24,000 bases of DNA from Candidatus Wolframiiraptor sinensis (GTDB lineage Archaea > Thermoproteota > Nitrososphaeria_A > Caldarchaeales > Wolframiiraptoraceae), in the NCBI GenBank assembly GCA_023261815.1, contig JALNKA010000009.1:13254-37253 (forward strand), read 5' to 3'. The translations under genes and the position numbers were made by a program. Each line of letters starts with the position of its first letter. The first letter of the stretch is position 1. This document shows positions 1-24,000 of the stretch, in pieces. A model generated the notes under the pieces. It ran no database searches. It had not been told where the DNA came from and was given only the letters and a program-made list of their open reading frames with translations.

Positions 1-174
1 AATGACTCAGCCTCGGTGAGGAGCGAGGTGGAGAGAATGGGGGCAAGATATCTCGGATCAATACCCTTCGACCCCGAGGTGGAGAAGGCTCTCGGAAGCC
101 CCAAGAAGCTCTCGGAGACCAGATTCGCCGCGAGGCTCTCGGAGATACTCGATCACGCGCTGAAGGCTACTTGA
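1..174 (+). CDS. Mrp/NBP35-like P-loop ATPase, C-terminal fragment (5' end outside window)
   Basis: Frame 1 is open from the window edge to TGA 172-174 (57 codons: ...RMGARYLGSIPFDPEVEKALGSPKKL...). The LGxIPxDP tail is typical of Mrp/ApbC/NBP35 Fe-S carrier ATPases. The P-loop lies outside the window, so the family call is tentative. Confidence 0.5.
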   Translation, partial: NDSASVRSEVERMGARYLGSIPFDPEVEKALGSPKKLSETRFAARLSEILDHALKAT

Positions 175-634
175 GCCTTCCGATGGATATCAGGGGCTTC
201 GAGCCAAAGAGCCTATTATGCTCCTTCATTATGCACCTATTCCAAACGACGATCACGCCGTTTTCCCTCAGCATCTCGGCTGCCTCGCGGCTGTAGATCC
301 CCTCCTGCATCCAGAAAACCCTTGGCCTGGGCTTCATGGAGAGAGCTTGTCTCGCGATCAGCGGGATGTCGCTCGAAGGCCTGAAAACATCCACGATGTC
401 GATGGGCACCTCGATCTCTAGGAGCGACTTGTATGATTTTAGGCCTAGAACGCTCTCCACATTCGGGTTCACGGGAATTACCTCGTAGCCCTGCCTGATG
501 AGGAACTTTGGGACGAAGTGGGATGGCTTCGACGGATCGCGCGAGAAGCCGACGACCGCTATCCTCCTAGCCTCCGATAAAATCCTCCTGAGCTCCTCGT
601 CGCCGAGCCCATCCGGTGGAATTACCTCTGACAT
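167..634 (-). CDS. CoA-binding domain protein (YccU/YneT-like)
   Basis: 155-aa ORF. IAVVGFSRDPSKPSHFVPKFLIRQGYEVIPVNPN ... DIVDVFRPS ... WMQEGI follows the Rossmann-like CoA_binding family pattern. It converges on the previous gene with an 8-nt overlap. Confidence 0.85.
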   Translation of the reverse strand: MSEVIPPDGLGDEELRRILSEARRIAVVGFSRDPSKPSHFVPKFLIRQGYEVIPVNPNVESVLGLKSYKSLLEIEVPIDIVDVFRPSSDIPLIARQALSMKPRPRVFWMQEGIYSREAAEMLRENGVIVVWNRCIMKEHNRLFGSKPLISIGRLK

Positions 635-698
635 CAGCTTCCACAGCTTAATCGGATTGCCCTTCTTAATTTAGGCTGCTCCGCTTTTAAGTCGAGTG

Positions 699-773
699 TG
701 GGGCCGCTGGGATTTGAACCCAGGACCTCGCGGGCCCGAGCCGCGAATCATGGCCAAGCTAGACCACGGCCCC
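699..773 (-). tRNA. tRNA-Pro (anticodon CGG)
   Basis: The reverse complement GGGGCCGTGGTCTAGCTTGGCCATGATTCGCGGCTCGGGCCCGCGAGGTCCTGGGTTCAAATCCCAGCGGCCCCA folds by hand into a cloverleaf. It has a 7-bp acceptor stem (GGGGCCG/CGGCCCC), a 5-bp anticodon stem (CGCGG/CCGCG), the loop CU-CGG-GC, a 5-bp T stem (CTGGG/CCCAG) with a TTCAAAT loop, and discriminator A. There is no encoded CCA and no intron. Confidence 0.9.
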
Positions 774-791
774 TGCAGCTGAGAGATCATG

Positions 792-807
792 CTATTCATA
801 TTTAGGG
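792..807 (-). promoter_or_regulatory. TATA-like box upstream of tRNA-Pro
   Basis: The minus strand reads CCCTAAATATGAATAG, centred about 27 nt upstream of tRNA position 1. That is the spacing expected for an archaeal TATA box. Motif-level evidence only. Confidence 0.35.
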
Positions 808-848
808 TTAATCGCGGGTCTCGGGCCTATATTCAAGCTGAGAGGGGT

Positions 849-1613
849 CTAGGTGCCCTCGATTCTCGGGGCTATTAGGTATTCTAGTCTTCCGGATGGT
901 ATTGGAAATCCAAGCTTTATCGGCTTATTCGTCGTCAGCTCCATCACCATCTCATCGCTCAGCGCTGAGCCGGCCTTCACTATCTTCTCGAGGTAGTTTA
1001 TGCTGAAGTGCGCCCAAACCTCCTTACTCGCCTCTATCACGTATATCGCGGCGCCGTGCTTGGAGAATTTTATCTGGGCTCCGCCGAGCTCTCCCTTAGC
1101 CGATAATACGACCTCCTCGGGGCTTATCGTTATCTTCACGTAGTCGCTGAGGGCCTTGCAGTCCCTGATCGCATCCTTGACGGCTGATGAGCTTATCCTA
1201 GCCTTCGCGTCGAACGTGAGCTTCGGCGTAACGCTTCTAGCCTCCACGGTCTCGAGCGTGTTGAACGTGAAGATCCTCTGCTTCGAGCCAGTTGCGTCCA
1301 CGATCACGAGCTCAAGCCTTCTATCGCCCTCGTTATACGAGAAGATCATGCTCTCGCCGCTCTTGACGTGCTTGAGGAGCTTCAGGAGCTCCGAGATATT
1401 CACGGTCATCTGGAGGTCGCCGTTGCACTCATATTCCTCGGCGGCAGAGCTCGAGAGCTCGAAGTCCACGAGCGATATGTGGGCGGGATCCATGGCCACG
1501 AGCCTAATCCCATCCGCCGTCAGCTTGAACGTCCCCTCATCCGCGACCGCGTTTATGGCTTTAAGTAGGTCTGAGAAGTAGTCCGCGCTCGGCAGCTTCA
1601 TCCTAAATGACAT
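849..1613 (-). CDS. pcn: DNA polymerase sliding clamp (PCNA)
   Basis: The track ORF is 849-1667. I place the start at ATG 1613 (MSFRMKLPSADYFSDLLKAI...). It is preceded by GGGGAGGAG and gives a protein of about 254 aa, the usual PCNA length. Two-domain clamp-like sequence ending ...LEYLIAPRIE. Confidence 0.9.
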   Translation of the reverse strand: MSFRMKLPSADYFSDLLKAINAVADEGTFKLTADGIRLVAMDPAHISLVDFELSSSAAEEYECNGDLQMTVNISELLKLLKHVKSGESMIFSYNEGDRRLELVIVDATGSKQRIFTFNTLETVEARSVTPKLTFDAKARISSSAVKDAIRDCKALSDYVKITISPEEVVLSAKGELGGAQIKFSKHGAAIYVIEASKEVWAHFSINYLEKIVKAGSALSDEMVMELTTNKPIKLGFPIPSGRLEYLIAPRIEGT

Positions 1614-1725
1614 ACTCCTCCCCTGGATGGAGACATGCATCTGGGCGTAATTAAGGTTTGATTCCACTGTGAGGCGGGCGGGCGGCTCAGGTTATACCCT
1701 GGAAATCGAGGGGGAAGTATCGGGC

Positions 1726-1738
1726 GAATATTGATATT
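1726..1738 (+). promoter_or_regulatory. TATA-like box upstream of serS
   Basis: GAATATTGATATT is centred about 38 nt upstream of ATG 1770, in the divergent PCNA/serS intergenic region. Motif-level evidence only. Confidence 0.3.
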
Positions 1739-1769
1739 GTTGTTGAGCGGGCTAGTTAGCTGGAGCCTG

Positions 1770-3314
1770 ATGAGCCTTAGACTCCAGCTCCTGGGGAGAA
1801 TCGAGCTGAGCTCGGACGCGGGCGGAGCGATGCAGGAGATAAGGGAGGCATTTGACGAGCTTGAAAGTTTCCTCGAGAGGGCCGTGGAGAAGTATGGCGA
1901 GGAGGCCGCGGAGCTCCTGAGCTGGAATGTCGAGGGAAATCTTCTGAAGGTCTCGATTAGGTCTGGGAGGAGCCTCAGGGCGCATGACGTTCTCCTCAGG
2001 CTGAAGAATATTCTAGCTCAGAAAGTCGGGGCCAAGAGGATCGGCACTAGGCGCGTCATCGTAGAAAGCCTGGAGGCGAGGATCAGCGGAGGCCATGTGG
2101 GGAGACAACGTGCAGAGGAGCTTCTGCAGGGAGTTGCCGAGGTGAGTGAGTCGAATGGAGACCTCGTTCTCATCTTTCAAAACTTGACCGAGCACGATCT
2201 CAAGGAGAGGGTGGTGGATAGAGCGCTCAGGCTCATTAGAGTTGAGGAAGCTCCTCCAGAGGGCGAGAAGCTAGCACCATTCGGGACTGTGCTGAAGAGG
2301 GGCGCTGAGAAGACGCATAAGCTCGTGGCAGATGTCGCGGCTGAGGCCGAGAGGAGGGGGTGGGTGAAGAGGTATCCAGGTAGAGGTCAATGGATCTACA
2401 TGCCGCCCATGGCCGCGCTCATCAGGGCGATCATACAGCTGCTCGTAGAGCGGATTGCGAAGCCCCTCGGATTTGATGAGTGGATGTTCCCGAGGCTCGT
2501 GCCCATGGAGGTTTACAAGAGGCTGACAACGTATATCGAGCATCTGCCCGACGGGGTCTTCTACGTATGCGTTCCGCCGAGGGATCCATCGGCCTTCGAG
2601 GAGTTCAAGCGGGAGTTCAAGCTGAGGAGGGAGCTTCGGACGGATCTGCTGAAGAATATCCTCGGCGAGCCCGAGTACATTATGGAGGCGATCCAGTGCA
2701 CCGCGTTCTACCAATTCTTCAGCGGCGAGATAGTCAGGCTCGAGGATCTGCCGGTGAAGGCTTACGAGGTTATGGGCGGCTGGACGTGGAGGAATGAGGC
2801 CGGCGGCGTCGAAGGCCTCGTGAGGACGAACGAGTTCCTCAGAATGGAAATGGTCTTCCTCGGATCCCCGGATCAGGTGATAGAGCTGAGAAACCGCGTA
2901 ACAGAGCTGACGATAGAGGTCCTCGAGAAGGATCTGGATATGGAGTGGAGGCTCGTCGCCGGAGCTCCATTCTACCTCTCGCCCCAAGAAGCTTCGAAAA
3001 GGCTGATAGACGTCTCACATGTAGATAAGATCCCAACGCTGGATGTGGAGGTTTACCTGCCCTACCGCGGCCCAAGAGATGAGGCCGAATGGCTTGAGAT
3101 AACGGCGGCAAGCGTTCACAAGGACTTCTACGTGGAGAACTTTAGGATAAAGGAGGCTAGAGGTCGGCAGATCTGGACAGGATGCGTCGGCCACGGGATA
3201 AGCAGGTGGGCAATTGGATTCCTAGCAAGGCATGGATTCGACTTCGACGAATGGCCTGACTCAATAAAGAGCATCATCAAAAGGCTGCCGCAGTCACCGA
3301 GAACCATAACGTGA
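1770..3314 (+). CDS. serS: Seryl-tRNA synthetase, type 2 (methanogen-type)
   Basis: The sequence tracks the atypical methanogen-type SerRS as I recall it from Methanosarcina barkeri. Matching stretches are SGRSLRAHDVLLRLKNIL, RGWVKRYPGRGQWIYMPP, FPRLVPMEVY, YVCVPPRDP, class II motif 2-like WRNEAGGVEGLVRTNEFLRMEMVFLG, and TGCVGHGISRWAIGFLA. The start is set at ATG 1770 (MSLRLQLLGRIEL...) rather than the track's TTG 1731, because the homologous N-terminus begins there. Confidence 0.8.
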   Translation: MSLRLQLLGRIELSSDAGGAMQEIREAFDELESFLERAVEKYGEEAAELLSWNVEGNLLKVSIRSGRSLRAHDVLLRLKNILAQKVGAKRIGTRRVIVESLEARISGGHVGRQRAEELLQGVAEVSESNGDLVLIFQNLTEHDLKERVVDRALRLIRVEEAPPEGEKLAPFGTVLKRGAEKTHKLVADVAAEAERRGWVKRYPGRGQWIYMPPMAALIRAIIQLLVERIAKPLGFDEWMFPRLVPMEVYKRLTTYIEHLPDGVFYVCVPPRDPSAFEEFKREFKLRRELRTDLLKNILGEPEYIMEAIQCTAFYQFFSGEIVRLEDLPVKAYEVMGGWTWRNEAGGVEGLVRTNEFLRMEMVFLGSPDQVIELRNRVTELTIEVLEKDLDMEWRLVAGAPFYLSPQEASKRLIDVSHVDKIPTLDVEVYLPYRGPRDEAEWLEITAASVHKDFYVENFRIKEARGRQIWTGCVGHGISRWAIGFLARHGFDFDEWPDSIKSIIKRLPQSPRTIT

Positions 3315-3360
3315 TCGATGATCAGATTCGGCGGCGCGCATCGCCTCACGGTAAGCGGAG

Positions 3361-4323
3361 GTGGAGAATTCCGTGAAGTTAATGGTGCGGGGAATCTACT
3401 CGACGGCCCTAATCCATCTACTCTTATCCAGCGGCTTCACCTTAACGAGACCGACGAGATCCCAATCGGAGAGGTTCGGCGTATCATCGCGTGATCCGCC
3501 TGACGCCGAGATAACGGACTTAACATCCGATCGAAATTGCATCGAGATAAGAGGCTCCTCTGAGGCCGTTGAATCCGTGATAGATGTCCTCCGCAAAACC
3601 TTCGCGGATCTGATAGTCTTGGGGGTTAAGGACTCGGGCGGCCTCCTGAGCGCGAGAATGGGCTTCCCTAATGACGCGAAGCTCAAGCTCGATGAGCTGA
3701 GAGCCACGATAGCCTACACAGTTCCATATCACCATTATTGCAGAGCCGGCGGCGAGGGGTTATCGAGCATGGTGACGATAGCTGAGGACATGGTGGAGAA
3801 GGGAGTCGTCCCAGCTGAAGAGATGTCTAGGAGCTTCCGCGAGCAAGTTCTAAGCATCTCCCCAAGAATCGGGTCCACGGTCAAGATCATCCACCTGAAG
3901 CCCGATGGAAGGAGGATAATCCTCGGACATGGTAGAGTTGTCGGGAGATCCGACGGTTCGATCAGGCTCATGAGGAGGATAATGGGGTTCGGGATATATG
4001 ATGGTCTTGGGATAGAGAAGTGCCCCGGAGACTATGCGATGACAGAGATCTCGAGATTCCGCCCATGGATTAAGACCAGCTATTACAGCATCTCGGGCGC
4101 GCTCAAGGGCTGCTACTACAACATCTCGACGCCGGTCTCGGTATACCCGGATCACGTGCACTACTTCGACCTCGAGGTGGATGTAGTCGTCAAGCCGAGC
4201 TCAGGCCCGGAGATCGTGGACGCCGATGGCTTGGAGAAAGCTGTCCAGGAGAATAGGATAAGCGAGGAGCTGAAGAAGGCGGCTCTCAAGATCGCTGAGG
4301 AGATCGCTTCGAAGCAACCCTAG
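3361..4323 (+). CDS. FAU-1-like RNA-binding protein / putative ribonuclease with DUF402-like C-terminal domain
   Basis: The N-terminus VRGIYSTALIHLLLSSGFTLTRPTRSQSERFG resembles the FAU-1 family start (IRGIYATALT..GF...PS....RF). The C-terminal YYNISTPVSVYPDHVHYFDLEVDVVV resembles DUF402. The start is ambiguous (GTG 3361, GTG 3373 or ATG 3382) and GGAGGTG lies just upstream. Confidence 0.6.
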   Translation: MENSVKLMVRGIYSTALIHLLLSSGFTLTRPTRSQSERFGVSSRDPPDAEITDLTSDRNCIEIRGSSEAVESVIDVLRKTFADLIVLGVKDSGGLLSARMGFPNDAKLKLDELRATIAYTVPYHHYCRAGGEGLSSMVTIAEDMVEKGVVPAEEMSRSFREQVLSISPRIGSTVKIIHLKPDGRRIILGHGRVVGRSDGSIRLMRRIMGFGIYDGLGIEKCPGDYAMTEISRFRPWIKTSYYSISGALKGCYYNISTPVSVYPDHVHYFDLEVDVVVKPSSGPEIVDADGLEKAVQENRISEELKKAALKIAEEIASKQP

Positions 4324-4942
4324 CGAGCCTGGCATACCAGAGCTCATATGCTCCACCTCTGCTTTCTCCAACCTTAATCAGCGATTTAACCACCAAGTAT
4401 GCCGGGATTATGCTTAGAGGGACATGAAGCACGTTAAATATCGCCGTGAAGATCATTATCAGGGGTAGGGCAGCCAGCTCATCTACTATTCTCAGGCCAA
4501 GGAAGGCTGAAATACTTGCTGCGGCAAATTCCAAGAAGCCGGGGAACATGTAAACCAGCACGAGATAATTAAATACGCTCATTAAGATGACTCTAATTAT
4601 GCATCCGAAAATGATTCCCAAAATGAAGCCCATTCCTCGTGACGGCCTTAGCTTGAAGCCAGCCCAGAGACCGATCAAGGTCGAGAGCACCGCCGCGAAT
4701 TTCATCGTAGGGCCTAGTGGTGAGAAAGCGCCCACAAAAAGCAGGACAAGCCAGTAGACGGCCGCGGAGAATACACCAGCCGACGGGCCTAGCGTGAGGA
4801 AAGCAAGGAAAACTGGAACCTCCGCCAAATCAAATTTCAGGTAAGGGATTATGGGAAATGGAAATGAAAGCGGCAGGACCGCTAAGAGGGCTGCTAGACT
4901 TGCTAGACAACTTGCTGCTGCAACCTGCTTGATAGTCCTCAT
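4286..4942 (-). CDS. Polytopic membrane protein, ECF-transporter S-component-like
   Basis: 218 aa with about 5-6 hydrophobic spans. IPYLKFDLAEVPVFLAFLTLGPSAGV matches the (Y/F)L.fD.s.iP.....f.lGP..G signature of ECF substrate-capture (S) components. There are no adjacent ECF A/T genes. Its 3' end overlaps the convergent FAU-1-like gene by 38 nt. Confidence 0.55.
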   Translation of the reverse strand: MRTIKQVAAASCLASLAALLAVLPLSFPFPIIPYLKFDLAEVPVFLAFLTLGPSAGVFSAAVYWLVLLFVGAFSPLGPTMKFAAVLSTLIGLWAGFKLRPSRGMGFILGIIFGCIIRVILMSVFNYLVLVYMFPGFLEFAAASISAFLGLRIVDELAALPLIMIFTAIFNVLHVPLSIIPAYLVVKSLIKVGESRGGAYELWYARLARVASKRSPQRS

Positions 4943-4976
4943 GGCAGGACGAGCCTGGTTCCAGTGAATTAATAAA

Positions 4977-4996
4977 TTTTGAGTAATTACTCAAAA
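4977..4996. promoter_or_regulatory. Perfect 20-nt palindrome TTTTGAGTAATTACTCAAAA (candidate operator or hairpin)
   Basis: The sequence equals its own reverse complement. It lies 10 nt downstream of the RHH-nucleotidyltransferase stop and 35-54 nt upstream of the S-component-like ATG (4942). It overlaps an AT-rich TATA-like stretch (minus strand AAAATTTATTAATT, 4967-4980). Confidence 0.5.
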
Positions 4997-5005
4997 ATGG
5001 GTAAC

Positions 5006-5842
5006 TTAACCAATGAGACCCGTAAAATAATCTTTCCAGACCTGCTCATAGTCCTCCGGAGACCCGATATCAGCCCAGTAGCCGTTATATGGATAGGCAT
5101 AGAGCTTTCCCCTCTCTATGAGCTCGGGAAATACGTGCTCTTCCAGTGAGCAGTAGGTCAGAGCGGGAATATAGTCTAGGATCTGAGGCTCGAAGACATA
5201 TATCCCGGCATTAACCAGTCCCGAGATCGGTTGCTTGGGCTTCTCGCGGAAGGCTACAACCCGGTTACTTTCATCAAGCGATACTAAGCCGAATCTACTA
5301 GCATCCTCGACTTTAGCTAATGCCATGGTGGCGATGGCGTTCCTCTCCTCATGAAATCTCAGGAGATCGCCTATATTCAGGCCATTGAATAGCACGTCTC
5401 CATAGACTACTATGAATCTGCCATCGATCTTATCCTCCGCATTCCTGATTGCTCCCGCGGTCCCGAGCGGGATCTTCTCCACGGAGTAATCTATCTTAAC
5501 CCTGAGTGAGCCGCCATCCCCGAAATATCTTATGATGTGCTCGCTCAGATGGCTCACTGCCAGGATGAAGTGGTTGAGACCTTGATCTCTAAGCCTGCAT
5601 ATTGTGTGCTCTAGCAGGGGCTTGTAGCCGACGGGCATCATCACCTTCGGAATACTCTTGCTTAGGGGCCCCATCCCCACTCCTAGGCCGCCGCATAGGA
5701 TCAAGCATTTCATGGATTCGCGGATAAGCTTCTCCCGAACCGCCTCAATTATGAATGCTGTCCGCCGCCTAGCGGGTATCCTGCTACTAAGCTGCCTCCA
5801 AAGATCATCCGGAAATTCTATACTCGTTCTATGCTTCTGCAT
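5006..5842 (-). CDS. Ribbon-helix-helix (CopG-like) domain fused to a sugar-phosphate nucleotidyltransferase
   Basis: Residues 1-44 (TSIEFPDDLWRQLSS..RRRTAFIIEAVREKLIRE) have a beta-strand/helix/helix RHH pattern. From MKCLILCGG onward it is an NTP_transferase fold (PKVMMPV, GTAGAIRNA, VVYGDVL, NAGIYVF, GYWADIGSPEDY). A TATA-like CATTATATGTAAATT on the minus strand lies about 30 nt upstream of ATG 5842, which supports the long form. Confidence 0.8.
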   Translation of the reverse strand: MQKHRTSIEFPDDLWRQLSSRIPARRRTAFIIEAVREKLIRESMKCLILCGGLGVGMGPLSKSIPKVMMPVGYKPLLEHTICRLRDQGLNHFILAVSHLSEHIIRYFGDGGSLRVKIDYSVEKIPLGTAGAIRNAEDKIDGRFIVVYGDVLFNGLNIGDLLRFHEERNAIATMALAKVEDASRFGLVSLDESNRVVAFREKPKQPISGLVNAGIYVFEPQILDYIPALTYCSLEEHVFPELIERGKLYAYPYNGYWADIGSPEDYEQVWKDYFTGLIG

Positions 5843-5933
5843 ATCGCTAGAATATGTGGAGTAATTTACATATAATGTTTATGCAGACCGCCCCTCCCAA
5901 AAGCTTTTTCTAATGCGTGCATGAAGCATACCT

Positions 5934-6003
5934 TATTAAGATATGCTTATTACTACTAAGATGGTAGCTATTAAGATATGCTTATTAAGATATGGTTAAT
6001 AAT
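5934..6003. repeat. Array of a 19-nt AT-rich motif TATTAAGATATGCTTATTA
   Basis: Exact copies lie at 5934-5952 and 5969-5987. A third copy at 5983-6001 (TATTAAGATATGGTTAATA, 2 mismatches) overlaps the second by 5 nt. A degenerate copy CTAAGATGGTAGCTA lies at 5956-5970. The core recurs as TTAGGATATGCT at 6034-6045, across the gap start codon. Confidence 0.8.
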
Positions 6004-6040
6004 CCCGAATATATCCATTCTCAAGTGAGGTGCTTAGGAT

Positions 6041-7060
6041 ATGCTGAGGGTCGGAGTAAATGGTATGGGGAGGATAGGGCGGCTATTTGCGCGGGCAGCC
6101 TTCCAGCATCCCGAGCATGGTAAGAGCTTCGAGATAGTAGCTTTTAACGAGATAGCGGACAATAAGGTAACAGCGTTCCTACTGAGGTACGATTCTGTGC
6201 ACAAAAAATGGGATAGGAAGGTGGAGGCGACGGATAAGGGCATAGTAATCGATGGCCGTGAGCTCTTAGGATTCCATGAAATGGATCCTGCTAAAATCCC
6301 TTGGAATAAGGCCGAGGTTGATCTGGTGGTCGAAGCTACCGGCAGGTTCACGGATAGAGAGAAGGCGGCCCTGCATCTCAGGGATGGCGTGAAGAAGGTC
6401 TTGATTTCCGCGCCCTCGAAGAACGCCGATGTAACGATAGTGCCGGGCGTGAACGATGAGATGCTGGATGTCAAGAAGCACGACGTCATCTCCGGCGCAT
6501 CCTGCACGACGAACTGCCTCGCCCCGATGGTCAAGGTACTGCTGGACAACTTCGGGATAAAGAAAGGGTTCATGACGACGGTCCATGCTTACACGAATGA
6601 TCAGAGGGTTCTCGACTTAGTTCACGAGGATCTTCGAAGGGCCAGGGCCGCGGCTCTCTCTATAATCCCGACGACGACCGGTGCGGCGAAAGCGCTTCAC
6701 TTGGTCATCCCGGAGGTTAAGGGGAAGCTACACGGCATAGCACTGCGGGTCCCGGTTCCGGATGGCTCGATAACGGACTTGGTAGCGCTGCTCGACCGCG
6801 AGGTAACGGTCGATGAAGTGAAGAATGCCTATAAGAGGGCGGCCGAGGGCAGGATGAGGGGGATACTCGAGTACACGGAGGACCCGATAGTCTCGGTTGA
6901 CATAATCGGCAACCCGGCCTCATGCATCATAGATGGGCAGAATATAATGACTTTAGGGGACAGGGGTGACATAGTCAAGGTTCTGGGTTGGTACGATAAT
7001 GAGTGGGGCTACAGTAATAGGCTCATAGACATAATTCTGCTGATCAATAAGCAGCTTTAG
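6041..7060 (+). CDS. gap: Glyceraldehyde-3-phosphate dehydrogenase, class I (bacterial/eukaryal type)
   Basis: NGMGRIGR NAD-binding start, catalytic ASCTTNCLAP, TTVHAYTNDQRVLD and WYDNEWGYSNR are class I GAPDH signatures. SD-like GAGGTG lies 8 nt upstream of the ATG. Confidence 0.95.
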   Translation: MLRVGVNGMGRIGRLFARAAFQHPEHGKSFEIVAFNEIADNKVTAFLLRYDSVHKKWDRKVEATDKGIVIDGRELLGFHEMDPAKIPWNKAEVDLVVEATGRFTDREKAALHLRDGVKKVLISAPSKNADVTIVPGVNDEMLDVKKHDVISGASCTTNCLAPMVKVLLDNFGIKKGFMTTVHAYTNDQRVLDLVHEDLRRARAAALSIIPTTTGAAKALHLVIPEVKGKLHGIALRVPVPDGSITDLVALLDREVTVDEVKNAYKRAAEGRMRGILEYTEDPIVSVDIIGNPASCIIDGQNIMTLGDRGDIVKVLGWYDNEWGYSNRLIDIILLINKQL

Positions 7061-7074
7061 GCCTCCTTTACCTT

Positions 7075-7935
7075 CTAACTCTTTTTCTCCTGCTCGCCGC
7101 CAGCCTCGGATAAGAGTTCTGGAAGCCTTTCATAATCCTCAGGCTCCATTCTCCATCCCATGCCTCCGAGAAGCTCGTCCAAGTGCTCCTTACTCATCGT
7201 CTTCGATAGCGATATTATGTTCTCATGGCGTATAACCCAGTTTATCAAGATCTGCGCAGGCGTCTTCCCATATTTTCTCCCAAAGCCCTCTAAAATCCTC
7301 CTGTAGGGATCTTTCAGGAGAGAGCCTTTTCCGAGAGGTCTATATGCTATGATCGTTATTCCGTTTCTTGCGCAGAAGGGCAGGATTTCATGCTCTATGA
7401 GCCTGTCTAGGGGATTGTAGAGAACCTGGTTCGAGACTATATCGTATCTCGAGAGATGGTTCATCGCCTCCTCGAGCTCCTTGACGCTGAAGTTGCTGAC
7501 GCCGATGAACCTGATCTTGCCCTCGTCAACGAGCTTCTCCATAGCTTTCATGGTCTCCCTAAGTGGTATGAATGGATTCGGGAAATGTATCTGGTATAGG
7601 TCGATATAATCCACCCCTAATCTATCAAGGCTTCTACTCAGAGACTCGAAGACATCCTTGAACTTCAGGTTGTAGGGCCATATCTTGGTTGCTATGAAGA
7701 CCTCTTCTCTCGGGAACTCCTTGACCGCCTCTCCCACGAGCTCCTCGCAATGCCCAGCCCCATACATCTCGGCCGTATCAATGAGCTTTACGCCTCTCCT
7801 AATCGCGTACCTCACTATCTCCACAACCTCCACATCCCTAGAAAAATCCGGGTAATCTCTTCCACCCATCTCCCATGTTCCAAGTCCTAGAGCCGGAATG
7901 AGGACATCCGTTCTTCCCAGCCTCCTAAGCTCCAT
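7075..7935 (-). CDS. Aldo/keto reductase family oxidoreductase
   Basis: MELRRLGRTDVLIPALGLGTWEMGG, IDTAEMYG, YIDLYQIHFP and IGVSNF are typical AKR motifs. 286 aa. Confidence 0.9.
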   Translation of the reverse strand: MELRRLGRTDVLIPALGLGTWEMGGRDYPDFSRDVEVVEIVRYAIRRGVKLIDTAEMYGAGHCEELVGEAVKEFPREEVFIATKIWPYNLKFKDVFESLSRSLDRLGVDYIDLYQIHFPNPFIPLRETMKAMEKLVDEGKIRFIGVSNFSVKELEEAMNHLSRYDIVSNQVLYNPLDRLIEHEILPFCARNGITIIAYRPLGKGSLLKDPYRRILEGFGRKYGKTPAQILINWVIRHENIISLSKTMSKEHLDELLGGMGWRMEPEDYERLPELLSEAGGEQEKKS

Positions 7936-8059
7936 CTCCCCTCAACATCACTCTCGCCCTTCGGTATTGAAAAATCTTCTAGGGTGCGCCTCGGCAACGA
8001 GCATTGGGCTTAATGGTTTTAACTTCCCATAAGGGGAGTATTCTTGTCGGTGATGTGGA

Positions 8060-9289
8060 GTGTGCCCGGCCTTCAAGACCCTAGATGACGTGGATGTTCG
8101 CGGCAAGGTGGTGATCGTGAGAGCTGATCTGAATTCTCCGATAGACCCACAGACTGGGATGATACAGGATAATGAGAGGATACAGGCGCATGCCGAGACT
8201 CTTAAGGAGCTTGCTGAGAAGGGTGCCAGGGTCGTGGTTCTCGCTCATCAGGGGAGAAAGGGCGATCCAGACTTCCTCCCACTCGAGCAGCATGCTAAGT
8301 TCCTCTCGAAGCATGTTGGCAAGCCGGTGAAGTACGTCCCAGATCTCATCGGTGAAAAGGCTGTGGAGGCGGTTAAGAGCCTTAGAAGCGGCGAGATACT
8401 GCTCCTAGAGAATGTTAGGATTCTTGATGAGGAGACCGCGGAGAAGAGCCCGGAGGAGCATGCAAGGGGCGCATTAGTTTCGAAGCTATCTGGACTGGCG
8501 GATCTATTCGTCTTGGATGCGTTCTCGGCGGCTCATAGGGCTCATGCATCAATAGTCGGGTTCGCCGCGGTTCTCCCCACAGTGGCCGGCAGGGTCATGG
8601 AGAGGGAGCTCAAGGCGCTCAGCGAGATACTCGAGAAGCGGAGCAGCATAATACTCTTCATGGGCGGAAACAAGCCCGACGACTGCATAAAGGTCATCGA
8701 AGCACTTCTCAGCAGGCGCAAGCCCGAGATCAAGATTCTGCTCTCCGCCGGAATTCTAGGCCAGCTCTTCCTCGCATCCGAAGGTAGGAATCTCGGAGAG
8801 CCCAGCATGGCATATATCAGGAAGAAGGGATTTGAGCCCCTCATAGGCAAGGTGAGAGATCTGGCGACAAAGCTCGGAGATCGGCTGAGGAAGCCCATTG
8901 ACGTGGCCTACGAGATCGATGGAAGGCGCGAGGAGATTAGGGTCGAGAATCTCCCGTCTCCAGGCCCCATCATGGATATAGGGAGCGAGACCGCCTCGAC
9001 ATATGCGGACATAATAAGATCCGCGAGCGAGGATGATGCGATAATAGTTAAGGGGCCCGCGGGAGCATACGAGCACGAGAACTTCAGGAAGGGGACTGCG
9101 GAGATCTACAGGGCTTTGGCGAGGTCAAAGGCCTTCGCCTTGATCGGCGGAGGCGATTCGTCGACGGCCATAAACCTCGTCGGGCTCAGGGTCGAGGACT
9201 TCTCATACGTCAGCCTAGCGGGCGGAGCCCTAATCCACTATCTATCCGGCGGCAAGATGCCCGGCGTTGAGATCCTGATGCGAGGCTAA
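8060..9289 (+). CDS. pgk: Phosphoglycerate kinase
   Basis: FKTLDDVDVRGKVVIVRADLNSPI, LAHQGRKG, LENVR, DAFSAAHRAHAS and GGGDS are PGK signatures. The 409-aa length is typical of archaeal PGK. GTG start at 8060. Confidence 0.9.
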   Translation: MCPAFKTLDDVDVRGKVVIVRADLNSPIDPQTGMIQDNERIQAHAETLKELAEKGARVVVLAHQGRKGDPDFLPLEQHAKFLSKHVGKPVKYVPDLIGEKAVEAVKSLRSGEILLLENVRILDEETAEKSPEEHARGALVSKLSGLADLFVLDAFSAAHRAHASIVGFAAVLPTVAGRVMERELKALSEILEKRSSIILFMGGNKPDDCIKVIEALLSRRKPEIKILLSAGILGQLFLASEGRNLGEPSMAYIRKKGFEPLIGKVRDLATKLGDRLRKPIDVAYEIDGRREEIRVENLPSPGPIMDIGSETASTYADIIRSASEDDAIIVKGPAGAYEHENFRKGTAEIYRALARSKAFALIGGGDSSTAINLVGLRVEDFSYVSLAGGALIHYLSGGKMPGVEILMRG

Positions 9290-9337
9290 AAAGCCGCAAA
9301 CAATACGAACTTCTCCTCAACCCCTTTTTCCCAATTC

Positions 9338-9347
9338 GTAAATAATG
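9338..9347 (+). promoter_or_regulatory. TATA-like box upstream of ppcA
   Basis: GTAAATAATG is centred about 42 nt upstream of ATG 9385. A T5 run (CCCCTTTTTCCC) just before it could terminate pgk. Motif-level evidence only. Confidence 0.3.
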
Positions 9348-9384
9348 TTTTTCTACTTCTTTTGAGCTATAGCCGCCAAAAGGC

Positions 9385-10959
9385 ATGGTTTCAAGGAAGA
9401 TTCCTCGAACGATGTCGACCCAGCATCCGGATAATGTCTCACTGCCGAGCTGGGTTAGCGGCGAGGTCATTCAGGGAGAGGATGAGGTTCATGAGGCATA
9501 CTTCGCCTATAGCCAGCTTGGATGCATGGAGGTAATGTGGGATGCTGAGGGAAAGGACGTGGATACGCGCGTTATCAGGAAGCTGCTGAGCAAGTACGGC
9601 GACTTCTTCAGGGATCACGTAATAGGCGAGGACATATTCTTGACATACCGCGTCCCAAACCCGAACATAGAGCTCGTTGAGCGAAAGATACTGCTTGAGT
9701 CCCTGATGAATATACCGATTGCCCGCGACATCGCATCAACCTTCTATGGAAGGGAGGTGACACCGTTCTTCGAGGTCATCCTCCCTCTAACAACCTGCAG
9801 CGAGGACATGCTGAAGCTCAAGGGATTCTACGAGAAGGCCATAGCGGGCATCGGGGATATCAGGGTACACGGAGAGACGAGTGTCTCGGATTGGGTCGGC
9901 GAGTTCAAGCCCAAGGCGATCGACGTGATCCCGCTCATAGAAGATATGGAGAGCATGCTAAGCATCGACTGCATAATTGAGCCCTATATATCAGCGGTTA
10001 AGCCGGAATCTCTCCGAGTATTCCTAGCGCGCTCCGATCCCGCTCTGAACTACGGCCTCGCATGCGCCGTGATCCTATGCAAGCTCGCGCTCTCGAAGCT
10101 GAAGAGAGTAGAGGAGGATACAGGAGTCGAGATCTACCCGATAATCGGCGCCGGAACCATGCCATTTCGCGGCCACCTGAATCCGGAGAATCTGCAGAAT
10201 TTCCTAGATGAGTATAGGGGAGTTCATACCGTCACGATACAGTCCGCCATGAAGTACGATTATCCCGTTGAGGCCGTGAAGGAAGCTATTCGCGTGCTGA
10301 ATGATCGGCTCCCCGGCGGCGAGCCCGAGCTCATCGAGCCTCACGAAGAAGAATTGCTGAGAAAGGTTCTCATCAAGTTTGCCAGAAGCTATCAGAGGAC
10401 GATCGAGGCTCTGGCACCCATGATAAACTACGTGGCCCGATATGTTCCGCCGAGAAGAGCCAGGAAGCTTCACATAGGGCTTTTCGGCTACAGCCGCAGC
10501 GTCGGAAAAGTATCTCTTCCGAGAGCAATACCATTCGCCGCTGCGCTCTACACCCTCGGGATACCGCCAGAGTTCATCGGATTCAAAGCGCTCATAGACC
10601 TGAGCGAGGAGGAGTGGAACGCTCTAAGAAGATGCTACCGCAAGCTGGAGCACGACCTGTCCGTCGCCGCCGGATTGCTATCTTGGAATAACCTGAATAT
10701 GCTGGCCGAGGCATGTCAGCAGTTAGCCGAGCTGGTCGGCATGAGTGCGGATGAGCTACGCAGCGCCATGAGCGACATCATAACAGACCTGAGCGCCGTC
10801 GAGGAGCAGCTCGGCCTGAGGGCTGGCCCGAAAACATTAACTCAAAGGCGCTACGAGAATGCTGTAAACGACTTTTTAGCAGCCATTCTAGAGGGGGATC
10901 AGGAGGAAGCAGGTAGGAGGCTCATAGATGCTGCCAGGCTGAGGCGCTGCTTGGGGTAG
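9385..10959 (+). CDS. ppcA: Phosphoenolpyruvate carboxylase, archaeal type
   Basis: The N-terminal KIPRTMSTQHPDN is the hallmark start of archaeal-type PEPC (PpcA). The 524-aa length fits that family, far shorter than bacterial Ppc. Confidence 0.9.
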   Translation: MVSRKIPRTMSTQHPDNVSLPSWVSGEVIQGEDEVHEAYFAYSQLGCMEVMWDAEGKDVDTRVIRKLLSKYGDFFRDHVIGEDIFLTYRVPNPNIELVERKILLESLMNIPIARDIASTFYGREVTPFFEVILPLTTCSEDMLKLKGFYEKAIAGIGDIRVHGETSVSDWVGEFKPKAIDVIPLIEDMESMLSIDCIIEPYISAVKPESLRVFLARSDPALNYGLACAVILCKLALSKLKRVEEDTGVEIYPIIGAGTMPFRGHLNPENLQNFLDEYRGVHTVTIQSAMKYDYPVEAVKEAIRVLNDRLPGGEPELIEPHEEELLRKVLIKFARSYQRTIEALAPMINYVARYVPPRRARKLHIGLFGYSRSVGKVSLPRAIPFAAALYTLGIPPEFIGFKALIDLSEEEWNALRRCYRKLEHDLSVAAGLLSWNNLNMLAEACQQLAELVGMSADELRSAMSDIITDLSAVEEQLGLRAGPKTLTQRRYENAVNDFLAAILEGDQEEAGRRLIDAARLRRCLG

Positions 10960-11016
10960 TGCTCGAACAGAGTCCGCGCGCAGAAATATATCATGGCTCA
11001 CTGCCCTATTCCGCGG

Positions 11017-11469
11017 ATGACCAAGCTATGGTACTTCGCATATGGATGGTCCATGGACAAGTCTCTTATGAGAAAGTGCATCGGGGATTGGCTCGATGCG
11101 AGGCGCGCGGTTTTAAAGGGCTTCGAGATAGCCTTTAACGCCTATTCCCCGGCTTGGAGGGGCGGCATCGCGAACCTCAGGGAGAAGGAGGGCGCGAGGG
11201 TCATCGGCGTCGCCTACATGATAACGCCCGATCAGCTCGTGAAGCTGGACGCATTCGAAGGCGTCCCATCGAGGGCGAGCAGGAGAATGATCTCGATCGA
11301 GGTTGAGGGGATTGGCGAGGTTAGAGCTGTGACGCACGTTGCCTCAAGCCCGAGAAACGGCTTCATCCAGCCATCAAAGGAGTATCTCTCGGCAATGTAT
11401 AGGGGCGTCAAGCAGCACGGCATTCCAGACGAGATTATAAGAGTTCTTCAGAGGATTATAGGGAGATGA
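11017..11469 (+). CDS. Gamma-glutamylcyclotransferase-like (AIG2/GGCT fold) protein
   Basis: MTKLWYFAYGWSMDKSLMRKC matches the YFAYGSNM start of the GGCT/AIG2 family, and an internal FEG lies at the position where the family carries its catalytic Glu. I prefer ATG 11017, where the TATA-like GAAATATAT at 10983-10991 sits about 30 nt upstream. ATG 10993 is the alternative. Confidence 0.7.
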   Translation: MTKLWYFAYGWSMDKSLMRKCIGDWLDARRAVLKGFEIAFNAYSPAWRGGIANLREKEGARVIGVAYMITPDQLVKLDAFEGVPSRASRRMISIEVEGIGEVRAVTHVASSPRNGFIQPSKEYLSAMYRGVKQHGIPDEIIRVLQRIIGR

Positions 11470-11528
11470 CCAGAAAAAGGGAAGGATAAAATTATCCCGA
11501 GGGCATCCCCCCATGAGCTGGCGATGCG

Positions 11529-12194
11529 GTGATGAGCGACCTCATCGATGTATTCGAGATCTTCCGCGCGTTGCGGGCTCACGGGTATCTGGGCGCGCTA
11601 CTCATAGCAGTTCTAGGCAGCCTAGTCCCATTCCTGCCTGTCCCATACCTGATACCGATAGTTCTCATGTCTAGGGCTTTGGATCCGTTTCTTCTCGGGA
11701 TCGCCGCGGGTATTGGAGGCGCTTTGGGAAAGCTGACATCCTATTTCTTAGGCAGGTTCAGCAGGAGGCTTCTCAGCGAGGAGAGGAGGAGGAAGACCGC
11801 CGTCCTCGGAAAAGCTATCGAGAAATATGGAATGCTCGCGGTGTTCTTGTTCGCGCTCACGCCCCTTCCGGATGACGTCGTCTACATCCCGGTCGGGCTC
11901 ATGGGGCTCAGCATAGCGAAATTCATGATAGCGAATATGCTGGGGAAAATAGTTCTCTCATGGATAGTCGCCTACGCTGGAAGGTTCTACTTCGACCTCG
12001 CCACGCTCTTCTTGGGAGAGGGCAATGGGCCCATAGTAACAATACTAGCTGTTGCCGCGATGGCGGCGATAACGGTGGTAATACTGAGAGTAGACTGGGA
12101 AGAGGTGATTGAGACCGGAAGGAAAAATGGATTCTGGGCAGCATTCAAAGCTATGCTAGTGCCTGCGAGTAGGAGGCGCGGGCTCCAAAGCTGA
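11529..12194 (+). CDS. DedA/VTT-domain (SNARE-associated-like) membrane protein
   Basis: 221 aa, polytopic. LGSLVPFLPVPYLIPIV ... LTPLPDDVVYIPVGLMGLS follows the re-entrant-loop pattern of DedA/TVP38 (VTT) proteins. GTG 11529 is immediately followed by ATG 11532. Confidence 0.7.
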   Translation: MMSDLIDVFEIFRALRAHGYLGALLIAVLGSLVPFLPVPYLIPIVLMSRALDPFLLGIAAGIGGALGKLTSYFLGRFSRRLLSEERRRKTAVLGKAIEKYGMLAVFLFALTPLPDDVVYIPVGLMGLSIAKFMIANMLGKIVLSWIVAYAGRFYFDLATLFLGEGNGPIVTILAVAAMAAITVVILRVDWEEVIETGRKNGFWAAFKAMLVPASRRRGLQS

Positions 12195-12228
12195 AAAGCA
12201 TATATGCCGCACATTGGCTCAATTGTGC

Positions 12229-12888
12229 ATGGCGAGAACCTACAAGTGGCTTGGCGGAATAGGGTACATCCTAGGATTGGTTCCCTACGTGAGTTTCATT
12301 TCACCGATTATCGTCGCGATAGCCTGGATCCTCATGGGCAAGGATACGCGGGAGAAGATATTCACGGTTCTGGGAGTGCTGATGCTCGTGATGTTCGCCT
12401 CCGCGATCGCGCTCATCGCCTGGCTTTTCTTCTCGCTCATGATGACGGCGTACACTGTGGTGCCCGGCGCGCTGGAGCCGTGGAGAATGGGAGCGGCCAT
12501 CTCCCAGGTCCTCAGCCAACTATGGGTTTTGATAACCGCCGCCCTCGTGATTGTTGGCCTCGCGATCGCGGTCTTCATACTCGATATAATCGCTCATTTC
12601 AGGGCTGGAAAGATCTTTGACAGCAGGTGGTTTAAGGCCGCTGGATGGATGAGAATCATACTGATAATAGCTTTAGTCGTGTCAATTCCGCTCACCATCT
12701 TCATGATAATCTCGGCCGGCCCCGGCGTGTTCTCGACAATTCCAGCCTTACCGGACTATGGCGCAATCGTACCCCTTCTGCTCACGATCCTCTGGCCCAT
12801 GATAATAGTGCTGATCGTCAGCCTGCTCGCGACGATCTTCTCCGTAATAGCGTTCTTCACGATACCAGAGGAGGCTTCGCCAGCATAG
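12229..12888 (+). CDS. Polytopic membrane protein, DUF996-like
   Basis: MARTYKWLGGIGYILGLVPYVSFISPIIVAIAWILMG resembles the N-terminus of the archaeal DUF996 membrane family. I prefer ATG 12229, where the TATA-like AAGCATATATGCC lies about 25 nt upstream, over the track's TTG 12214. Confidence 0.55.
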   Translation: MARTYKWLGGIGYILGLVPYVSFISPIIVAIAWILMGKDTREKIFTVLGVLMLVMFASAIALIAWLFFSLMMTAYTVVPGALEPWRMGAAISQVLSQLWVLITAALVIVGLAIAVFILDIIAHFRAGKIFDSRWFKAAGWMRIILIIALVVSIPLTIFMIISAGPGVFSTIPALPDYGAIVPLLLTILWPMIIVLIVSLLATIFSVIAFFTIPEEASPA

Positions 12889-12960
12889 CCATCAGGCCGG
12901 ATGCTATGAGGCAATAAACTTTAGATTAGGACTTGACAGTGTTCCCGTGGTGCCGCGGCG

Positions 12961-14232
12961 TTGAGCAGCTGGGGCGGGATAACCTCGTCCGAGATGGCCG
13001 CTATCGACGAGAACGCTGAGTGGCTTGGGGTCCCGAGAGCCCTGCTGATGGAGAATGCCGGCGCCTGGGTCGCCAGGATAATCTATCAATGGCTCGGGGG
13101 AGTGGCGGGCGCGAGGATCGCTGTCATCTGCGGGACCGGGAATAATGGTGGAGATGGCTTCGCGGCCGCTAGGCATCTCGCCGGCTTAGGGGCGGAGGTC
13201 GCGGTGATCCTCGTAGGAGATCCCGAGAAGATTAGAACCGCGGAGGCTAGGGCAAATTTCGAGGCGGCTAGGGCCATGCGCGAGTCGATAAAGCTCTTCA
13301 TCATCAGAAGCATAGAGGATCTTGAGAGGGTTAAGCGTGAGGTCGAGGAATCCGAGGTAGTTGTTGACGCGATATTCGGGACCGGAGTTAGGGGGCCGAT
13401 CGCCGAGCCCTGGAGATCCGCGATACAGCTCATAAACTCCTCCAGAGCATTGAAGGTGGCCGTGGATATACCATCGGGCTTAAACCCCGATACCGGCGAG
13501 GCTGAAGACGTGTGCGTTCACGCAGATGTGACCGTGACATTTCATAGGCCGAAGCGGGGCATGCCCGCCGCCGCGGATTACTGTGGCGAGGTGGTGATCG
13601 CGCCTATCGGGATACCGCCGGAGGCGGAGATAATCATGGGGCCCGGGAACCTCAGGCAGGCTCTGAGGGCCATGAGGAGCCGCGCGGAGAATGTGATCCT
13701 GCTCGAGCCCCTGCCGGACGAGTCAAGAGCCCTGATGAGCGCACTCGAAGTCGAGCTCAAGCCCGCCGGCGTTCTTGAGGAAGGCGTGATCTACGCGGGC
13801 AGAAGAATCAATCTGCTTAAGGATCTCAAGGAGTACTCTTGGGCTGTGGGATTCGGGATATCCTCGAGCCCGAGGCTCATCTCGATAATTGGAGAGGATG
13901 AGGCATCCCAGCTCGGGATAAACATGAAGATGGGGCTGCGCGCGAAATACGAGATATACTCTAGGAAGGCCTCGGAGCTCGAGAACATGATATACATCGT
14001 CGGGAGAGAGTTCGATCTACTGATCGGGAACTCTAGGTGGAGGTTGAGCTGGATGAATAGACCACTCGGCGAACGCGGTCTAAACACCCTGATCGCGGCG
14101 ACGCTGGCACTTCTTGCGAGAGGAGTCGATTGTTTCGACGCCGTTTCGGCGGCCGGATACTTGGCGGGAATAGCGGCGGGCTCCGGATATGATGCCGCGC
14201 TAAATGAGCTGAAAAGATTTCTCAAAGATTAG
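12961..14232 (+). CDS. NAD(P)H-hydrate epimerase (YjeF_N) with a degenerate YjeF_C-like C-terminal domain
   Basis: The N-terminal half has ITSSEMAAIDENA..LMENAG and CGTGNNGGDGFAAARHL (YjeF_N signatures). The C-terminal ~190 aa aligns by eye to the dehydratase domain of the gene at 19178-20038, but GTGDVLSG is replaced by ERGLNTLIA. The start is TTG 12961 or ATG 12994. Confidence 0.8.
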   Translation: MSSWGGITSSEMAAIDENAEWLGVPRALLMENAGAWVARIIYQWLGGVAGARIAVICGTGNNGGDGFAAARHLAGLGAEVAVILVGDPEKIRTAEARANFEAARAMRESIKLFIIRSIEDLERVKREVEESEVVVDAIFGTGVRGPIAEPWRSAIQLINSSRALKVAVDIPSGLNPDTGEAEDVCVHADVTVTFHRPKRGMPAAADYCGEVVIAPIGIPPEAEIIMGPGNLRQALRAMRSRAENVILLEPLPDESRALMSALEVELKPAGVLEEGVIYAGRRINLLKDLKEYSWAVGFGISSSPRLISIIGEDEASQLGINMKMGLRAKYEIYSRKASELENMIYIVGREFDLLIGNSRWRLSWMNRPLGERGLNTLIAATLALLARGVDCFDAVSAAGYLAGIAAGSGYDAALNELKRFLKD

Positions 14233-14304
14233 TCGGGTTCCCCTTTTCGCGGAAAATCATTCCTCATATAACGGGAAAGAAAAACGTGTTTTATGCTCTT
14301 TCGC

Positions 14305-15279
14305 TTACCGTGCCCTTGACCTGCGAATCACCAGAATCGCGGCGATGACCACCACAATTATTATCGCGATGATTATGATCGGTATCATTGAGGCCATTTC
14401 GGGGCCCGCGGCTGTGGTGGCCGGCGCCTGAGTTGTCATGGGGGTCGTCTTGCTGGGAGCTCCTGTGGTCTGCGTTGAAGCCTCCGTCTTGGTCGGCGGG
14501 CCGCTTACCGTTGATTCTATCGTTATCGTATTGGTTACGGTGCTACCGGGGATCGTTATTGTCTTGGTTATGATCGTGCCGGGCGCGGTTATCGTCGTGA
14601 CTATAGTTCGGCCCCTTTCCTCATATGTCGTGGTGTAGGTTGTGCCGGGTATAGTCGTGGTCTTTGTGACCGTGACCGGCTCTGTGATGAAGAGCTCCGG
14701 AACCGTTATGACCGTTCCACTCACCGTGTATCCGGGCATGGCTATGGAGATCGTTAAGGGCTCCCTTGCCTCGAACCTATTTATGATCGTGAGCGTTATC
14801 GCCCTGCAGTACTTCATTATCTCTCCATAAACTGGGACCGCGATGCTGAAGACCGTGCTTATCGGCCCCATGGATATCATGGTCAGAGCCTCGACGTAAT
14901 CCATGCCCGTCGTTTTCAAGGTCGTCCCGCCCTCAACACTCGTGATCGTCGTCTCATATGTTGCCGCCGGGATCGCGTAGGCCGTCGTTATCCCCGGGAA
15001 AGTCATGACCGGAATCGTGATCTCCGTGACCGGCTCGCCCCTAACAACCATGACGCACTCCTGATCGGGTCTCATCTCGACGTAGATGAGCCTGTAGCCG
15101 CCGTAGATTATCGTCGCGGCGCCGGTTGTCCCAGGCATCTCCACGATCTCGGTCGTCGTGCTCGGCGGATAAGTTATCACAGTAGTCGTCGTGGTGGTGA
15201 TAACCTGCTGAGCAAAACCTATTGATAAGACACACAATATCAGGATTATCGCGATTTGGGATAAGAGCTTACTATGCAC
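14305..15279 (-). CDS. Thr-rich secreted/cell-surface protein with signal peptide and C-terminal membrane anchor
   Basis: It has an N-terminal signal-like MHSKLLSQIAIILILCVLSIGFAQQ and a Thr-rich body with recurring xPG(T/Y/I/S)T motifs. A Thr/Pro/Ala linker (PPTKTEASTQTTGAPSKTTPMTTQAPATTAAGPE) precedes a C-terminal TM helix with an RRSRAR tail. SD-like AAGGAGAC lies upstream. Confidence 0.75.
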   Translation of the reverse strand: MHSKLLSQIAIILILCVLSIGFAQQVITTTTTTVITYPPSTTTEIVEMPGTTGAATIIYGGYRLIYVEMRPDQECVMVVRGEPVTEITIPVMTFPGITTAYAIPAATYETTITSVEGGTTLKTTGMDYVEALTMISMGPISTVFSIAVPVYGEIMKYCRAITLTIINRFEAREPLTISIAMPGYTVSGTVITVPELFITEPVTVTKTTTIPGTTYTTTYEERGRTIVTTITAPGTIITKTITIPGSTVTNTITIESTVSGPPTKTEASTQTTGAPSKTTPMTTQAPATTAAGPEMASMIPIIIIAIIIVVVIAAILVIRRSRAR

Positions 15280-15436
15280 GCTTCAGTCTCCTTTAGTCAC
15301 CGTTATCGGGGGATTATGCTATTTAAGCCTTTAAAGATGGCTCATTGCTGGCCAAAGATCCCGGCGGCGCCCAGCGCTTTTAGCGGTTACCTCAGCTCCG
15401 AGTGAACAGCTTATCTCGGGGCCGGGGGTTAATGGT

Positions 15437-15979
15437 GTGGGGTTGGCGTCCGAGGTGAATAGGCTCAAGACCGGGGTTAAGGGGATTGACGGCCTCATCG
15501 AGGGCGGGGTGCCCGAGGGCTTCTTGGTCGCCGTCACGGTCGAGCCTGGATGCGGCAAGACGATCTTCTCGATACACTTCATCAATCAGGGGATACTGGA
15601 TGGCGATAAGTGCATCTACATAACGACTGAGGAGAGCAGGGAGTCCATCGTGAAGCAGGCCTCACAGTTCGGGATGAATTTCGAGGAGGCCATGGATGGG
15701 GGCAAGCTGATAATAGTTGACGCGCTGATGGGCAGGGAGGATAGGTGGAGCCTCAAGTCGCTGGACATGGAGGCGCTCGTAGAGAAGATAATCGAGGCGA
15801 AGAAGGAGCTTGGATACGGCAGGGCCAGGGTCGCGATAGACTCGCTCTCGGCCTTCTGGCTCGATAGGCCCGCGATGGCGAGAAGATACAGCTACTATCT
15901 CAAGAAAGTTTTATCGAAGTGGGACTTCACGATACTCGCCGTGAGCCAGTACGCGATAACGACCGCGGAGAGCTTCGGA
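15437..15979 (+). CDS. KaiC/aRadC-like RecA-superfamily ATPase, N-terminal part of a split gene (181 codons)
   Basis: LKTGVKGIDGLIEGGVPEGFLVAVTVEPGCGKT (Walker A), CIYITTEES, RVAIDSLS and ILAVSQYAITTAESFG follow the KaiC-like/RadA-paralog pattern. Homology ends at about 15979. The same frame then runs through unrelated sequence to TGA 16109-16111. Confidence 0.8.
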
Positions 15980-16166
15980 TTAATAGAAGTATCAGATCGC
16001 CTAGCCTCATCCTTCGATCACCCTCTCAGCCCCCTCCCTATCTATCACTATTATCCCATGTTCCATATTATGAGGTGTGGTCGCGTGAGCTGTTTTCCTT
16101 TGCGTCCATGAAGCCTTATAATCTCGGCCATTTTCATCGGCTTTCAGGGGCTGGGTCGTGGAGGGC

Positions 16167-16328
16167 GTGAGGCTCATAAATTTGACTCCCCACGAGATAA
16201 CCATTTACATGGATCGAGGCGCGGTATCCATACCCCCCAGTGGACAGGTCGCCAGGATCGGCGATGTGTCCATCAACCGCGTGGAATACGGCGAGGTTGA
16301 GGAGGAGTGCTTTGGGGATGCTGGCTAG
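16167..16328 (+). CDS. Short ORF inside the insert (53 codons, VRLINLTPHEITIYMDRGAVSIPPSGQVARIGDV...)
   Basis: GTG 16167 is preceded by GGAGGGC and the ORF ends at TAG 16326-16328. It is G+C-rich like the host. It is below the ORF-track cutoff and may be a gene fragment or not coding at all. Confidence 0.2.
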   Translation: MRLINLTPHEITIYMDRGAVSIPPSGQVARIGDVSINRVEYGEVEEECFGDAG

Positions 16329-16377
16329 GGAGGCCGGCGGGATGGGAGCCGAGCTGATGAAAGGAGAGTGATGGGCG

Positions 16378-17211
16378 ATGCCTAGGAGGAAGGGTGTGGA
16401 AGAACCTGTTATTAGGAGTTTTTGGCTTAACAAGGAGGTCTACGAGTTTGCTATTGACCTACATCAAAAACTTGGCATCTCTGGAAGAAGAATTAGCAGA
16501 GCCCTTCTTGAGGCTTTCGGAATATTGATCCGCGAAGACACTATATACAATTGGCTGAATAAAGGAAGGAGTCCCATAGGGAATTGTGTAGGCCTTAGAG
16601 AATGCGAGGAACTAGCCTATTCATTAACAGCATATCTCGGGGATGGGACGAAATGTATCCGCCATTATAACGGACATACACAATACATACTGACTCTTAA
16701 AGTGACAGATTATGATTTTGCCGAATATTTTGGATATGCTGTTGCAAAGGTGGTGGGAAGAGAGAAACCCTATAAACCGATCGTCCTGAATGAACATCAT
16801 CATAAAAGATATGGATGTAAGAGGAGATTTGCAGTTAGTTTCTGTAATAAAGCATTTTATGAGCTGACGTCTCAACGCCCTTGGGTCCTATACGAGTTTA
16901 TATTACGCAAGTACCCCGCAGTCGCAATTTCAGGCTTTTTTGACGCCGAAGGAGGAGTTTGGGGACGCTATATCGGAGCGGAAAACAAGGACTATGAGTT
17001 AATACTTGTAGTACAGCAACTATTAAGTGATCTAGGAGTGCATTCAACGATATACTATAGGAGAGACAGAAACATATATGCACTACTGATTTACAGAAAT
17101 GACGCAATAATCGAGTTCTATAGAAAAATCTCCTTCAAAATCCAAAGAAAGCAAGAAAAACTGAAGAAGCTGGCTGAAGAGCTATTTTTGCGCCAAACAA
17201 TGTACGCATGA
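16378..17211 (+). CDS. LAGLIDADG-family homing endonuclease (double motif) with N-terminal HTH-like region
   Basis: There are two LAGLIDADG-type motifs, LAYSLTAYLGDGTKC and AISGFFDAEGGVWG, about 100 residues apart. The N-terminal ISGRRISRALLEAFGILIREDTIYNWLNKGRSP looks like a helix-turn-helix. It has its own ATG with AAAGGAGAG upstream, its own TGA stop and low G+C. Confidence 0.85.
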   Translation: MPRRKGVEEPVIRSFWLNKEVYEFAIDLHQKLGISGRRISRALLEAFGILIREDTIYNWLNKGRSPIGNCVGLRECEELAYSLTAYLGDGTKCIRHYNGHTQYILTLKVTDYDFAEYFGYAVAKVVGREKPYKPIVLNEHHHKRYGCKRRFAVSFCNKAFYELTSQRPWVLYEFILRKYPAVAISGFFDAEGGVWGRYIGAENKDYELILVVQQLLSDLGVHSTIYYRRDRNIYALLIYRNDAIIEFYRKISFKIQRKQEKLKKLAEELFLRQTMYA

Positions 17212-17343
17212 AAAAGAGGCTCTCCCACCCCCATTTTTCTTCTTCCTCCCAACTTTCATTCTTAATTCTAACTTAATTTTTGATCTAGATTCTAGGTTTT
17301 TCCATGTTCAAGTTTCGATACTAATGTAAAGTAGTTATGGGGA

Positions 17344-17595
17344 ATAGAGCACATAGCGGATGGCATAATCAGGTTCAGGAGGGTTCTCAGGGGCGGAGAG
17401 CTGAAGAGATTCGTGATAATCGAGAAGATGAGGCAGACGAATCATAGCAGATACCTGCATGAGGTCGATATAAGGCCCGGAGTCGGCCTCGTCGTGCTGG
17501 GAAGGGTTGATAGGAGAGCCGAGGACTACAAGCTCCCGCCGGACGTCATGAGGAAAATTCTCGAGGCAAAGCGGAGGGCTGAGGAGATACTATGA
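17344..17595 (+). CDS. KaiC/aRadC-like ATPase, C-terminal part of the split gene (83 codons)
   Basis: (G)IEHIADGIIRFRRVLRGGELKRFVIIEKMRQTNHSRYLHEVDIRPGVGLVVLG is the conserved C-terminal core of KaiC-like ATPases. No start codon is available, because TAG 17332-17334 lies directly upstream in frame. The stop overlaps the next gene's ATG (ATGA, 17592-17595). Confidence 0.8.
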   Translation: MEHIADGIIRFRRVLRGGELKRFVIIEKMRQTNHSRYLHEVDIRPGVGLVVLGRVDRRAEDYKLPPDVMRKILEAKRRAEEIL

Positions 17596-18457
17596 TCTGG
17601 GAGGATGTCAGAAAGCATTACCTCAGGCCGGAGGTGAGCAGGGAGATCACCGAGTACTGCGCGAATAGATGGGTTGCCATTCACTGCGAGGAGGCGCCGG
17701 ATGGGGTTAGGCCCATGATCAGGTATTGGGGCCGAGGCAAGCCCCTGACGATTGAGCGCGAGAACGATATCGTCGAGATCCTAGAGAGGTTTTCCTCGAT
17801 GAGGCCGAGGGCATTCTACGCTACAGCGCACATTTACAGGAGGCTGCAGTCAGCCGACGATCTAGCTGACCGCGAAAATATCGCGCGATCCTCGCCCACA
17901 TGGGATATAGACTCGAGGGACGGTGATTGGAGGAAGGTCGTGAAGAAGGCCTTAGAGATAGTGGATGAGCTGGAGAGGCATGGCGTCGCGAAGTCCATCT
18001 TCTTCAAGTGGAGTGGGAGGGGCGCCCACGTCCACGTGCACCCAAGAGCCTTCAGCGATGATGTCCTGCGCAGGATTAGCCCTCTCGATATAGCATACTC
18101 TGTTACACAGCATATCGCTTGCAGGATAGAGCCCGAGGAGGGTGTCGTCGTTGAGAACAAGATCGATGTTCAGAGGGTCTTCACCGCGCCCCTCAGCCTT
18201 CATAGATCCGTTGATAGGGTGGCCGTCTGCACACCCCCAGATGAGCTGAGAGCTTCCACGTGGACTGGACCAGTCCCTCCGGATACAGGCATTTCCCGCA
18301 TGCCTGGCGCGAGTATGAGGAGGGCGAGGGAGATGAGCTCGCGGAGAAAGCCTATGCCGCCATCGGGCCGTATATCGCCGGGCGAGCCAAGAGGAGGCGT
18401 AAGCATAAGCCGCTTGATCAGGAGATTCTGGAAGCTTTCAGGAAGCTCCGGCTATAG
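17592..18457 (+). CDS. AEP-superfamily primase catalytic subunit (PriS-like); intact reading needs a -1 frame change near 18248
   Basis: It carries AEP motifs I TWDIDS, II FKWSGRGAHVHVH and III QRVFTAPLSLHRSVDRV. After ...VCTPPDEL the track frame turns Arg/Ser/Pro-rich. The -1 frame (open from 18245) reads ESFHVDWTSPSGYRHFPHAWREYEEGEGDELAEKAYAAIGPYIAGRAKRRRKHKPLDQEILEAFRKLRL and stops at 18455-18457. Confidence 0.7.
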
Positions 18458-19171
18458 CATCAGATCGAGTATCAGCGCTAAAACGTCGCCAACTAGGATG
18501 TAGAAGATGAAGCCCGCGGTTATCGGGATGAGCAGCGGCAGGCCCGGCGTAATCCAGCAGTCATCTCGCGGAATCTCCTCGAGCTCGATGCCGAAGATGT
18601 TGAAGTTGAAGTATCTTCTTCCCTCGCGCTCGGTCTCAAGGGGGAACCAGAATCGCCTCCTCCTAGCATTTCTAGATCTTATCCCGAAGAGCATCGCCGC
18701 GATCTTCCTAATCCTCTTCTCGTGCTCGAACCCCTCGAAGATCCTCTCCCCCCTGGCCAGGGCTATCAGATTCCATGCGAGAAGCGCAAGTAGTATGAGG
18801 AGAGAGAAGATTAGGCCGTTCGAGAGAGATGAGAGGCCCGTGAAGGGATGAATTCTCGCGGGCGGGCTGTATATCGGGAGGGCAATTGAGATGACTATTA
18901 TGGCCTTGGCATCAGCGCCCCCATAAAAGCCGAAGAAGTAGAATGCGAGTGCCAGTCCAGCCGAGAGCACTATCGAGATCAAGATCAGGAGAAGCCTATT
19001 GAGGCTCCACCATGAGATCAGATCCGCTCCGGTCAGGATCGCGCCGGCCGCTCCGCAGATGATCCAGACCCAGTCATCGACCTCTCGAGCGATCCAGTCC
19101 CTGTAGGAGGCGTAAGAGAGGCCCGCGGCCAGGACCCCTATTCTTATCGGCGTCAAGACCTCCTCCAGCAA
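18452..19171 (-). CDS. A24-family aspartic peptidase (archaeal prepilin/preflagellin peptidase, PibD/FlaK-like)
   Basis: Polytopic membrane protein with the two catalytic-Asp contexts SYRDWIAREVDD and GFYGGADAKA. TTG start 6 nt after the stop of the upstream dehydratase gene, so probably co-transcribed with it. Confidence 0.85.
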   Translation of the reverse strand: MLEEVLTPIRIGVLAAGLSYASYRDWIAREVDDWVWIICGAAGAILTGADLISWWSLNRLLLILISIVLSAGLALAFYFFGFYGGADAKAIIVISIALPIYSPPARIHPFTGLSSLSNGLIFSLLILLALLAWNLIALARGERIFEGFEHEKRIRKIAAMLFGIRSRNARRRRFWFPLETEREGRRYFNFNIFGIELEEIPRDDCWITPGLPLLIPITAGFIFYILVGDVLALILDLML

Positions 19172-19177
19172 GCCATT

Positions 19178-20038
19178 TCAGCCCTCCACCCTGTCGAAGG
19201 GCTTCATCACCTGCGGTATCGTATCAAGGAGGTCGGTCGCTATTATATGGAGACCGAGCTTCTCGGCTGCCAGCTCCCCAGCCCTCCCGTTAATCCACGC
19301 TGCTGAGGCCGCGGCCCTGAAGGGGTCAACTCCCCATGCGAGAAATGCCGCCACTATCCCCGATAATACATCGCCCGTTCCGCCTGTTGTCATTGCTGGC
19401 GTTCCGGTCTCATTCACGGCCGCTTCCACACCATCCGAGATCACGTCAATCCTTCCCTTAAGCAGGATCGTAACCCCGTTCTTCTCAGCCTGCTCCCTGA
19501 CCACCTTGACTCGATCTTGAAGGCTGCTCGGAGCCTCTACTCCGAAAACCCGCTTGAACTCGCCCGCATGAGGTGTCAAGACAACTTTACTGCCGCCGAC
19601 GTGCTTCAATATCCCCGGATAGAGCGCTCCGGCATCTAGGACCAGGCCCTTTCCAGCCGCGACAGCCTCCCTGGCCACGAGCTCTATTCCCGGCTCGCTC
19701 CCAGCCTCAAGCCCAGGGCCCATGACTATGGAATCAACTCTCGGAAGAACTTTCAAGGCCCTTCTGGCCGCACCCCTAGTGAGCTTCATGTCGGTCAGAG
19801 GTATCACTATCACCGCGGGCGAGAGGGCTCGAATGGGAGCCGCGATCTTCTCGGGAACCGCGATGTAGACGAGATCGACGCCGCACCTCATAGCAGCCAT
19901 AGCCGCGAGAAACGGCGCGCCATGATACATCCAGCTCCCGCCGATGACCAGTACAGCCCCATTCTCGCCCTTATGGGAGTCAGCCCTCCTCGGCTTAATG
20001 CTCCTCCTAACGAAATCCTCATCCACGATCCTATACAT
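19178..20038 (-). CDS. nnrD: ADP/ATP-dependent NAD(P)H-hydrate dehydratase (YjeF_C / carbohydrate-kinase fold)
   Basis: It has SHKGENGAVLVIGGS, LTPHAGEF and GGTGDVLSGIVAAFLAWG signatures. I prefer ATG 20038 (MYRIVDEDF...). GGAG lies 9 nt upstream and TAATATATT about 30 nt upstream. The track's GTG 20086 is the alternative. Confidence 0.9.
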   Translation of the reverse strand: MYRIVDEDFVRRSIKPRRADSHKGENGAVLVIGGSWMYHGAPFLAAMAAMRCGVDLVYIAVPEKIAAPIRALSPAVIVIPLTDMKLTRGAARRALKVLPRVDSIVMGPGLEAGSEPGIELVAREAVAAGKGLVLDAGALYPGILKHVGGSKVVLTPHAGEFKRVFGVEAPSSLQDRVKVVREQAEKNGVTILLKGRIDVISDGVEAAVNETGTPAMTTGGTGDVLSGIVAAFLAWGVDPFRAAASAAWINGRAGELAAEKLGLHIIATDLLDTIPQVMKPFDRVEG

Positions 20039-20094
20039 GCCTCGCTCCAGCAGTGAAGTGCTCGACCAATATATTAGGCCGCCCACTAAGATGA

Positions 20095-20112
20095 GATAAA
20101 ATAAGATAAAAT
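20095..20112 (-). terminator. T-rich tract after albA (minus strand AATTTTATCTTATTTTATC); GATAAAAT x2 on the plus strand
   Basis: Two T4 runs lie 20-40 nt downstream of the albA stop on the coding strand. Archaeal termination typically uses oligo-T. The same AT-rich tract may also serve the nnrD promoter. Function is not verified. Confidence 0.3.
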
Positions 20113-20132
20113 TGGAGTAAGGGCTCCTCCCT

Positions 20133-20435
20133 CTACTTCTTCTTCGCGGCGCCTTTCTTCGGCGCTATCTTTATCTCAATGGTGCTGACACTTCTCGGCC
20201 TGCCGTCTTGGCCAACTCTGCCCTCCTCGGTCCCGATGCTGACGCTCTGGATCTCAGCGTCCTGTACGAACCTCCTCGTAACAACCTGGGCCACGTCCAC
20301 TGCCTTGCTTATCGCCCTTCCACGAGCCTTCAGAACTACGGTCTTGCCCTCGGAGAGCGGCATCGTCGTTGCCAAGACGTAATTCATCGTCGGCTTTCTC
20401 CCAATGAGGACGACAGCCTCAAATGTCTCGCTCAT
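20133..20435 (-). CDS. albA: DNA/RNA-binding protein Alba
   Basis: 100 aa. NYVLATTMPLSEGKTVVLKARGRAISKAVDVAQVVTRRF...IGTEE is the canonical Alba fold sequence. A strong SD (GAGGTGAT) lies directly upstream of the ATG. Confidence 0.95.
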   Translation of the reverse strand: MSETFEAVVLIGRKPTMNYVLATTMPLSEGKTVVLKARGRAISKAVDVAQVVTRRFVQDAEIQSVSIGTEEGRVGQDGRPRSVSTIEIKIAPKKGAAKKK

Positions 20436-20508
20436 TCAATCACCTCACGCGAGGCTAGAAGTATTACAGGAATGTTAAAAACATTTCCCTCCCGGAATGA
20501 AAGCCATT

Positions 20509-20892
20509 CTAGCTCGCCGATAGGCTAAATGGCTTGCCCTTTCTTAAGATCTCCTCCGGTACGCGGGATCTCCAGGCCGCTAGGAACCTCAGATCATCAT
20601 TCTGATCCCTCAGGTCGTCTGGAAGCATTCTCGGAATCTCATTCTCTATGGGATACCAGCGGCAGCAGCTCTCACAAAACAGCAGTCCATCAATTATCTC
20701 CGTCCGCCAGCACTCGGAGCAGGCCGGCTCGCCTTCAAGCTCATCGAGGCGCTTTAAGGCATAACCGCAGTAAACCTCGCACTTCGCTGGATTCAGCTCG
20801 ACTTCGATTCTCCGAGTCCTGAATACATGAAGCTCCAGCGGGAAGCTCCTGCAGATCGGGCATGCAAGCAGATCCATTAACCGATACTTCAT
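20509..20892 (-). CDS. Trm112-like zinc-ribbon protein (methyltransferase activator family) with an inserted Cys-rich segment
   Basis: The N-terminal LMDLLACPICRSFPLEL and the C-terminal IIDGLLFCESCCRWYPIENEIPRMLPDD match the Trm112/UPF0434 pattern. About 45 residues in between carry CEVYC and CSEC. Confidence 0.65.
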   Translation of the reverse strand: MKYRLMDLLACPICRSFPLELHVFRTRRIEVELNPAKCEVYCGYALKRLDELEGEPACSECWRTEIIDGLLFCESCCRWYPIENEIPRMLPDDLRDQNDDLRFLAAWRSRVPEEILRKGKPFSLSAS

Positions 20893-21004
20893 CTTAAGGC
20901 AATTAATAGGGTAGCGGATTTAAGAGAATTATCCCCAGCGGAAAGGCGTGCTACCGCATTTCTCCGCTAAGGTTTTTATCGAGGAGAGGGTTTAAACATG
21001 ATAC

Positions 21005-21883
21005 TTGTCCAAAGAGACTGATCACGAGATTAGGGTGACGGCGAGGGCGTTTCTCCCAGTCGGGCTATCCCTCGCGTTAAGCTGGCTGCTCACGTTGCTC
21101 TCCAAGGGCGCTGAGCTAAGCCTTCCCACGCCGATAATAACGCCTATCGAGGAGCCCGAGCCAACAGCTCCTCCAGTCGGGGCACTCCTAAGTCCAGCGC
21201 CGTACCTCAACATGATGATAGTCCTTGGCCTGATAACGCTCTCAAGCCTGGTAATGCTATACCTCGCTAGAAAGAGGAGAAACGTGTTCAGGATACTCGC
21301 CGGGATTCTCATTTGGCTAATTTCCTTCGGCGTGACCGTGATCTACCTGATTAATGTCGCTATGATGGTGGATTGGACCCTCCTCAGATTCTGGCTTCCA
21401 GCCGGCGCTCTCACGGCCTCCCTCATCACGTATCTCATGCTCAGGGGAGAGGGGCTGATCGCATCCATACCAGCCGCCTACATCGCCTCGGGAGCTGGGG
21501 CAACGATAGGCATGAGCATACCATATTGGACATTCCTGGTCCTCGTGCTGGGGATCTCGGCCTATGACACGCTCGCCGTCTACAGGGGCCACTTATCCAC
21601 CCTGACCAAGGAGGAGGCGATCACGCTGAAGGGGCTGACGATCGAGGTTGATGACCTAGTGATAGGCTTGGGCGACCTCTTCTTCTACTCCCTAACAGCC
21701 TCAGCGATACTCCAGTATATGGGTGTGGTTCCGGCGGCCGCGGCGACTATCTCCATCCTCGCGGGATACGGAGCAACCCTACTACTTCTCAGGAAGAGGC
21801 GAATGCTTCCGGGGCTCCCGATACCGCTTCTCTCAGCCATTGGCTCAGCGATAGCCGCCAGACTGCTCCTAGAGCTTCTCTAA
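21005..21883 (+). CDS. Presenilin/signal-peptide-peptidase-like intramembrane aspartyl protease (A22 family)
   Basis: Polytopic membrane protein. It has a YD motif (GISAYDTLAVY), a GxGD motif (VIGLGDLFFYS) and a C-terminal Pro-containing motif (MLPGLPIPLL) at the position of PAL. The start is uncertain (TTG 21005 or GTG 21035). Confidence 0.75.
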   Translation: MSKETDHEIRVTARAFLPVGLSLALSWLLTLLSKGAELSLPTPIITPIEEPEPTAPPVGALLSPAPYLNMMIVLGLITLSSLVMLYLARKRRNVFRILAGILIWLISFGVTVIYLINVAMMVDWTLLRFWLPAGALTASLITYLMLRGEGLIASIPAAYIASGAGATIGMSIPYWTFLVLVLGISAYDTLAVYRGHLSTLTKEEAITLKGLTIEVDDLVIGLGDLFFYSLTASAILQYMGVVPAAAATISILAGYGATLLLLRKRRMLPGLPIPLLSAIGSAIAARLLLELL

Positions 21884-21943
21884 TTCGAGCTCACGAGTAC
21901 GCAATCTCGAGCTTAATGCCGGGTCTGAGAGAGGCGTGATGAC

Positions 21944-21949
21944 TTTTTT
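21944..21949 (+). terminator. T6 run downstream of the presenilin-like gene
   Basis: GACTTTTTTCC lies 60 nt after the stop codon. It follows a possible short hairpin (GAGCTC 21887-21892 / GAGCTT 21909-21914). Only the oligo-T is seen directly. Confidence 0.3.
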
Positions 21950-21976
21950 CCGTCAAATTAACGGGATTTTCGCTAA

Positions 21977-21988
21977 AGAATTATATGT
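21977..21988 (+). promoter_or_regulatory. TATA-like box upstream of the PEPCK-like gene
   Basis: AAGAATTATATG is centred about 34 nt upstream of ATG 22017. Motif-level evidence only. Confidence 0.3.
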
Positions 21989-22016
21989 TCGCCCATTTTT
22001 TGAGCCGTAGTCTGGC

Positions 22017-23823
22017 ATGCGGCTGGAGGCGGAGATTTCCACGCTAATCCCGAGCATTGAGGAGATTACGATAGAGGGCTTTAAGGAGTCATTCAGGAGG
22101 ATCCTGGAGCTTAAGCGGAGATGCGGAATAGAGCCTATACTCGATAATCCGCCGGATCTTCTGGAGCGCGCCAAGCTTTATGCGACGAGATTCAGAAATG
22201 GATCCCTCGGCTGGGCCTCGAATATCTAGCATAGATCCGAGGCCGGGACAGCGGTCATCGAGAAAGATGAGGATCTTAGGATGGAGCATAAGCTACTGAT
22301 GCGGAGAGTTCTCGAGCACATTCTCGCCCAGGGACCTTTAATCAAGGTGGATGGAATACTTGGGAAGCCCGGTAGCAGGGTTGAGCTGAGGTGCAGGCTC
22401 TACTGCGACCCCCAGTTCCCGGACATAGCGCACAGGTGGAGCCAGCTTGCATTCCCAGGAGACCCGTCAAGAGATCCGGATGTCGAGCTGATAGATATAC
22501 CCCATTATCTCGGGAACCCCGTGAACCCGGAGACCGGGAGAATGCTCATGGTCCTCAGATTCCCGAACCACGACTTCACGATAGTCACTTGCTCATCATA
22601 TCAGGGCGAGGTGAAGAAGGGGTTCCTAAGCCACTGGATACTCCACGTCTATAAGAGGGGCGGGACAGGCGAGCACGCCGCCCTCAGAGAGTTCACGGTG
22701 AAGAGAAAAGACGGAAGCGAGAAAAGGGTGATCCTGTGCATCTGGGGCCTTACGGGCTCGGGAAAAATCGACTCATGGGCTCTACGTCTGGGATAAGGCG
22801 AACATCGACATCTACATCAGGGAGTTCGGGATAAACCCGCTCGACTACGTCAAGGATCAGGAGATCAAGAATGATGACATAATAGCCATCTTCGAGGATA
22901 GGGTCATCGGATCCGAGCGAGGATCTTGGACGAAAACCGAGGACGTTGATCCGAGGCAGGTGGCGATCTGGAGAGCCGCCATGTCGCCCAGAGCACTCCA
23001 CGAGGATACGAAGTTCGACGAGAATGGCAACCCGTCGCTCGCCGGAAAGCTCTACCAATACTACGGCATGTTCAATAAGAATGCTAGATCCGTCTTCTTC
23101 CTCGATGATACGGGCTACTTCAATGGCGATGTTGAGTCGAGCGGGCCGATGAACATGGCGATCTTCCTCTCCCCCGGCTACTTCACCGACTACGCGTGGG
23201 TCAAGATAACTGATCCAGCCTTCGCCGCGAAAGTCCTAGCCGATGGGAGAACCATAGGGCACCCAGCACAATCGAGGGAAGCCTATGGAGTAATCTTCTC
23301 GACGAGATACTGCAAGCCGTTCACGATGGGGGTTCCATCAACAAGCCATGTCATCGGGTTTTACGAGATGCTGAAGAAGAGAATTGAGCTGGGAGACCCG
23401 ATAGATATCTACCAGTTCAATACCACCGGGAGGATAATCGCGGAGTACCGGTGGACGAGGATCAAGATTAACGACGAGGAGCTTGATGTGCCTCAGCCGA
23501 TATTCAAGCTAGCTCCAGATGGCGTGATGAAGCCCGTTGGAGGAACCTCTCCAACAATAGAGGAGACGGAGCTCTTCATACTCCAAGCGGCCCGCGGCGC
23601 GGTCGAATACGAGCCCCACCCAATCTGGGGCGAGAAGGTCCTGATACCGGTTGAAGTCGAAGGATTATCCGAGAAGAGGCTTAAGGAGCTCCAGCCGACG
23701 ACGTATCTCCCGATGAGCGAGTTCAAGAGATTGCTGGAGGCGCAGGTGAAGCTCAGCAAACATTATCTCGATAAAGACTGCCCAGGCCTCCCACCAGAAA
23801 TATACAACGCAATGGACTTTTAA
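22017..23823 (+). pseudogene. Divergent PEP carboxykinase (ATP)-like gene, disrupted by an in-frame TAG (22227-22229) and a +1 shift in an A5 run (22763-22767)
   Basis: Three track ORFs (22017-22229, 22281-22796, 22960-23823) form one reading of about 600 codons. The first two are in the same frame, separated only by TAG. SSYQGEVKKGFLSHW resembles the PckA T.YAGEIKKS.F block. The kinase-1a loop GLTGSGK|STHGL is restored only by skipping one A of GGGAAAAATCG. Downstream stretches (NDDIIAIFEDRVIGSERGSWTKT, NARSVFFLDD) loosely follow PckA blocks. Confidence 0.7.
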
Positions 23824-23837
23824 AATTGTCCAAGTTC

Positions 23838-23842
23838 TTTTT
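23838..23842 (+). terminator. T5 run downstream of the PEPCK-like gene
   Basis: GTTCTTTTTCC lies 15 nt after the TAA stop. Only the oligo-T is seen directly. Confidence 0.3.
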
Positions 23843-23896
23843 CCTGATCATCAACTGCATCGATTCCCCTACATCTACCCTTAAAGCCCTGTCTTC

Positions 23897-24000
23897 ATGT
23901 GGATGGGCTTGATGAGCCCGAGGAGAAGAGCTGGGGATAGGGGTGATGGTAGTAGGAGCTTCATGATAGGCCTCGCGATAACCTTGATTCTGCTGCTGGG
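23897..24000 (+). CDS. Possible start of a secreted/membrane protein (3' end outside window)
   Basis: ATG 23897 opens a frame that reaches the window edge: MWMGLMSPRRRAGDRGDGSRSFMIGLAITLILLL. This is a positively charged region followed by a hydrophobic stretch. Only 34 codons are visible. Confidence 0.3.
   Translation, partial: MWMGLMSPRRRAGDRGDGSRSFMIGLAITLILLL

Follow-up and report, generated by a model that had tools for sequence, protein, structure and literature searches.

Homing endonucleases acting outside introns and inteins have been described in phages: in phage Aeh1, mobE splits nrdA, and T4-like phages carry free-standing endonucleases that spread by 'intron-less homing' (PMC2988022, PMC2790892, PMC3045599). 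In archaea, 39 group I introns have been reported, all of them in rRNA genes, and 21 of the 39 contain LAGLIDADG genes (PMC6125680). Here we analyzed a locus of the hot-spring archaeon Candidatus Wolframiiraptor sinensis in which a KaiC-type gene is truly split by a 1.36-kb insert. The window (the whole stretch of DNA that was analyzed, 24,000 nt) contains the host gene parts, the insert, and the partner gene as follows.

15437–15979, + strand: KaiC-domain ATPase gene, 5' part (codons 1–181), based on Pfam match and homologue alignment; codon 35 encodes Val
15980–17337, + strand: inserted cassette of 1,358 nt, delimited by the empty site in orthologues L012–L015 and identical in other assemblies
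17338–17595, + strand: KaiC gene, 3' part (85 codons and stop), with TAG immediately 5' in frame
17592–18457, + strand: partner gene with faint similarity to primase-polymerases and an ATGA overlap with the KaiC stop; frameshifted

The 5' part encodes the 181 N-terminal residues with the VEPGCGKT motif, and its frame reads through into the insert, gaining a 43-aa tail before it ends at TGA (16109–16111). The 3' part is in a different phase, with a TAG (17332–17334) directly upstream in its own frame. These features agree with the original prediction, as does the proposal of a single gene split at a conserved motif: the rejoined product matches the Pfam KaiC profile (PF06745) in one stretch (profile positions 1–227 of 231, E 3.8e-53). 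The first in-frame start in the 3' part is GTG 17413, with none between the TAG and this codon; therefore WGIEHIADGIIRFRRVLRGGELKRF is untranslatable by itself, and at least 25 conserved residues, including GIEHIADG, cannot be made from a separate 3' part. The same arrangement is found in 24 contigs (the nine fetched loci are from eight NCBI MAG assemblies and one Logan run), which rules out an assembly artefact, and one further assembly holds a variant copy of it.

Uninterrupted relatives, which had been named as a means of defining the empty site, were found. The syntenic orthologues L012–L015 read GAGAGCTTYGGR/TGGGGWATAGAGCA across the junction, and the two exons rejoin to their sequence (empty-site sequence for the rejoined flanks: GAGAGCTTCGGATGGGGAATAGAG). 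Because homologues and syntenic orthologues read ...ESFGWGIEH..., the true join is 15979/17338, which places the out-of-frame insert (1,358 nt, mod 3 = 2) between codons 181 and 182. At the junction, G-[W/F]-G is present in each of the 114 aligned homologues (W in 86, F in 28). Thus, the FGWGIEH option among the joins originally listed was correct, whereas the 15979/17344 join, which implied an insert of about 1,364 nt, was not. The borders had also been described as ambiguous by a few nucleotides through an AATAGA repeat; they can be moved by only ±1 because the dinucleotide AT is common to both, this is the sole ambiguity, and the shared 6-mer has no demonstrated role. A terminal target duplication around AATAGA was ruled out, given that the 5' copy lacks the required preceding TGGGG. 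An intein was excluded, as had been predicted: the insert is out of frame and contains stop codons (the host frame stops at 16109–16111 and TAG precedes the second half), and intein termini are absent, with the insert starting with Leu and the second half starting with Trp after a stop codon, so that neither Cys/Ser/Ala nor His-Asn is found at these positions.

The insert is a mosaic mobile cassette, composed of the following parts in this order.

15980–16106, + strand: left segment; similarity to sister copies starts at TATCAGATCG (15991), about 10 nt inside the border
16107–16157, + strand: promoter-like stretch, nearly invariant and present in all sister copies, with TTATAA at 16116–16121
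16158–16328, + strand: 56-aa ORF, N-terminal fragment (48 codons) of a small protein family; GC3 0.70, host-like
16303–16377, + strand: 75-nt leader, beginning at a breakpoint relative to the intact small gene
16378–17211, + strand: LAGLIDADG homing endonuclease gene (277 aa by prediction); both motifs are present and the N-terminal region is HTH-like; its GC3 of 0.39 is foreign to the host
17220–17250, + strand: pyrimidine-rich motif with a T5 run (17234–17238), recurring 3' of cargo genes in sister copies
17251–17337, + strand: AT-rich right segment, ending ...AATGTAAAGTAGTTA(T)

Codons 1–48 of the 56-aa ORF (to 16302) correspond to the N-terminus of a 116–128-aa protein family with intact members in L024 and L026 and a wide distribution in bacteria. 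Judged from its sequence, the stretch at 16107–16157 may act as a promoter. The pyrimidine-rich motif at 17220–17250 is likely a terminator; a similar motif lies 3' of the cargo gene in the sister copies checked (L016–L023, L027, L030, L045, and L047), and it is absent 3' of the intact small gene in L024 and L026. The 75-nt leader is common to LAGLIDADG-bearing copies and to copies with an ORF of about 300 aa that shows faint IS110 similarity. Near the right end, an AATGTRAAG motif is also found in L018, L021, and L029, and no donor locus of the AT-rich right segment was present among the fetched loci. If joined as a circle, the cassette ends would read ...AAAGTAGTTAT/TAATAGAAG.... Folding of 15960–16400 was no better than that of shuffled sequences (z = -1.0). 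In its conserved 5' third, the insert consists of a putative promoter and a truncated protein-gene fragment, not a structured RNA.

The first ~400 nt of the insert constitute a module that recurs at a dozen other loci, mostly intergenic, in related genomes (window positions 15988–16389 match L017–L030 at 80–96% identity). The downstream cargo differs among these copies, with the module located upstream of other LAGLIDADG genes or of the ~300-aa ORF. Compared to L016, the window shows 13 differences over 8,162 nt, all of them within the module; they form two clusters that match sister-copy variants, as gene conversion would give, showing that sequence is exchanged between the module and its sister copies. 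Exact-pattern scans of genome-contig and viral-contig collections returned no match to the module, and plasmid and phage collections gave no match.

The ORF at 16378–17211 matches LAGLIDADG_3 (PF14528; E 8.6e-14) and carries two motifs in one chain (LTAYLGDG and SGFFDAEGG), each with an acidic residue; by these motifs, the 277-aa protein is a LAGLIDADG homing endonuclease. It was correctly described as free-standing, having its own start, stop, and expression signals (including the putative promoter), and no self-splicing element surrounds the gene. An exhaustive search recovered 107 relatives at E ≤ 1e-10, and the family consists mostly of stand-alone proteins of 200–400 aa. The closest relative, P0135 (43% identity), is free-standing and, in three metagenomes, located 1.4 kb from P0054, an intact orthologue of the KaiC gene. 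Among the 114 homologues, F to H and A to G changes at the insertion site are seen in P0054 alone; two of its three private residues occur there, with seven DNA changes within ~20 bp. Since P0054 alone is altered at this site and lies beside P0135, the endonuclease probably targets the KaiC insertion-site DNA, a reading suggested by this one comparative observation (candidate target: GAGAGCTTCGGATGGGGAATAGAGCAC; P0054 variant: GAGAGTCATGGCTGGGGCTTAGAGCAC). By the same comparison, the site is altered beside the endonuclease in one lineage and split by the cassette in the window. Distant endonuclease relatives upstream of RFC (L010 and L011) are free-standing and uninformative for the KaiC site, and at the P0136 locus the endonuclease is free-standing with no KaiC gene nearby.

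The operon carries further changes. Although the rejoined product covers the whole Pfam model, the first Gly of the Walker A motif (GxxxxGK[ST]) is replaced by Val (G35V; codon GTC, 15539–15541), a position that is Gly in 113 of 113 other aligned homologues. This is the window's sole exception over 97 near-invariant columns, and 72 of 74 close relatives have no exception at all. The partner gene has lost one nucleotide relative to its 290–291-aa orthologues, at about 18247/18248 (CTGGAG to CTGAG), and nine of nine other assemblies checked share this deletion. The PEPCK gene, 4.5 kb away, is frameshifted too. Both KaiC exons are free of stop codons and frameshifts, and no relaxed selection was detected on the window branch (single-step changes in this lineage: 25 synonymous, 1 non-synonymous), with a pairwise dN/dS (0.045) equal to that among intact orthologues. 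The intact exons and low dN/dS imply that the KaiC gene was under selection until very recently; a spliced functional gene would show the same dN/dS, and so this measure does not separate a recent pseudogene from a spliced gene. Taken as a whole, the evidence points to a recent gene-killing insertion and not to a novel archaeal intron type, and the best reading is a recent, homing-type insertion into an operon in decay. The original prediction had offered an inactivating insertion as its second choice and had preferred an intron; the absence of intron motifs (see below), the operon damage, and the mostly intergenic sister copies reverse that preference. Its argument from homing logic applies to a free-standing endonuclease cassette but not to an intron.

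We consider it probable that a free-standing LAGLIDADG cassette was inserted precisely between KaiC codons 181 and 182 and that nothing removes it. An endonuclease lineage recognizing the ESFGWGIEH-coding DNA of the KaiC gene would have cut an intact allele, and repair from a cassette-bearing copy (intron-less homing) would have put the cassette into its own target, leaving an allele immune to further cutting. Most documented cases of intron-less homing involve phage HNH and GIY-YIG enzymes. The cassette genes would be transcribed from the cassette's own promoter, and the host gene would now produce no more than its first 181 residues followed by 43 foreign ones, and the 3' part lacks a usable start codon. 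Such an insertion may have been tolerated because the two-gene operon was dispensable or already failing in this lineage, as the frameshifted partner gene and the lost Walker A glycine suggest, and the events would be recent.

A rather unlikely alternative is that the cassette is a non-autonomous IS-like element placed in KaiC by a recombinase acting in trans (the ~300-aa ORF, possibly IS110-like), with the LAGLIDADG gene as a passenger; the host gene would be broken in this case as well. Sister copies combine the same module, leader, and pyrimidine motif with the ~300-aa ORF, which has a K-T-D-x-x-D-A motif, and L017 encodes a chimera in which the first 16 residues of this ORF are fused to a LAGLIDADG protein. 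In addition, the right end is common to L021 and L029, which lie at different loci, and the window cassette has AT at both borders and lacks inverted repeats, like IS110-type elements. The IS110 assignment itself is faint, however: matches of the ~300-aa ORF to Pfam PF01548 (E 0.09) and NCBIfam NF033542 (E 0.03) are far below curated thresholds, and a profile search against PDB gave only keratin coiled-coil noise. The window cassette has no recombinase ORF (DEDD or serine), and comparison of the cassette with target and donor junctions yielded only chance 7-mers rather than guide RNA-like complementarity. Copies with the ~300-aa ORF do not share the outer ends of the window cassette, and an IS-like origin leaves unexplained why the unique target-site variant lies beside the closest endonuclease relative.

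That the cassette is removed at all, by splicing without a BHB or known ribozyme core or by precise DNA excision, such that the KaiC-like ATPase is still made, appears quite improbable; if true, the cassette would be the first intervening sequence with an endonuclease gene in a protein-coding gene of archaea. We regard splicing from the mRNA, whether through a relaxed motif cut by the archaeal splicing endonuclease, through a divergent group I ribozyme, or by some other route, as very improbable. In its favor are the precise insertion at a conserved motif, the intact exons under purifying selection, and the presence of the insert in every sampled genome of the species, along with the precedents of LAGLIDADG-bearing group I introns in archaeal rRNA genes, including one in Aigarchaeota (PMC6125680), and BHB introns in archaeal cbf5 mRNA (PMC2738675). 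Against it, scanning of all border pairs for a BHB, with bulges of 2–4 nt allowed, found no motif at 15978–15980 / 17336–17338 or at any protein-restoring join. Co-folding of the borders at 37 and 70 °C gave no inter-border helix (duplex -18.7 vs. -21.6 ± 3.8 kcal/mol for shuffled sequences), in line with the earlier failure to draw a canonical BHB by hand. Rfam 15, searched both with gathering cutoffs and at E ≤ 10 on 15850–17480 (1.6 kb) and 15960–16400 (0.44 kb), gave only noise hits and no match to group I or group II covariance models (Rfam holds one general group I model), and thus the covariance search that had been proposed for the intron did not uphold it. The insert starts with TTAATAG instead of the group II sequence GUGYG. 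For group I ends (U before the 5' site and a terminal G), the intron would end in T, A, or T at the three FGWG-restoring joins; the join at 15981/15982 ... 17339/17340 is indeed the only legal one, as predicted, but its product (FGLG) occurs in 0 of 114 homologues. The conserved 5' part consists of a gene fragment with its putative promoter, most sister copies are intergenic, where splicing has no role, and the partner gene is frameshifted. Finally, all three predicted oligo-T runs, each of the T5 type, exist downstream of the endonuclease stop codon and ahead of the second exon, one as placed (17297–17301) and the other two shifted to 17234–17238 and 17277–17281.

A reversible DNA switch, by which precise excision restores KaiC in part of the population, has little chance of being correct. 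Precise excision is known for some IS110-family elements, and the scar-free insertion, the 2-nt border repeat, and the possibly IS110-like relatives in sister copies would suit it. However, no empty allele of the species was found in any assembly or in a collection of 5.8 billion clustered proteins, no recombinase is encoded in the cassette and the IS110 link is tentative, and the partner-gene frameshift and G35V speak against maintained function. It is scarcely credible that the halves are made as separate polypeptides that reassemble, as in the Aeh1 NrdA split by mobE: the N-terminal half does carry an insert-derived 43-aa tail, and such tails mediate assembly in Aeh1 (PMC3045599), but the 3' half has an adjoining upstream stop, no start before GTG 17413, and would lose at least 25 conserved residues.

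This locus gives reason for caution, because an endonuclease gene in a catalytic-core motif with perfectly rejoining exons need not be an intron or intein. The multi-copy promoter/leader module uncovered here in thermophilic Nitrososphaerota (Aigarchaeota-like) genomes, common to different LAGLIDADG genes and a putative recombinase, provides a small natural system for the swapping of vehicles by selfish genes. The split target in the window and the mutated target in P0054 yield a directly testable prediction of a new endonuclease specificity. If homing without splicing is the correct reading, free-standing LAGLIDADG endonucleases of archaea can home without a splicing element, at the cost of the host gene.

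With the 'fractured genes' that contain split inteins flanking a free-standing endonuclease gene (PMC2677866), the locus shares a host gene broken by an insert encoding a free-standing homing endonuclease. It differs in having no intein halves: Leu is the first residue of the tail that follows residue 181, intein motifs are absent from this tail, and the second half is preceded by a stop codon, not by ...HN. The orthologue P0106 carries an intein in the same gene family and region, four residues upstream (AITT/S...HN/SEAFGWGIEH), but that element is in frame and removed at the protein level, so that the host gene stays functional. As in archaeal BHB introns of rRNA (I-DmoI) and the cbf5 mRNA intron (PMC2738675), the host is a thermophilic archaeon and the insertion site is conserved, and the closest solved structure to the endonuclease is I-DmoI, although this match is weak (E 0.02). 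Unlike those introns, the insert has no border BHB and carries a putative promoter and a foreign gene fragment, and its host is a protein gene, in contrast to the LAGLIDADG-bearing archaeal rRNA introns. Archaeal group I introns (PMC6125680) likewise occur in related lineages, including Aigarchaeota, whereas the present insert matches no group I model, lacks a terminal G at the join that agrees with the homologues, and is coding in its conserved part.

The phage systems are similar in that an endonuclease with its own expression signals (here with a putative promoter), outside any intron or intein, is tied to a conserved enzyme gene. As in the phages, one lineage has the endonuclease inserted, splitting the enzyme gene out of frame, and another lineage has it beside the gene with the target sequence altered. 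The differences from the phage systems are an archaeal chromosome and a LAGLIDADG enzyme in place of a phage and an HNH or GIY-YIG enzyme, a 3' half without a start codon, so that no two-piece protein is expected, and an endonuclease that resides in a multi-copy promoter/leader module common to other mobile elements.

The KaiC-domain ATPase gene at 15437–17595 is split as originally predicted, with its halves in different phases and an insert (hereafter, cassette) between them. The window features considered here are:

699–773, minus strand: tRNA gene, the sole Rfam match in the window
14305–15279, minus strand: 324-aa Thr-rich, membrane-anchored ORF just upstream of the KaiC gene
15437 (GTG start), plus strand: 5′ part of the KaiC gene, an ORF of 181 residues that enters unrelated sequence and stops at TGA 16109–16111
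16116–16121, plus strand: TTATAA of the promoter-like stretch conserved in the module upstream of the endonuclease gene; predicted promoter
16158–16328, plus strand: 56-aa ORF with host-like codon bias (GC3 0.70)
16378–17211, plus strand: endonuclease gene (LAGLIDADG_3, E 8.6e-14)
~17338 to stop 17593–17595, plus strand: 3′ part of the KaiC gene in the other phase, TAG 17332–17334 directly upstream
17592–18457, plus strand: partner gene overlapping the KaiC stop, a conserved neighbour in orthologous loci
22023–23544: frameshifted PEPCK gene, 4.5 kb downstream of KaiC

Among 5.8 billion clustered proteins, 825 KaiC homologues were found at E≤1e-20, and the best are uninterrupted proteins (260–282 aa, 84–90% identity) of Nitrososphaerota/Aigarchaeota-type metagenome genomes that read ...AESFGWGIEHIADG... 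at the junction region. Because these homologues and the DNA of syntenic orthologues L012–L015 (GAGAGCTTYGGR|TGGGGWATAGAGCA) read across the site, the true join is 15979|17338. This comparison of both halves with relatives, proposed in the original prediction, defines the empty site; it retains the 15979/17338 join (FGWGIEH) listed there and discards the favoured 15979/17344. The insert thus spans 15980–17337 (1,358 nt, mod 3 = 2), with border ambiguity limited to a shared AT, and Pfam KaiC (PF06745) covers the joined product in a single stretch (positions 1–227 of 231, E 3.8e-53). The same arrangement occurs in 24 contigs, identical except for one SNP, of which nine (eight assemblies, one Logan run) were fetched and aligned, and one further assembly holds a variant copy. 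The split is not an assembly artefact.

By GC content, the insert comprises a host-like 5′ part (54.5%), the endonuclease gene (40.8%; GC3 0.39 compared to 0.69–0.81 in host genes), and a tail (35%). Elsewhere, homologues of the 56-aa ORF (70–91% identity) each immediately precede a LAGLIDADG gene, and the ORF is complete as a 128-aa open frame in L024 and L026, placing the breakpoint relative to the intact gene at 16302|16303. Full-length relatives in Sulfurovum, Bacillota, Streptomyces, Paenibacillus, and one Hydrothermarchaeota genome show that the intact small protein is a real family. Based on the module comparison and this intact gene, the 5′ third of the insert, which is conserved, is built of the promoter-like stretch, the opening 48 codons from an unrelated gene, and a leader of 75 nt, and is not a ribozyme core. 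The small ‘NLTPH’ protein (116–128 aa) has no Pfam or NCBIfam family and is widespread in bacteria; in archaeal metagenomes (L024, L026, L031–L043), its gene lies in repeated units with a common ~190-nt upstream segment.

The module is multi-copy. Window positions 15988–16389 share 80–96% nucleotide identity with sister loci, ~100 nt around 16069–16175 are almost invariant in four aligned copies, and a metagenome scan using a 23-mer from this stretch returned ten more loci. Cargo downstream of the module varies, being other LAGLIDADG genes in L017, L018, L021/L028, and L029, and, in L019, L020, L022, L023, L027, and L030, an ORF of ~300 aa containing the motif K-T-D-x-x-D-A; 3′ of every cargo gene checked lies a pyrimidine-rich motif that includes a T5 run. 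Wherever flanks are visible, sister copies are intergenic, adjoining tRNA genes (L018, L029) or a proteasome subunit gene (L022, L030), or flanked in L021/L028 by a CAAX protease on one side and a transporter-like gene on the other. Only the KaiC copy interrupts a gene. The ~300-aa ORF shows faint IS110 transposase similarity (E 0.03–0.09), and insertion of the cassette by a trans-acting recombinase is the foremost rival explanation, albeit an unlikely one. Apart from 13 differences, the window is identical to L016 over 8,162 nt. All 13 fall in the module (16062–16298), in two short clusters whose variants recur in sister copies, suggesting gene conversion between the module and other copies, with the clusters pointing to conversion tracts.

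Two further observations concern the cargo. The LAGLIDADG ORF of L017 (4211–5476) shares its opening ~16 residues (MVRRVYVDT...) with the start of the ~300-aa sister ORF and is a cargo-swap chimera; in the surrounding region are two UPF0146 genes and a duplicated fragment of PEP synthase. In L019, L020, L022, L023, and L030, a script applied to orientation-normalised copies located ~110 nt of conserved non-coding sequence immediately 3′ of the ~300-aa ORF (AAAGCCCUGAUGAG...GGYGAAGGGCUGUCUAGAUGC, then the pyrimidine/T5 motif). This sequence resembles a k-turn or C/D-box-like closing helix and may be an element-encoded RNA. L027 has the pyrimidine/T5 motif only.

An exhaustive HMMER search placed the endonuclease in a clade of mostly stand-alone 200–400-aa proteins that align end to end. 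Identity is only 23–25% to endonucleases with the same module and 43% to P0135, a free-standing relative; in three metagenomes, 1.4 kb separates P0135 from the 3′ end of P0054, an intact KaiC orthologue. Among 114 homologues, F→H and A→G in YAITT-A-ES-F-GWG-I-EH occur only in P0054; of the three residues private to it, two fall at the insertion site, and a ~20-bp stretch of its DNA centred there shows 7 differences, with conserved flanks. In another orthologue, P0106 (458 aa), a ~194-aa intein (PF14890) interrupts the protein four residues before the cassette site (AITT|S...VVCHN|SEAFGWGIEH); endonuclease-driven elements have therefore landed in this KaiC stretch more than once. We infer that the endonuclease recognises KaiC target DNA. 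The P0135–KaiC interval in L044–L046 (~1230–2690 in L045) comprises 1.4 kb without a convincing ORF or partner-gene trace, and in L044 the gene call splits the KaiC orthologue in two. A LAGLIDADG relative, distant at 31% identity (L010 297–1406, L011 4730–5846), is free-standing, ~760 nt upstream of an RFC small-subunit gene, and frameshifted in L011.

An intein is excluded, as originally stated, by the frame, stop codons, and end residues of the insert. Splicing of the cassette at the RNA level was favoured in the original prediction, although no canonical BHB could be drawn. A scan of all cut-site pairs around both borders (4-bp central helix required, bulges of 2–4 nt allowed) likewise found no BHB at joins restoring the protein, co-folding of the borders revealed no inter-border helix, and the best border duplex (−18.7 kcal/mol) was no better than shuffled controls (−21.6 ± 3.8). 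No group I or II match was found with Rfam 15 at the gathering threshold in the whole window, nor at E≤10 in 15850–17480 or 15960–16400; the group I negative is not exhaustive, given that Rfam has a single group I model and is not the most sensitive tool. Folding of the insert 5′ part was no better than shuffles (z = −1.0). None of the three FGWG-giving joins ends the insert in the G required for group I splicing (final base T, A, or T), and the sole join obeying the U...G rule, singled out beforehand, yields FGLG, absent from the 114 aligned homologues (W in 86, F in 28). The 39 reported archaeal group I introns, one from an Aigarchaeota genome, are all in rRNA genes (PMC6125680). With BHB, Rfam, and end-base tests negative and the 5′ third a gene fragment plus promoter-like stretch, splicing is very improbable.

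Continued use of KaiC is supported by exons free of stop codons and frameshifts, a pairwise dN/dS of 0.045 against orthologues (the same among intact genes), and single-step changes on the window branch that are synonymous in 25 cases and non-synonymous in one. No empty allele of the species turned up in sampled assemblies or among the 5.8 billion clustered proteins, a result that likewise counts for use and against reversible excision of the cassette, which we rate slightly below splicing. In contrast, the first Walker A glycine, Gly in all 113 other homologues, is valine in the window, its only departure among 97 near-invariant columns, where 72 of 74 close relatives show zero exceptions. 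The 3′ half starts no earlier than GTG 17413, so that a two-piece KaiC would lack GIEHIADG and the following strands; this is the least probable rival. Three T5 runs, noted beforehand as oligo-T runs, separate the endonuclease stop codon from the second half. The partner gene, which bears a faint similarity to primase-polymerases (PF21686, E 0.04), has lost 1 nt at ~18247/18248 (CTGGAG → CTGAG) relative to 290–291-aa orthologues, a deletion identical in 9/9 other assemblies checked. PEPCK also counts against use, being frameshifted: it matches orthologue residues 1–248 in one frame (22023–22766) and 239–507 in another (22735–23544). The remaining neighbours are intact. The combined evidence fits an operon that was dispensable and was lost very recently, rather than a maintained spliced gene. 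In place of the 324-aa ORF, the orthologous locus L012 carries different genes.

Most likely, a free-standing LAGLIDADG cassette homed into its own KaiC target, inactivating the gene. The cassette would have been assembled from a multi-copy promoter/leader module common to other selfish genes, a naive KaiC allele would be cut by the endonuclease of the cassette lineage, and the cassette within its target would render the window allele immune. Events of this kind are already known; what is new is a LAGLIDADG enzyme in an archaeal setting, the shared module, and the pairing of a split target with a mutated one. In T4-like phages, the target of a free-standing endonuclease is a conserved gene nearby, cut in naive genomes and immune in carriers (PMC2988022, PMC2790892), the same pattern as P0135/P0054, with the enzyme beside the gene and an altered target. 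In phage Aeh1, mobE sits in nrdA (PMC3045599), as the cassette sits in the KaiC target that it would make immune.
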